A stretch of 54,767 bases of DNA from NCBI GenBank assembly GCA_036396955.1, contig DASWJW010000235.1, positions 1 to 54,767 of the forward strand, given 5' to 3'. The DNA is from Planctomycetota bacterium (lineage in GTDB: Bacteria > Planctomycetota > UBA1135). Positions 1 through 54,767 of this stretch are shown here, in pieces (positions within the stretch are counted from its first letter, which is position 1; every line of letters starts with the position of its first letter). The position numbers and the translations under genes are program-made. The notes under the pieces are model-generated. The model made no database searches and was not told the DNA's origin. It saw only the letters and a list, made by a program, of their open reading frames with translations.

Positions 1-24
1 CCTCCCAATGGGCAGAATGCCCGC

Positions 25-1080
25 ATGAGTGGGGATTCGTCGTACGAGCCGCAGTTGGCGGCGCCGGTCGAGGAGGAGTTCGAGAGGACTCTCCGACCCC
101 GCGACTTCCAGGAATTCCTGGGCCAGGAGGCTCTCCTGGAGCCCCTCCAGGTGATGATCCAGGCCGCGACCGGTCGCGAAGAAGTCCTGGAGCACCTCCT
201 CTTCGCCGGCCAGCCGGGCCTCGGCAAGACCAGCCTCGCGCTCGCCCTTGCCAGTGAGATCGGCCGTCCGCTCAAGATCACCAGCGGCCCGGCGCTCGAG
301 CGCGCCAAGGATCTGGTCGGAATCCTGTCCGGCCTCGAGCGCGGCACGGTGCTCTTCATCGACGAGATCCATCGCTTGCCGCGCGTGGTCGAAGAGTACC
401 TCTACGGCGCCATGGAGCGCTTCCAGCTGGAGTTCACTCTCGACCAGGGCGTGCACGCGCGGCTCCTCAAGCTCGAACTCCAGCCCTTCACGCTGGTCGG
501 CGCGACCACCCGCGAAGCCATGCTCACCGGTGCCTTCCGCTCTCGCTTCGGACATGTCCTGCACTTCGAACCGTATTCGGACGACGCGTTGCAGCGGATC
601 CTCGAACGATCCGCGGGCTTGCTCGGTGTCGCGGCCGATCCTGCCGCCCTCGCCGAACTCGCTAGCCGTTCGCGCGGCGTGCCGCGGATCGCCAACCGCC
701 TGCTGCGCCGCGCCCGCGACGTCGCGCAGGTGGAACAGGCTTCCCGGCTCGACCTCCGCGTGGTCGCGCGCGCGCTCGACCTGCTCGACATCGACGCGCA
801 CGGACTCGAGCGCACCGACCGCCGCCTGCTCGAGGTCCTGGCGCGTTCCGGCGGCCGTCCGCAAGGCCTCAAGACCCTCGCCGTCGCGGTCGGCGAAGCC
901 GAAGACACGCTGGAGGACGTCTACGAACCCTGGTTGATCCGCCAAGGCTGGATCGCACGAACGCCGCAAGGCCGCGTGCTGCAGGACGCCGGCTGGCGAC
1001 TCCTCGGACTCGAGCCGCCCGCCGCCGCCAACGCCTCGGCGGCGACTCTTCCGGGCCTGGACGCCCGGCACGGCGGCTGA
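25..1080 (+). CDS. ruvB: Holliday junction branch migration DNA helicase RuvB
   Basis: Walker A motif GQPGLGKTS, Walker B FIDEIHRL, and RuvB-type N-terminal LRPRDFQEFLGQE. Length of 351 aa is typical. Confidence 0.95.
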   Translation: MSGDSSYEPQLAAPVEEEFERTLRPRDFQEFLGQEALLEPLQVMIQAATGREEVLEHLLFAGQPGLGKTSLALALASEIGRPLKITSGPALERAKDLVGILSGLERGTVLFIDEIHRLPRVVEEYLYGAMERFQLEFTLDQGVHARLLKLELQPFTLVGATTREAMLTGAFRSRFGHVLHFEPYSDDALQRILERSAGLLGVAADPAALAELASRSRGVPRIANRLLRRARDVAQVEQASRLDLRVVARALDLLDIDAHGLERTDRRLLEVLARSGGRPQGLKTLAVAVGEAEDTLEDVYEPWLIRQGWIARTPQGRVLQDAGWRLLGLEPPAAANASAATLPGLDARHGG

Positions 1081-1088
1081 GGTCTTCG

Positions 1089-2300
1089 ATGCGGCTGCGC
1101 ACCCGCCTGTTCTTCTTCCTGGTCCCCCTCGCGCTGCTCTGGAGCGCGAGCGTGTGGCTCGGGGGCGGCGTGGAAGGCGCCGAGCGCGGCAAGCTTGGCG
1201 CGGTCGTGAACCCGACGGTCGCCGTGCGGCTCGAAGAGCACCTGGGCAGCGACGGTGTCGACTTGCGCCTGCGTGGCAGCTGGCGAATGCTGCGCGCCGA
1301 CGGCAAGGTCCTGCACCAAGGCACCGAATTCGAAGGCCGGCTCGCCGTCGACGCCAGCGGCGCTCGCGTCGGCGCGTGGCGGCCGCGGGTCGACCGCTTC
1401 CGCCTGGAGGCCGACGGCGACGCCGCGGTCGGGATCGCCGACCGCTGGTACCGCGGCAAACTGGACGTGCGCGTGCTCAGATCGGGCACGACCGGATTGC
1501 CGAGCGGCCTCGACTTGCGCTTGGAGCTGCCGCTCGAGGACTACGTGGTCGGCGTGGTCTGCGGCGAAATGCCGACCGGCAAGGCCGAGGCCGCCGGGGC
1601 GCTGAGCGCGCAAGCGGTCGCCGCGCGCACCTACGCGCTGTACCGCTTGCGCGCGGGCCGCGAATTCCTGCGCGACGACGCGCGCGACCAGCGCTTCCTC
1701 GGCGTCGATTTCGAGACCGAGGCCGCACGCGTCGCGGTGCGCGAGTCCTTGGGCCAGGTGTTGTTCTGGGACGGCGAGCTGCTGCCCGCTTACTACCACG
1801 CCCAATGCGCCGGCCACACCGCCGATGCCGCGGCGCTCGGCTTCGTGAAACGCGGCATCGCGCCGCTCGCCGGCGTCGATGACCCGGGCTGCCGCGACCC
1901 GTACGGCTGGGAGCAGACCGTTCCCGCCGCGCATCTCGACCGGCTCGCGCGCGAGCACGAACTGGGGACTTGGGTGCAGCGCATCGAGATCCGCGAGCGC
2001 GGCGCCGGCGGCCGCTGCGTCAGCGCGCGCGTGAGCGGCGACCTGCGCATGCAGCACTTCCGCGGCGAGGACTTGCGGCCCTGGCTCGACCTGCCCTCGA
2101 CCGTGTGGCGCGATCTGCTGCCGACCGAGGACGGGTCGCTCACCGTGCGCGGCGCCGGCCGCGGCCACGGAGTCGGCATGTGCCAGGAGGGCGCGCTGCG
2201 CCGCGCGCGCAACGGGATGACGGCCGAGGAAATCCTGGGCCATTACTATCCCGGCGCCGTGCTGCGTTTCCTCCTCGAACCCGGCACCGCGGCGCTTTGA
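1089..2300 (+). CDS. SpoIID/LytB domain-containing protein (secreted)
   Basis: N-terminal signal-like hydrophobic segment. SpoIID-type motifs are present (AQAVAARTYALYR, YYHAQCAGHT, GHGVGMCQEGA). Confidence 0.85.
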   Translation: MRLRTRLFFFLVPLALLWSASVWLGGGVEGAERGKLGAVVNPTVAVRLEEHLGSDGVDLRLRGSWRMLRADGKVLHQGTEFEGRLAVDASGARVGAWRPRVDRFRLEADGDAAVGIADRWYRGKLDVRVLRSGTTGLPSGLDLRLELPLEDYVVGVVCGEMPTGKAEAAGALSAQAVAARTYALYRLRAGREFLRDDARDQRFLGVDFETEAARVAVRESLGQVLFWDGELLPAYYHAQCAGHTADAAALGFVKRGIAPLAGVDDPGCRDPYGWEQTVPAAHLDRLAREHELGTWVQRIEIRERGAGGRCVSARVSGDLRMQHFRGEDLRPWLDLPSTVWRDLLPTEDGSLTVRGAGRGHGVGMCQEGALRRARNGMTAEEILGHYYPGAVLRFLLEPGTAAL

Positions 2301-3490
2301 GTTCCGGTTTCACCCTCCACCTGCCCGCCCCGGCGGCGGGCGCGGCGCTGGGACCGCGGCGCGGCGAGCTGCGCACTCCGCACGGGACCGTGCAGACGCC
2401 CGGATTCATGCCGGTCGCAACCCGCGGCATGCTGCGCGGCATTGCGCCCGACCGCCTCGGCCCTCTGGGCGCGCAGATCCTGCTCGCCAACGCGTTCCAC
2501 CTGTACGCCCGGCCCGGCGTCGAAGTCGTCCGGCAGCTCGGCGGAGTGCACGGCATGCTCGCGTGGCACGGACCGGTGCTCACCGACTCGGGCGGCTTCC
2601 AGGTGTTCAGCCTCGCGGCGCTCGACGACGTCGACGTCGACGGCGTGCGCGTCGACCATCCGGTCCACGGCGGCAAGATCTTCTGGACTCCGCGTCTTGC
2701 GTTCGAAGCCCAGCGCGACCTCGGTCCCGACGTCGCGATGGTGCTGGACGTTTGCCCCGCCGACCCCCAGGCGCGCGGGCCGGTCCAAGCGGCGGTCGAG
2801 CAGACGCTCGCGTGGGCGCGCATCCAGCGCGACCTGCATGCGGAGCGCGGCGGCGCGGACTCCGGGCAAGCGCTGTTCGGCATCGTCCAGGGGGGCGTGT
2901 TCGCCGACCTTCGCGAACGCTGCGCCAAGGAACTCGTGGCGCTCGACTTCGACGGCTACGCGGTCGGCGGAGTCAGCGTGGGCGAAAGCCACGAGCTGAT
3001 GATGACCGCGGTCGAAGCCTCGATTCCGCACCTTCCGGTCGGGAAAGTGCGCTACTTGATGGGGGTCGGCACGCCACGCGACCTGGTGGAAGCCGTCGCG
3101 CGCGGCGTCGATCTCTTCGACTGCGTGTTTCCGACCCGCGCGGGCCGCTTCGGCACCGCGCTGACGTGGGACGGCCGCCTGCACCTGCTCAACGCCCGCC
3201 ACCGCGCCGACACCGCGCCGATCGAGCCCGGCTGTCCGTGTGCCGCTTGCGCCAGCGGCGTGCCGCGCGGCGCGCTCCGCGCGGGCTTCAAGGCCAAGGA
3301 GCTGCTCCCCCCGGTGCTGGTCTCGCTGCACAACCTGCATTTCATCCTCGAACTCATGCGCCGCATCCGTGCCGCCCTCGACGACGGCGGGTTCGAGGCG
3401 CTCCGCGCCCGCGTCGGCGCCGCCTACCCGCCGCGCCATGAAGGGCCGACGCCGGCCGCGCGCGACGAACGCGCTCCCCGCGCGCCCTAG
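2297..3490 (+). CDS. tgt: tRNA-guanine(34) transglycosylase (queuine tRNA-ribosyltransferase)
   Basis: Motifs TPHGTVQTPGFMPV, LANAFHL, TDSGGFQVFSL and the Zn-site region CxCxxC (CPCAAC). An in-frame TTG at 2297 overlaps the upstream stop (TTGA). The part of the tracked ORF upstream of it (from 1970) is R-rich and overlaps the SpoIID gene. Confidence 0.9.
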   Translation: MSSGFTLHLPAPAAGAALGPRRGELRTPHGTVQTPGFMPVATRGMLRGIAPDRLGPLGAQILLANAFHLYARPGVEVVRQLGGVHGMLAWHGPVLTDSGGFQVFSLAALDDVDVDGVRVDHPVHGGKIFWTPRLAFEAQRDLGPDVAMVLDVCPADPQARGPVQAAVEQTLAWARIQRDLHAERGGADSGQALFGIVQGGVFADLRERCAKELVALDFDGYAVGGVSVGESHELMMTAVEASIPHLPVGKVRYLMGVGTPRDLVEAVARGVDLFDCVFPTRAGRFGTALTWDGRLHLLNARHRADTAPIEPGCPCAACASGVPRGALRAGFKAKELLPPVLVSLHNLHFILELMRRIRAALDDGGFEALRARVGAAYPPRHEGPTPAARDERAPRAP

Positions 3491-3497
3491 CCGCAGG

Positions 3498-5279
3498 CTA
3501 TCGGGCCGGCGCCGGCCGGCGCAGCGCGACGACCACGGCGCCGCCGACGCCAAGGCCGATCGCCACCAGCAGGATCGCGATCGACAGCAGCAGGGTCTCT
3601 CCGCGCGTGGCAAAGTCGAAGATCTCGACTGTGAGCGCGCCGAGCGTGTTGAGCACCATGAACACGGCGGGCAACGCCAGCGGCCAGAAATTGCGGCCCG
3701 CCTGCTTGAGATAGACGGTGGCGGTGAGGAGCGCAAGACCGGCGATCAGCTGGTTGGTGCTCCCGAACAGCGTCCACAGCGCGAGCCCGGCCGACACCGT
3801 GCGCGTGCCGCCGGCGCCGTCGGGGACTTGCAGCTCGTAGAACGCGAAGAAGCCGATCGCGGCGGCGGCGGCGCCCGTGGCGAGGAAGCGGTTGCGGAAC
3901 AAGGCCGCCACCGGTGCGAGCCGCGTGCGGGATAGCGATTCGGCGATTTCTTCCACGTTGAAGCGCAGCAGCCGAGTCGCCGAATCCAGCGTGGTCAGCG
4001 CGAAGCTCACCACGACCATCGCCACGAGCGTGACGGCGAGATCGTGCGACACGCCGAGCTCCTCGATGAACGACGCCGCGCCGCGGATGAAGACGCCGAG
4101 CTTGGGTCCGAGCCCTTGCATCGAGCCCCAGTTCAGGTACACCCTGGCCCACGCGTCCTTGCCGCCGAGCGTGGTCGTGCACGCGAGCACGGCCATCAGG
4201 CCGAGCAGCGATTCGCCGATCATGCCGCCGTAGCCGATCGGCCGGGCGTGCGTCTCCTTGTCGAGCTGCCGCGCGGTCGTGCCGCTGGCGACCAGCGAAT
4301 GGAAACCGCTCGCCGCGCCGCAAGCGATGGTGATAAACACGAACGGGAAGATCGGCGGCGCACCGACCGGATCCGGATTGATCGCCGGCGCGTCGAAACT
4401 CGGTCCGATCAGGAAGAAACCGAGATACATGAGCCCCAGCCCCAGTGCGAGCAGCAAGGAGTTGAGGAAATCGCGCGCCTGCAGCAGCAGCCATACCGGC
4501 AGGACCGACGCGGCGTACGCGTAGCCCAGCAGGATCCAGACCCAGGCGGCCTTGCCCGGCCATGCCGAAGCGTCCGCAACGCCGAGAGTCGGCACGCGGT
4601 AGCCCAGGTAGATCACGCCTAGCAGCAGGCCGAAGCCGACCAGCGTCACCGGGCCGAGCGGCTTGCCCTTCACGTACAGGAGCCAGCCGGCTCCCACTGC
4701 CAGGACCATCAGCGCGGCGGACGGCAGCACGACTTCCGGGAAGGAAGTGCTCGCGCCGGCGAGCGTTTCCGGGCCGAATTCCACGAGCGTTGGCGGCAGG
4801 TCCGCCCCCCACGAGAACAGCAGCGAGAGGACTTCGACGAAGACTCCCATCGCGAGCGCGACACCGAAGAAGATCAGCGCGAGGAACAAGCCCTTGGCGA
4901 GCGGGCCGAGCAGGTGCTCGCACAGCGAACCGATCGACTGGCCGCGGTGGCGCGCCGACAGGACCAGCGCCGAGAAGTCGTGGACGCAGCCGATCAGAAG
5001 GGAGCCAAACACGACCCAGAGAAGAGCCGGCAGCCAGCCCCAGAACACCGCGACCGCCGGCCCCAGCATGGGCGCGAGACCGGCGATCGAGGCGAAGTGG
5101 TGCCCGAACAGCACCACCGGCCGGGTCGGCACGAAATCGATGCCGTCCTGGCGCGCATGCGCCGGAGTGACTGCGTCCGGATCGAGCCGGAACACCCGGC
5201 GCGCCAGCCACCCGCCGTAATAGCGGTAGCCGGCGGCGTAGACGCCGAACGCGAGGAGGGCGACGAGGAAAGGCGTCAT
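3498..5279 (-). CDS. cstA: carbon starvation protein A family transporter
   Basis: Polytopic membrane protein. The N-terminal signature YRYYGGWLARRVFRLD...GHHFASIAGLAPMLGP is typical of CstA. Confidence 0.9.
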   Translation of the reverse strand: MTPFLVALLAFGVYAAGYRYYGGWLARRVFRLDPDAVTPAHARQDGIDFVPTRPVVLFGHHFASIAGLAPMLGPAVAVFWGWLPALLWVVFGSLLIGCVHDFSALVLSARHRGQSIGSLCEHLLGPLAKGLFLALIFFGVALAMGVFVEVLSLLFSWGADLPPTLVEFGPETLAGASTSFPEVVLPSAALMVLAVGAGWLLYVKGKPLGPVTLVGFGLLLGVIYLGYRVPTLGVADASAWPGKAAWVWILLGYAYAASVLPVWLLLQARDFLNSLLLALGLGLMYLGFFLIGPSFDAPAINPDPVGAPPIFPFVFITIACGAASGFHSLVASGTTARQLDKETHARPIGYGGMIGESLLGLMAVLACTTTLGGKDAWARVYLNWGSMQGLGPKLGVFIRGAASFIEELGVSHDLAVTLVAMVVVSFALTTLDSATRLLRFNVEEIAESLSRTRLAPVAALFRNRFLATGAAAAAIGFFAFYELQVPDGAGGTRTVSAGLALWTLFGSTNQLIAGLALLTATVYLKQAGRNFWPLALPAVFMVLNTLGALTVEIFDFATRGETLLLSIAILLVAIGLGVGGAVVVALRRPAPAR

Positions 5280-5370
5280 GGTTGCCGTGAGGCAGCCGGC
5301 GCAGTTTGCCCGCGCCCGGACGCACCTTCAAACCGCCGCGCTGGCCGCCTATGCTGGACCGCCGGCCGCC

Positions 5371-6669
5371 ATGGAGTTCCTTCTCGCCGTTCTCGGACTC
5401 GCCCTGGGCACCCTGCTGGGTTACCTGTGGGGCCGCGCCCGCGCCGGCGCCGAGACCGCCGCCGCACGCGAGGCGCTCGCCACTCGCAGCGCCGAACTCG
5501 AGGCGGCCCGACAGGGCGCCGCCGAACGCGAGGCCTTCCTCGCCAGGGCGCGCGAGGATCTCGAGAACGCATTCGGCAACCTCGCGGCCAAGGCCTTGAA
5601 CGCCAACAACGAGGCCTTCCTCGCCCACGCCGAGGAACGGCTCGAGGCCAAGAACAAGCAGAGCACCGGCGAGTTCAAGAAGGACAAGGAAGCGATCGAG
5701 AACCGCCTCAAGGAGATGGGCGAGGCGCTCGTCACGGTGCGCGGCCAGCACAAGTCGCTCGACGACAACCTCAAGTCCTTCGGCGCCGTGGTCAGCGATC
5801 TTGGACGCGAGAGCCATGCGCTCTCCACCGCCTTGCGCGGCAGCAGCCAGGCGCGCGGCAACTGGGGCGAGCTCCATTTGCGCAACCTGATCGAGATCGC
5901 CGGCATGAGCGAGCACTGCGATTTCGTCGAGCAGCGCGGCACCGGCGAACTGCGCCCCGACATGGTGGTGCGGCTGTCGGGCGGCGACGGCATTCCCATC
6001 GACGCCAAGGCGCCGCTCGCCGCGTACCTGGACGGGCTCGAGGCCGCGGACCCCGCCGCGCAGCGCGAACTGTTCAAGAAGCACGCCACCGAGTTGAAGA
6101 AGCACGTCCGCGATCTCGAGAAGCGCGAGTACCACGGCGGCACGGCGATCGCCGGCTCGATCGACTTCACCGTGCTCTACCTGCCCGGCGAACCGATCCT
6201 CGCGGCGGCCCTCCAATACGACCGCGAATTGCAGGAATACGCGCTCTCGCGGCGCATCCTGCTCGCCACCCCGGTGACCCTGTTCGCTCTGCTCAAGACG
6301 GTCGGCATCTACTGGCGGCAGCAGGCCGTCGCCGAGAACGCCGAGAAGGTCTTTGAAGTTGCCCGCGTCTTCTACGACCGCGTGCGGGTGTTCGCCGACC
6401 ACCTCGGCAAGGTGGGCCGGGGTCTCGACCTCGCCGTGACCAGCTACAACCGCGCCGTCGGAAGCTTCGACCAGATGGTGATCCCGCAAGGCCGCCGGAT
6501 CGAAGGCTTGAAGGCGATCGAGAGCGCCAAGACGCTCGTGGCCCCGGCCAGCGTCGAGGCGGCCGTGCGCAACGCGGCTCCGCGCGTCGCCGACGCGGCG
6601 GCGCTGACCGAAAGCGAGGGCGAGGGCGACGGCGCGGCCGGCGGCACCCTCGAGTTCGAAGCCGGCTAG
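5371..6669 (+). CDS. rmuC: DNA recombination protein RmuC
   Basis: N-terminal TM helix, a long coiled coil, then an RmuC nuclease-like core (GNWGELHLRNLIE, DFTVLYLPGE). ATG at 5371 chosen because it directly precedes the TM helix. Confidence 0.88.
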   Translation: MEFLLAVLGLALGTLLGYLWGRARAGAETAAAREALATRSAELEAARQGAAEREAFLARAREDLENAFGNLAAKALNANNEAFLAHAEERLEAKNKQSTGEFKKDKEAIENRLKEMGEALVTVRGQHKSLDDNLKSFGAVVSDLGRESHALSTALRGSSQARGNWGELHLRNLIEIAGMSEHCDFVEQRGTGELRPDMVVRLSGGDGIPIDAKAPLAAYLDGLEAADPAAQRELFKKHATELKKHVRDLEKREYHGGTAIAGSIDFTVLYLPGEPILAAALQYDRELQEYALSRRILLATPVTLFALLKTVGIYWRQQAVAENAEKVFEVARVFYDRVRVFADHLGKVGRGLDLAVTSYNRAVGSFDQMVIPQGRRIEGLKAIESAKTLVAPASVEAAVRNAAPRVADAAALTESEGEGDGAAGGTLEFEAG

Positions 6670-6673
6670 GGTC

Positions 6674-8038
6674 TCAGCGCCGGCTGCGCGGCGGGACGGC
6701 TTCTCCGTTCACCGGTACGCGGATCCTGATGTCGCGCCGCAGATAGACGCATTCGCCGTGGACGTCTTCGCAGACGTAGTAGGTGGCGTAGCCGCGCAAT
6801 TCGGCGATCCCCGACGGCGCGTCGGCGGGCACGCGCAGCTCGAGTTCGAGCAGGCGGGTTTCGCTGCTGGTGGCCGCGTCCTCGGGCAGCGGAGCGGAGA
6901 GTTCCGAAGCCGACTGCGTCCATCCTTCCGGAGCCCCGACCCAGGCTTGCAGCAGCCCCGCATCGTTGCTCCAGTGCACGCGTGCGCCCGCATTGGGCTC
7001 GAAGTACAGATACACGCGCACGGCCTGCCCGGGACGCACCGGGGTCGGCGCGAGCACGGGCGTGAATGCGACCAGACGGCGGTCGTCGCGCGGCAGGCGG
7101 CCTTCGGGGTCGGGGCCGGCCAAGGCGGGCGCCGCCGCGAAGTCGCGCACCGCCTGCGCAAGTTCCGAACCCTCGGGTTCGGCGCCGAGCGGATGCGGGG
7201 CTTCGCCGCGCGCGGAGATCTCCGCGCGGGCCGTCGGCACCCAGTCGTAGAACGGATACGGCTTGTCGAGAGTCGGCCCGTACTGCTGCAGACGCCGCCT
7301 CCAGATGTAGTTCGAAGGATCGAGGTCGAGCGCCCTGGTCCACGCCGCGACGGCGCGCTGGAAGTCGCTCGCGCGGCGCCCGTCGGAATCATGGCGGGCG
7401 CGGAAGGCGCAGCCGAGGCGGAACCAATTCAACGCGTTCTTCCGATCGCTGCTGGCGAGATAGCCGAAGCGCTCCACCGCCTGGTCCCACTCGCCAGCCA
7501 GGAAGTGGCCGACGGCGACGTCCTCGTGCGGCGGCGCTGCGGCCGCGGCGGGCGGCGGATACTCGGTGGCGAGGAACTCCCCTGTCAACCACTCCATGGT
7601 CGGGCGTTCGCTCCGGAGCACGCCGTGCTCGTCGACCGCCCAGAACAGCGGCACGGCGGACACGCCGATCCGGTTGAGCGAATCGACCAGGATCGGGAAG
7701 TCCATCTGCTTCCACTGCAGGAACAGCGCGCAGCGTTCGGGGTGCTGCTCCTGGATCAGGCCGACCATTTGCAGGTCGCCGCGCTCGCGGAGTTCTCTCG
7801 TCTGCTCGTACCAGACCGGTACGTGGCGGCGGCAACCCGCTCACCACGAAGCGAATTGCACCAGCAGGAGCTTGCGCCCCCGGAAGGCCGCAAGGCTCGC
7901 ACGCTCCTCCGTACCGAACCGAGGAAACTCGAAGCCCGGAAACGGCGCGCCGACCTGCGGCACGAGCGCCGCGGCCGGCTCCTGGGCGGCCGCCGCCTGC
8001 GGAGCGGCCAGCAGTAGGAGAAGAAACGCCGCGACCAT
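6674..8038 (-). CDS. predicted selenoprotein: secreted TlpA/redoxin-like thioredoxin-fold domain (UxxC) fused to TPR-like and DsbD-alpha-like C-terminal modules, requiring UGA(7841..7843) readthrough as Sec
   Basis: ORFs 7841..8038 and 6674..7768 are in the same frame, separated only by TGA. The joined translation reads ...FRGRKLLLVQFASW-U-AGCRRHVPVWYEQ..., the canonical FWASWCxxC context. A signal peptide is present only in the upstream piece. Confidence 0.7.
7807..7823 (-). promoter_or_regulatory. candidate bacterial SECIS apical hairpin (CGUACC-GGUCU-GGUACG)
   Basis: Perfect 6-bp stem with loop GGUCU. The stem starts 17 nt after the UGA and the loop 23 nt after it. The loop resembles the GGUC(U) apical loop of E. 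coli fdhF SECIS. Confidence 0.45.
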
Positions 8039-8061
8039 GCAGCGAGTCTAGCGGCGGCGCG

Positions 8062-9595
8062 CTAGCGGGGCGTCTTGGGCGGCTTGGCCCACCAACTCCG
8101 GAAGTCGCGCTCGAAATCGGCCCCGAATGCTGCCGACACGAGTTCCTGGACGCGGGCCGGCGCCGGCTCGTAGCGGCCCCCGCCTTGGGCGCGGGAGTCC
8201 TCCGCCATGCCGGCGAGCAGCCGCGCAAAGCCTTCCCGGTCCGCTTCCAGGCCATAGACTGCGAAGGCGAACGCGAAGCGCGCGAGGTCTTCGTCGAAAG
8301 GCCGCGCCGGGTAGGCGTAGAGATCGGGAAGCGGCCGCTGGTTCTTGGCGACCAGCCTGGAGGCGTCGTTCCGCCACCCGCCGTGCGCGAGCACCGAGAC
8401 GAAAGAGTCGCGGTACCAGTTGGCCCAGATCTCCCCGAAGGCCCGCTCTTCGCCCGCGCAGGCCACGCCTTCGGCAAGCCACAGCGGCAGGCTGCCGAAG
8501 CGACGGCTCAACTCCTGGTGCACCAATCGCGGCGCAGAGCGCACGGTAAAGATCCGGATCGGCGATCATCAGCGCGAGCAGCGGCGGCCCGCCGGTGACC
8601 TCTCGCGAATCGGCACCGAGGGCCTTCTCGAGGTGACCGAAGACGAGGCCGACCTTCTTGAACGCGTCCCGTCCTTCCCGGGCGCGGAAATCGGTGAGGA
8701 TGCGGAAGCGGCCGCCGCGGTCGTCGTAGCTCTCGATCCCGCGGACTTCCAGAGTCGCCGCGATCGCTTCGAGGACCACCGCATTGCGCGCACTGGGACC
8801 GCCTTCGGTGCCGACCCCTCCCCACCAGGCCGCCGCGCGGTTCAAGAAATCGTGGCCGAGCACGCTCTTGAAGACTTCGGTCTGCAACGCGGCACCGGGC
8901 TCCCAGGCTTCCTCCGCGCCGATGCACGGACGTCTCGAGGCGAGGGTCGCGATCAATTCGCCCAGGCGTGCCGGCTCGGCCGCGACCAGCCACAGGCCGA
9001 GCGCGAATTGACCATGGGCTCGCGACTGCTCGAAACGCGTGCCGCTCTCCTTGCTCAAGCCCGCGATGTCGAAGCCGTTCGTGTGCACCTGGAGCGCCGC
9101 GCCCGAGCGCCAGCCCTGGTAGTACGCCGCGTCGAGGTCGCCCCCCGGGTGGAAGTTGAAGCCATAGACGCCGCCGGCGAGTTCGTCCTGGAGGGCGTAG
9201 CCAAGAGCTTCGCCGATCCAGAACGGCAATCGGCCGTAGCGGCGCACCAATTCGAGCGGCCAGGCCATGTGCGCGAGCTGGTATTCGGAACCCTTCACCA
9301 GCGCGGTGCCGGCGTCGTGGCGCACCACGGCTAGCAAGGGCGCCCAGTGCTGGATCCGCGGGTACGTCGCCGCGGGAACCCGCGAAAACCAGGTGCCGCG
9401 GGCCGCGAGAGCCGGGTCCACGCTGGCGTAGACACACCAGCGGCCGTCGTCGGCTTGGTGCAAGGTCCAGTTCCGCTCCTCGGCAACGGCATCGAGGAAT
9501 CCCGCGGGAGGACCCTGAGCGACGAGCGAAGTTGCACACGCGACACCAAGGGTCGCGATTGCCAGGGAGCGGCGGATCATGAAGGCGGCGATCAT
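8062..9595 (-). pseudogene. secreted protein with two tandem degenerate MA-peptidase-like (DUF1570-like) repeats, reading frame broken near 8527..8565
   Basis: Frame A (9595 downward) looks protein-like until ...LMIADPDLYRALCAA, then turns into an R-rich tail. Frame B (8544..8062) continues with RLVHQELSRRFGSLPLWLAEGV, which parallels the first repeat LELVRRYGRLPFWIGEAL. Confidence 0.5.
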
Positions 9596-9818
9596 GTGCG
9601 GACGAGCCGGTCTCGAAACAGGGAGTGGGCCGCCATGGTGGACCAGCGCGCATCAACGGGGATTGGGACGGCCTCCTCTAGTCCCTTCTTTGAGAATCCA
9701 TCACGCCTATTTCGGCGGGAAATGCTCGCAACGTTGCGCAAGCCGCAGGACTCGGCGCAAGCGCGGGGTTCCTGCGCGCCGAACGGCGTTTTGCGGCGCG
9801 CTCGCGCGGAACGGAAGG

Positions 9819-9853
9819 CCGCGGCGCATCCCATGTCACGGGATGCGCCGCGG
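9819..9853 (-). terminator. perfect 14-bp stem / 7-nt loop hairpin downstream of the anti-sigma/vWA gene
   Basis: CCGCGGCGCATCCC-atgtcac-GGGATGCGCCGCGG, starting 22 nt after the stop at 9875. The following tract on the minus strand (CCUUCCGUUCC) is only weakly U-rich. Confidence 0.5.
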
Positions 9854-9874
9854 TAACCACGCCCGAGGCGCGGG

Positions 9875-12649
9875 CTAGCGGTCTTGGAGCATCAAGTCCC
9901 GGATCCGCCGTTCCAGTTCGTCGTTGCGCTTGCGCAACTCTTCGAGCGCGTGGCCGGTGTCGACCTTTGCTTCGATCAGCTCGGATTCGGCCTCGAGCAG
10001 GCGCATGCGCCGCGCTTCTTCGACCAGCAAGGCCAGCTCGCCTTCGGGCGGCAACGCGGCGATCGCGCGCGCGCTCTTGTGGATGAGTTCGGCGAGTTCG
10101 CGCACGGTCGCGTCTCCCGGCCGCTCGCGCCTCAGGCGGTCGGCTTGTTCTTCCAGCGCGCGGTAGGAATCGCCCCGCGCCCAGAAGCTGCGCCGCAGGA
10201 CTTCGGAGAACTGCGCCGCCACGGCGGAGACCCGGAACGCCGCCGGGGAGGCCTCGAACGAGCCCTTGCGTTCGGCGAGGGTCAGCGCCCGCTCCATCTC
10301 CACGGCTTCGGTCTCGCCGTCGGGCTTCCAGCGCAAGCGCACGGTCGCCAGCGGCGCCGGCCGGGTATCGGCCTTGGCGAGCCCGCCGATCTCCTCGATC
10401 TCGTAGAGGGCCACGACTTCGTGGCCGGCGCCGACTTCGCCCGCATCGACGGCGTCGTTGCGGAAGTCGGCGTGCTCGAGCGAGCGGTTCTCGTAGCCGA
10501 GCAGGCGCCAGCGCAGCACGGTCGACGGATCGAACTCCACCTGGATCTTCACGTCGCGGGCGACGGTCTGCAGCGTTCCGGTGAAGCGGTCCACGAAAAC
10601 CCGCTTGGCTTCGTCGAAATCGTCGACGTAATGGCAGGAGCCGTTGCCCTTGTCGGCGATCTGCTCCAGGAAGACGTCGTTGTGGTTGCCCATGCCGACG
10701 CCGATGGCGGTGAGGTCGACCTGCCGTTCGCTGAACGCCCGGACGCGCTCCAGGATGAGCTGCTGGTCGGTCTCGCCGGTGTTGGCGACCCCGTCCGAGC
10801 ACAACACGATGCGGTTGACCCCGCCCTCCACGAAGCCGCGCTCGATCAAGTCGTAGCCGAGCACCAGGCCGGCTTCGGCGTTGGTCGAACCGCCGTGGGT
10901 CAGGCTGCGCACGGCCTCGCGGATCACCCAGCGCTCGCGGCCGGGAGTCGGCTCGAGCACCAGCTTGGCGTCGCCGGCGAAAGTGACGATGCCGACGTGG
11001 TCGTCGTCGCGCAGCTGGTCGACCAGCAGCTCGAGCGAACGCTTGACCAATTCGAGACGGTTCTGCTTGCCCATCGAGCCGCTGGAATCGATCACGAACA
11101 CCAGGTTGAGCGGCTTGCGGGACTCGCGGTCGACTTCGCGGGCCTTGAGCCCGACCTTGAGCAGGCCGACGTTGCCGCCGTGGCCGAAGCCGCTGGGCGC
11201 GTATTCGAGCTGGATGGCGAAGTCGCCATCGTCGGGAGCCTTCAGCCCGCTGTCGAAGTAGTTCACGAACTCCTCGGTGCGGACCGCCGCCTTGGGCGGC
11301 AGGAAGCCCTGCTGCAAGTAGTTGCGCACCAGCGGGTAGGACGCCGTGTCCACGTCGGCGGCGAAGGTGCTCATGGCGTCGCTGCGCGAGTTCACGAACG
11401 CGTTGTCGCCGTAGTAGCGGAAGAACATGTCCCGCGGCGTTTCCGCAGGCCGGCGGTGCAGGTAGTCGTGGATCACGCGCTCGCCGCGGTGCCGGCGGCC
11501 GTAACCGTCGACCACGATCCAGCCGGGTTCCGACCCGCCCCCGCCGATCGTCAGATCGTCGTCGCCGAGGCCACCGAAGAATCCAAAGCGGCCCGCGTCC
11601 AGATCGAGCGACTCCATGCCCCAGACACCGGTGTCGGTCCGCGTCGTCGCATCGGGTTGTTCGAAGTTCAGGGTCACGCCGAGCACCGCTTCGCCATCGC
11701 CGGACCGCGTGACATCGCGAGAGCGGAGCTGCTGTTGCAGGTCGGCTACGCCCTTCGGCGCGGCCGACGCGGGAGCCGCGGCGGGAGCCGCAGGCACGAA
11801 GCCGGCGCGCCGTTCTTGCTCCGCGAGGTGCGGAAAGCCCCGCGTGATTTCCGCGGGTGAACCCGTGGCCCCCGCAGCAGCGGAGTCGCCCGGCGTGCCG
11901 GGCAAGCTGCGCCGCGTCGGTTCCTGCCCCGCCGGAGCGACGTGCAGGACGCTCAGGTTCTCGGCTTCGGACCGCGAGGGGAGCACCGACAGCGTGTCCA
12001 ATGCGCGCGCGGGCAGCAACTTGTCCATGGGGATCGCGTTGCCCGCGACGTCCTGCCCCAACTTGTATTCCAGAACGGTTCCACCGAGAGCGATCGCGGC
12101 GTCCATGCTCGCATCCTTCAAGGTGACTCCGAACTCCGCGAAGGGCTCGCCGGCGGCGAAAGCCTCGCGGTCGAGACCGCCCGCGCCCGCGGGGCTCTGC
12201 GGCCGCGCGTTGGTTTCTTCGCTCACTTCGGGCCCGAGCTGGTCGTGCAGGCCGAGCCGGTCGGAGCCGAAGTAGTCGACGGCGAGCAGCAGCGCCGCGG
12301 CGATTCCGGCGAGCGTGGTCGCTCGGCCCCAGATCCGCGACCTTGCCGGCGGCGTTGCCAACAGCGTGTCGCGCGGCACCTGCGCTCCAGCGGCCGGGCT
12401 CGCGGCAGCCGCGGCGGCGGCTTGGCGCAGGGCCGAGCGCCGGTCGGCGCCGAGCGCGCCACCGGGCAGCGCCGCCTCGCGGAACACGGCGAGGGTCGCG
12501 CGCAGCTCTTCGCAGCGTGCGCGCAAGCCGGCGTCATCGGCGAGCGCGGCCTCGATCTCGGCGCAGCCGGCCGGGTCGAGCTCGTCGAGCAGGTAATCGG
12601 TGAGGCGCTCGTCGATCGAGCGCGGGCGGGTTTCGTCGTAGTTTTCCAT
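9875..12649 (-). CDS. anti-sigma factor fused to a periplasmic von Willebrand factor A (YfbK-like, vWA + DUF3520-type) domain
   Basis: N-terminal anti-sigma-type region (DERLTDYLLDELDPAGCAEIEAAL), one TM helix (TTLAGIAAALLLAV), and a vWA MIDAS motif VFVIDSSGSM...GGSTN...CSDG. ATG at 12649 lies 14 nt after the sigma gene stop. Confidence 0.85.
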   Translation of the reverse strand: MENYDETRPRSIDERLTDYLLDELDPAGCAEIEAALADDAGLRARCEELRATLAVFREAALPGGALGADRRSALRQAAAAAAASPAAGAQVPRDTLLATPPARSRIWGRATTLAGIAAALLLAVDYFGSDRLGLHDQLGPEVSEETNARPQSPAGAGGLDREAFAAGEPFAEFGVTLKDASMDAAIALGGTVLEYKLGQDVAGNAIPMDKLLPARALDTLSVLPSRSEAENLSVLHVAPAGQEPTRRSLPGTPGDSAAAGATGSPAEITRGFPHLAEQERRAGFVPAAPAAAPASAAPKGVADLQQQLRSRDVTRSGDGEAVLGVTLNFEQPDATTRTDTGVWGMESLDLDAGRFGFFGGLGDDDLTIGGGGSEPGWIVVDGYGRRHRGERVIHDYLHRRPAETPRDMFFRYYGDNAFVNSRSDAMSTFAADVDTASYPLVRNYLQQGFLPPKAAVRTEEFVNYFDSGLKAPDDGDFAIQLEYAPSGFGHGGNVGLLKVGLKAREVDRESRKPLNLVFVIDSSGSMGKQNRLELVKRSLELLVDQLRDDDHVGIVTFAGDAKLVLEPTPGRERWVIREAVRSLTHGGSTNAEAGLVLGYDLIERGFVEGGVNRIVLCSDGVANTGETDQQLILERVRAFSERQVDLTAIGVGMGNHNDVFLEQIADKGNGSCHYVDDFDEAKRVFVDRFTGTLQTVARDVKIQVEFDPSTVLRWRLLGYENRSLEHADFRNDAVDAGEVGAGHEVVALYEIEEIGGLAKADTRPAPLATVRLRWKPDGETEAVEMERALTLAERKGSFEASPAAFRVSAVAAQFSEVLRRSFWARGDSYRALEEQADRLRRERPGDATVRELAELIHKSARAIAALPPEGELALLVEEARRMRLLEAESELIEAKVDTGHALEELRKRNDELERRIRDLMLQDR

Positions 12650-12663
12650 TTCCAGGCTTCCCT

Positions 12664-13239
12664 TCAGGCCAGCAGGCCGGCGGCGCGGAGTCGGTCGGTG
12701 AGCGCGTTCATGCCCGTGTGCACGAGCCAGCCGATGTAGCCGGACTTGAGCCCGGTCACTTCGGCGATCTGGGCGTAACTCAAACCCTCCTGGACCTTGA
12801 GTCGCAGGACCTCCCGCTGTTTGGCGGGAAGCCGTTCGAGCTCGCGGCCCACGAGGGCGTGCATCTCCCGCGTCTCCGCGGGGTGTTCCGCCGTTATGTC
12901 GATCTCGTCGCGAGAGACTTTCTCCCGACGCTGCCGTTCGCGCTGTTCCGATTTCATGTTGTCGTAGGCTAGGTTGCGGCACACCCGGAACAGCCAGGCG
13001 CCGATGGCGCCGTTGCCGGCCGGATCCGGGGGTGACTTCGCGAGACGGAGCAGGGTTTCCTGGACGGCGTCTTCCGCGGCCGCGGCGTTGCGAAGGGTCG
13101 CCCGCGCAAAACGCAGCAACGCTCCTTCGTAACGTTCGACCAGCGACTCGAAGGCGGCCAGGTCCCCGCCACGGAAGCGGGTGACCAGGTCGCCGTCGGG
13201 AGGCTCTGAAGTCCCTTCCATCCGGCTCACTGCAGACAA
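12664..13239 (-). CDS. ECF (sigma-70 family, group IV) RNA polymerase sigma factor
   Basis: Region 2 (FESLVERYEGALLRFA, VQETLLRL) and region 4 (LPAKQREVLRLKVQEGLSYAQIAEVTG). The TTG start at 13239 is preceded by AGGAGG with an 8-nt spacer. Confidence 0.9.
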   Translation of the reverse strand: MSAVSRMEGTSEPPDGDLVTRFRGGDLAAFESLVERYEGALLRFARATLRNAAAAEDAVQETLLRLAKSPPDPAGNGAIGAWLFRVCRNLAYDNMKSEQRERQRREKVSRDEIDITAEHPAETREMHALVGRELERLPAKQREVLRLKVQEGLSYAQIAEVTGLKSGYIGWLVHTGMNALTDRLRAAGLLA

Positions 13240-13302
13240 ACGACGGGCCTCCTGGGCTCTTTGGGAATTCCTGTTGCGACCCGCGGCCGGGCCGCCGGGC
13301 GT

Positions 13303-14535
13303 CTATGCGACGCCGTGGCGACGCAGCACGGCGTCGCGGTAGTCCAGGATACGCCGCACGAACGCGCGCTTTTCCAGGTAGCTGCCCGGAAAGAACGAGC
13401 GCTTGAAGCCGTAGAGGATCAGATCGCCGACCTGCTTGGCGTCCAGACGGAAGGTCTGGGTCGCCAGCTCCAGTTCGCGCGTGGCCGTGGTGCGCGAGAC
13501 CAGGCGGTTGTCGGTGCAGATCGCGGTCGAGAGCTTCTCGCGGAGCATGCGCCGGAACGGGTGCCGTTCGAGCGTGCCCAGCTCGGGAAGGGTCTGCAAG
13601 TTGGAGCTCAAGCAGACCTCGAGCGTGATCCGGCGGTCGCCGATGTAGCGGACGAGCTCGGCGACGTAACGACGGCGGTTCTTGATGCGGCGGTCGCGGA
13701 TCCGCCCGGCGCTGAACAGCCAGGTGCCGTGGCCGATACGCTCGGCGTGGCAGTCGGTGATCGCCTGGAAGATCGACTCGGGGCCGTAGTCCTCGCCCGC
13801 GTGCACGGTCTTGCCGAGGAAGGCCTGGTGGGCGAGCCGGTACGCGCGGGAGTGGTCGGCCGCCGGGTAGCCGTGCTCCATGCCGGCAAGGTCGACGCCC
13901 ACCACGGGTACCCCGGCTTGGTCGCGCGCCCGCACGCTGGCGTGCACGAGCGTCTCGCTGGCGATTCCGAACACCTGTTCGCGCGGCAGGTCGGCGAGCG
14001 CGTGGGAGAGGTCGCCATAGGTGCGAGAGAACACCGGTTCGAAGAAGCGCAGCGCGCACACCAGGATGCCGGCTCGAAACGGCGGTTCCGTACCGTCTTG
14101 GACGGCCTTGCGGCGGTTGAAGGCGCTCTCGGCGCGTTCGATGCCGCGCCCGACCGCCTTCAGCACCGCATCGATGCCGAAGCCTGGCCGCGAGTGCAGT
14201 TGCGGCGCGAAACGGATCTCCATGTAGCGCACGCCTTCGGCCTGCGCGTCGCGGCACAGCTCCCAGGTGGTGCGCTCGAGCGCTTCATGGTCCTGAAGCA
14301 CCGCGCAAGTGTAGGCGAAACCCTTGAGATACTCGCCGAGGCTCCGGTAGCGGCGTTTGAAGACCGTGCGGTGCAAGCCCTCGACCGTGTTTGCCGGCAA
14401 GCGCACGCGCCGTGTATGCGCCAACTCGATCAAGGTCTCGGGGCGCAGCGAGCCGTCCAAATGGACGTGCAGGTCGCTCTTGGGCAAGTCCGCGAGCAGT
14501 TCGGGCGCGAGGAAAGGACGGCGCGCGGCGGGCAC
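13303..14535 (-). CDS. add: adenosine deaminase family protein
   Basis: Metal-binding signature SDLHVHLDGSL, later VHAGE, HGT and the C-terminal TDN motif. Confidence 0.88.
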   Translation of the reverse strand: MPAARRPFLAPELLADLPKSDLHVHLDGSLRPETLIELAHTRRVRLPANTVEGLHRTVFKRRYRSLGEYLKGFAYTCAVLQDHEALERTTWELCRDAQAEGVRYMEIRFAPQLHSRPGFGIDAVLKAVGRGIERAESAFNRRKAVQDGTEPPFRAGILVCALRFFEPVFSRTYGDLSHALADLPREQVFGIASETLVHASVRARDQAGVPVVGVDLAGMEHGYPAADHSRAYRLAHQAFLGKTVHAGEDYGPESIFQAITDCHAERIGHGTWLFSAGRIRDRRIKNRRRYVAELVRYIGDRRITLEVCLSSNLQTLPELGTLERHPFRRMLREKLSTAICTDNRLVSRTTATRELELATQTFRLDAKQVGDLILYGFKRSFFPGSYLEKRAFVRRILDYRDAVLRRHGVA

Positions 14536-14575
14536 GGGGCTACTTTAGTGCGGCGCGCACGGCGAGACTAAGTGC

Positions 14576-15613
14576 ATGGAACCGGCCAGCTCCGCGGACG
14601 TGCTGCAGCTTGGCTGGCAGCTGCCATTCGAGCTGCTCGACCTCGCGCCGCAGCGCGGCACGGTGCAGCTTGCCGCGGTGACGGCAGAAGGCGCCGTGTA
14701 CGCGCCGGCGGCCGATCCGAGCCCCGCCGAGAGCGAGGCCGACTCGGCCACTTTCGACGCCGACTTGCACGGCGCTGCCTATGCCGTGGCCGCTCGCCTC
14801 CCGGATGGAAGCACGAAGGTCGCGGCCAGCGACGCGGCGTCGGCCAGCCTGGCCGCGAGCTGGCTGGCGGCGCGGCCCGGGCCCGCGGCGTGGCTCTTGA
14901 AGGTCGAAGCCGGCGCGGTCGAAGTCCTGCGCGGTCCGGAACCGGTGGTCCCACGGGCTGCCCGCGGGGGCCCGGTGGCTCTGCTGGTGGACCTGGGCAT
15001 GGTCCTCGTCGGCTTCGACCGCGGCGCCCTGGCCCGGCACTTCCGGCTCGCGTTCGGCCGGCCCGCGCCGCTGGCCGGCATCGCTCGCGTCGAAGCAATG
15101 CGCGCCGACCTCGAGGCCGGCCGTTTGCTGGCCGACGACTTCCTCGACGCCGCCCGCGAGCCGCTCCAGCTCGCTCGCGCCGAACAAGCGGCGTTCGCGC
15201 GCGTCTGGGGTTCGATCCTCGCGGCGCGGCCCGACTCGGTCGCGCTGGTGCGGAGCGCGGCGGCGCTGCCCGAGGTGGCCGTGGCGGTGGTGAGCAACAC
15301 CGATCCGATCCGCTTGCGCTGGTGCCGCGAGGAATTGGCGCTCGGCGATCTGCTCGAATGGGTCGCGGCGAGCTGTCAGGACGGAGTGAATCCCAAGGGC
15401 GTCGACGCCTCGATGTGGGAGCGCGGCCGCGAGCTCGCCGCGGCGCAGCTCGGCGTCCGACCCGCCGTGGTGATCGGAGTCGACGACGTGCGCGGTCATC
15501 TCGCGCGCGCGGTCGCGGCCGGAGTCGTGACGCGGCCGGTGCACTACCGGCACTTCGCGCAGTTCCGCTACGCGCTGGGAGCCGCGGGGCTCTACCTGCC
15601 CCAAGCGCGCTAG
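14576..15613 (+). CDS. hypothetical protein with C-terminal HAD-like hydrolase fold
   Basis: The C-terminal half has a HAD-like layout (LLVDLGMVLVGFD ... VVSNTD ... GVDD). The N-terminal ~130 aa are low complexity and the start is uncertain. Confidence 0.55.
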   Translation: MEPASSADVLQLGWQLPFELLDLAPQRGTVQLAAVTAEGAVYAPAADPSPAESEADSATFDADLHGAAYAVAARLPDGSTKVAASDAASASLAASWLAARPGPAAWLLKVEAGAVEVLRGPEPVVPRAARGGPVALLVDLGMVLVGFDRGALARHFRLAFGRPAPLAGIARVEAMRADLEAGRLLADDFLDAAREPLQLARAEQAAFARVWGSILAARPDSVALVRSAAALPEVAVAVVSNTDPIRLRWCREELALGDLLEWVAASCQDGVNPKGVDASMWERGRELAAAQLGVRPAVVIGVDDVRGHLARAVAAGVVTRPVHYRHFAQFRYALGAAGLYLPQAR

Positions 15614-16833
15614 CCGGCGCCCGAGGCGTAGAGCAGCGAGTGCACGGCCTGCAGCAGGAAGCGCACGGGCAGCGCCACGAACACGCCGAGCACGTAGCCG
15701 CCGATCGCCAGCAGCACGCCGACGGGCGCCAGGGCCGGATGGAAAGCGCTCGCGACGATCGGCGCGGACGCCCCCCCGCCGATGTTGGCCTGCGAGCCGA
15801 CCGCCAGGAAGAAGATCGGCGCGCGCAGGATCCGGCGCAGCATCAGCAGGATGCCGATGTGGATCAGCATCCAGGTCGCGCCGATCACCAGCACGCCGGT
15901 GTTGTCAGGATCCAGGATCTCGGCGAACACGGCCTTGGCGCCGATCGTGGCGACGAGCAGGTACAGGAACACCGAACCGACGGCGCTCGCGCCAGCGCCT
16001 TCGAGCCTGCGCAGCCTGGTGAAGGAAAGGCCGAGCGCCGCGGCGGTGGCCAGCACCACCACCCAGGTGAAGCGGCCGATGTCGTCCACGAAGGGCATGT
16101 GCTGCGCCAGCGCCTGGCTGAGCGCAGTGGCGCCGAACGCGAGCCCCGCCATGAGCAGGAGGTCGGGCAAGTTGGTGGGCCGTGCCACCGAAGCCTGGAA
16201 TTCGGCGACGGTGTCGCGCACCCGGTCGATGCTGCTGCGGTCCGCGCCCATCTTCTCGTCCATGGCCTTCTCGCGGCCGGCGAAGAACAGCAGCACGGCC
16301 ATCCAGATGTTCGCCACCGCGACGTCGACCACCACCATCAACGCCAGGATCGAAGAGCCGGCGCCGGCGCCCTCGCCCATGGCGACGAAATTGGCGCCGC
16401 CACCAATCCACGAGCCCGCGAGCGCCGCGAGGCCGCGCCAGGCTTGATCGTGCAGCTCGACCGGGAGCATCCAGCCGAATGCGGCGTAGGCCAGCGGTCC
16501 GCCGATCACGATCGACACCGTGGCGCCGAGGAACATGACCAGCGCGAGGAAGCCGAGCCCGAGGATGGCCTTGACGTCGACGGCCAGGACCAGCAGGAAC
16601 AGGCTCGCCGGAAGCAGCCACTCCTTGATGAACACGTACAGCGCGAACTTCTCGTCCGTCGGGATCAGTCCCGCGTTGCTCATGGCCGTGGGCACGAAAT
16701 AGGCGAAGACCAGCAGCGGCACCACCTTGAAGACGCGCCCCCACTTCCGATGGGAATTGGCAACGAACAGCAGCGCCAGGGTTCCCAGCAGCAAGGCCAG
16801 GACGGCCATCGGCTCTTGGATCACGGCGTCCAT
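15610..16833 (-). CDS. DUF819 family membrane protein
   Basis: About 10-12 TM segments with sequence typical of DUF819 (VPLLVFAYFVPTAMSNAGLIP). Overlaps the convergent upstream gene by 4 nt. Confidence 0.8.
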   Translation of the reverse strand: MDAVIQEPMAVLALLLGTLALLFVANSHRKWGRVFKVVPLLVFAYFVPTAMSNAGLIPTDEKFALYVFIKEWLLPASLFLLVLAVDVKAILGLGFLALVMFLGATVSIVIGGPLAYAAFGWMLPVELHDQAWRGLAALAGSWIGGGANFVAMGEGAGAGSSILALMVVVDVAVANIWMAVLLFFAGREKAMDEKMGADRSSIDRVRDTVAEFQASVARPTNLPDLLLMAGLAFGATALSQALAQHMPFVDDIGRFTWVVVLATAAALGLSFTRLRRLEGAGASAVGSVFLYLLVATIGAKAVFAEILDPDNTGVLVIGATWMLIHIGILLMLRRILRAPIFFLAVGSQANIGGGASAPIVASAFHPALAPVGVLLAIGGYVLGVFVALPVRFLLQAVHSLLYASGAG

Positions 16834-16839
16834 CGCGGG

Positions 16840-17313
16840 CTAGGCGTGGTGCGACGGGCCGAAATCGGGCGGCGGCGGCATGCCGGGTCCGCCGCCCGGC
16901 GCCTGGAAGCCGCCCGGAGCCGCTTGCAACTCGACGTGGTCGATCTGGTGCACGGGATAGTCGATCGGCTGGCCGTCGATCTTGAGCCGGAACACGTAGC
17001 GGCCGAATTCTTCGAACGGCATGCTCGCCAGGCGGATGACCGCGCGCGCCTTGGCGCGCCGCTCCTGCAAAGCGATGGCCGGCAGCTGGAGGTCGAGGAC
17101 CTTGCCGCTCGGCGCGACGATCTGCAAGCCGATGTCGTACTGCCCCGCGCCGTCGGTGAGGCCGATCGCCGCGCAGATCATGGGCAGCCGCCCGGGGAGG
17201 CGCACCGAATGCAGCGCGTCGAACATCCCGATCAGGCACAGCTTGCCGTGTTCGTCGCGAAACGCGTAGTCGCAGATGTGGAGCCACTCGAGCGTCGGCA
17301 GGGGCTTGCCCAT
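16840..17313 (-). CDS. hypothetical protein (small beta-rich domain plus Pro/Gly-rich tail)
   Basis: Protein-like composition from MGKPLPTLEWLHICDYAFRDEHGKLCLIGMFD. Upstream of that, the tracked ORF is R-rich junk. It resembles an uncharacterised DUF family, but I recognise it only weakly. Confidence 0.6.
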   Translation of the reverse strand: MGKPLPTLEWLHICDYAFRDEHGKLCLIGMFDALHSVRLPGRLPMICAAIGLTDGAGQYDIGLQIVAPSGKVLDLQLPAIALQERRAKARAVIRLASMPFEEFGRYVFRLKIDGQPIDYPVHQIDHVELQAAPGGFQAPGGGPGMPPPPDFGPSHHA

Positions 17314-17338
17314 CACCCGCCCACAGTAGCGGCGCCGC

Positions 17339-17869
17339 CTACCAACCGTAGTTGCCCTTCCAGGGCGGCGGGTACTCGAGCTCGACCTTGGGACGCGGCA
17401 CGGCGGCGACGGCCCAGCACTCGGCCGCGCGCATCTCGACGCCGTATTCGCTACCGAGCGAGCCGACGTCCTTGCGCATTCCGCCGGGACACACCAAGGG
17501 ACTCCACAAGCGCACCTGCCGGACTCCGGGAGCGGCGATCGCGCGCAGACAATCGCTCCAATCCGCATCCGCGAGCCGCAGTGCCCCCGGATCCGCTTCG
17601 GCGGCGTCGAGGAGCCACATTTCCGCGCGCTCTTCGCGTTCGGGCCCCAAGGCCTCGCGCACCAGGGCGCCGAATTGGCGGTGCGGGAGACGGCGCCCGG
17701 TGCGGGCAGCCACGTGGACCTGGACGACTCCGCCGGGGCGCATCTCGACCTGCAGTTCCAGGCGTCCATGGCCGAGCCGGTCGAGCCGCCGGCCCCAGGA
17801 CCGCCGCACCGCTTCGAGGGGCCGGTCCAGGTATAGCGCTCCAAGCCGAATCACCATGATTCGGAGCAT
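17339..17869 (-). CDS. hypothetical protein
   Basis: ORF from MLRIMVIRLGALYLD. No family recognised. Coding status rests on ORF length, composition and position downstream of a structured leader. Confidence 0.45.
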   Translation of the reverse strand: MLRIMVIRLGALYLDRPLEAVRRSWGRRLDRLGHGRLELQVEMRPGGVVQVHVAARTGRRLPHRQFGALVREALGPEREERAEMWLLDAAEADPGALRLADADWSDCLRAIAAPGVRQVRLWSPLVCPGGMRKDVGSLGSEYGVEMRAAECWAVAAVPRPKVELEYPPPWKGNYGW

Positions 17870-18164
17870 AGCCGTGCCGGTCGGAACAAGAAGCGGAGAG
17901 CGGAGGCCAGGGCCGACCTCCACTCCCCTGGTTTCGATATGCAATTCGCGGTCGTTATTCCGGCTCGGGCATACCTTCCTGCCGAAGCAGGCCCCCTGGA
18001 ACAGGGCTGCGATGGAAACCCTTGGCAAAGCCTCAATAAGCCAAGAAGAGGGAAACCCGCCGACATCGAACGACCTTTTCCGGAAATTCGTCCCGCTTAC
18101 CGAAATTCCGGCGAGATGCGGGTCCAGGCCTCCCAGAAAGCCTCGTCCGCTCGCGGCGAGCCGC
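17870..18164 (-). other. GC-poor, hairpin-rich 295-nt spacer: candidate structured leader or small RNA ending in a terminator-like hairpin (17895..17928)
   Basis: Visibly lower GC than the flanks. Contains a 12-bp stem whose two G-U pairs exist only on the minus-strand transcript, a C(UUCG)G tetraloop hairpin (17978..17991) and a 10/11-bp hairpin (18080..18111). Confidence 0.3.
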
Positions 18165-18941
18165 TCAGGATTCGCGGCGGTGGATGCGCGTCGGGCTCGC
18201 CTGGTCGCTCGGCAGGAGCAGGAGCTCCGCGGCGTTGACGTGCGCCGGCCGCGAGGCGGTCCAGACGACCCCTGCGGCAACGTCCGCCCCGCTTAGCGGC
18301 GTCATTCCCCGGTAGGTCCCCTCCGCCCGCTCCTGGTCGCCGTGGAATCGCACCGTGCTGAACTCGGTGTTCACCAGGCCGGGATCGACGGTGCTCACGC
18401 GCACGCCCGTGCCGCACAGATCGAGGCGCAGCGCGCGGGTCAGGCCGAGCACCGCGTACTTGCTCGCGCAGTAGACGTTGCCGCCGGGATAGACCTCGTG
18501 GCCGGCGATCGAGCCGATCTGGATGACGTGGCCGCTGCCGCGTTCGACCATTCCGGGCACCACGGCGCGAGTCACGTAGAGCAGGCCCTTGACGTTGGTG
18601 TCGATCATCTCGTCCCAGTCGGCGATCGAGCCTTGGTGCAGCGGCTCCATGCCACGCGAAAGACCGGCGTTGTTGACCAGCACGTCGATGCCGCGCAACG
18701 CCGCGGGGACCGCTGCGATCGCAGTGGCGACCGCGGCCTGATCGCGCACATCGAGCACGAACGCGTGGACGCGCGTGCCGTGCGCGGCTTCGAGTCGCTC
18801 CGCAAGCGCCCGCAGCCGCCCTTCGCGGCGACCGCAGACCAGCAGCTGGCAGCCTTCGGCCGCGAAGGCCTCGGCGCACGCTGCGCCGATTCCGCTGGTC
18901 GCTCCAGTGACCAGGACAATGCGTCCGTGCAATTCCGTCAT
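18165..18941 (-). CDS. SDR family NAD(P)-dependent oxidoreductase (YdfG-like)
   Basis: TGATSGIG cofactor motif, NNAG, and catalytic YCASKYAV. Confidence 0.9.
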   Translation of the reverse strand: MTELHGRIVLVTGATSGIGAACAEAFAAEGCQLLVCGRREGRLRALAERLEAAHGTRVHAFVLDVRDQAAVATAIAAVPAALRGIDVLVNNAGLSRGMEPLHQGSIADWDEMIDTNVKGLLYVTRAVVPGMVERGSGHVIQIGSIAGHEVYPGGNVYCASKYAVLGLTRALRLDLCGTGVRVSTVDPGLVNTEFSTVRFHGDQERAEGTYRGMTPLSGADVAAGVVWTASRPAHVNAAELLLLPSDQASPTRIHRRES

Positions 18942-18945
18942 GCCG

Positions 18946-20712
18946 TCAGTAGTCGAGCGCCTTGGAGTCGCGCTTGTCGCGCAACAAGGTCAGGAATTCC
19001 TCGATCGTGAGGCTCTGCTGCTCCTTGACTCCGTGCACGCGCAGGTTGACGCGGCCTTCTTCGACCTCGCGGCCGCCGAGAACGGCCATGTAGGGGATCT
19101 TTTCGACTTCGGATTCGCGCACGCGCTTGCGCAGCGGACCGTCGGTCTTGAGCTCGCAGCGGAAGCCCCCGCGACGGATCCTTTCGGCGAACTCGGCGGC
19201 GGCCGGCTCCTGTTCCGCGCTGATCGGCAGGACGGATACCGGGCTGGGATGCAGCCACACCGGCCACCAGCCCGCGAAGTGTTCGATCAGTCCGCCGACG
19301 AAACGCTCGAAACTGCCGAAGATCGCGCGGTGCACCATCACCGGCCGCTTGAGCTCGTTGCCGGTGTCGTTGTACTTGATGTCGAAGCGCTCGGGCAGGT
19401 TGAAATCGACCTGCACCGTAGGACCCTGCCACTCGCGGCCCAGGGCGTCCTTCATCTTGAAGTCGATCTTCGGGCCGTAGAAGACGCCCCCGCCCGGATC
19501 GTCCTCGAGCACGAGTTCGCGCTGCGCCGCCGCGGCCTTGAGCGCGTCCATGGCGTGTCCCCAGACTTCGTCGGTGCCGAGCGACTTCTCGGGACGGGTT
19601 GCGAGGTACGCGGTGTAGTCGTAGCCGAAGGTTTTGAGGATGGTGTGCACCAATTCGAGCACGCCGACGATCTCGTCCTCGAGCTGGCCCGGTGTGCAGA
19701 AAATGTGCGCGTCGTCCTGGGTGAAGCCGCGCACCCGCAGCATGCCGTGCAGCGTGCCGCTGGGTTCGTAGCGGTACACCGTGCCCAATTCGGCGAAGCG
19801 GCGCGGCAAGTCGCGAAAGCTGTGCCGCTTGGAGTTGAAGATGGTCACGTGACCCGGGCAATTCATCGGCTTGACCCGGTGCGGATGCTCGTCGACCTGC
19901 ATCGGCGCCCAAATCATGTCGGCGTAGTTCTCGAGGTGCCCTGAGCGCTCGAAAACGGCCTCCCCAGCGACGTGGGGCGTGAAGACCGGCCAGTAGCCGG
20001 CCTCTTCGTGCAGCTCCCACCACCAGGTTTCGAGGCGCCGGCGCACATGGCCGAGCTTGGGATGCCAGAACACCAGTCCCGCGCCGAATTCGGGGTGCAG
20101 GCTGAAGAGGTCGAGTTCGCGGCCCAGGCGCCGGTGATCGCGCGCCTGCACCTGCTCGAGGTACTCGAGGTACTTCTTGAGGTCCTTGCGGTTCCACCAC
20201 GCGGTGCCGTAGATCCGCTGCAGCATCGGCCGCTTGGAATCGCCGCGCCAGTACGCGCCGGCGACGTGCGTGAGCTTGAAGCCGTCTTTCGGGATCTGCT
20301 GCGCGGTTTCGACGTGGCCGCCGGCGCCCGCGCACAAGTCCTCCCAGGTGCCGTGGCTGTAGAAGCTGACCTCGGCGGCATCCGGCAGGTCGTTCACCAT
20401 TTCGACCTTGTAGGGCTGGCCGAGGGCTTCGAGTTCGGCGATGGCCGCTTGCCGCGGCGCGACCCGCTTGGTGAACTCGCCGGCCTCGGCGAGCACCTTG
20501 CGCATCTCTTCCTCGATGCGCGGCAGGTCTTCGTCGGTCAGCGGCGCCGGCAGATCGAAGTCGTAGTAGAAGCCGTTGTCGATCGCCGGACCGATGGCGA
20601 CCTTGGCTTCGGGAATGATCCGCAACACGGCGTCGGCCATGATGTGGCTGAGGCTGTGCCGCAAGGCGGAGAGGGCCACGGGGCCCTGCTGGGGTTCGAA
20701 GGGAAGGCTCAT
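18946..20712 (-). CDS. thrS: threonine--tRNA ligase (lacks the N-terminal TGS domain)
   Basis: Editing-domain HSLSH motif near the N-terminus, class II core (HRRLGRELDLF, FRDLPRRFAELGTVYRYE) and a C-terminal anticodon-binding domain. Confidence 0.95.
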   Translation of the reverse strand: MSLPFEPQQGPVALSALRHSLSHIMADAVLRIIPEAKVAIGPAIDNGFYYDFDLPAPLTDEDLPRIEEEMRKVLAEAGEFTKRVAPRQAAIAELEALGQPYKVEMVNDLPDAAEVSFYSHGTWEDLCAGAGGHVETAQQIPKDGFKLTHVAGAYWRGDSKRPMLQRIYGTAWWNRKDLKKYLEYLEQVQARDHRRLGRELDLFSLHPEFGAGLVFWHPKLGHVRRRLETWWWELHEEAGYWPVFTPHVAGEAVFERSGHLENYADMIWAPMQVDEHPHRVKPMNCPGHVTIFNSKRHSFRDLPRRFAELGTVYRYEPSGTLHGMLRVRGFTQDDAHIFCTPGQLEDEIVGVLELVHTILKTFGYDYTAYLATRPEKSLGTDEVWGHAMDALKAAAAQRELVLEDDPGGGVFYGPKIDFKMKDALGREWQGPTVQVDFNLPERFDIKYNDTGNELKRPVMVHRAIFGSFERFVGGLIEHFAGWWPVWLHPSPVSVLPISAEQEPAAAEFAERIRRGGFRCELKTDGPLRKRVRESEVEKIPYMAVLGGREVEEGRVNLRVHGVKEQQSLTIEEFLTLLRDKRDSKALDY

Positions 20713-20812
20713 TGCGCCCCGGAAGCTGCTCGAAGGCCGTTCTGGGAGGCGGATTCTAGCCCTGGCCGCCCCGCAGCTCGCCGGGTCGGATCCAGGAGAA
20801 TTCCAAGATTTC

Positions 20813-20828
20813 GACTACCCAGGTAGTC
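20813..20828. promoter_or_regulatory. perfect dyad GACTACC-CA-GGTAGTC, candidate operator of the BlaI-family repressor
   Basis: 7-bp perfect inverted repeat located 22 nt upstream of the repressor ATG. An extra half-site GGTAGTAGT sits at 20836..20844. The TAC/GTA core is reminiscent of BlaI/MecI/CopY boxes. Confidence 0.5.
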
Positions 20829-20849
20829 CGACCGTGGTAGTAGTGGGAC

Positions 20850-21242
20850 ATGCCGAACGGCCGCCGCCACCAGCTCGGAGATCTGCAGCTCGCCATCATG
20901 CGCGTGCTCTGGGAGCGCGGCGAAGCCGGCGCCAGCGAGGTCCACCGCGTCCTCCACGACGAACGCGGGCTCGCACCGACCACCATTGCGACCATGCTCC
21001 GCAAGATGGAAGACAAGGGCGTGGTCGCGCACCGCGTCGACGGCCGCCAGTTCGTCTACCGCCCCACCGTCGAGGAGAACGCGGTGCGCGAAGGCATGGT
21101 CGGCGAATTGGTGCGGCGGCTGTTCGAGGGCGACCCCAATGCCTTGCTGAGCCATCTGGTCGAGGCCGAGCAGCTCGACCCCGACGAGCTCGAGCGCTTG
21201 CGCGTGCGCATCGCCGCGCGGCGTGCGGAGGAACGGCGATGA
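20850..21242 (+). CDS. BlaI/MecI/CopY family transcriptional repressor
   Basis: Winged-helix N-terminus (LGDLQLAIMRVLWERGEAGASEVHRVL...TTIATMLRKMEDKGVV) and a C-terminal dimerisation helix. 130 aa. Confidence 0.9.
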   Translation: MPNGRRHQLGDLQLAIMRVLWERGEAGASEVHRVLHDERGLAPTTIATMLRKMEDKGVVAHRVDGRQFVYRPTVEENAVREGMVGELVRRLFEGDPNALLSHLVEAEQLDPDELERLRVRIAARRAEERR

Positions 21243-22690
21243 GCGACCCGCACTGGATCGACTTCGTGGTCGCCTGGCTGTTCGCCCACCTTTTGCACGG
21301 CGCTGCCTGGACGCTGGCAGTGACCGCCGTCCTGCAATTGCGGCCCGGCGCGAGCGCGGCGTTTCGCGAAGGCTTGTGGAAGACCGCGCTTCTCGCCAGT
21401 CTGCTCGGCCCGACCTTGGCGCTCGCTCTCGACGCGCAGCCGCTCACCGGGCGGCTGATCTTGCCGATGAGCGCCGCAGGCCCCGTCGCAGCGGACGGCT
21501 CGCTCGAGACCGCAGCGGCTCCCGCTCAAGCCGGCGACCACGCCGACCGGCTGGCGATTCCGCCCGCCGACGGCGGTCCGACCGCCGGACTCGAAGCCAT
21601 GGGCGCACTCGATTCGCCGGTCGATCCGGAATCCAGCGCGCAGCTTCGGCGTACGGCCTTGGCCTGCCTCCTTGCCGGTCTCGGCGTCCTCGCCATCGCC
21701 GGCCTCGCGCGCACCGGGTTGGGGCAGCGCCGCATGTTGCGCGCCCTGGGCCGCCGCCGCCCTTGGAACGAGGCCCGCGCGCGCGCGCGGCTCGCCGCCA
21801 TGGCCGGAAACGAGCCGCGCCTGCGCCGGGTACGGCTCACGCTTGGCAGCGCCGTGCCGGTGCCGGTCGCGCTGGGCGTGTGGCGGCCCGAAATCTGCCT
21901 GCCCGAGCGCGCGGCGCGGCAACTCGGCGACGAAGAACTCGGTTGCGTGATCGCCCACGAACTCGCGCACTTGCGCCGCCGGGATCCGCACTGGAGACTT
22001 GCGCTCGAGGTGCTCGTCGGCACGCTGTGGTTCCAGCCGCTGCACCACCTGGCTCGGCGCGCGCTGCGCGAACTCGCCGAGCTGCGGTGCGACGCGTGGG
22101 CGGCCCGCCGCACCGGGAGCCGCACGGCCATGGCCGGTGCGCTCGCCGAGGTGGCCGGCTGGGTGCACGACCGCCCGGCACGGCGGCTGGCCGGAATGGC
22201 GAGCATGGCGGGTTCCCCCGCCGCCGTCGGCCGGCGCATCCGCTTGCTGCTCGACGACGAGCCTTGCGAGCGCGACGCGCGGCGCGGATCACCCTTGCTG
22301 CTCGCCGGCCTGTTGGCCGCGCCGTTCGTGCTGCCCGGCGTCCGCGCGCAAGCGCCCGGCCCGCCAGCGGCCGTGGTCGCGGTTGCCCCCTCCTCCGAAG
22401 CGGCCGCCGGCGCACCCCGGCTCGAGCTGGCCGCCGACGACCGGGACACCTTGCTCGGCGAGACTCTCGCGCTGCTCGACGTCGAACTCGCCGCGCTGAT
22501 CGCCGAGAGCGACGCCTACTCCGGGCAGCTGCTCACCGATCCGAATCCGATCCGGCTCGAGGAATTCGCCGACTTCCAGGCACGGCTGATCAAGCTCCTC
22601 GACCTGCGCCACCAGCTGGACGCCGTACGGCCGACGCCGTCCGCTGGCGCGCGCGCTCCTGCTTCCATCCAGAACCGAATCCAGAGATGA
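21239..22690 (+). CDS. BlaR1-like M56 family membrane metalloprotease / signal transducer (no penicillin-binding sensor domain)
   Basis: ATGA overlap with the repressor gene. Multiple TM helices and the HEXXH motif VIAHELAHLRRRD. The C-terminal ~120 aa are not PBP-like. Confidence 0.85.
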   Translation: MSDPHWIDFVVAWLFAHLLHGAAWTLAVTAVLQLRPGASAAFREGLWKTALLASLLGPTLALALDAQPLTGRLILPMSAAGPVAADGSLETAAAPAQAGDHADRLAIPPADGGPTAGLEAMGALDSPVDPESSAQLRRTALACLLAGLGVLAIAGLARTGLGQRRMLRALGRRRPWNEARARARLAAMAGNEPRLRRVRLTLGSAVPVPVALGVWRPEICLPERAARQLGDEELGCVIAHELAHLRRRDPHWRLALEVLVGTLWFQPLHHLARRALRELAELRCDAWAARRTGSRTAMAGALAEVAGWVHDRPARRLAGMASMAGSPAAVGRRIRLLLDDEPCERDARRGSPLLLAGLLAAPFVLPGVRAQAPGPPAAVVAVAPSSEAAAGAPRLELAADDRDTLLGETLALLDVELAALIAESDAYSGQLLTDPNPIRLEEFADFQARLIKLLDLRHQLDAVRPTPSAGARAPASIQNRIQR

Positions 22691-23910
22691 ATCGAACCAC
22701 ACTGCTTTCCCTCGGCGCCGGGCTGCTGCTCACAGCTCCGCTCGCGTCGGCCCAGCACCCCGCTCCCCCGCGCCCCGCCCAGGACACGCGGCCCGAGCGG
22801 CCGGCCGCCCTTCCGGACGTCCACCAGCATGCCGCCGAACTGGCGGCCAAGGCGGCGCAGCTCGCGCGCGAAGGGCGCTTGGAAGAAGCCGCCGAGCTGG
22901 CCTCGAAGGCCGCCGAACTCCTGCGCGCGCCGGCCCCCGCTCCGCGTCGCCACTTGGTCCGCGCGGGCGAAACCCTGCACTCGATCGCGCAGCGCTACTT
23001 CGACAGCCCCGAGGCCTGGAAGCTGCTTGCCGATGCGAACGGGATCGAACAGATCGACCGTTTGCGCGTCGGCCAGGAACTCCTGGTGCCGCTCGAGAAC
23101 GTGGCCAGCGCGCGCGGCCCGGCGCCGCCGGGTCCCGCCCCTGAGGGGAAGGAACTCGCGCGTGTGCGTGCGGCAACGGACGCCCACGCCGCGGCCATCG
23201 GCGACCTCCACGAGCACCTTGCCGCGGTGCGCGAACACCTCGGGAACCCGGAATTGCCGGCCGATCGCGCGGTCCTCGCGCAGAAGATCGCCGAATTGAG
23301 GGCCAGCCAGGATCGCCTGGCGGCCCAGCGGGCGGAGATCGAAACCATGCGCGCCCATCTCGACGCTCAGCGCGCCCATCTCGACGCTCAGCGCGCACAC
23401 CTGGACGCCCTGCGCGCGGCCGCGCCGCACGCCGAGGGCGACGATCCTTTCGGCGGAACGATCGGCATCGGCGGTGGATCCGGCGGCGCGTTCGGCGCAC
23501 CGCGACCGGCTCCTCATCCGTCGCCGCATCCCCTCGCCGCACCGGACGCACCGGACGCACCGGACGCGCCGGAGGCGCCCAAGCCGCCGCACCCGCCGCA
23601 TCCGCCGCTGGCGCCTTCGGTCCCGCCTGGACCTTCGGCACCGCATCCCCCGCATGCGCCCTTGGCGCCGCCGGCCGGCGGCGGGACGGACGACCTTCGC
23701 TCCACGTTCGGACGCGTGCACACTCTGCAGGATGTCTTTGACTCCCGTCGCCTTGAGGATCTGCGCGAACTCGGCTACGGCGCGACGCCCGACAAGGCGG
23801 ACGCCGACGCCGAACTGCACACTCTGCTGATGGAGATGCGCCGCGAAATCGCCGCCTTGCGCGCCAAACTCGACCGCATGCGCGCCGGTTCCAGCGGCAG
23901 CGTCCGCTGA
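22687..23910 (+). CDS. secreted LysM domain protein with coiled-coil and Pro/His-rich repeats
   Basis: ATGA overlap with the M56 gene. Signal peptide (LLLTAPLASAQ), one LysM domain (HLVRAGETLHSIAQRY...RVGQELLVP) and heptad-like repeats RAHLDAQ. Confidence 0.8.
   Translation: MNRTTLLSLGAGLLLTAPLASAQHPAPPRPAQDTRPERPAALPDVHQHAAELAAKAAQLAREGRLEEAAELASKAAELLRAPAPAPRRHLVRAGETLHSIAQRYFDSPEAWKLLADANGIEQIDRLRVGQELLVPLENVASARGPAPPGPAPEGKELARVRAATDAHAAAIGDLHEHLAAVREHLGNPELPADRAVLAQKIAELRASQDRLAAQRAEIETMRAHLDAQRAHLDAQRAHLDALRAAAPHAEGDDPFGGTIGIGGGSGGAFGAPRPAPHPSPHPLAAPDAPDAPDAPEAPKPPHPPHPPLAPSVPPGPSAPHPPHAPLAPPAGGGTDDLRSTFGRVHTLQDVFDSRRLEDLRELGYGATPDKADADAELHTLLMEMRREIAALRAKLDRMRAGSSGSVR
23350..23412 (+). 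repeat. 21-nt in-frame tandem repeat (2 perfect + 1 degenerate copy) encoding (RAHLDAQ)n
   Basis: cgcgcccatctcgacgctcag occurs at 23350..23370 and 23371..23391. A degenerate third unit lies at 23392..23412. Confidence 0.9.
23539..23574 (+). repeat. 9-nt in-frame tandem repeat (gcaccggac x3 + variant) encoding APDAPDAPDAPE
   Basis: Read directly from the sequence. Embedded in a Pro/His-rich low-complexity segment. Confidence 0.9.
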
Positions 23911-23921
23911 AGCACGCCAGC

Positions 23922-23949
23922 GGGTGCCGGTGCACGGGCGCCGGCACCC
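23922..23949. terminator. hairpin GGGTGCCGG-N10-CCGGCACCC between convergent genes
   Basis: 9-bp perfect stem in the 47-nt gap between the LysM gene stop and the RND gene stop. Pyrimidine-rich tract (TCTCTCCCCT) follows on the plus strand. Confidence 0.45.
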
Positions 23950-23957
23950 TCTCTCCC

Positions 23958-26900
23958 CTATGCCGGCGCGGTCGCGCGCTCGCCGCGCAGCAAGTCTTGG
24001 AAGTCCCAACCGAGGCTGACGAGCGCGGGCACCAGGAAGAGCGTGAACACCGTGCTCACCACGAGGCCACCCACGACCACCGCGGCCAGTCCCTGGTAGA
24101 GCTCGGAACCCGAACCGGTGCCGATCGCCAGCGGCAGCATGGCGAAGACCGAAGTCATCACCGACATCAGGATCGGCCGCAAGCGCGACTGCGCCGATTC
24201 GGTGAGAGCCGCACGACGTTCCTGGCCGGCCAAGCGCAAGTTGTTCGACTGGTGGATGATCAGGATCGCGTTGTTGACCACCACGCCGGCGAGGATCACG
24301 AAGCCGAGCATGGCGAGCAGGTCGAAGCTCGCGTTGGGGCTGTTGGCGCTCGCCAGGGCGATGCCGAGCAGACCGCCCGAGAGCGCGAGCGGCACCGTCA
24401 CCAGGATGACCACCGGGCTCAGCCACGAGCGGAACAACGCCACCAGCAGCAAGTAGGTGATCAGGATCGCCAGCCAGAAGCTCCCCATCAGCGCCGAAAG
24501 CGTGCTGGAGAACTTGTCGGCGGTGCCGCCCAGCTCGATCCGGTAGTCGGCCGGCAGTTCGCCGAGCAGCGGCCGGACGATCTGCGCATGGACCTCGTTG
24601 AGCACTTGCTGCAGCGCGGCGTCGGGCAGAAGGTTCACGGTCAAGGTGATCGCGCGCTCGCGTTCCAAGCGGTTCACGCTCTGCGGGCCCGACGCGCGTT
24701 CCACACTCGCGAGCGAACCCAGAGTGGTGAGCGATCCGGCCGGGGTCACGACCGGCATGGCCGCCAGGTCCTCGGCGCTGCTGACGCGCTCGGGCGGCAC
24801 CACCATCAGCAGGTCGTAGTCGCGGCCGCCTTCGCTGTAGGTGCCGACGCGCGATCCCGCGACCGCCGCTTCGACCACTTGCCCGACTTCTTGCACGGAC
24901 ATGCGCGCTTCCGTGGCGCGGTGGTGGTCGATCTGCACGCGCAGTTCGGGCCGGCCTTCCACGTAGTTGGACTGCACGCGCCCCGGCTGCAGACCGGGGA
25001 AGCCCTGCAAACGCTCCTCGAGCGTGCTGGCGACCATCGCGAGCCGGTCGAGGTCGGGCCCGGTGATCTCGAGCGTGAATTGCTTGCCCGAATCGCGGAA
25101 CAAGCTCATCTGCATCGGGATCAAGTACCGGAAACCCGGCACCGCCATGCAGATCGGCATGAATTCGGCCTGGAACGCCTCGAGGCCCGGGCCATCGGAG
25201 TACTCGTCCTCGAGCACCACGCCGCCACCGTTGAAGGACCCGGCCACCACCAGGAAGTAGCGGTTGATCTTGGGATTGCCGAGCACCCACCGTTCCAGGC
25301 CGGCGAGGTTCGCTTCGACCGCTTCGGGGCGCATGCCCGGCACCGGCTGGCCGATGTAGAGGATCAAGTTGCGGTTGCCCGTCGGCAGGTAGCCCGCCGC
25401 CGGCACGATGCGCAGCGTCCACAGGGCTCCGGCAACGACCAGAAGCAGCAAGCCGAGCTTGCACAGCACCGGACCGCGGCCGCGCGCGGACAGGACTCCC
25501 GCCGCGGCGCCGTAGGCACGCACCATCCGGCCCGGCGACTTGGCGACGCGGTCGCCGGATTCGCCGGATTTTCTGCCGCGGCGGAAGAAGATCGCGGCGA
25601 GGGTCGGCACGACCGTGAGAGCGACGACCAGGGAGAGCGCCACCGCCGCGGCGATCGCCAGTGCGAGGTCGGCGAAGAGCTGGCCGGCTTCTTCTTCGAT
25701 AGCCAGGATCGGCACGAAGACCGCGATGGTGGTCAAGGTCGCCGCGAGCACGCCGCCCCAGACCTCGCGCCCGCCGTCGACGGCCGCTTCACGGGCGTTC
25801 TTGCCCATCTCGAGGTGGCGGAAGATGTTCTCGAGCACCACGATCGCGTTGTCGACCACCATGCCTGAGGCGAACGCGAGGCCCGCGAGGCTGATGACGT
25901 TGAGCGTGCGGCCCATCGCGTTCATCACCAGGAAGACCGCGAGCAGCGAGATCGGGATCGAGAGCCCGACCACCAGCACGCTGCGCACGCTACGCAGGAA
26001 CAACAGCAGGATCAGGACGGCGAGTCCCGCGCCGAGCAGCAGGTTGCTCTGCACGAATCCGAGCGCTTCGCGCAGATATGTGGTGTCGCGGTAGACCGAT
26101 ACCAGTTCCAGGTCGAGGCCGCGCTCACGGAAGCGCTCGTTCAGGCGTTCCATCTCGGCCGAAACGCCGTCGATCATGGTCACCACGTTCGCGCCGACCT
26201 GGCGCCCGACGCCGATCACGACCGAGCTGGCGCCTTCGCTGTGCACGATGCTGTCGATCTCCTTGTGATCGTCCACGACGCGGGCGACGTCGCCGACCCG
26301 CGTCACTCCGGCGGCGTCGCGGCGCACCAGGATCTCCTCGATGGACGCCAGATCGGAACTGCGCCCTTCGGTGCGCACCACCAGCTGCTGCACGCCGGTC
26401 TCGACGGTTCCGCCACGGCGGTCCTGGTAGCCGCGGCGCAGCGCCGAGGCGAGCTCGGCAAAACCGATGCGGCGCGCGGCCAGGCGCTCGGGATCGACCA
26501 GCACGCGCACTTCGCGCTCGGCACCGCCGATGATCATGAGTTCGGCCACGCCCTCGACGCGCTCCAGGCGCGGCTCGATCTCCTCGATCACGAGCTGGCG
26601 CACCCGGCTCGGCGAATAGCGCGAGCGGACCAGGATCCACATCGAGTTGCCCTCGCCCTGGGATCCGCTGAGGGACACCACCGGTTCTTCGGCGTCGGGC
26701 GGCAGATCGGGGAGCTGCGAGAGCTTGTTGATGACGTCGATCAGCGCGCGGTCCTTGTCGACGCCCCATGCATACTCGAGGGCGACGGTGCTGATGCCGT
26801 CCATCGAAGCGCTGCTGAGCTTGTCGAGGCCTTCGGCCCCCTGCAGCAAGTCCTCGAGCTTGCGCGTGATCTGTTCCTCGACTTCGACCGGGCCGGCGCC

Positions 26901-27056
26901 CGGATAGACCGTGCGCACCTGGATGATCGGCGGATCGACGGTGGGCTTGAGCTGGACCGGAATGCGCCGAAAGGCCAGCACCGAGAACAGCACCACCAGG
27001 ATCACGCCCACGGCGACCGTGTACGGGCGCGAAACCGCGAAGCGGACCGGATCCAT
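23958..27056 (-). CDS. RND superfamily efflux transporter, permease subunit (AcrB/HAE family)
   Basis: 1032 aa with 12-TM RND topology. N-terminal RFAVSRPYTVAVGVILVVLFSVLAF...YPGAGPVEVEEQITRKLE is typical of the family. Confidence 0.95.
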   Translation of the reverse strand: MDPVRFAVSRPYTVAVGVILVVLFSVLAFRRIPVQLKPTVDPPIIQVRTVYPGAGPVEVEEQITRKLEDLLQGAEGLDKLSSASMDGISTVALEYAWGVDKDRALIDVINKLSQLPDLPPDAEEPVVSLSGSQGEGNSMWILVRSRYSPSRVRQLVIEEIEPRLERVEGVAELMIIGGAEREVRVLVDPERLAARRIGFAELASALRRGYQDRRGGTVETGVQQLVVRTEGRSSDLASIEEILVRRDAAGVTRVGDVARVVDDHKEIDSIVHSEGASSVVIGVGRQVGANVVTMIDGVSAEMERLNERFRERGLDLELVSVYRDTTYLREALGFVQSNLLLGAGLAVLILLLFLRSVRSVLVVGLSIPISLLAVFLVMNAMGRTLNVISLAGLAFASGMVVDNAIVVLENIFRHLEMGKNAREAAVDGGREVWGGVLAATLTTIAVFVPILAIEEEAGQLFADLALAIAAAVALSLVVALTVVPTLAAIFFRRGRKSGESGDRVAKSPGRMVRAYGAAAGVLSARGRGPVLCKLGLLLLVVAGALWTLRIVPAAGYLPTGNRNLILYIGQPVPGMRPEAVEANLAGLERWVLGNPKINRYFLVVAGSFNGGGVVLEDEYSDGPGLEAFQAEFMPICMAVPGFRYLIPMQMSLFRDSGKQFTLEITGPDLDRLAMVASTLEERLQGFPGLQPGRVQSNYVEGRPELRVQIDHHRATEARMSVQEVGQVVEAAVAGSRVGTYSEGGRDYDLLMVVPPERVSSAEDLAAMPVVTPAGSLTTLGSLASVERASGPQSVNRLERERAITLTVNLLPDAALQQVLNEVHAQIVRPLLGELPADYRIELGGTADKFSSTLSALMGSFWLAILITYLLLVALFRSWLSPVVILVTVPLALSGGLLGIALASANSPNASFDLLAMLGFVILAGVVVNNAILIIHQSNNLRLAGQERRAALTESAQSRLRPILMSVMTSVFAMLPLAIGTGSGSELYQGLAAVVVGGLVVSTVFTLFLVPALVSLGWDFQDLLRGERATAPA

Positions 27057-27059
27057 CGA

Positions 27060-28235
27060 CTAGTGCCCGGCGGTCACGGGGTCGGCGTGCGGGGTGGCCG
27101 CGAGCGGCGCCCCGGGGAAGAGATTGCCGACGCCGGTCACCACGACCTCGGCGCCGTCTTCGAGCGGTCCCGGCGCAAGCGGCGCCACCGCCGCCCGCCG
27201 CCCTTGCCGGGCGAGGACGCGCACCGGCACGAAGGCCGCGTTCGGCGGTGCGCCAGCTTCGGCGGCCGCTTGCGCGACCACCAGCACGGTGCCGCGCGGA
27301 TTCTCGATGAGCGCGTCGTCGGGCACCACCAACTGGCCCTCGATCCGCACGAGCACGACTTCGGCACGCACGAAGAGGCCCGGCAGCAAGAGCTGCGCCG
27401 CGTCGTCCTCGGGGCCCAGGCGCACCAGGCCGGTGAAAGTCCGCGAGCCCGGGTCGGCGGCCGGCACCAAGCCGGCCAGGACGGTGGTGAGCGCGAAGCC
27501 GTCGACGTCGTCGGCGCGCAGACGGACCATCGCGCCCGGAGCGATCCGCGTGGCGTAGCGCGCGGGGACTTGCAGGTGGACTTCGCGGCGCGCGAGGTCC
27601 ACCACGTCGAAGACCGGCGCGCCGGCGAGCGCGTAGCCGCCTTCGACCGCGAGCCGGCGCTCGATGGCGCAATCGAACGGCGCGCGCAATTCTCCGCGGT
27701 GCAGCAAGGCCTCGAGGCGCCGCACTTCGGCCGCCTGCCTGGTCGCGCTGCTCTTGGCCACCGCGGCGTCGGTGCGGCGCCGGTCGAGGTCGGCGGGCGA
27801 AAGCACGTCGGGGCCCATTTCCTCGCCCCGCCGCGCTTCGCGCGCCGCAAACTCGGCTTGGGCGACGCGGGCCACGGCGTCGGCCTGCGCGGCCTCCAGC
27901 TCCTGTTCGAGGACCGCGTCGTCGAACTTGGCGAGCGAGGCCCCGGCGACCACCCGGTCGCCCATTTCGGCATGTACGGACTGGATTCGTCCGGACCGTT
28001 CGAACGCGAGCGCGGAGCGGCGCGCCGAGACGACGTCGCCGACCAGCTCGATGCTCTCTTCGACCGCACCGGCGTGGACCGGCGCGGTGGTGACCGAGAA
28101 GCGGAAAGCTCCCGGCGGGCCGCCGGCGGGCTCTCCCTGCCCCTGCGGATCCTCCTTGGGAAGCAGGACCGCGGCGGCGAGAGCTACCGCACCGGCTAGG
28201 AACAGGAACAGGCCGCCGAGAGAGGTGCGCGTCAT
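27060..28235 (-). CDS. efflux RND transporter periplasmic adaptor (membrane fusion protein, HlyD family)
   Basis: Lies 3 nt upstream of the RND permease. Signal/anchor (LGGLFLFLAGAVALAAA), coiled-coil hairpin and beta-barrel regions. The start could instead be 28277. Confidence 0.85.
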   Translation of the reverse strand: MTRTSLGGLFLFLAGAVALAAAVLLPKEDPQGQGEPAGGPPGAFRFSVTTAPVHAGAVEESIELVGDVVSARRSALAFERSGRIQSVHAEMGDRVVAGASLAKFDDAVLEQELEAAQADAVARVAQAEFAAREARRGEEMGPDVLSPADLDRRRTDAAVAKSSATRQAAEVRRLEALLHRGELRAPFDCAIERRLAVEGGYALAGAPVFDVVDLARREVHLQVPARYATRIAPGAMVRLRADDVDGFALTTVLAGLVPAADPGSRTFTGLVRLGPEDDAAQLLLPGLFVRAEVVLVRIEGQLVVPDDALIENPRGTVLVVAQAAAEAGAPPNAAFVPVRVLARQGRRAAVAPLAPGPLEDGAEVVVTGVGNLFPGAPLAATPHADPVTAGH

Positions 28236-28241
28236 GGTCGG

Positions 28242-29348
28242 GTGCAGAACGCGCACAGAGTAGCCGCCCGCGGACACCTAGAATGCCGCGTCTTGGTTGT
28301 CGCAGCCCTCGCTTCCGTCTTGTTCGGCCTGTTCCAGGCACCGCCGGCCCCGCCCGCCGCGCCGGCGCTCGACCATGTGATCATCCTCAGCGTGGACGGC
28401 CTGCGCAGCGACGCCCTGCCTGCCGCCGGCGCACAGGACCTGCCGAACTTCCACCAGCTGCTGGGGGGAGCCGCCACGCTCAATGCCCGCTGCGATCCGC
28501 AACACAGCGTCACGCTGCCCAACCACACCGGAATGCTCACCGGCCGGCTCACTTCCGGCGTCGCCGGCCACGGCTGGACCGGCAATCTGGATCCGCCGCC
28601 CGAGGCGACCCTGCACCAGCACGGCGGCTACCTGGCCGGCGCGTTCGACGTCGCCCACGACCACGGCCTGCGCACGGCCCTGATCGCTTCCAAGACCAAG
28701 TTCGTTCTCTACGCGCGCTCCTGGAACGCAGTCCACGGCGCTCCCGACAAGGTGGGCGCGGACGGGGGCCGCGGCAAGCTCGACTCGTACCTGTACGCGG
28801 CGACCGCCACGCGCGTGACCGACGCCGCGCTGGCCGACCTGCGCGCCGGCGGCCGCAGCCTGGTGATGCTGCACTACGCCGATCCCGACCTCGCGGGACA
28901 TGCTGCCGGCTGGGATCTCACCGCCGGTTCGCTCTACCTGCAGTCGGTCGCTCACGTCGACCGCCAGATCGGCCGCCTGCTCACCGCAGTGCGCGAAGAC
29001 CCTCTGCTCCGGGGGCGGGTCGCGGTGATCGTCACCGCCGACCACGGCGGCGGCGCGCCGCACCGCAGCCATGAGCGGTCCGACATGTGGGTCGACTACG
29101 TGATCCCCTTTCTGGTCTGGCGCGGCGACGGCGTCCCCGGCGGCGAGCTCTACGCGCTCAACCCGGAATCTCGCAGCGATCCCGGCTTGCGCCAGGCCGC
29201 CGCCGGCCGCGCGGCCTTGCCGCCGATCCGCAACGCCGACGCCGGCAACCTCGCGCTCGGTCTGCTCGGCCTGCCGGCGATTCCCGGTTCGACGGTCAAC
29301 GCGAAACAGGACTTGCGCGTCGACCGGCCGGACGCGCTGCCGCGCTAG
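28242..29348 (+). CDS. alkaline phosphatase superfamily protein (nucleotide pyrophosphatase/phosphodiesterase-like)
   Basis: HVIILSVDGLRSD metal/nucleophile region, LPNHTGMLTG, YADPDLAGHAAGW, VTADHGG. Signal-like N-terminus. The start could be TTG 28293. Confidence 0.8.
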   Translation: MQNAHRVAARGHLECRVLVVAALASVLFGLFQAPPAPPAAPALDHVIILSVDGLRSDALPAAGAQDLPNFHQLLGGAATLNARCDPQHSVTLPNHTGMLTGRLTSGVAGHGWTGNLDPPPEATLHQHGGYLAGAFDVAHDHGLRTALIASKTKFVLYARSWNAVHGAPDKVGADGGRGKLDSYLYAATATRVTDAALADLRAGGRSLVMLHYADPDLAGHAAGWDLTAGSLYLQSVAHVDRQIGRLLTAVREDPLLRGRVAVIVTADHGGGAPHRSHERSDMWVDYVIPFLVWRGDGVPGGELYALNPESRSDPGLRQAAAGRAALPPIRNADAGNLALGLLGLPAIPGSTVNAKQDLRVDRPDALPR

Positions 29349-30274
29349 CCGCCGCGGACCGGTTCGCCGGGCTCGGGCAGCACCACAAGTTCGCGCGAGA
29401 GCGTCACGCCGAAGCGCGCACGGACCTCGCCTTCGATGCGCTCCAGCAGCCGCCGGACCTGTGCCGCAGTCGCGCCGCCTTCGTTGACCAGGAAGTTCGC
29501 GTGGCGCTCGCTGACGAGCACCGTGCCCTCGCGTGCGCCCTTGAGGCCGGCGGCGTCGATCAAGCGGCCCGCGCTGTCGCCGGCCGGGTTCTTGAACGCG
29601 CAGCCGGCGGAGGCGAGCGACACCGGCTGGGTGGCGTTCTTGCGGCGCAGCAGTTCTTCCATGCGGGTGCGCACCTTGTCGGGATGCTCGATCTGGAATT
29701 CGAGCACCGCCTCGATCACCACGGCGCCGCGCAAGTTGCCGTCGCGGTAGCTCGGCCGGACTTCGGCGGGAGTGCGCACCGCCAGGCCGTCCTCCCAGCT
29801 GGCCGCACCGGGCGTCCAGAGCACGACTTCGCGTACCTGGTCCCAGAGGCCCCAGCCGGCGCCGCCGGCGTTCATCGCCAGCCCGCCGCCGAGATTGCCC
29901 GGCACGCCGATCAACGCTTCGAGCCCGACGAAACCCTTGGCCGCGCCGGTGCGCGCCAACGAAGGCAGCGTCGCGCCCGGCCACACGCGGAGCGCCGGAC
30001 CATCCTCCTGGAACACGCGGCGCATGCGGCCGGTGTGGATCACCGCGCCGGGCACCCCGCCGTCGGGCGCAAGCGTGTTGGCGCCGCCGCCGAGGAGCGT
30101 CCACGGCACGCCCTCCGCCGCGAGTTCGTGCAAGAGCTTGCCCAGGGCCTCGGGCGTATCGGGCTCGAAGAAGTACTCCGCCGGCCCGCCGATCTTGAGC
30201 GTCGTCCAGTCGCGGAGCGGCTCGGCGCGGCGCAGTGGAAAACGATCAGCCAGCGAGGCGGCGGGCGAGTTCAT
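29345..30274 (-). CDS. murB: UDP-N-acetylenolpyruvoylglucosamine reductase
   Basis: FAD-binding LKIGGPAEYFFEP, LLGGGANTL, GLEALIGVPGNLGGGLAMNAGG and the C-terminal MurB domain. ATG at 30274 overlaps the murC end. Confidence 0.9.
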   Translation of the reverse strand: MNSPAASLADRFPLRRAEPLRDWTTLKIGGPAEYFFEPDTPEALGKLLHELAAEGVPWTLLGGGANTLAPDGGVPGAVIHTGRMRRVFQEDGPALRVWPGATLPSLARTGAAKGFVGLEALIGVPGNLGGGLAMNAGGAGWGLWDQVREVVLWTPGAASWEDGLAVRTPAEVRPSYRDGNLRGAVVIEAVLEFQIEHPDKVRTRMEELLRRKNATQPVSLASAGCAFKNPAGDSAGRLIDAAGLKGAREGTVLVSERHANFLVNEGGATAAQVRRLLERIEGEVRARFGVTLSRELVVLPEPGEPVRGG

Positions 30275-31571
30275 CGACGCTCCCGGCGCCCATGCAAAGG
30301 ACCACGTCGCCGGGCCGGACCCACGCGCGCACCCATTCCTCGGCTTCGTCGAAATTGGCCGCCGGATGCACCGGCTGGCCAGGTGCGCTGGCGAGCAGCG
30401 GAAGCAACTCGACCACGCTCGGCTGCAGGTCCTCAGGATCGCGGGCGCGGTGGATCTCAAGCAGCAGCAGCGCGTCGACGCCCTGTAAGCTCGCGGCGAA
30501 ACGGTCGCGGTAGGCGCGGAAGCGCTGCGCCTGGTGCGGCTGGAAAATCGCCAGGATCCGTTGCTGCGGCCAGCGTTCCTGCGCCGCCTGCAGCGTGGCC
30601 GCGATCTCGGCGGGATGGTGCGCATAGTCCGAAACCACCCGCGCGCCGCGGCAGTGGCCCAGGACCTCCATCCGCCGTGCGGCTCCGCGGTAGCCCAGCA
30701 GGGCGCCACCGACTTGGAGTTCGTCGAGGCCCAGTCCGCGCAAGACGGCGCCGACGAGCGCGGCGTTGCGGCGGTTGTGAGCGCCGTGCAGGCCGACCTG
30801 CACGCCCGGCTCGAGCGCCTCGGCGGCCACCCATTCGGCGCGCGTGGAGGCAGCGAAGTCGGGCGCTTCGGGGCTGGCGAACACTTGCCCGCCGCGATCC
30901 GCCGGCTGCACGCGGCCCAGGAATTCGCGGAATGCCGCCTGGACTTCGGGCAATCCGCCCGGATACGTGTCGGGATGCTCCGCGTCCACGTTGGTGAGCG
31001 CGACCGCCGCCGGGCTCAGATGGAAAAAGCCTCGCTCGTACTCGCAGGATTCGAGGACCAGCGGCGCGGCTGGATCGCCCCACGCAGCGGAACCCCCGAG
31101 CTGCGTCACGTTGGCGCCGACCAGATATCCGGCGTCGATGCCGCTCTTGCGCAAGCCATAGGCGATCCAGCCCGTGCACGTGGTCTTGCCGTGCGAACCG
31201 GCGACCGCCAGCACCGGCCGCAGCCGGCTGATCTCGCCCAGCACCTCGGCGTATCGGAGCGGCCTGGCGCCGGCGGCGCAAGCGGCGCGCAAGCCCGCCT
31301 GGGCGGCAGGCACGGCGGCGGACCGCACGGCCAGCGACACCGGCGGCGGCGGCGCGCCTTCCTCGATCAGGCGCAGTCCTGCCAGCAGCAACGGGTCGCC
31401 GAGTCCGGGTGGCTTGCGATCGGCGCCCCAGACCTCCCAATCGTTCTCGAGCAGGAAGGTCGCGAGCCCGCGCATGCCGACGCCGCCGACTCCCGCAAGA
31501 TAAGCGGTGCGGCCGGCGGGTCCGGCGAGGGCGTCGAGCCGGGGGCGGCTCGGGCGGACGAGCGTCCTCAC
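30246..31571 (-). CDS. murC: UDP-N-acetylmuramate--L-alanine ligase
   Basis: GVGGVGMRGLA, P-loop AVAGSHGKTTCTG, and Mur ligase middle and C-terminal domains. Confidence 0.95.
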   Translation of the reverse strand: MRTLVRPSRPRLDALAGPAGRTAYLAGVGGVGMRGLATFLLENDWEVWGADRKPPGLGDPLLLAGLRLIEEGAPPPPVSLAVRSAAVPAAQAGLRAACAAGARPLRYAEVLGEISRLRPVLAVAGSHGKTTCTGWIAYGLRKSGIDAGYLVGANVTQLGGSAAWGDPAAPLVLESCEYERGFFHLSPAAVALTNVDAEHPDTYPGGLPEVQAAFREFLGRVQPADRGGQVFASPEAPDFAASTRAEWVAAEALEPGVQVGLHGAHNRRNAALVGAVLRGLGLDELQVGGALLGYRGAARRMEVLGHCRGARVVSDYAHHPAEIAATLQAAQERWPQQRILAIFQPHQAQRFRAYRDRFAASLQGVDALLLLEIHRARDPEDLQPSVVELLPLLASAPGQPVHPAANFDEAEEWVRAWVRPGDVVLCMGAGSVDELARRLAG

Positions 31572-31581
31572 GGGCGCAAGC

Positions 31582-32637
31582 CTACGCTTCTGCGCGCGCC
31601 AATTCTTGGAGAAAGTCGGCGGCCGCCCGCACGCCGTCTTCCGGCGCGTGCTCCACCAGGTGCCGGGCCATCGCGGCGCGCACCTGCGGCTGCTGCAGAC
31701 ATTCGACGACGCGCTCCCCCGCGACTTCGTCCAAGCGATCGATCAAGAACACGCCCGGCTCGAGAGCCCGGGCATTGTGCTCTTGATGGCGGTCCTTATG
31801 GTGCGGGTACGGCACGATCGCCGCCGGCAGCCGGAACAGCCACAACTCGGCCACGGTGGCGGCCCCGCCGCGCGTGAGCGCGAAGTCGGCGGCGCTGTAG
31901 GCCAGGCCGACGTCGCCCATGGATTCCTCGACGCGCGCACGCAGTCCGGCTTCCGCGCACGCACGGCGCAAGTTCTCGGCCTTGCCGGCGCCGGCGAGCG
32001 CGAGCAGCTGGCATCCCGCAGCGGCGAGCCTGGGGGCGAGCTCCGCGGCGAAATCGTTGAGGTCGCGTGCTCCCTGGCTGCCTCCGGCGACCATCAGCAG
32101 CGGCGCGTGCGGGTCGAGGCCGAGCTGCTCGCGCGCCGGTCCGCTCGCGACGCGGCGCAGGGCGCGGCGCCCCACCGGACCGATGCAGCGGCCGCCTCGA
32201 AGCACCGCCGCGGTTTCCGGGAAGAGCGTGAGCGTCGCCGCCGACCAGCGTTCGAGGAAGCGCACGCTGCGACCCACCACGCGGTTGCCTTCGAGCAGCA
32301 CCAGCGGCCGTCCTCGGCGCGCGGCCAGCGCGGCGGCGCCCGTCAGACCGCCGAGCCCCACCACCAGATGGGGCTCGAACTCGCGCGCCCAGCGGCGCGC
32401 CCTCGGCAGCGCCGCAGCCAGCGCGGCCGCCCGCGGCAGCCGGCTGCCGTCGACGTGGAGCGACCGGCACGGCCGCTCCGGCCCGAGGAAGGACTCTTCG
32501 ACCGCTCGGCCGCTGCCCAGGAATAGCGTCCGATGGCCGCGTGCTTCCAGTTCCTCGGCCAGCCCCACCGCCGGGGCGAGGTGTCCGCCGGTCCCGCCGC
32601 CCACGAACAGGAAACGCAGGTCGGCGGCGCGCGGCAT
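31582..32637 (-). CDS. murG: undecaprenyldiphospho-muramoylpentapeptide beta-N-acetylglucosaminyltransferase
   Basis: GGGTGGHLAPAVGLAEEL N-terminal motif, MVAGGSQGA, and RGGAATVAEL C-terminal motif. Confidence 0.9.
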   Translation of the reverse strand: MPRAADLRFLFVGGGTGGHLAPAVGLAEELEARGHRTLFLGSGRAVEESFLGPERPCRSLHVDGSRLPRAAALAAALPRARRWAREFEPHLVVGLGGLTGAAALAARRGRPLVLLEGNRVVGRSVRFLERWSAATLTLFPETAAVLRGGRCIGPVGRRALRRVASGPAREQLGLDPHAPLLMVAGGSQGARDLNDFAAELAPRLAAAGCQLLALAGAGKAENLRRACAEAGLRARVEESMGDVGLAYSAADFALTRGGAATVAELWLFRLPAAIVPYPHHKDRHQEHNARALEPGVFLIDRLDEVAGERVVECLQQPQVRAAMARHLVEHAPEDGVRAAADFLQELARAEA

Positions 32638-32651
32638 CGGCAGCGGTCCGG

Positions 32652-33872
32652 TCAGCCTCCCGCGGGAATCCGCAGCGTCTGGCCGACGCGGATCTTGGAC
32701 GGATCGCTGATGCCGTTGGCGTCGCGGATGCGCGTCCAGAGGTTCGCGTCGCCATAGACCTTCTTGGCGATCTTGGTCAAGGTGTCGCCCGCGCCGACGC
32801 GGTAGGTGCGGACCACGGCGGCCGGGCCCGCACCGCCGTCCGCGTCCCGACGCTGCGCTTCGGCGCCGGCCGGCTGCAGCCCGTCGAGTTCGGGAAGGAC
32901 CAGGACCTGGCCGACGCGCACGGCTCCGTCCGCACCAAGACCGTTCTCCCGCGCGAGGGCCCGCCAGTGCTTCGGCGTGCCGTAGAAGCGCGCCGCGATT
33001 TCGGACAGGCTGTCGCCGCTCGCCACCGTGTAGCGCCGGGCGCCCGGATGCCGCTGCGGCAGTTCGCGAAGCGGCGCGGCTTCCTCGCGGATCCGCGCGC
33101 GGTCGGCGCCGGGCGCCGGATCCGGAGTCTCGCCGTCCAGGTAGGGAACGCGCAGGACCTGCCCCACGCGGACAAGCGAGGGGTCCTGGATGCCGTTGAC
33201 GTCCGCGAGCATCTGCGCGTGCCGCGCAGTGCCGTAGAAGCGCTGCGAGATCCGCCCCATGCTGTCGCCACTCGTGACCGCGTACTTGCGCATCGGCGGC
33301 TCCGGCGCGCCCGGCGGCGCCAGTTCGGCGGAAGGCAGGATCGCCGGCGGAGGCACCGCCAGTTCGCCGTAACGGGCATCGCGCGACCGGCCGCTGGCGT
33401 CGACCGCGGCGCTGCCGTTTCCAGCACGGGCTGGTTCGACCGGCGCGGCGCCGGTCCAGCGCGTTCCACGGGCGTCTGCCGGCGCGATCACCGCGCCCGA
33501 CTCGATCGCCGGCGACAAGGAAAGCGGCACGCTCTCGGCCAGACCGGACCGCCGCGCCGCATCCGGCGCGCCGACGTCCCGGTTCCAAGCCGCAGCGGGC
33601 AAGGAGGGATCGTCTTTGAACACCGGCCGGCCCCCGACGCCCGTGCGTGGATTGCGGACCGCTTCGCGGCGGAAGTCCTCCGCGCTCAAGAACGACCGGC
33701 GCTGCTCGGGAGGAAGGAGATCCGCCACGGGCATCGCATCGGCTTCGGCGGTGGCATGCTCGGCCTCGATCCCCTCGGTGCTCGCTTTGTGCGGACCGAC
33801 CAGCCAGCCGGCGAAGGCGATGATGGCGAACAGGACGAGGGTCAAGAGGCCAGAACGTTGGACGCGGTCCAT
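32652..33872 (-). CDS. membrane-anchored protein with three C-terminal LysM peptidoglycan-binding domains, embedded in the dcw operon
   Basis: N-terminal TM anchor (LLTLVLFAIIAFAGWLV). Three LysM repeats each end in RVGQxLxxP. Overlaps the ftsW end by 31 nt and lies 14 nt upstream of murG. Confidence 0.8.
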   Translation of the reverse strand: MDRVQRSGLLTLVLFAIIAFAGWLVGPHKASTEGIEAEHATAEADAMPVADLLPPEQRRSFLSAEDFRREAVRNPRTGVGGRPVFKDDPSLPAAAWNRDVGAPDAARRSGLAESVPLSLSPAIESGAVIAPADARGTRWTGAAPVEPARAGNGSAAVDASGRSRDARYGELAVPPPAILPSAELAPPGAPEPPMRKYAVTSGDSMGRISQRFYGTARHAQMLADVNGIQDPSLVRVGQVLRVPYLDGETPDPAPGADRARIREEAAPLRELPQRHPGARRYTVASGDSLSEIAARFYGTPKHWRALARENGLGADGAVRVGQVLVLPELDGLQPAGAEAQRRDADGGAGPAAVVRTYRVGAGDTLTKIAKKVYGDANLWTRIRDANGISDPSKIRVGQTLRIPAGG

Positions 33873-35014
33873 TCCACGACTCCGGGTCTGCACTTTCGGG
33901 AACGACGCGCCTCCAGCGCGGCCTTGAGGGCAAGGCCGAGCAGGGCGGAGAGCGCCAGGATCGAGGAACCGCCGCGGCTCACGAAGGGCAGCGGCAGGCC
34001 TTTTGGTGGTACGGCACCCGTTACGACCGCCATGTTCAATGCGGCCTGCACGGCGATCATCAGGGTGGCGGACGCCATCAAGATGGCGCCGTAACGCGTA
34101 TCGGCTTGCTGCGCGAGGCGCACGCCGAACACGGTGAGGGCGACGAACAGCCCCCAGAGCAGCACGGTGCCGCCGAGACCCCACTCTTCGGCGACGAGCG
34201 CGAGGATGAAATCGGTCTCGCCTTCCGGGACGTAGCCGTGCTTGAGCAGGCCTTCGCCCGGACCGCGACCGCCGAGCCCGCCGGCGGCGAAGGCCTCTTC
34301 GGCGCGCTCGATCTGGTAGGAACTGCCGTGGAGGAACTCCTTGAGCCGCGAATCGACGTGGTCGAACAGGAAGATCGCGATCAGCAGCGCCGCGACCGAC
34401 ACCGGCACCAGCAAGCGCAAGAAGCGCAACGGCGCGCCGGCGAAGAACAAGGTCATTCCGCTCACCCCCAGCAGGATCAGCACCGAACCGAGGTCGGGCT
34501 GCAGCAGAACCGGCACCATCAGCACCGCAAAACCGAACATCATCCGCCAGAGTTCGCGCGGCTGGCGCAAGCGCAGCGGATCGCGCGCGGCCCACGAGGA
34601 GAGCACGACCGGCCACAGGCACTGCAGCATCACCGACGGCTGGAAGCGAAAACCGCCGATCGACAGCCAGCGCTCGGCACCCTTGCTACGCTCGCCGATG
34701 CTGTCCGTCACGAGCATGCCGACCAGCAGGATCACGGTGAGCACGATCAAGCCGGGAATGGCCTTGCGTACCGCGTCGACCGGCAGCGAGAAGCAAGCCA
34801 GGAACGCCGCCAGGCCCATGCCGAGGTGCAGGCAGTGCAGCGACAGTTTGGACCAGGCCTCGCCCGGGGCGGCGGTGGAGACGCCGGCGATCAGGCCCAT
34901 GACCGCCAGGCACATCACGCAGGCGAGCAGCCAGCCGGCGGTCCGCCGCGCCGCCGGGAGCGAATGGCCGCGCGCCGGAGCCGACCGGGCGGTGTCTGCC
35001 GTGTTCGTGGTCAA
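33842..35014 (-). CDS. ftsW: FtsW/RodA/SpoVE family (SEDS) peptidoglycan glycosyltransferase
   Basis: Polytopic SEDS sequence (QPSVMLQ, PDLGS, ETDFILALVAEEWGLGG, GLPLPFVSRGGSS). TTG at 35014 overlaps the mraY stop (TTGA). Confidence 0.85.
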   Translation of the reverse strand: MTTNTADTARSAPARGHSLPAARRTAGWLLACVMCLAVMGLIAGVSTAAPGEAWSKLSLHCLHLGMGLAAFLACFSLPVDAVRKAIPGLIVLTVILLVGMLVTDSIGERSKGAERWLSIGGFRFQPSVMLQCLWPVVLSSWAARDPLRLRQPRELWRMMFGFAVLMVPVLLQPDLGSVLILLGVSGMTLFFAGAPLRFLRLLVPVSVAALLIAIFLFDHVDSRLKEFLHGSSYQIERAEEAFAAGGLGGRGPGEGLLKHGYVPEGETDFILALVAEEWGLGGTVLLWGLFVALTVFGVRLAQQADTRYGAILMASATLMIAVQAALNMAVVTGAVPPKGLPLPFVSRGGSSILALSALLGLALKAALEARRSRKCRPGVVEWTASNVLAS

Positions 35015-36147
35015 CGGACCTTGATGAGCAGCAGGCCGACGCAAGCGGACACGGCGCCGAAGATCCAGAAACGGGCCACGATCTTCTGTTCCGCCATGCC
35101 GGCGAGCTGGAACTTGTGGTGGATGGGGGCGATGGAGAACAGCCGCTTGCCGCCGCTGGCCTTGAACCAGAGGATCTGCAGCAGGCTGCTCGAGACTTCG
35201 AGCACGAACACGCCGGCCAGGAACGGCAGCACCAGTTCCTGCTTGGCGACCAGCGCCATGTAGCCGATCAGCGCGCCGAGCGGCAGCGATCCGGAATCGC
35301 CGAGGAAGATCTCGGCGGGGTGGCAATTGAACCACAGGAAGCCGAGCGTGGCGCCGAGCGCCGCCCCGCCGAGGACGGCGACCTCCCCCGCGCCAGGTAT
35401 GTGCGGCAAGTGCAGGTAGCCCGCGACCGAGGCGTTGCCGACCGCGTAGACGGCCAGGCTCAAGGCTGCGATGGAGATCAAGCCGGCGCCGCCGGCGAGA
35501 CCGTCGAGGCCGTCGGTCACGTTGACCGCGTGGCTGGTCGCCAGGATCACGAAACTCGTGAAAGCGACGAACAGCAACAAGCCCCACGCACCGAGGATCT
35601 CCGGCTGCGCGTACAGGCCCTTGAGCACCGGGAAGTAGATGTTGCTGATCTCGGGCCGGCCGGTGCGTTCGCCGAGCATCCAGAGAACGACCGCCACGTA
35701 GGTCGAGAGCGCGATCGTGGCGAGCAGTTTCGAGGTGCGCGACAGGCCATTGCGGCCCTTGTCGCGCTGCCATTTGACCCAGTCGTCGAGAAAGCCGAGC
35801 AGGCCCATCCCCACCAGCAAGACCGCGCCGAGCAGCACCAGCGGCTCGTCGGGGCGCGCGAACAGCAAAGTGGACGCGAGGATCGAAGCGGTCCAGAAGA
35901 CTCCGCCCATGGTGGGCGTGCGGTTCTTGCCGGCCTTGACGGCGATCGCTCCGACCGCGGCGCTGTCGCACGCGCCGGCGTTCTCGTGCACGCCGACTTC
36001 GCGCAGGCGGTCGATCACGCGCCGGCCGAGCCACAAGGCGAGCAAGAACGCGAACGCGCCGGCGAGCACGGCGCGCACGGTGATGTAGTGCAGGACCTGG
36101 AGCGGCTGCCAGAAGTCACTGAGCAACTCGACGACCCAAGCGATCAT
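35011..36147 (-). CDS. mraY: phospho-N-acetylmuramoyl-pentapeptide transferase
   Basis: Typical MraY motifs (PTMGG, DDWVK, NVTDGLDGLA, FLGDSGSLPLG, HHKFQ). Confidence 0.95.
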   Translation of the reverse strand: MIAWVVELLSDFWQPLQVLHYITVRAVLAGAFAFLLALWLGRRVIDRLREVGVHENAGACDSAAVGAIAVKAGKNRTPTMGGVFWTASILASTLLFARPDEPLVLLGAVLLVGMGLLGFLDDWVKWQRDKGRNGLSRTSKLLATIALSTYVAVVLWMLGERTGRPEISNIYFPVLKGLYAQPEILGAWGLLLFVAFTSFVILATSHAVNVTDGLDGLAGGAGLISIAALSLAVYAVGNASVAGYLHLPHIPGAGEVAVLGGAALGATLGFLWFNCHPAEIFLGDSGSLPLGALIGYMALVAKQELVLPFLAGVFVLEVSSSLLQILWFKASGGKRLFSIAPIHHKFQLAGMAEQKIVARFWIFGAVSACVGLLLIKVR

Positions 36148-37625
36148 GCGCGCGCTCTCCCCAGGTCCTGGGAGACGAACGCCGCGGCTGCGCCCGCCGC
36201 CACGCTCAGCGGCTCAAGGGCGGCGGCGCTGGCCGCCGCGAGGTGCCGCGCGGCGCGCTCCAACGGGGCGCACAGGCGGTCCAGTCCTTCCGCCCGCGAG
36301 GCCTTCAGAAGGACGACTCCGCCGGCCTCCACGCACCCGGCCAGCCACTCGGCGGCCTCCGGGGCGTCGGCGACCGGAATCACTTCGAGCGCCCGGCCGG
36401 CCCGCCCGGCGGCCGTGCGGGCGGCGTCGGCGATCCAGGCGCCGCCTCGGCCGACCGCGACCAGCCGGTCGATCTCGCTGGCAGCGACCTGCTCCCCCAC
36501 CTGGCGGTGCAGGCGCTCGGCGGCCGCACCAAGCTCGTGCATGGTGCCGAGGACCGCGGTGCGCCGACCGGCGCCGGGCCAGGCAGCCAGGACGCCGAGA
36601 GCTCCGAGCATGGCGCCGGGACTCGCGTTGTACGAGTCGTCGAGCACGGTGAGCGGACCGTAGTCCAGGCGCGTGAGCCGTCCCGGCGGCCGTTGCAGCA
36701 GGCCGAGCCGCTCGCGCAGCACGTCGCCCGGCACGCCCAGTTCCTGCGCGATGCCGAGCGCGCCGAGCGCGAGTTCGACTTCGTGCCGCGCGATCACGGG
36801 CAGCAGTGCATCGCCGATGCCGGGTATGCGGACGCGCCAGGCGCCGGGTCGGTTCGAAAGGATCTGCGCCGCGCCGGCGCCGCCGTCGAGCGTGTAGCTG
36901 CCGACTCTTCCGCACCACGCGGCGCGTTCGCCGGCGACGAGCGCTTCGACCGATTGCGGCAGCCAGATGCACCCGCTTTCGGGAACGCGCCGCGCAAGCT
37001 GCGACTTCTCGCGCACGATGGTGGCGAGATCGCTCATGCCCTCGAGGTGGACTTCGGTCAGCGCGGTGATCCAAGCATGCCGAGGCGGCGCGATCTGGAG
37101 CAGGCGATCCATTTCGCCCGGCGCATTGACGCCGTACTCGAGCACCAGGATGCGCGTGTCCGTGCCGGCTCCCAGCACCGCGAGCGGTAAGCCGCATTCG
37201 CTGTTGTAGGACGCCGGCGCCGCGTGCACGTTGGAATTGCGGCCGCCGAGCAGCGTGGTGACGAACTCCTTGCCGGTGGTCTTGCCGACGGTGCCGGTGA
37301 TGCCGACCACAGGAGCCCGCAAACGCTGCAAGTGCCAGCGCGCGAGGTCGCCGAGCGCGCGCAAGGGATCGCGCACCACCACGGTCGCAAGGCCTTCGGG
37401 GCGCGCGCCGCGGTCGGCGAGCACGAAGGCCGCCGCCGCGCCGGACTCGTGCACCTGCCGCAAGTAGCGGTGGCCGTCGGTGCGCGCCCCGTTGAGCGCG
37501 ACGAACAAGTCGCCTGGCCGCACGAGGCGGCTGTCGGTCGTCACTCCGGCGATGGGCTGCGCGCCTTCGCCCTGGAAGTGCCCGCCCACCGCGCGGCTGA
37601 CCTCGCCGACCGTCATGCCAAGCAT
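36144..37625 (-). CDS. murF: UDP-N-acetylmuramoyl-tripeptide--D-alanyl-D-alanine ligase
   Basis: TDSRLVRPGDLFVAL, P-loop GITGTVGKTTGKE, DDSYNASP. Has a ~30-aa Ala-rich C-terminal tail. ATGA overlap with mraY. Confidence 0.9.
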   Translation of the reverse strand: MLGMTVGEVSRAVGGHFQGEGAQPIAGVTTDSRLVRPGDLFVALNGARTDGHRYLRQVHESGAAAAFVLADRGARPEGLATVVVRDPLRALGDLARWHLQRLRAPVVGITGTVGKTTGKEFVTTLLGGRNSNVHAAPASYNSECGLPLAVLGAGTDTRILVLEYGVNAPGEMDRLLQIAPPRHAWITALTEVHLEGMSDLATIVREKSQLARRVPESGCIWLPQSVEALVAGERAAWCGRVGSYTLDGGAGAAQILSNRPGAWRVRIPGIGDALLPVIARHEVELALGALGIAQELGVPGDVLRERLGLLQRPPGRLTRLDYGPLTVLDDSYNASPGAMLGALGVLAAWPGAGRRTAVLGTMHELGAAAERLHRQVGEQVAASEIDRLVAVGRGGAWIADAARTAAGRAGRALEVIPVADAPEAAEWLAGCVEAGGVVLLKASRAEGLDRLCAPLERAARHLAAASAAALEPLSVAAGAAAAFVSQDLGRARA

Positions 37626-39073
37626 GTCACGGCCTCCTCGAGCTCGAGCCTGTCGTCGAAGGAATGCCGCACGCCGTCCACCTCCTGATAGTCCTCGTGG
37701 CCTTTGCCGGCGATCAACAGGACGTCGCCTGGCGCCAGCCGTTCGACGGCGGCGCGGATCGCCGCGCGCCGATCCAATTCGATTTCGGCGGCGCCGCGTT
37801 CGGCCCGGACTCCCGCCGCGACGGCGGCTGCGATCGCGGCCGGCGCCTCGGTGCGCGGATTGTCGGTCGTGACGACGCACCAGTCGGCGCCGCGCGCCGC
37901 AGCCGCGCCCATCGGCGCGCGCTTGTCGCGGTCGCGGTCGCCGCCGGCCCCGAAGACCACGCCGATCCGCGCCTGCGGCCACTCCTCGCGCAACGCGGCG
38001 AGCGCGCGCTCGAGCGCGGCCGGTGTGTGCGCGTAGTCGACGTACAAGCGCCAGGGCGAACTCGCGGCGATGCGTTCGAGCCGGCCGCGCGGCGCGACGA
38101 CCGCGGACAACCCCGCGGCGGCTTCGTCGACGCCGAGTCCGGCGCTGCGAGCGAGCCCGAAAGCGAGCAGCAGGTTCTCGGCGTTGTGCCGACCGGGGAC
38201 GCGCAGCGGGATCTCCGCGCTCCCCCACGCACCGGCAACGCTCAGCACCGCCGGGGCACCGGCGCGCACGCTGCCGCGCAGTTCGGCGTTGGGAACGTCG
38301 AGGCCCCAGCGCACGAGCCGCGCCCGGGTGCCGCGGCACGCCGCAGCCACCCGCGCATCGCCGGCCGGCACGAACGCCGGCGCGTCGGCGGGCAGCCCGT
38401 GCACCAGCTGCGCCTTGGCGCGCGCGTAGGCGTCGAGGTCGCCGTGGTAGTCGAGGTGGTCGTGGCTCAAATTCGTCCACGCCGCGGCATCGATCGACAA
38501 GCCTTCGAGGCGGCCTTGCGCGAGCCCGTGCGAGGACGCCTCGAGCACGAGCCCGCGTGCCCCGCGCGCCAGCACCTCGGCCAGCCATCCTTGCAGCACG
38601 TCGGCGGGCGGCGTGGTCAGATGCACGTCGAGCCGTTCGCCGCCGAACTCCAGTCCGAGAGTGCCGACGGCCGCGGTCGGAATCGTGCAGGACTGCAGAG
38701 CTTGCCGGACCCAGTGCACCACCGTGGTCTTGCCATTGGTGCCGGTGACCGCAGCAACCCAGAGTTCGCGCGACGGATGACCGGCGAGCGCGCACGCCGC
38801 ACGGGCGGCGAGCCGGGCGGCGCCCGGGGCCGCGCACTCGAGGACCGCGAGCGCGCCCCGGCGCTGCGCCTCGGCGACGAAACTGCGGCCGTCGGTGCGC
38901 AGTCCCGGCAGCGGGCAGAACAGGTCGCCGCTCTGCACGCGGCGCGAATCGAAGCAAGCCCGGCGCAACTGAGGGTCGTCGCCGCCGCTCGCAGCCAGCG
39001 CAGCCAAGGGACGCACGACTCCGCTCAAGGAATCCTGCCCTCCCAAACTCCGCGCCAGCTCGGACAAGCGCAT
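37613..39073 (-). CDS. murE: UDP-N-acetylmuramoyl-L-alanyl-D-glutamate--2,6-diaminopimelate ligase
   Basis: DSRRVQSGDLFCPL, P-loop VTGTNGKTT, DYAHTP, and a DNPR motif (TTDNPRTE) consistent with meso-DAP-type MurE. Confidence 0.9.
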   Translation of the reverse strand: MRLSELARSLGGQDSLSGVVRPLAALAASGGDDPQLRRACFDSRRVQSGDLFCPLPGLRTDGRSFVAEAQRRGALAVLECAAPGAARLAARAACALAGHPSRELWVAAVTGTNGKTTVVHWVRQALQSCTIPTAAVGTLGLEFGGERLDVHLTTPPADVLQGWLAEVLARGARGLVLEASSHGLAQGRLEGLSIDAAAWTNLSHDHLDYHGDLDAYARAKAQLVHGLPADAPAFVPAGDARVAAACRGTRARLVRWGLDVPNAELRGSVRAGAPAVLSVAGAWGSAEIPLRVPGRHNAENLLLAFGLARSAGLGVDEAAAGLSAVVAPRGRLERIAASSPWRLYVDYAHTPAALERALAALREEWPQARIGVVFGAGGDRDRDKRAPMGAAAARGADWCVVTTDNPRTEAPAAIAAAVAAGVRAERGAAEIELDRRAAIRAAVERLAPGDVLLIAGKGHEDYQEVDGVRHSFDDRLELEEAVTCLA

Positions 39074-39075
39074 GC

Positions 39076-40878
39076 TCACCTGGGAAGAACGATAGCTTGC
39101 GGAGAGGCGCGATCCAAGCGTCCCGCCGGCTCCAGCATTCCGCGCAGCTCCAGCGCGCGCCGAAGGATGCGTCCCGCGGCGGGTCCGGCGACCTGGCTTC
39201 CGTAATGTTGCTTGCCCGCCGGGTTCTCCGCCGCCACGACGATCACCACCGCCGGGTCCTCGATCGGACCAAAAGCGACGAAGAGCGACGTGTAGCCGTC
39301 TTCGTGCATCTTTGCGACCGTGCCGCTCTTGCCGCCCCAGCGCAGATCGTCCCATGCGGGCAGCCAGCGGCGGGAAGCCACCACTTCTTCGAGAGCCACC
39401 ACCACTTCGGCGGCGACCTCCGGCGTCACCAGGGCCGGAAGCATCTCGGGCACCGATTCCAGGAGGATGTGGGGCGCCGGAATGGGCCCGCCGCGCACCA
39501 GCCGCACGTACGCGTGCGCCAGGCGCAGCGGCGTCACGGTGAATTGATGGCCGAAAGACACCGACGGCACCGTGAAATTGCGGCCTTTTGACGCCCGCCA
39601 CTGCTCGTCGGGCGGCACCACGCCGGCCCTCTCGTGCGGCAACAGACCGGTCGGAGCGGCAAACTGCAGCTGATCGAGCAATTCGCGCACGCCTTCCACG
39701 CCGAGCGCGCGGCCGATCTTGGCCGCGCCGATGTTGGAGGACTGCACCAGGACTTCGTCCCAGGCGAGCGGCCGGTTCTCGACGCCCAAGGCGTTGCTGA
39801 TCACGCGGCCCGGCAGCCGCCAGTGGCCGCCGTGCTGCTCGAAGCGCTCTTCGCGCCCGATCGCGCCTTGCGAGAGAGCGCGCGCGACCACGAAAGGCTT
39901 CATGACGCTCCCGGGCTCGAACGGCTGGGTTGACCAGTCGGTCATGCCGGCGAGTTCGCGGCGCAGCTTGCCGTCCGGGCCCAAGGACTCGACCACGTCG
40001 AACGCGGCGCCGGGATTGGGGTCGAAGTCCGGCAGCGAACAGGTTGCGAGCAGGCCGCCGGTGCGCGCGTCGATCGCCACGGCGACGACCCACTTCGGCT
40101 TGTGTTCCGCCACCAGGCCTTCGAGCTCCGCACGGACGGCGGACCCGAGCGCGAGATCGAGCGTGGTGCGGACCGGCGCCGCCTCGGCGACGTCTTCGGC
40201 TTCGAGCAGTGGATTCACGCCGTGGCCGGCCCCGACCCGCATGTTGCGGCGCACGCCGGCGGCGCCGACCAGCCGCTCGTCGAGCGCGAGTTCGAGTCCG
40301 AAGCGTCCGCGCCGCACGGGGACGCCTTCGGCGTCGTCCGCGAAGCCCGTCAGTCCCAGCACGTGGGACAGCGCGCGGCCTTGCGGGTAGTGGCGCTCCC
40401 AGTAGGTCTCCACGCGGAGCCCGGCATCGGGCATGGGGCGGAGAATGGACTGGATCCGGCGGGAAGTCCCGGGGGACAACCCGCCGGCCAGCACTTTGTA
40501 ATTCTTGTCTGGATCAAGAAGGGGGTCGAGGAGCTCGTCCAAGCCGAGGCCTGCTGCCTGGGCGAGAGGGGCGAGTTCCGCGGCCGCCTCGGCGGGCGTG
40601 TAGCGCCCCGCGCGATGGCGGCGGAATCGGTACGGCTGGTCGAGCACCAGCCGCCCGCGCGGCAGGTCGAGCGCGAGCGGCCGGCCGAGGCGGTCGAGCA
40701 GCATGGCGCGGGGTGCGTCGACCACGTGTTCGGACTGCATCCGCTCGAGGGCGTGCACGGCGCGCTCGGGCGGCGCGAGCACCTGCAACTGGACGAGCCG
40801 CGTCAAGGACGCGGCGAACAGCAGTCCCAGCGGCAGCAGCAGCCAGAGCGGCCGCAGCGGAGTCCAGTCGCGGGTCAT
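39076..40878 (-). CDS. ftsI: class B penicillin-binding protein / peptidoglycan D,D-transpeptidase FtsI
   Basis: N-terminal TM anchor, PBP dimerisation domain, and transpeptidase motifs SVMK (SxxK), SSN and KSGT. Confidence 0.9.
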   Translation of the reverse strand: MTRDWTPLRPLWLLLPLGLLFAASLTRLVQLQVLAPPERAVHALERMQSEHVVDAPRAMLLDRLGRPLALDLPRGRLVLDQPYRFRRHRAGRYTPAEAAAELAPLAQAAGLGLDELLDPLLDPDKNYKVLAGGLSPGTSRRIQSILRPMPDAGLRVETYWERHYPQGRALSHVLGLTGFADDAEGVPVRRGRFGLELALDERLVGAAGVRRNMRVGAGHGVNPLLEAEDVAEAAPVRTTLDLALGSAVRAELEGLVAEHKPKWVVAVAIDARTGGLLATCSLPDFDPNPGAAFDVVESLGPDGKLRRELAGMTDWSTQPFEPGSVMKPFVVARALSQGAIGREERFEQHGGHWRLPGRVISNALGVENRPLAWDEVLVQSSNIGAAKIGRALGVEGVRELLDQLQFAAPTGLLPHERAGVVPPDEQWRASKGRNFTVPSVSFGHQFTVTPLRLAHAYVRLVRGGPIPAPHILLESVPEMLPALVTPEVAAEVVVALEEVVASRRWLPAWDDLRWGGKSGTVAKMHEDGYTSLFVAFGPIEDPAVVIVVAAENPAGKQHYGSQVAGPAAGRILRRALELRGMLEPAGRLDRASPQAIVLPR

Positions 40879-41117
40879 AGCTCCGGCTGGAGTTCGGCGT
40901 CGCGACGGCGCTGCTCGAGCCGCCACGCGACGGCTTGCGGCGAGCAGATGTCGGCCAGCAGGACCTGCACCACGCGCAGTTCCTGGCGGGAATCTTCGCG
41001 GAGCCGGAACTGCGCCTCCGCGCGCCCGCGCGCGCACAAGGCTTCGTTGCGCAACCCCACCCCAGCCAGCACTTCGACGACCGCAAGAGCGAGCAGCCCC
41101 CCGGCGCGGCCCGTCAC
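40875..41117 (-). CDS. small bitopic membrane protein in the FtsL position (FtsL-like)
   Basis: 80 aa with one TM helix (GGLLALAVVEVLAGVGL) followed by a charged helix. GTGA overlap with rsmH and ATGA overlap with ftsI. The call rests on position and topology only. Confidence 0.5.
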   Translation of the reverse strand: MTGRAGGLLALAVVEVLAGVGLRNEALCARGRAEAQFRLREDSRQELRVVQVLLADICSPQAVAWRLEQRRRDAELQPEL

Positions 41118-42055
41118 GCGTCCGCCCCCTTGCGGCGCAGCACGCGCAGCCTGGCGCTGCGGGCCCGCGGGTTGCGGCGGACTTCGGCCGCCGACGGTTC
41201 CTGGCCGCCGCGGACGAGTTCCTCGAATTGTCCCGACCGCACTTCGTTGCGCATCGCCTGCTTGGCGCGCCGTTCTTCCAGAGAGTGGAAACTGAGCGTC
41301 GCCAGCCGGCCGTCGGCCGCGAGCAGGCGCGGAGCCTGGCGGAGGAAGGCTTCGATCTCGTCGAGCTCCCGATTCACGACGATGCGCAGCGCCTGGAAGG
41401 TGCGCGTTGCGGGGTGGATGCTGTGCCGGCCGCGCGGCACGCCGCGTGCCACGAGCTCGGCGAGCTGCGAAGTCCGCAGCAGCGGCCCGTGGCGGCGCGC
41501 CTCGACCAGCATGTGGGCGATGCGGCGCGCGAAGCGCTCTTCTCCGTATTCCCTCAGCCAGCCTTCCAGTTCGTCCTCGCTGGCCCGCGCGAGCAGCACC
41601 GCCGCGCTGGTCTTCTGCGTGCGCGAATCCATGCGCATGTCGAGCGGCCCGTCGTTCAAGAACGAGAAACCGCGGTCGTAGTCCTCGAGCTGGTCGGACG
41701 ACACTCCGAAGTCGGCGATGATCCCGCTGACATTGCCGCGCCACGCCTCGGGCACGAAGTTGTCGAGCGAAGAGAACGGCGCGTGCACGAATTCCACCCG
41801 GTCGGCATGCGCGGCCAGCCGGTCGCGCGCGCGCTCAAGTGCGTCGGCGTCGCGGTCGACCGCGAGCAGGCGCACCTGCGGACTCGCCTCGAGCAAGCGC
41901 AAGGAGTGGCCGCCCCCGCCGACCGTCGCGTCGACGAAGCAGCCGCCCCGCTCGGGTTGGAGCGACTGGAGGATTTCCTCGACCATCACGGGCTCGTGGC
42001 GCGAAGGCCCGAGCGGTCCGGTCGAACGACACAGATCTCGACTCACTAGAATCAC
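41114..42055 (-). CDS. rsmH: 16S rRNA (cytosine1402-N4)-methyltransferase
   Basis: HEPVMVEEIL, SAM motif VDATVGGGGHS, DFGVSSDQLED, FHSLEERRAK. The GTG start overlaps the mraZ stop. Confidence 0.9.
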   Translation of the reverse strand: MILVSRDLCRSTGPLGPSRHEPVMVEEILQSLQPERGGCFVDATVGGGGHSLRLLEASPQVRLLAVDRDADALERARDRLAAHADRVEFVHAPFSSLDNFVPEAWRGNVSGIIADFGVSSDQLEDYDRGFSFLNDGPLDMRMDSRTQKTSAAVLLARASEDELEGWLREYGEERFARRIAHMLVEARRHGPLLRTSQLAELVARGVPRGRHSIHPATRTFQALRIVVNRELDEIEAFLRQAPRLLAADGRLATLSFHSLEERRAKQAMRNEVRSGQFEELVRGGQEPSAAEVRRNPRARSARLRVLRRKGADA

Positions 42056-42531
42056 GACTCCACTCCTTGAGGGTTCGTTCCGTTCGAAAAGTAGCCATCG
42101 GCCTTGTCGAGGTAGGTGCTGTGCGAAGCACCCGCCTCATTCCCGCTCCACGCCGCCGCGTCCCAGATCTCGACGTGGTCGACCGCACCCAGGACCACGA
42201 CGTCGGTGTCGAGAGACGCGCGCTTGCGCAGCTCTTCGGGCAGGTGGATCCGGCCTTGCGAATCCGGACACAGTTCGACCGACAGCGTGCCCATGCCGCG
42301 CATCACGCGGCGGTACTCTTGCGGCCCGTGCGGCGACTGGCGCAGGTGCTGCACGTGTTCCACGAAACCGCGCCGCGTGAACAGATACAGGCATTCGTCC
42401 AGTCCCATGGTCAGGACGAATTGCTGGCGCTCCTCGCCGTCCTTGATCGCTTCGACCAGTTTCTTGGGCAGGAACAGCCGACCCTTGGGGTCGATCTTGT
42501 GTTCGTAGGTCCCGAGAAACAGGTTGATCAT
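42052..42531 (-). CDS. mraZ: division/cell wall cluster transcriptional repressor MraZ
   Basis: Two SpoVT/AbrB-like repeats with DxxGR motifs (IDPKGRLFLP and DSQGRIHLP). It is the first gene of the dcw cluster. Confidence 0.95.
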   Translation of the reverse strand: MINLFLGTYEHKIDPKGRLFLPKKLVEAIKDGEERQQFVLTMGLDECLYLFTRRGFVEHVQHLRQSPHGPQEYRRVMRGMGTLSVELCPDSQGRIHLPEELRKRASLDTDVVVLGAVDHVEIWDAAAWSGNEAGASHSTYLDKADGYFSNGTNPQGVES

Positions 42532-42570
42532 GACGGGGGGTGGCGCGGCGCGCCTGTTGGCGGCAGATGG

Positions 42571-42605
42571 CTCCCCCTGGCTCCACCTTCCTCCATTACC
42601 CTCCC
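42571..42605 (-). promoter_or_regulatory. four direct (T/G)GGAG repeats with exact 10-bp phasing: candidate MraZ operator
   Basis: On the plus strand, CTCC starts at 42571, 42581, 42591 and 42601. The repeats lie immediately downstream of the predicted -10 and upstream of the mraZ ATG (42531). Confidence 0.55.
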
Positions 42606-42634
42606 GTTATAGCCACGTTTCCGGCACTTGTCAG
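42606..42634 (-). promoter_or_regulatory. sigma-70-like promoter for the dcw operon (-35 CTGACA, 17-nt spacer, -10 TATAAC)
   Basis: On the minus strand, CTGACA is at 42634..42629 and TATAAC at 42611..42606, with a 17-nt spacer. Each hexamer matches consensus at 5 of 6 positions. Confidence 0.5.
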
Positions 42635-42815
42635 CCGGAAATATCCACCACCCCCAAACTGCTGAATGGTGGTTCAACTCCTTTCCGGAAAGAGACTTCC
42701 ATCGCTCCCACCCAACCGGTCGGGGTTTCGCGCTAGGGCTGGTCCCCGCCGGACGGCCGGCCGGCGTGTCCTCCCCAGCGCTCCACCCGGCACCCGCCGG
42801 GGAACGCCGCCGGCT

Positions 42816-43403
42816 CTACTCGACGCCGCTCTCGCTGCTCTCGACTGCCGCGGCCAATTCGGCGGCTTCGGCGACGCCGGCGTCCAGGAGCGCCCCCAGA
42901 TCGGCCTCCCGCGTGGGATCGAGCAATTCGGAAAGGATCGCGGTGAGGCGCACGCGACGCGCGGCGTCGAGCTGCCGTACTTCGACTGCGAAGAGGTTCT
43001 GGGTGCGGACTTTGCGCAGGACCAGGAATTCGCGCCCACGCCGTCTTTGGACGCCGGTCAAACGCAGTTTCCGGTGGCGCACCAGCAGCAGCGCGACCAG
43101 GAAGCGGAAGTCGCGGCAGGCCTCGCGCTTGTCGTTCGCCAGCGATTCCAGGGCCGCGAGCAGCATGGGAAAGTCGACGCGGACCTTCTCGCGGGACTCG
43201 CGATGCGCCGTGCGCCAGTAGAAGACGTCGGCGGCCGGATCGCGGGCGTCGAAACAAGTGGCGCAAAGGTCGCCGCGCTCCAAGGCGTCTTCGACCGTCC
43301 GCAGCAACGAGAACAGCGTCTGGCCTTCCACGAAAGCGTTCTCGCAGGCGCTGCAGTGCCCCTGGCGGCGGCGGAAACGGAGGACGGCGGCCACGGCAAC
43401 CAT
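42816..43403 (-). CDS. hypothetical protein with N-terminal CxxC...CxxC zinc-ribbon-like motif
   Basis: From MVAVAAVLRFRRRQGHCSACENAF...GDLCATCFD. No family recognised. Acidic C-terminal tail. Confidence 0.55.
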   Translation of the reverse strand: MVAVAAVLRFRRRQGHCSACENAFVEGQTLFSLLRTVEDALERGDLCATCFDARDPAADVFYWRTAHRESREKVRVDFPMLLAALESLANDKREACRDFRFLVALLLVRHRKLRLTGVQRRRGREFLVLRKVRTQNLFAVEVRQLDAARRVRLTAILSELLDPTREADLGALLDAGVAEAAELAAAVESSESGVE

Positions 43404-43494
43404 CCTAACCGTGCGCGGGGAGCGCCATCTCCCCGCCAGGGCTCCCTGCGGCACGAACTTGACGCGGCCACGACCCGGTCCGGACACTCCGCCC

Positions 43495-44634
43495 ATGCCG
43501 GTTCAGCTCGAGACCGTCCGGGGCCGCCGGGGCCGGCGTCGATTCGTCGCCCTCGCGCGCAAGTTCCGCGGCGCGTCGCCCCACTTCGTGGCCCCGCTGA
43601 CCGGCGAGATCGCCAAACAGCTGGACCCGGCACGCAATCCCGCGCTGCGCACCATGGCCCAACGGCTGTGGATCGCGCGCGACCGCGGCGGCAACGCGCG
43701 CGGGCGCATCGCCGCCAGTTTCGAGCCGGCCCATGCCGAGTGCCTGGGTGAGGCCGCCGGCTGGTTCGGCTTCTTCGACGCCGACGAGCCGAAAGTCGCC
43801 GCATTGCTGCTCGCCAGGGCGGTGGAGTGGCTGCGCGACCAAGGCGCCGTCGCGATGCTCGGCCCCGCCGACCCGGACACCAACCACGAGTGCGGCTGCC
43901 TGATCGAAGGCCACGACGAGATGCCGTACATGATGATGCCGCACCACCCGCGGCACTACGCGGACTGGTTCGAGGCCGCCGGCATGTGCAAGGCCAAGGA
44001 CCTGCTTGCCTACGAGGCTCACGCCAGCCGGTTCCCGATGGACCGCCTGCGCGCGGTCGTCGACCGCGCGCTGTCGCGCGGGCGTTTCGAGATCGTGCCG
44101 ATCACGCGCCGCCAGCTGCCGTGGCTACTCGACGTCGCCGTCGAGGTCTACAACTCGGCATGGCGCGAGAACTGGGGTTTCCTGCCGATGAGCCGCGAAG
44201 AGTTCGCGTTCGAAGCGCGCTCGATGAAACCGCTGCTCGACCCCGGCCTCGCCAAGGTCGCGACCCACGACGGGCGCCCGGCCGGATTCGTGCTCGGCCT
44301 TCCGGACGTCAACCAGGCGCTGCACGCGATCGACAGCAAGCTGTTCCCGTTCGGCATCCTGCGTCTGCCGCGGCTGCTCAAGAAGATCGACCGCATGCGC
44401 GTGCTCGCACTCGGCGTGGTCCCCGAATTCCGCAACAAGGGCCTCGAGGCCGCACTGGTCTACCAGATCAGCAAGTATTCGATCGACCACGGCATGCCGA
44501 CCAGCGAGATGTCGTGGCTGCTCGAAGACAACAAGGCGATGATCAGTCTCGCCGAGACCCTGGGCGGCCGGTTGAGCCGCCGCTTCCGGATCTACCGTCT
44601 GCCTCTCGTGCCGGCGGCGGGATCGCCGAGCTGA
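43495..44634 (+). CDS. GNAT-like N-acetyltransferase family protein (uncharacterised subfamily)
   Basis: The C-terminal half has an acetyl-CoA motif-A-like segment (LALGVVPEFRNKGLEAALV). ATG at 43495 chosen because the upstream part of the tracked ORF overlaps the divergent gene. Confidence 0.65.
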   Translation: MPVQLETVRGRRGRRRFVALARKFRGASPHFVAPLTGEIAKQLDPARNPALRTMAQRLWIARDRGGNARGRIAASFEPAHAECLGEAAGWFGFFDADEPKVAALLLARAVEWLRDQGAVAMLGPADPDTNHECGCLIEGHDEMPYMMMPHHPRHYADWFEAAGMCKAKDLLAYEAHASRFPMDRLRAVVDRALSRGRFEIVPITRRQLPWLLDVAVEVYNSAWRENWGFLPMSREEFAFEARSMKPLLDPGLAKVATHDGRPAGFVLGLPDVNQALHAIDSKLFPFGILRLPRLLKKIDRMRVLALGVVPEFRNKGLEAALVYQISKYSIDHGMPTSEMSWLLEDNKAMISLAETLGGRLSRRFRIYRLPLVPAAGSPS

Positions 44635-45095
44635 GCCAGGATCTGGTAGAGCACGGTCTGCGCGCGTTCCAGGTCGTAGCCCTTCTCTTCCCACTCCGCG
44701 GCGACCGGATCGAGCGTGCGGTGTTTTTCGACGTTGACGTCGACTTCGACGCGCACGCGCACCTCCCAGCCGCCGGGGCGTTCGAGCGGCTCGTACTCGA
44801 CGACCGCGCGCGACCGCCGGCCGCGATTGGTGTAGGGCGCGAGCTCGACGTCCCAGCCCGAGCTCACGGAGCCTTCGTGGTCGTTGGTCTCGCCCGGCGG
44901 GAAGTCGCCGCGCACCAGGCCCCACTGGGCGGCGCGGACGAGGTCGCGGCGCGGCGGCCCGTCTTCGATCCGCCGGCTGACCCAGCCGCCGTCGGGGTCG
45001 CGGCCGCCCCCTAGCGCGGAACACGCGCCCAGCAGCAGCAAGGCCGCGCCGGACAGCGCCGGGAGGAACGGGCGGGCGGAGCGAGAAAGTCGCAT
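44592..45095 (-). CDS. hypothetical lipoprotein
   Basis: Signal peptide with lipobox LLLGAC. No family recognised. Its 3' end overlaps the convergent GNAT gene by 43 nt. Confidence 0.55.
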   Translation of the reverse strand: MRLSRSARPFLPALSGAALLLLGACSALGGGRDPDGGWVSRRIEDGPPRRDLVRAAQWGLVRGDFPPGETNDHEGSVSSGWDVELAPYTNRGRRSRAVVEYEPLERPGGWEVRVRVEVDVNVEKHRTLDPVAAEWEEKGYDLERAQTVLYQILAQLGDPAAGTRGRR

Positions 45096-45105
45096 CGCCA
45101 CGATT

Positions 45106-46458
45106 CTAGTTCTTCTTGGACGGGCTTCGTTCCCGCTCGCGCAGCACCAGCCGCACCGGGACCCGCTGGTAGCCGACCTTCGCCCGCACCTTGTTGGCGA
45201 TCGCGCGCAGCACTTCCTTCTCGAACAGCGGTGCGCGGTTGACGAACAAGAGGAAAGTCGGCGGCGCGACCCGCAGCTGGGTCGCGTAGTAGACGCGCGG
45301 CTTTTCGCCCCGGCCGCGGAAGCTCTGCGCCGAGAAGATCTCGACCATCGCGCGGTTGAGCTCGCCCGTGCCGACCCGCCGGCCCGATTCCGCATGCAGT
45401 TCGAGCGCGGTGCGCATCACCTTGGCGAGACCATCGCCGGTCAGGTTCGAGGCCCGCACCACCGGAGCGCCGTGCAGGTGCGGCAGCTTGTGTTCGACGA
45501 CGTCGCGGAACTCGGCGAGAGTGGCGTCGTCGAGGTCGGACTTGGTGCCCACCACGACCACCGGCTTGTGCCGGTCGTGGATGCGGCGCGCGAGTTCCTG
45601 GTCCTGGCGCGCCGCCCGGTCGGTCAAGTCGAGGAACAGCAAGGCCACGTCGCAGCGGCGGATCGCCTGGTCGCTGCGCGTGAGCGAGAAATACTCGATC
45701 GCGTTGGCGACCTTGCTGCGCCGGTGGACGCCCGCCGTGTCGACCAGGGTGATCGGCTGGCCTTCCCACTCGAAGCGCACTTCGATCGCGTCGCGGGTCG
45801 TGCCGGGGATCTCGCTCACGATCACGCGCTGCTCGCCGAGCAGCGCGTTCACGAACGACGACTTGCCGGTGTTGCGGCGGCCGAGCACGGTGATGCGCAC
45901 CGAGCCGTCGGGGACCGGCGGCACCTGGTCGGCGGGCGGCAGGTGCCGTGCCATGGCCTCGCGCAGTTCGGCCGCGCCGATGCCTTCCTTGGCGCTGATG
46001 CGGAGCGGATCGCCCAGGCCCAGCTTGCCGAACTCGGCCGCCGAAATCTGCGCGGCGCCCGATTCGCACTTGTTCGCGATCAGCAGCAGCGGACGGCCCG
46101 CGCGGCGCAGCAGCCTGGTGGCGGCTTCGTCGAGGACCGTGCAGCCGTCGATGGCGTCGACCACGAACAGCACCAGGTCCGCGTCTTCGACCCCGGTCAT
46201 CACCTGGTATTCGACGGCTTCGGCGAGGTCGACGCGGTCGACGATGCCGATGCCGCCGGTGTCCATCAAGTCGAAGTCGAGATCGGGCGACTCGATCCGC
46301 ACCGGCACCAGCATGCGGTCGCGGGTCACGCCGGCGGTCGGCTCGACGATCGCCAGGCGCGATCCGACGAGACGGTTGAAGAGCGTCGACTTGCCGACGT
46401 TCGGGCGGCCGACGATTGCCACGCGCGGCCGGCGGGCGGGAATTTCGGCGTCGTTCAT
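45106..46458 (-). CDS. der: ribosome biogenesis GTPase Der (EngA)
   Basis: Two tandem GTPase domains (GRPNVGKST...DTGG...NKCE and GRRNTGKSS...DTAG...TKSD) plus a KH-like C-terminus. Confidence 0.95.
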   Translation of the reverse strand: MNDAEIPARRPRVAIVGRPNVGKSTLFNRLVGSRLAIVEPTAGVTRDRMLVPVRIESPDLDFDLMDTGGIGIVDRVDLAEAVEYQVMTGVEDADLVLFVVDAIDGCTVLDEAATRLLRRAGRPLLLIANKCESGAAQISAAEFGKLGLGDPLRISAKEGIGAAELREAMARHLPPADQVPPVPDGSVRITVLGRRNTGKSSFVNALLGEQRVIVSEIPGTTRDAIEVRFEWEGQPITLVDTAGVHRRSKVANAIEYFSLTRSDQAIRRCDVALLFLDLTDRAARQDQELARRIHDRHKPVVVVGTKSDLDDATLAEFRDVVEHKLPHLHGAPVVRASNLTGDGLAKVMRTALELHAESGRRVGTGELNRAMVEIFSAQSFRGRGEKPRVYYATQLRVAPPTFLLFVNRAPLFEKEVLRAIANKVRAKVGYQRVPVRLVLRERERSPSKKN

Positions 46459-47225
46459 CGCGCCCCCATCAAGGGATGCACCTGCGGCAGGACCCGCAAG
46501 TCGAGCTGCCGGCGGCGCGAAGCGAGGCTCCAAGCGAGCAGCCGTCCGGCCGACGGCGCGCGCGGCCCCCCCGCCACCGGCGTGGCCGGCTGCAGGAAGC
46601 AGCGGATTCCCGGCGCGGCGGCGGCCAGCGCGTCGAGCGCGCCCGCCAGCTCGGCCTCGTCGACGTCGTCGCCGACCACGATCTTCACCCAGCCTTCGCT
46701 GCCGGCGGCGTGCAGCAAGCGCGCGCACTCCGCCGCGGCGGCCAATTCGCCGCCGGCGCGGAGGGCGCCGGCGAGTTTCCAGTCGAGCGAGACCTGTGCG
46801 CAGTACGGCAGCAGGCGCGCGAGCCGCTCCGGCCAGATTCCCGCGGTCTCGAGCATCACGGGCGCCGGCCAGCCGGGCAGCCACCCGGCGAGGAAGTCGA
46901 CTTGCTCGAGCGGTTCGCCGCCGGTCAGCGCCATGGGGATCTCGCGGGCGTCCACGCCGTGGCTCGCGGCGACGCGCGCCAGTTCGGCTTCGAGCCGGGC
47001 CGCGTCGAGCGGGTTGCGACCACGCGTCGTCGCGTCGCGGTCGTGGCGTTCGTAATGCTCGCCGCGCTGCCAGGAACGCGGCGTGTCGCAGTAGTCGCAG
47101 CGCAACGGACATCCGCCGAGCCGCAAGAAGATCTGCGAGCGGCCGACTTCTCCCGCTTCGCCTTGCAGCGAAAGAAAGATCTCATCGAGCCAGACGTCGG
47201 CGGTCGGCATGTCGGCTCGCTGCAC
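46455..47225 (-). CDS. queE: 7-carboxy-7-deazaguanine synthase (radical SAM)
   Basis: SLQGEAGEVGRSQIFLRLGGCPLRCDYCDT (CxxxCxxC cluster) and LTGGEPL. The start could be Met at 47210. ATGA overlap with der. Confidence 0.85.
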   Translation of the reverse strand: MQRADMPTADVWLDEIFLSLQGEAGEVGRSQIFLRLGGCPLRCDYCDTPRSWQRGEHYERHDRDATTRGRNPLDAARLEAELARVAASHGVDAREIPMALTGGEPLEQVDFLAGWLPGWPAPVMLETAGIWPERLARLLPYCAQVSLDWKLAGALRAGGELAAAAECARLLHAAGSEGWVKIVVGDDVDEAELAGALDALAAAAPGIRCFLQPATPVAGGPRAPSAGRLLAWSLASRRRQLDLRVLPQVHPLMGAR

Positions 47226-47280
47226 TCTCGAAACCAGCCCGGCGCGGCTGAGGCCTGAAAGCCTCCGCCGTGCGCCGCGA

Positions 47281-47538
47281 CTAGGAAGCGGCCTTGGCTC
47301 CGGCGGCCTTGGCTCCGGGGACCGCTTCCGCGACTTCGCCTTCGGCGGTCTTGGCCTTCTTCTGTTTGCGCGACAGGACCTTGAACTTGGTCCGGACCTT
47401 GGGCAGACCGAAGACGGACTCGCTGCTCTTGGACCAGCGGCCCTCCTTCTGGAGAAGCTGCAAGCGTTCGCGACGGGTCAGTACGGAGCGCTCCTGATCA
47501 AGGGCGCCCCCGACGAGCAAGGACTTGTGGATCGACAT
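47281..47538 (-). CDS. small basic protein (TIGR04137-like)
   Basis: 85 aa. MSIHKSL...RSVLTRRERLQLLQKEGRW...VFGLPKVRT resembles, from memory, the small basic protein family seen in the PVC superphylum. Lys/Ala-rich tail. Confidence 0.6.
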   Translation of the reverse strand: MSIHKSLLVGGALDQERSVLTRRERLQLLQKEGRWSKSSESVFGLPKVRTKFKVLSRKQKKAKTAEGEVAEAVPGAKAAGAKAAS

Positions 47539-47610
47539 GGCGGAATCGGGGCGGACGGTCGGTGCGGGCAGGTGACCCGCAGGCTCGGATGGAAACGCGG
47601 CTCTTCCCGG

Positions 47611-48537
47611 TCACTCGGTTGCCTGTTCGCGCGGCTTTTCCTTGATGTAGGCCGTAGCGAAAGGCGGATCCGAGTCCCTGGGCTGCGTTGGCAGGTCGAG
47701 AGCCTTGATCCGGCCGAGTAGTGTAACGAGTTCCGGGTCGTCCTTGCGCTCGCTGTCCCCGACATAGAGTTCGAGCCAGGCGGTCGGCGCCGTGGCGGCC
47801 GGGACCGCCGGATCCGGATCGCCCCACACCCGCAGCAGCTTGACATCCGCAAACCCTTCGCGGAGCAGCCGCATGCCGGTCTGCCTGGCCAGATCCGCTT
47901 TCCGATCCGGATAGGTGATCGCCAGCACGCCGAAGTGGCCGGAGCCGCGGCGCCCGGGAACCACCGCGCCCGCCCGCTCGACGGCTTCGAGGCCCCCTTC
48001 TCCCTTCGCCGTGCCGAATTGGCCCGCCAGCCAGAACACGAACGGCAGGGCGAGCAGCAGGACCAGGCCGATGGGAAGCCAGGACACCCCGGCGGGACCG
48101 CGGCCGGCGACGGCCGCGCGCGTCTTCGCGCCGAACCGGCGGGTGCGGGCCAAGCCGGCGCGGCCACGGGCGGCGAGGCTCTCGCGCAGGCGCTGGATGG
48201 CTCCACCCGCTGCACCGGACTCGCCCTGTTCGTCGTCCCGGACCGGACGCCGGTGGCGTACGGGTTTCACGGCGGCTCCCACCGGATCCTCGACAGGAAA
48301 GCGGCGCAGGATCTGGACGACGGGTTCGGCCGGGGAGTCGCTCCCAGCGGCCGATTCCAGAGCATCCGGGTCGCTCGGTCGGATGGGCTCAGCCGCCGGC
48401 TCCGGACCGTGGGGCGACGTCCGTTGCATGCCCTCCTGCCGGCGGAGGAGATCGAGCAGTTCTCCTTTACGACGCGTCATCTGCGCTTCCGGCATCAGGG
48501 TACGAGGGAGGAGTGGCGAAAACAATTCGGAGCGCAT
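47611..48537 (-). CDS. hypothetical bitopic membrane protein (disordered N-terminus, possible SPOR-like C-terminal domain)
   Basis: One TM helix (WLPIGLVLLLALPFVFWLA). The C-terminal ~110 aa are globular-looking. The start is uncertain, with alternative Met codons downstream. Confidence 0.55.
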   Translation of the reverse strand: MRSELFSPLLPRTLMPEAQMTRRKGELLDLLRRQEGMQRTSPHGPEPAAEPIRPSDPDALESAAGSDSPAEPVVQILRRFPVEDPVGAAVKPVRHRRPVRDDEQGESGAAGGAIQRLRESLAARGRAGLARTRRFGAKTRAAVAGRGPAGVSWLPIGLVLLLALPFVFWLAGQFGTAKGEGGLEAVERAGAVVPGRRGSGHFGVLAITYPDRKADLARQTGMRLLREGFADVKLLRVWGDPDPAVPAATAPTAWLELYVGDSERKDDPELVTLLGRIKALDLPTQPRDSDPPFATAYIKEKPREQATE

Positions 48538-48560
48538 GAGCGCGCGTCCAGAATGGCGTC

Positions 48561-49331
48561 ATGCCCGAGAACAAGGGGAGACCGCAGGTCGCAGCGGCCG
48601 CCGCGCGGCTCCTCGAAGAGCTCCAGCAGCTCGGCGTCGAGACGCTCGCGATGCCGCGCACCGCCGCGAAGACCGCGGTTCCCGCGCCACCGCCCCGGTC
48701 CGCGCGGCCGCCGGTGCCTGCGGCCGGGCCGGCCGGCGCCGCCGCGCTGGCCGACGTCGCCGCGCGGGTCGCCGCCTGCACCTTGTGCGAACTCTGCGAG
48801 ACCCGCACCACCACGGTGCCCGGCGAAGGTCCCGTGCCCGCGCGCTTGTTGTTCGTCGGCGAAGCCCCCGGCGCGGACGAGGACGCGAGCGGCCGGCCGT
48901 TCGTCGGCGCCGCGGGACAGCTTCTCACCCGCATCGTCGAGCAAGGCATGGGGCTGGCGCGCGAGCAGGTGTTCATCGCCAACGTGCTCAAGTGCCGCCC
49001 GCCGCGCAACCGCGATCCGCGGCCCGAAGAGAAGGCCGCCTGCACGCCCTACCTCGAAGAGCAGATCGCGATCCTTGCGCCCGACCTGATCCTCGCTCTC
49101 GGCCGTCACGCCGCCAACCACCTGCTCGGGACCAACGCCTCCCTGGGCAGCCTGCGAGGCCGCTTGCACTCGCGTCCCGGCGGCGGACCGCCCGTTCTGG
49201 TTACCTTCCACCCCGCGTACCTATTGCGGGATCCAGCGGCCAAGGGCGACTGCTGGCAGGACATCCAGATCGCCATGCAGCACCTCGGCATTCCGGTTCC
49301 CGCGCGCAGCGCGAGCGGTCGCGGGAAATGA
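48561..49331 (+). CDS. uracil-DNA glycosylase, family 4
   Basis: CxxCxLC Fe-S region (CTLCELC), catalytic GEAPGADED, and NVLKCRPP. Confidence 0.9.
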   Translation: MPENKGRPQVAAAAARLLEELQQLGVETLAMPRTAAKTAVPAPPPRSARPPVPAAGPAGAAALADVAARVAACTLCELCETRTTTVPGEGPVPARLLFVGEAPGADEDASGRPFVGAAGQLLTRIVEQGMGLAREQVFIANVLKCRPPRNRDPRPEEKAACTPYLEEQIAILAPDLILALGRHAANHLLGTNASLGSLRGRLHSRPGGGPPVLVTFHPAYLLRDPAAKGDCWQDIQIAMQHLGIPVPARSASGRGK

Positions 49332-50449
49332 GCCGCGCGCTCGGTCTGCACCGCGTCGGCGACCAGGTCGACTATGCCCTGGTCGACGCCGCGCCCGGGC
49401 GGCCGCCGGAAGTGCTGGCCGCCGGCCGCACGCGGCTCGACGAAGTGGTCGCGATGCACGCGCGCTTGTCCGGCGAGCGGCCGCTGATCTGGGGAATCGC
49501 GGAAGAACGCGAAGACCAGCCGATCCCGACCTTGCGAGCCGACTGGCCGTTGCAGCGCCCCCAGACGCGCGCCGCCATGCATCCGGCGGTCGCGGCGGCA
49601 CTCTGGGAATGGGAACTCGGCCGCATCCAGGACGAGGATCTTTTCGTCTGGCTGCGGCCCGAGCGCCTGCTCTGGTCGAGCGGCGAGCCGGGCAGCGGCA
49701 ATGCTGGCAGCGTGCCGCGGCGCGGCCCTTTGCGCCAAGCCGTGAAGGCCCTGCGCAAGGACGCGCAACGCGCTGCGGCACCGGTCGCGCTCGCCACCGA
49801 CGGCGATGCGCCGGGCGCCGCCGTGGTGGACGAAGTGTTTTCCGCCGAAGGTTTCGCCACGCGGCGCGTGCGCGGCAGTCCCGGTGAGCGCGGCGTCGAC
49901 CGCGCCGCGGCGGGCGCCGCGCTCGGCGCGCTGGACCCGACGCGGCCCGGGGTGTTCTCACCGCGCCGCGAGCGCAAGCGCGAGCCGCTGCACTGGAAGG
50001 CTTCGGTGATCGCCGCGACCGCGGTGGGCGCGGCCGCATGGCTCGACCACACCCAGGCCGCGCAGCTCGAAGCGCTGCGCCGCGTCAGCCAGACCGGGCC
50101 CCCGCAAGCCGAACGCGCGGTGCTCGCGCCGCAGGTTCCCGGCAACCTGCGGCGCGTCCTCGACCGCCAGGCCGCGTTGCGCCACGGACTCGCCGCAGTG
50201 CTCGCCGCGGTCCCGCCCGGGCGGCTCGAGGAACTCGAACTCCTGACCGGTCCGGGAAGTTCGCGGGTGCAAGCGCGCCTGCGCCTGCTGCCGGGCGGGA
50301 CCTTGGAAGACGATTCCCGGTGGCTCCGCGACAGCGGCGCCCAAGAACTCGACTTGCGCGGCTTCGCCGACGGTTCGGTGGTGGCTCGCGCCGAGTTCGA
50401 ACCCGCCGCTTCCGGGTCCGGCAACGCCGGCGACGTGGAGCCGCGATGA
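49328..50449 (+). CDS. hypothetical bitopic protein with GspL / fused PilM-PilN-like architecture
   Basis: ATGA overlap with the UDG gene. About 215-aa cytoplasmic domain, one TM helix (WKASVIAATAVGAAAWL), then a coiled coil plus a ~130-aa periplasmic domain. The call rests on topology and context only. Confidence 0.55.
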   Translation: MSRALGLHRVGDQVDYALVDAAPGRPPEVLAAGRTRLDEVVAMHARLSGERPLIWGIAEEREDQPIPTLRADWPLQRPQTRAAMHPAVAAALWEWELGRIQDEDLFVWLRPERLLWSSGEPGSGNAGSVPRRGPLRQAVKALRKDAQRAAAPVALATDGDAPGAAVVDEVFSAEGFATRRVRGSPGERGVDRAAAGAALGALDPTRPGVFSPRRERKREPLHWKASVIAATAVGAAAWLDHTQAAQLEALRRVSQTGPPQAERAVLAPQVPGNLRRVLDRQAALRHGLAAVLAAVPPGRLEELELLTGPGSSRVQARLRLLPGGTLEDDSRWLRDSGAQELDLRGFADGSVVARAEFEPAASGSGNAGDVEPR

Positions 50450-51054
50450 GGTTCCTGCTCCCGCTTCTGCTCCTGGCGGCCAGCGGCCTGCTCGGCCAGC
50501 GCTGGCTCGACCGGCGACATGAGTGGCGTGCGCTGCAGAATGCCGCGACGGTCGCTGCGGCGCCCGGTGCAGTGGTGGCGGCGGCACCGGCCTGGCTCAG
50601 CGAGGAGTTCGGGCGCCTGCCCGCGGCTCCCGATCTGGAAGCCCTCCGCACTTCGCTCCAGGGCTGGGGTCCTCCGGACGCCTTGGAAGGATGGGAACAT
50701 CTCGCCGGCACCGGCGGCGCGGCCGCCGCGCTGGAGTTGGCGCGCTGGCTCGAATTGCAGCCGAGCGCGGGGCGGGCCGAGGCCTTGGCGATCCGCCCGG
50801 GCGTGGCAGACGGCGCTACCGACTTGCGGGTCGACGTGGCCGGACCGGCGCGCGCCATCCTGCCGTGGGTCGCCCACTTGATCGGCGGCGGACCGACGGC
50901 CGGTTACTGGACCGACCCGCGACGCGTGCACCTGTCCTGGGACGGCAGCGCCGGTCTGCGGGCCGTGGTCGTACTGCGGGTCGAGGCGCTGGAGAACCTG
51001 GTGCCAGCGGTCGCGCCCGCGCCGGATGCCGGCGCGCCGGGAGGCGGGTCTTGA
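50446..51054 (+). CDS. hypothetical bitopic protein (PilO/GspM-like position and topology)
   Basis: ATGA overlap with the upstream gene. N-terminal TM helix (RFLLPLLLLAASGLLG) followed by a ~170-aa periplasmic domain. Confidence 0.5.
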   Translation: MRFLLPLLLLAASGLLGQRWLDRRHEWRALQNAATVAAAPGAVVAAAPAWLSEEFGRLPAAPDLEALRTSLQGWGPPDALEGWEHLAGTGGAAAALELARWLELQPSAGRAEALAIRPGVADGATDLRVDVAGPARAILPWVAHLIGGGPTAGYWTDPRRVHLSWDGSAGLRAVVVLRVEALENLVPAVAPAPDAGAPGGGS

Positions 51055-52001
51055 GCCGTGCGTGGATGGCCTTGGCCGTCGCGGCGGCAGCCACTGCGCT
51101 GGGGCTCGAACTCTTCCTTCCCGTGCCGCCACGCCCCGAGGCCCCGGCGGCCGTCGCCGCGGCCGACGAAGCCGGGTCTCCGCTCGACCCTTCCGCAGCC
51201 CCCGGAGCCGGGCGGTCCGAGTTCCGCGCGGCGCGGGAAGCCGCGTTCCAGCGCCTCGCGCTCGGCGACGCCGCCAGCGCCGCGTTTCCCGCGGCTGCGC
51301 CGCCGGCGGAAGCGGACGCGGACAGCACCAGCCTTCTGCCGGAACTCCGCGCTCCCCGTACCTTGCGCGCCGGGATCCAAGAAGGCGGCATCCGCTTGTC
51401 CTGGCAGCCGAGCACCGACAACCCCGTCGAAGGCCTCCGGTACTCGATCACCCGCTGGGCCGGAGCGGGAGAGGCCGAGGAAGTCGCCGTGGTCGACGGC
51501 CTCGAACACCTGGACCGGGTCGAGTGCGAAGGACTCACCTACTACTACCGGGTCCGCGCGCTGCTCGAACGCGAGGTGCGCGGAGGCCGGCTGGCCCGGC
51601 GCGAGTCGCCGTCGGTCGCCGCGAGCGCGGAATTGCCGCGTCGCGCCGTCTGGACGCTGGCCCGGCAGCGCCCGGACGGCAGCCTCGACCTGTTCCTGGA
51701 GCGCCCGGGGCGCCCCACCCTCGGGCCGCTGCGCGCCGTGGCGGGCCTGGAGATCGGCTCCACCGGCTGGTATCTGGAGGCCGCCACCGTGGGGCCGACC
51801 TCGGTCCGGGCCGAGACCCGGATTCCTCGCTTTGACGCCTTGGGGCGCAGGGTCATAATCGACGGCCGCCCTGCGGACCGGATCCGCGTGGGCACCGTCA
51901 AGCGACTGCTCGCAACCCTTCGACTGTCCGATCCGTGCGGGACCTCTTGGAACTTGGAGCTGCTCCTTCCAGAAGGCTCGGAAACCACGGCCGGCGACTG
52001 A
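51051..52001 (+). CDS. hypothetical membrane-anchored protein with fibronectin type III-like domain
   Basis: TTG start overlaps the upstream stop (TTGA). TM helix (MALAVAAAATALGLELFL). FN3-like segment IRLSWQPSTDNPVEGLRYSITRW...YYYRVRAL. Confidence 0.55.
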   Translation: MSRAWMALAVAAAATALGLELFLPVPPRPEAPAAVAAADEAGSPLDPSAAPGAGRSEFRAAREAAFQRLALGDAASAAFPAAAPPAEADADSTSLLPELRAPRTLRAGIQEGGIRLSWQPSTDNPVEGLRYSITRWAGAGEAEEVAVVDGLEHLDRVECEGLTYYYRVRALLEREVRGGRLARRESPSVAASAELPRRAVWTLARQRPDGSLDLFLERPGRPTLGPLRAVAGLEIGSTGWYLEAATVGPTSVRAETRIPRFDALGRRVIIDGRPADRIRVGTVKRLLATLRLSDPCGTSWNLELLLPEGSETTAGD

Positions 52002-52154
52002 CCTAGACCCCCCCCTGCCCGCAAGCTACGGGCAGTCCCCCAGTTCTCTTCGGCGCCTCCTGGCACTTTCTTGTGTTCCAGGAGTCTCGGAGCGTCCCGG
52101 CCTCAAGGGCCCGACGATCGAACCGGGAGCCGTTTGTCCCACGAACCGACGCCG

Positions 52155-54728
52155 ATGCGCACTCCCAGGAAGAGCCACTTCCTTCTGCTCCCCTTGCTGC
52201 TGACTGCTGGCTGCGCCAGCGGGAGCAGATCGTCCAATGATGGCGGCGGAGAATTCGATCCCATGCCGGATGCGGCCGGTGGACTGCAGGATCCGCAGAC
52301 GCCGCAGGACGTACGGGAGAAACTGGACGTCAACCAGCAGAAGCGCACGCTCGTCGCGCAGAGCTTCCTCGACCAGGCCGACGCGGCCTTCGAACGCGGA
52401 GACTACCCGCGTTCGCGGATGCTCTACGCCGATGCGTTCCAGCTCGACCCCGACAGCCGCGCCGCGCGCGACGGCTTGCGGCGCGCCGACGCCGCGATGG
52501 GCGGAACCGGCTACGACTACGCCTCGTCCGAAGACCTGATCGGCCAGGAACAGCTCCGCTGGGCGGCCAACCGCGTCCGCGTCGAAGGGCTCGTCAACGA
52601 AGGCGACCGCAATCTCTCGAGCGGCGACTACGGAGGGGCCGTGGACGCGTACCGCGCCGCCGAGCTCGCTCTCGAGTACTCGCCGAACCTCGAAGGCGGC
52701 TCGCTCGACCTGTCGCTCGTGCGTTCAAAGCGCGAGCAGGCGGAGGGCGCGCGCCTGGACAGCGAATTGGGCACGCGGGAGGCCGAGCGCCTGGCCGCCG
52801 AAGCCGACGCCGCCGACGCCGTCGCGGCCCGGAACCAGTATTTCGAGAACCAGGTCCGCACCTTGCTGGGCGAGGCCAACAACCAGTTCCAGAGCGGCAA
52901 CTACGACCAGGCTGTGGCCACGCTCGACCGCGTGCTGGACCTCGATCCGCGCAACGCGGCCGCGCGCGACCTGCGCGGGGTCGCCAACGAAGCGTGGCAC
53001 CAGCGCCGGCAGCGCACCACGCAGGCCGAATTCCGCCGGCAGTGGCGGACGACCTTCGACGAACTCCACCAGCTCCCCGTTCCGCCCAAGAGCCCGCTCG
53101 AGTTCGACGTCGACCACTGGCGCAACGACGTCCTGAACCGCAAGCCGCTCGACGAAGTCAGCGAGGCCAGCGTCGAGGATCCCGCCGACACCGCGATCCT
53201 CCGCGAGCTCGAGAACACCCGCATCGAGCCGCGTTTCGACGGCATGCTGATCGAAGAGATCGTCGACAACCTGTCGGCGTACACCCGCGTCAGCTTCGTG
53301 GTCTCCCGCGCGGTGCGCGAGGACGTCGACGAAGACGTCAAGACGATCAACCTGGCGATCCAGAAGCCGTTGCCCGTCTCCCAGATCCTCAGCATCCTCG
53401 AGGACCAGATGAACAACGAGGTGCACTTCGTGCCGCGCAACGGCGTGGTCAACGTGGTCACCACCGAGGAAGCCAGCGGCGGCCAGGCGCTGCGCCAGTA
53501 CGAGGTCCGCGACATCGTCCGCAAGGTGCAGGACTTCGTCGGCTCCGACATCAACCTGTCCCCGTCCGGCGGCATCGACGAGATCGAAGAGGAGCTTCCC
53601 GAGAAGGAAGCCACGATCCTCACCGAGGACGAGCTGCTCGAGGCGATCCAGGAGAACATCGCGCCCGACGCGTGGGACGACACCGCCTTCATCTCGGTGG
53701 AGAACGGCACTTTGATTGTCTACGCGGTTCCGACCATCCAGGCGCAGGTGCGCTCGCTGCTCGAGGACCTGCGCAAGGCCTCGAACATCATGGTCGAGAT
53801 CCGGGTGCGCTTCCTCAAGGTTGAGGACACCTTCCTGCAGGACGTCGGCGTCGATTTCCGCGGCCTCGGCGACGACACCACCGCCGGCGTGGCCGGCAAG
53901 GGCGACGACTTCGTCTTCGACGACTTCGGCTCCGATCCCGGCTCCCCGGGAGCGCCGGGCACCATCGGTTCGGGCAACGATTCGGGCGTGTACTTCCGCG
54001 AGGCCGACGACAACGTCAACATCCTCGCGCGCACCGAGAACCTCTACGACGCGGGCCTTGGCAACGAGAACACCATCGGCTCCGGCGGCCTGACGCTGCA
54101 GTACACCTGGCTCGACGACACCCAGGTCGAGATGATCCTGCGCGCGGTCGAGAAGTCGCAGCGCAGCGAGGTGGTCACCGAGTCCAAGCTCATGGTGTTC
54201 AACACCTCGCGGGCCAACTTGACCGTCGCCAACCAGGTCAGCTACGTCGGCGACTTCGACGTCGAAATCGCCCAGGCGGCCGCGATCGCCGATCCGATCG
54301 TCCGGGTCGCCAAGGACGGGGTGTTCCTGGACGTTCGCCCGGTGGTTACCGCCGACCGTCGCTTCACCTATATCGACGTACGGCCGACCGTGGCGACCCT
54401 GCGCCGCCCGATCCCGACCTTCCAGACCTCGCTCGGCACCGGCTCGCCGGTCACCCTGCAGCTCCCGGAGCTCGAGATCCAGAAGATCCGGACGCGCGTC
54501 CTGGTTCCCGACGGCGGCACGCTCCTGCTGGGCGGGCTCAACGTGGTCGACCAGCAGAATCTCGAATCCGGAATTCCGTTCCTGAACCGCATTCCGGTCC
54601 TTTCCTTCTTCTTTTCGCGCAAGGGCACCTTCGAGTCGTACCAGAAGCTGATCATCCTGCTCACCGCGCGGGTGATCATTCCTTCCGAATTCGAGCCTTC
54701 GGCGCGCCCCGGGGGCGTCTCTCGCTGA
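52155..54728 (+). CDS. secretin (type II/III secretion system / PilQ family) lipoprotein with N-terminal TPR region
   Basis: Lipobox LLLTAGC. Three TPR-like repeats, N0/N1-like domains, and a C-terminal secretin core (VRFLKVED...GGTLLLGGL...IPFLNRIPVLSFFFS). Confidence 0.9.
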   Translation: MRTPRKSHFLLLPLLLTAGCASGSRSSNDGGGEFDPMPDAAGGLQDPQTPQDVREKLDVNQQKRTLVAQSFLDQADAAFERGDYPRSRMLYADAFQLDPDSRAARDGLRRADAAMGGTGYDYASSEDLIGQEQLRWAANRVRVEGLVNEGDRNLSSGDYGGAVDAYRAAELALEYSPNLEGGSLDLSLVRSKREQAEGARLDSELGTREAERLAAEADAADAVAARNQYFENQVRTLLGEANNQFQSGNYDQAVATLDRVLDLDPRNAAARDLRGVANEAWHQRRQRTTQAEFRRQWRTTFDELHQLPVPPKSPLEFDVDHWRNDVLNRKPLDEVSEASVEDPADTAILRELENTRIEPRFDGMLIEEIVDNLSAYTRVSFVVSRAVREDVDEDVKTINLAIQKPLPVSQILSILEDQMNNEVHFVPRNGVVNVVTTEEASGGQALRQYEVRDIVRKVQDFVGSDINLSPSGGIDEIEEELPEKEATILTEDELLEAIQENIAPDAWDDTAFISVENGTLIVYAVPTIQAQVRSLLEDLRKASNIMVEIRVRFLKVEDTFLQDVGVDFRGLGDDTTAGVAGKGDDFVFDDFGSDPGSPGAPGTIGSGNDSGVYFREADDNVNILARTENLYDAGLGNENTIGSGGLTLQYTWLDDTQVEMILRAVEKSQRSEVVTESKLMVFNTSRANLTVANQVSYVGDFDVEIAQAAAIADPIVRVAKDGVFLDVRPVVTADRRFTYIDVRPTVATLRRPIPTFQTSLGTGSPVTLQLPELEIQKIRTRVLVPDGGTLLLGGLNVVDQQNLESGIPFLNRIPVLSFFFSRKGTFESYQKLIILLTARVIIPSEFEPSARPGGVSR

Positions 54729-54767
54729 TTCCGACGCCGTCCGCTGCGGGCGGCGGCCCGCCCCGGC

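Follow-up and report, generated by a model that had tools for sequence, protein, structure and literature searches.

Comparison with known selenoproteins and thioredoxin-fold proteins

Bacterial selenoproteins with a thioredoxin fold and a UxxC motif, including proteins of the TlpA/redoxin type, have been predicted and are listed by Zhang et al. In this study, we analysed a 54,767-nt (54.8-kb) contig of a Planctomycetota bacterium (hereafter, the window), which very probably encodes a further protein of this kind. The window protein has in common with the selenoproteins of Zhang et al. the fold class, the UxxC arrangement with selenocysteine (Sec) in the first position and the Pfam families, and its recoding would likewise depend on a SECIS element located just downstream of the UGA codon. 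It differs in carrying a TPR and beta-sandwich extension, of which the catalogue makes no mention. Furthermore, the catalogued families are rich in Cys homologs (2,608 Cys versus 68 Sec forms in GOS Prx-like 3, and Cys homologs given as 'Widespread' for the Sargasso family), whereas none was found for the window family. The sequences ASWUAGCR, IQEQHP and RRRIQQYGP were absent from the part of the GOS supplementary sequences that was subjected to a motif search. Judged by the available descriptions, the window family may be distinct from the catalogued families (representatives MGB1650493.1, HEU0032618.1), and our computational comparison points to a member of the established UxxC class that is new or, at any rate, unannotated.

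The best match among the NCBIfam models was NF041054 ('ResA-like WAxxUGC motif-containing protein'), which likewise describes a thioredoxin fold of the ResA type whose active-site region contains Sec. However, at 59 bits the match stayed below the cutoff of 300, and it was confined to residues 32–141. The motif of this model is U-G-C, in contrast to the W-U-A-G-C (UxxC) of the window protein, and the model leaves the C-terminal 300 residues uncovered. Membership in NF041054 was rejected for these reasons.

TlpA of Bradyrhizobium, ResA of Bacillus subtilis and CcmG/DsbE resemble the window protein in having a thioredoxin fold and probably also in having an N-terminal export signal or anchor, and their W-C-x-x-C motifs align with W-U-A-G-C. 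These proteins are Cys-based and consist of a single domain of ~140–220 residues, whereas the window protein is a multidomain protein of 454 residues with a predicted Sec. In the NCBIfam equivalog/subfamily models, the scores remained below the cutoffs for TlpA (25.9 versus 230), ResA (26.8 versus 170) and DsbE (16.3 versus 123). From these sequence comparisons, the window protein appears to be related in fold to TlpA/ResA/DsbE, but not to be their ortholog. Known substrates of TlpA/ResA/CcmG-type proteins are apocytochrome c, ScoI and CoxB; no link to any of these three was seen for the window gene. The peroxidatic Cys or Sec of peroxiredoxins (AhpC/TSA) lies in a PxxxT/SxxC context, not in WCxxC. 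Because the window motif is FASW-U-AGC and lacks T/S-x-x-U, a peroxiredoxin identity was rejected, and the match to the AhpC-TSA family of Pfam is explained by the shared fold.

Gene structure and reading frame

GenBank contains two hypothetical proteins at this locus, VGC54_12245 (65 aa) and VGC54_12240 (364 aa), which correspond to the minus-strand ORFs 7841..8038 and 6674..7768. The sequence-only reading had claimed that these ORFs share one frame and are separated by TGA as the only stop. Translation of 8038..6674 confirmed this: the frame comprises 455 codons, with TGA 7843..7841 as the sole internal stop and TGA 6676..6674 at the end. The joined product has 454 residues, and the context of the internal stop is FASW-[UGA]-AGCRRHVPVWYEQ. 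We conclude, with a probability of about 0.92, that the two hypothetical ORFs represent a single gene for a 454-residue exported selenoprotein with a UGA-encoded active-site Sec, both Sec insertion and export being predictions. The features of the locus are listed in Table 1.

High GC3 is the coding signature of this genome, and we searched the window for in-frame TGA codons flanked on each side by at least 45 stop-free, high-GC3 codons. TGA 7843..7841 was the only such codon in the 54.8-kb window. The next gene upstream on the contig likely contains a frameshift.

Table 1. Positions and characteristics of the features predicted at the locus in the window
Feature	Position	Strand	Remarks
Complete predicted selenoprotein gene	6674..8038	minus	454 codons including Sec66, plus terminal TGA (6674..6676); single frame containing one internal TGA
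UGA codon predicted to be read as Sec (U66), first residue of the W-U-A-G-C redox motif	7841..7843	minus	TGA conserved in orthologs; solved TlpA/ResA-like proteins have the first Cys of WCxxC aligned here
Probable signal peptide, MVAAFLLLLLAAPQAAAA	7985..8038	minus	Read from sequence; cleavage site putative
TlpA/redoxin-type thioredoxin-fold domain, aa 28–139	7622..7957	minus	Pfam; PDB sequence matches
Helical TPR-like region, aa ~174–276	7211..7519	minus	AF2 model with pLDDT 92.7; TPR Pfam families match 59/59 members
Near-invariant motif YIWRRR(L/I)QQYGP..KPYPFYDW	7241..7309	minus	Within the TPR-like region; invariant alignment columns
C-terminal Ig-like beta-sandwich, aa ~323–443	6710..7072	minus	AF2 models; Foldseek matches to generic beta-sandwiches only
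Conserved Cys pair C423/C430 (C-x6-C)	6749..6772	minus	Flanks the last beta-hairpin; columns invariant or nearly so
Apical hairpin of the putative bacterial SECIS, CGUACC-GGUCU-GGUACG, loop 7813..7817	7807..7823	minus	Conserved in the family; inside the coding sequence of the peptide H-V-P-V/G-W-Y/H
Extended predicted stem-loop carrying the apical hairpin	7787..7840	minus	MFE -20.5 kcal/mol when folded from the UGA onward

Domain architecture of the predicted protein

Hydrophobic N-termini were seen by eye in the window protein and its orthologs, several of which have lipobox-like motifs; the n-region of the window protein lacks a basic residue. When Cys was placed at the stop, residues 28–139 matched the Pfam families AhpC-TSA (32.8 bits, above the cutoff of 26) and Redoxin (31.3 bits, above that of 26.6), and these redoxin-type matches span the stop. 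When position 66 was masked with X, it fell opposite the first Cys of WCxxC in the solved proteins 3hdc, 3kcm, 4nmu, 3kh7 and 1jfu. The proposal of the sequence-only reading that the UGA occupies the place of the nucleophilic Cys in a TlpA-type CxxC motif is borne out by this alignment with solved TlpA/ResA/DsbE-type proteins. Its description of the product as a TlpA-type protein holds for the UxxC domain, but the protein is larger than a plain TlpA by the addition of a TPR region and a C-terminal beta-sandwich. Sequence matches and structural models together suggest the order of signal peptide, TlpA-like UxxC domain, TPR region and Ig-like beta-sandwich, and the protein is probably exported.

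The presence of C-x6-C across a hairpin prompted us to consider the C-terminal domain as a redox module similar to DsbD-alpha, but both sequence and fold evidence argue against this. The Cys pair across the hairpin is the only likeness between the two. PF11412 (DsbD_N) was absent among the 25 families listed of the 38 that matched the 59 members at E <= 1, and no DsbD entry appeared among the 50 matches listed from either Foldseek search. For the C-terminal domain, the matches listed from the two Foldseek searches were all generic sandwiches (Ig-like, NPC2-like or NEW3-like), and their TM values were 0.49 or lower.

TGA codon and protein conservation across orthologs

Each of the 78 orthologous loci from GTDB species genomes that could be assessed has TGA at this codon, as do three further contigs (L001–L003); neither TAA, TAG nor a Cys codon was found at the Sec66 position in any of them. 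As the TGA at 7843..7841 is also the only coding-flanked in-frame TGA of the window, its occurrence is not attributable to chance. Relatives are encoded on at least 405 stretches in the GTDB collection, which contains one genome per species, and the phyla with orthologs include Planctomycetota, Acidobacteriota, Gemmatimonadota, Verrucomicrobiota, Poribacteria and Neomarinimicrobiota. Our in silico survey thus depicts a large family that is distributed in at least six bacterial phyla and is routinely mis-split in annotation.

Orthologs share the conserved residues xGCRxHVPGWH directly after the stop, and conservation at the protein level is unbroken across the UGA. The entropies at the three codon positions show a coding pattern on both sides (0.65/0.32/1.28 before the UGA and 0.49/0.42/1.38 after it, at +3..+17), indicating that the flanks are under purifying selection. 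The called starts of database entries lie just past the CxxC position and vary from genome to genome (MHVPGWH.., MPGWH.., MQLVGL.., MDWPIL..), often falling inside the conserved HVPGWH peptide. A small upstream ORF that ends in TGA, an orphan of 60–110 residues, is present at every locus examined. These non-conserved starts and the recurrent upstream ORF agree with the earlier suggestion that the two pieces are not genuine separate genes.

An exhaustive profile search yielded 450 clusters (50% identity) at E <= 1e-30. Nearly all of the best 150 of the 450 cluster representatives are stored in truncated form as "hypothetical", "TPR" or "TlpA family" proteins, and the matches begin within the first ~16 residues of the respective entries, with the exception of P0255 and P0239. 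The latter has a garbled N-terminus. P0255 is the sole full-length entry among these 150, and Ser-x-x-Ser replaces UxxC in it. A Cys-form ortholog was found neither in the 78 loci nor among the best 150 of the 450 representatives, and when the first 90 residues served as the query of a word-indexed search for full-length Cys forms, only the 65-residue ORF of the window itself was returned. Cys homologs aligned with the UGA thus exist among solved proteins of the TlpA/ResA/DsbE-type superfamily, but none was found among these orthologs. Accordingly, the Sec/Cys pair that is usually sought in selenoprotein prediction appears here at the superfamily level only.

A putative SECIS element downstream of the UGA

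A SECIS-type hairpin had been expected within 7780..7843, and a hairpin that is conserved at synonymous sites was indeed found there. Its 6-bp stem starts 17 nt past the UGA, and its 5-nt loop, which begins with GG, is located 23 nt from the UGA. With its flanks, the hairpin has a free energy of -8.3 kcal/mol. In the alignment of the family, 97.4% of the cells are paired and six are compensatory, a result that was reached by none of 500 shuffles; the window hairpin itself carries a compensatory A-U at a pair that is G-C in others. Third-position entropy drops to 0.1–0.8 bits at +20..+35, compared with 1.2–1.8 bits elsewhere, which indicates that the hairpin is constrained at synonymous sites. 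The conserved stem is short (5–6 bp) and near-invariant, so that the covariation is thin, with an RNAalifold covariation term of only -0.14 kcal/mol. The lower stem of the extended structure is not conserved in the family, and RNAalifold retains the apical stem only. When 6 nt upstream of the UGA were included (fold of 7850..7775), the MFE fold of the window sequence favoured another hairpin that contains the UGA; this was set aside because it is not the structure conserved in the family.

The bacterial SECIS of Escherichia coli fdhF/fdnG is similarly a stem-loop within the coding sequence, directly downstream of the UGA, with a small apical loop that starts with G followed by G or U. The loop GGUCU of the window presumably resembles the apical GGUC of fdhF, which we regard as a lead. 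The stem sequence differs from that of fdhF/fdnG, the spacing between the UGA and the loop is 23 nt in the window, no bulged U is evident, and SelB binding is putative. The bSECIS model specifies a loop of 3–9 nt, an upper stem of 4–16 bp, a G in the first two loop positions, a distance of 16–37 nt from the UGA and an MFE of -7.5 kcal/mol or lower (PMC13188914), and the features of the window hairpin lie within these published limits. No SECIS family of Rfam matched, even at E <= 10.

Linkage to genes for selenocysteine decoding

On the 54.8-kb contig, to which the scan was confined within this MAG, no selA, selB, selD or tRNA-Sec was detected by ARAGORN, Rfam and Pfam scans of 30 GC3-supported ORFs. 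In other genomes, the ortholog lies within ~3 kb of the Sec machinery in three phyla. A Phycisphaerales locus (L040) contains selD-selB-selA-tRNA-Sec, a deiodinase-like gene that itself has an in-frame TGA, and then the ortholog. In a Verrucomicrobia locus (L077), selB is located directly upstream of the ortholog, and selA is found 3 kb upstream in an Acidobacteria locus (L017). Sec decoding in the window organism itself is a prediction. Conserved neighbours were set aside as a clue to function, as the VWA/YfbK protein, the 515-residue protein and RmuC are common to close Planctomycetota relatives only; no family-wide partner gene was seen among the ortholog neighbourhoods.

Alternative explanations

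Both the NCBI annotation and other gene callers split the locus, and an ATG is present at 7768. The locus could thus be read as two genes, one for a 65-residue secreted peptide that ends at a true TGA and the other for an independent protein that starts from this ATG. Such an arrangement is very improbable, however, because the 24 codons from the TGA to ATG 7768 are conserved as protein across phyla and show the coding entropy pattern. Moreover, the called starts vary among genomes, the Pfam redoxin domain spans the stop, and neither half would form a complete thioredoxin fold. A pseudogene or an error of sequencing or assembly, in which a Cys codon (TGC or TGT) was mutated to or misread as TGA in this MAG, deserves mention since the likely frameshift in the adjacent gene makes errors or decay possible on this contig. 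The recurrence of TGA at the same codon in independent assemblies, with TGC or TGT in none of them, and the purifying selection on the flanks speak against this, and the family-wide conservation of TGA effectively refutes it.

The UGA might alternatively be read through as an amino acid other than Sec, either by reassignment of the code to Trp or Gly or by near-cognate insertion of Trp or Cys at a leaky stop stimulated by the hairpin. Downstream hairpins can stimulate read-through in general, and the lack of Sec machinery on the contig of this MAG would be compatible with such a process. Reassignment is ruled out, because TGA ends the window gene itself and 19 of the 34 well-supported ORFs of the window, where it is the commonest ordinary stop. 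In addition, the codon occupies the position of the catalytic nucleophile of a CxxC-type motif, where neither Trp nor Gly would be active, the hairpin agrees with the SECIS model of the SelB type, and the gene is linked to selD, selB, selA and tRNA-Sec in other genomes. We therefore consider non-Sec read-through highly unlikely as well, and prefer the reading of the locus as a single selenoprotein gene.

Proposed decoding and function

If this selenoprotein gene is decoded by the established bacterial mechanism, a ribosome arriving at UGA 7843..7841 would be met by the mRNA hairpin 17–34 nt downstream (7823..7807, loop GGUCU), which would recruit SelB-GTP with Sec-tRNA(Sec), and Sec would be inserted in place of termination. 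The terminal TGA 6676..6674, which has no such hairpin, would act as a normal stop. The product is most likely an extracytoplasmic thiol:disulfide oxidoreductase, with both export and chemistry predicted. The attack on a substrate disulfide, or on another oxidized form of sulfur, would come from Sec66, with Cys69 resolving the intermediate as a selenenylsulfide, while the TPR and beta-sandwich domains may bind a partner.

Since the mechanism and the protein class (UxxC thioredoxin-fold selenoproteins) are well established, the gain in concept is modest. The truncated database entries would be mended by a family model that carries a Sec flag, and the family would provide an added marker of selenium use in phyla dominated by uncultured bacteria of soil, sediment and groundwater. 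No swap of Sec for Cys was seen in this family, which makes it a useful case for what selenium offers over sulfur in an extracytoplasmic oxidoreductase. With its near-invariant putative SECIS, the stretch encoding HVPGWH offers a clean example from nature of joint constraint on RNA and protein.

A more far-reaching and tentative proposal, which as a whole we regard as rather doubtful, is that the family, absent from current catalogues and NCBI models, represents an exported three-domain enzyme (TlpA-like UxxC, TPR and Ig-like with C-x6-C) that is widespread in Acidobacteriota, Planctomycetota, Gemmatimonadota and Verrucomicrobiota and depends on Sec in an essentially obligate manner, with the C-terminal Cys pair and the selenenylsulfide centre possibly forming an intramolecular redox relay. 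The essentially obligate dependence on Sec is suggested by the lack of a Cys ortholog noted above. The relay is hinted at by one redox-dead homolog, in which the C-terminal Cys pair has been lost along with the UxxC motif.

Reading frame and the in-frame TGA codon

The minus-strand stretch 8038..6674 comprises 455 codons in one frame, and its translation confirmed the sequence-only reading that two ORFs share this frame with a single TGA between them. The read-through product has 454 residues and contains FASW-[UGA]-AGCRRHVPVWYEQ. In GenBank, its two parts are separate hypothetical proteins of this Planctomycetota MAG, VGC54_12245 (65 aa) and VGC54_12240 (364 aa). When the stop was replaced by Cys, Pfam AhpC-TSA and Redoxin matched residues 28–139 above their gathering scores, which means that the domain crosses the UGA. 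This codon was also the only one recovered when the 54.8-kb window, which is the complete contig, was scanned for in-frame TGAs with 45 or more stop-free codons bearing the coding signature of the genome on each side.

Positions of the features in the window and in orthologous loci
Feature	Sequence	Position	Strand	Remark
Internal stop TGA	window	7843..7841	minus	sole in-frame stop before the terminal one
Terminal TGA	window	6676..6674	minus	ends the same frame
Putative SECIS hairpin	window	7823..7807	minus	loop GGUCU at 7817..7813
Alternative hairpin	window	7841..7850 with 7822..7833		GUGGUGA-GCGG-GUUG-CCGC-CGCCAC
Gene directly upstream	window	8048..9595	minus	
tRNA-Sec	L040	4344-4439		
In-frame TGA of deiodinase-like gene	L040	4833		FGSYT-U-PPF; KRPVILFFGSYT-U-PPF
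Sec codon of family gene	L040	5923		
Frameshift in family gene	L030	~5800-6000		long-read MAG
In-frame stop, N-terminal part of family gene	L042	upstream of 6001		long-read MAG

Conservation of the TGA codon and of the surrounding protein

A search with the joined protein retrieved 983 relatives, the best 120 of which cover only ~71–84% of the query and are 320–420 residues long. The relatives' entries begin at differing codons just past the CxxC position (MHVPGWH.., MPGWH.., MQLVGL.., MDWPIL..), the pattern expected of a gene caller restarting after a stop. Each of three contigs identified by exact protein match carries a small upstream ORF, and translation through the interruption yields FASW*AGCR with TGA as the stop. 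When 1.84 billion cluster representatives were searched exhaustively with a profile, 450 clusters reached E ≤ 1e-30, and nearly all of the best 150 start at the same truncation point.

At least 405 stretches encoding a relative were detected in the GTDB species genomes (one genome per species). The 80 best loci are from Planctomycetota, Acidobacteriota, Gemmatimonadota, Verrucomicrobiota, Poribacteria, Neomarinimicrobiota and others, and 78 of them were assessable, one being cut by a contig end and one frameshifted. All 78 contain TGA at the W-U-x-G-C codon; TAA, TAG, TGC and TGT were found there in none of the 78. The frameshift in L030 and the additional stop in L042, two of the orthologous loci, probably reflect indels introduced during assembly, not biology.

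The sequence immediately past the UGA, xGCRxHVPGWH, is kept across phyla in the family alignment. Family mean entropies at codon positions 1/2/3 are 0.65/0.32/1.28 over the 30 nt that precede the UGA and 0.49/0.42/1.38 at +3..+17 after it, from which we infer that the protein is under purifying selection on both sides. A reassigned genetic code is excluded, because ORFs of the window ordinarily end in TGA more often than in any other stop (19 of the 34 well-supported ORFs) and the family gene itself also terminates with it. The family-wide TGA, the coding conservation across it and the SECIS-type hairpin described below uphold the proposal that standard gene calling has split a selenoprotein, and we estimate a probability of roughly 0.92 that the UGA is a genuine Sec codon within a single gene.

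A SECIS-type hairpin downstream of the UGA

Family members have in common the sequence CACGUGCC-CGGGU-GGCACG on the 3' side of the UGA. Third-codon-position entropy is 0.1–0.8 bits at +20..+35 versus 1.2–1.8 bits elsewhere in the same sequences. Amino-acid conservation cannot explain this drop, and codon bias is an unlikely cause because the other third positions of these sequences vary freely. RNAalifold predicted the 5-bp core of a hairpin for the family, and a 6-bp version has standard pairs in 97.4% of the cells of the family alignment, compared with 17–61% in a control in which the 3' partner was shifted by 1–3 columns. Both sides changed in 6 cells, and the observed score was reached by 0 of 500 shuffles. 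Covariation is thin across the family because the stem has few base pairs and hardly varies; the window itself carries a compensatory change, GUA...UAC (A-U) versus GUG...CAC (G-C) in most members.

PMC13188914 quotes a consensus model for the bacterial SECIS, with an apical loop of 3–9 nt with G in its first two positions, an upper stem of 4–16 bp, 16–37 nt from UGA to loop and an MFE of ≤ −7.5 kcal/mol. The window hairpin agrees in every respect, with a 5-nt loop beginning with GG, a 6-bp upper stem, a distance of 23 nt and an MFE of −8.3 kcal/mol with flanks, or −20.5 kcal/mol for the extended stem that it crowns when the window is folded from the UGA onward. Rfam contains no family matching this putative SECIS hairpin. 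In the window, adding 6 nt upstream of the UGA shifts the MFE fold to the alternative hairpin of the table, which sequesters the UGA.

Association with Sec machinery

No Sec machinery was found on the 54.8-kb contig; the link is direct at the family level. The orthologous locus L040 (Phycisphaerales MAG OFTM8, JAJDDM010000035.1, 8-7137) is a compact one-strand selenium island, in the order selD (truncated at the end of the locus), selB (TIGR00475, 383 bits), selA (TIGR00474, 483 bits), tRNA-Sec, a deiodinase-like gene that itself contains an in-frame TGA, and the family gene. In a locus from Verrucomicrobia (L077), selB is immediately upstream of the family gene, and in one from Acidobacteria (L017), selA (526 bits) lies 3 kb upstream.

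The UxxC site and protein architecture

In a PDB sequence search with the UGA position masked as X, TlpA/ResA/DsbE-type thioredoxin-family proteins aligned ASWCPYCR, ATWCPPCR and ASWCGVCR to ASWxAGCR. The Cys of these solved proteins is opposite X, which places the UGA at the nucleophilic Cys and bears out its earlier assignment to the first Cys of a TlpA-type CxxC motif. Homologs with Cys aligned to the UGA, a check named in the sequence-only reading, exist among these PDB proteins; within the orthologous family, no Cys form was found in the 78 assessable loci or the best 150 clusters. The only full-length entry among the best 150 cluster representatives, P0255 (481 aa), has FASSSASSR in place of FASWUAGCR, and both of its C-terminal cysteines are missing as well (YALYTVKRVDTDSSLY). 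This entry resembles a paralog that is no longer redox-active, and the joint loss in this single case hints that the UxxC site and the C-terminal Cys pair may be functionally coupled.

Family N-termini are probable signal peptides, some with lipobox-like motifs, and full-length members are mostly ~455–490 residues long. A confident AlphaFold2 model of residues 67–454 (pLDDT 92.7, pTM 0.90) shows a helical region and a C-terminal beta-sandwich in addition to the remainder of the thioredoxin fold. TPR Pfam families matched 59 of the 59 members scanned and NPCBM_assoc/NEW3 matched 19. A near-invariant motif, YIWRRRIQQYGPRLDKPYPFYDW, comes after the TPR helices, and the C423/C430 pair is conserved on either side of the last hairpin. 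The domain-only model of the beta-sandwich (pLDDT 93.6) yielded, among the structural matches listed, nothing more specific than generic sandwiches of Ig-like, NPC2-like and glycosidase-accessory type (TM ≤ 0.49), and the matches listed from Foldseek and Pfam family scans gave no support to a DsbD-alpha-like relay domain at the C-terminus.

On the comparative evidence, standard SelB/SECIS-dependent insertion, which would put Sec at UGA66, is the best-supported account of decoding. The product would be exported and would act as a TlpA-like oxidoreductase in which a selenol is the nucleophile and Cys69 the resolving residue, and the TPR and beta-sandwich domains may serve as partner-binding modules; family knowledge is what suggests its export, chemistry and substrate.

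Relation to known selenoproteins

Among bacterial selenoproteins, UxxC thioredoxin-fold proteins are the most frequent kind. A 2026 catalogue (PMC13188914) includes the UxxC families TlpA-like (cd02966), Redoxin (PF08534) and Prx-like (PF00578), which have abundant Cys homologs, in contrast to the present family. No model in NCBIfam release 20 represents this family; the best match there, NF041054, has a cutoff of 300 bits and scored 59, in the thioredoxin domain only. None of the 120 best relatives is named as a selenoprotein by any source, and no member was found in the part of the GOS sequence set that was searched. For these reasons, we regard the family as a UxxC selenoprotein of known class that lacks annotation and may be new. 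The annotation correction touches hundreds of species, and the family appears to be a Sec-only exported oxidoreductase whose mechanism and class are already familiar.

Genomic neighbourhood

Comparison of window 5278..14257 with three orthologous loci (L002, L005 and L006) revealed an order, consisting of a VWA/YfbK-like giant ORF, an uncharacterised protein, the selenoprotein gene and rmuC (opposite strand), that is common to close Planctomycetota relatives only and not across the family. Neither Pfam nor NCBIfam matched the gene directly upstream of the selenoprotein gene. In L002 its ortholog is a single 629-residue ORF, of which tblastn aligned residues 131–430 to window frame -2 (9394..8498) and residues 471–626 to frame -3 (8535..8074), indicating a frameshift near 8498–8535 that may represent assembly error, decay or a programmed event. 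A weaker second match suggests that this gene contains an internal repeat.
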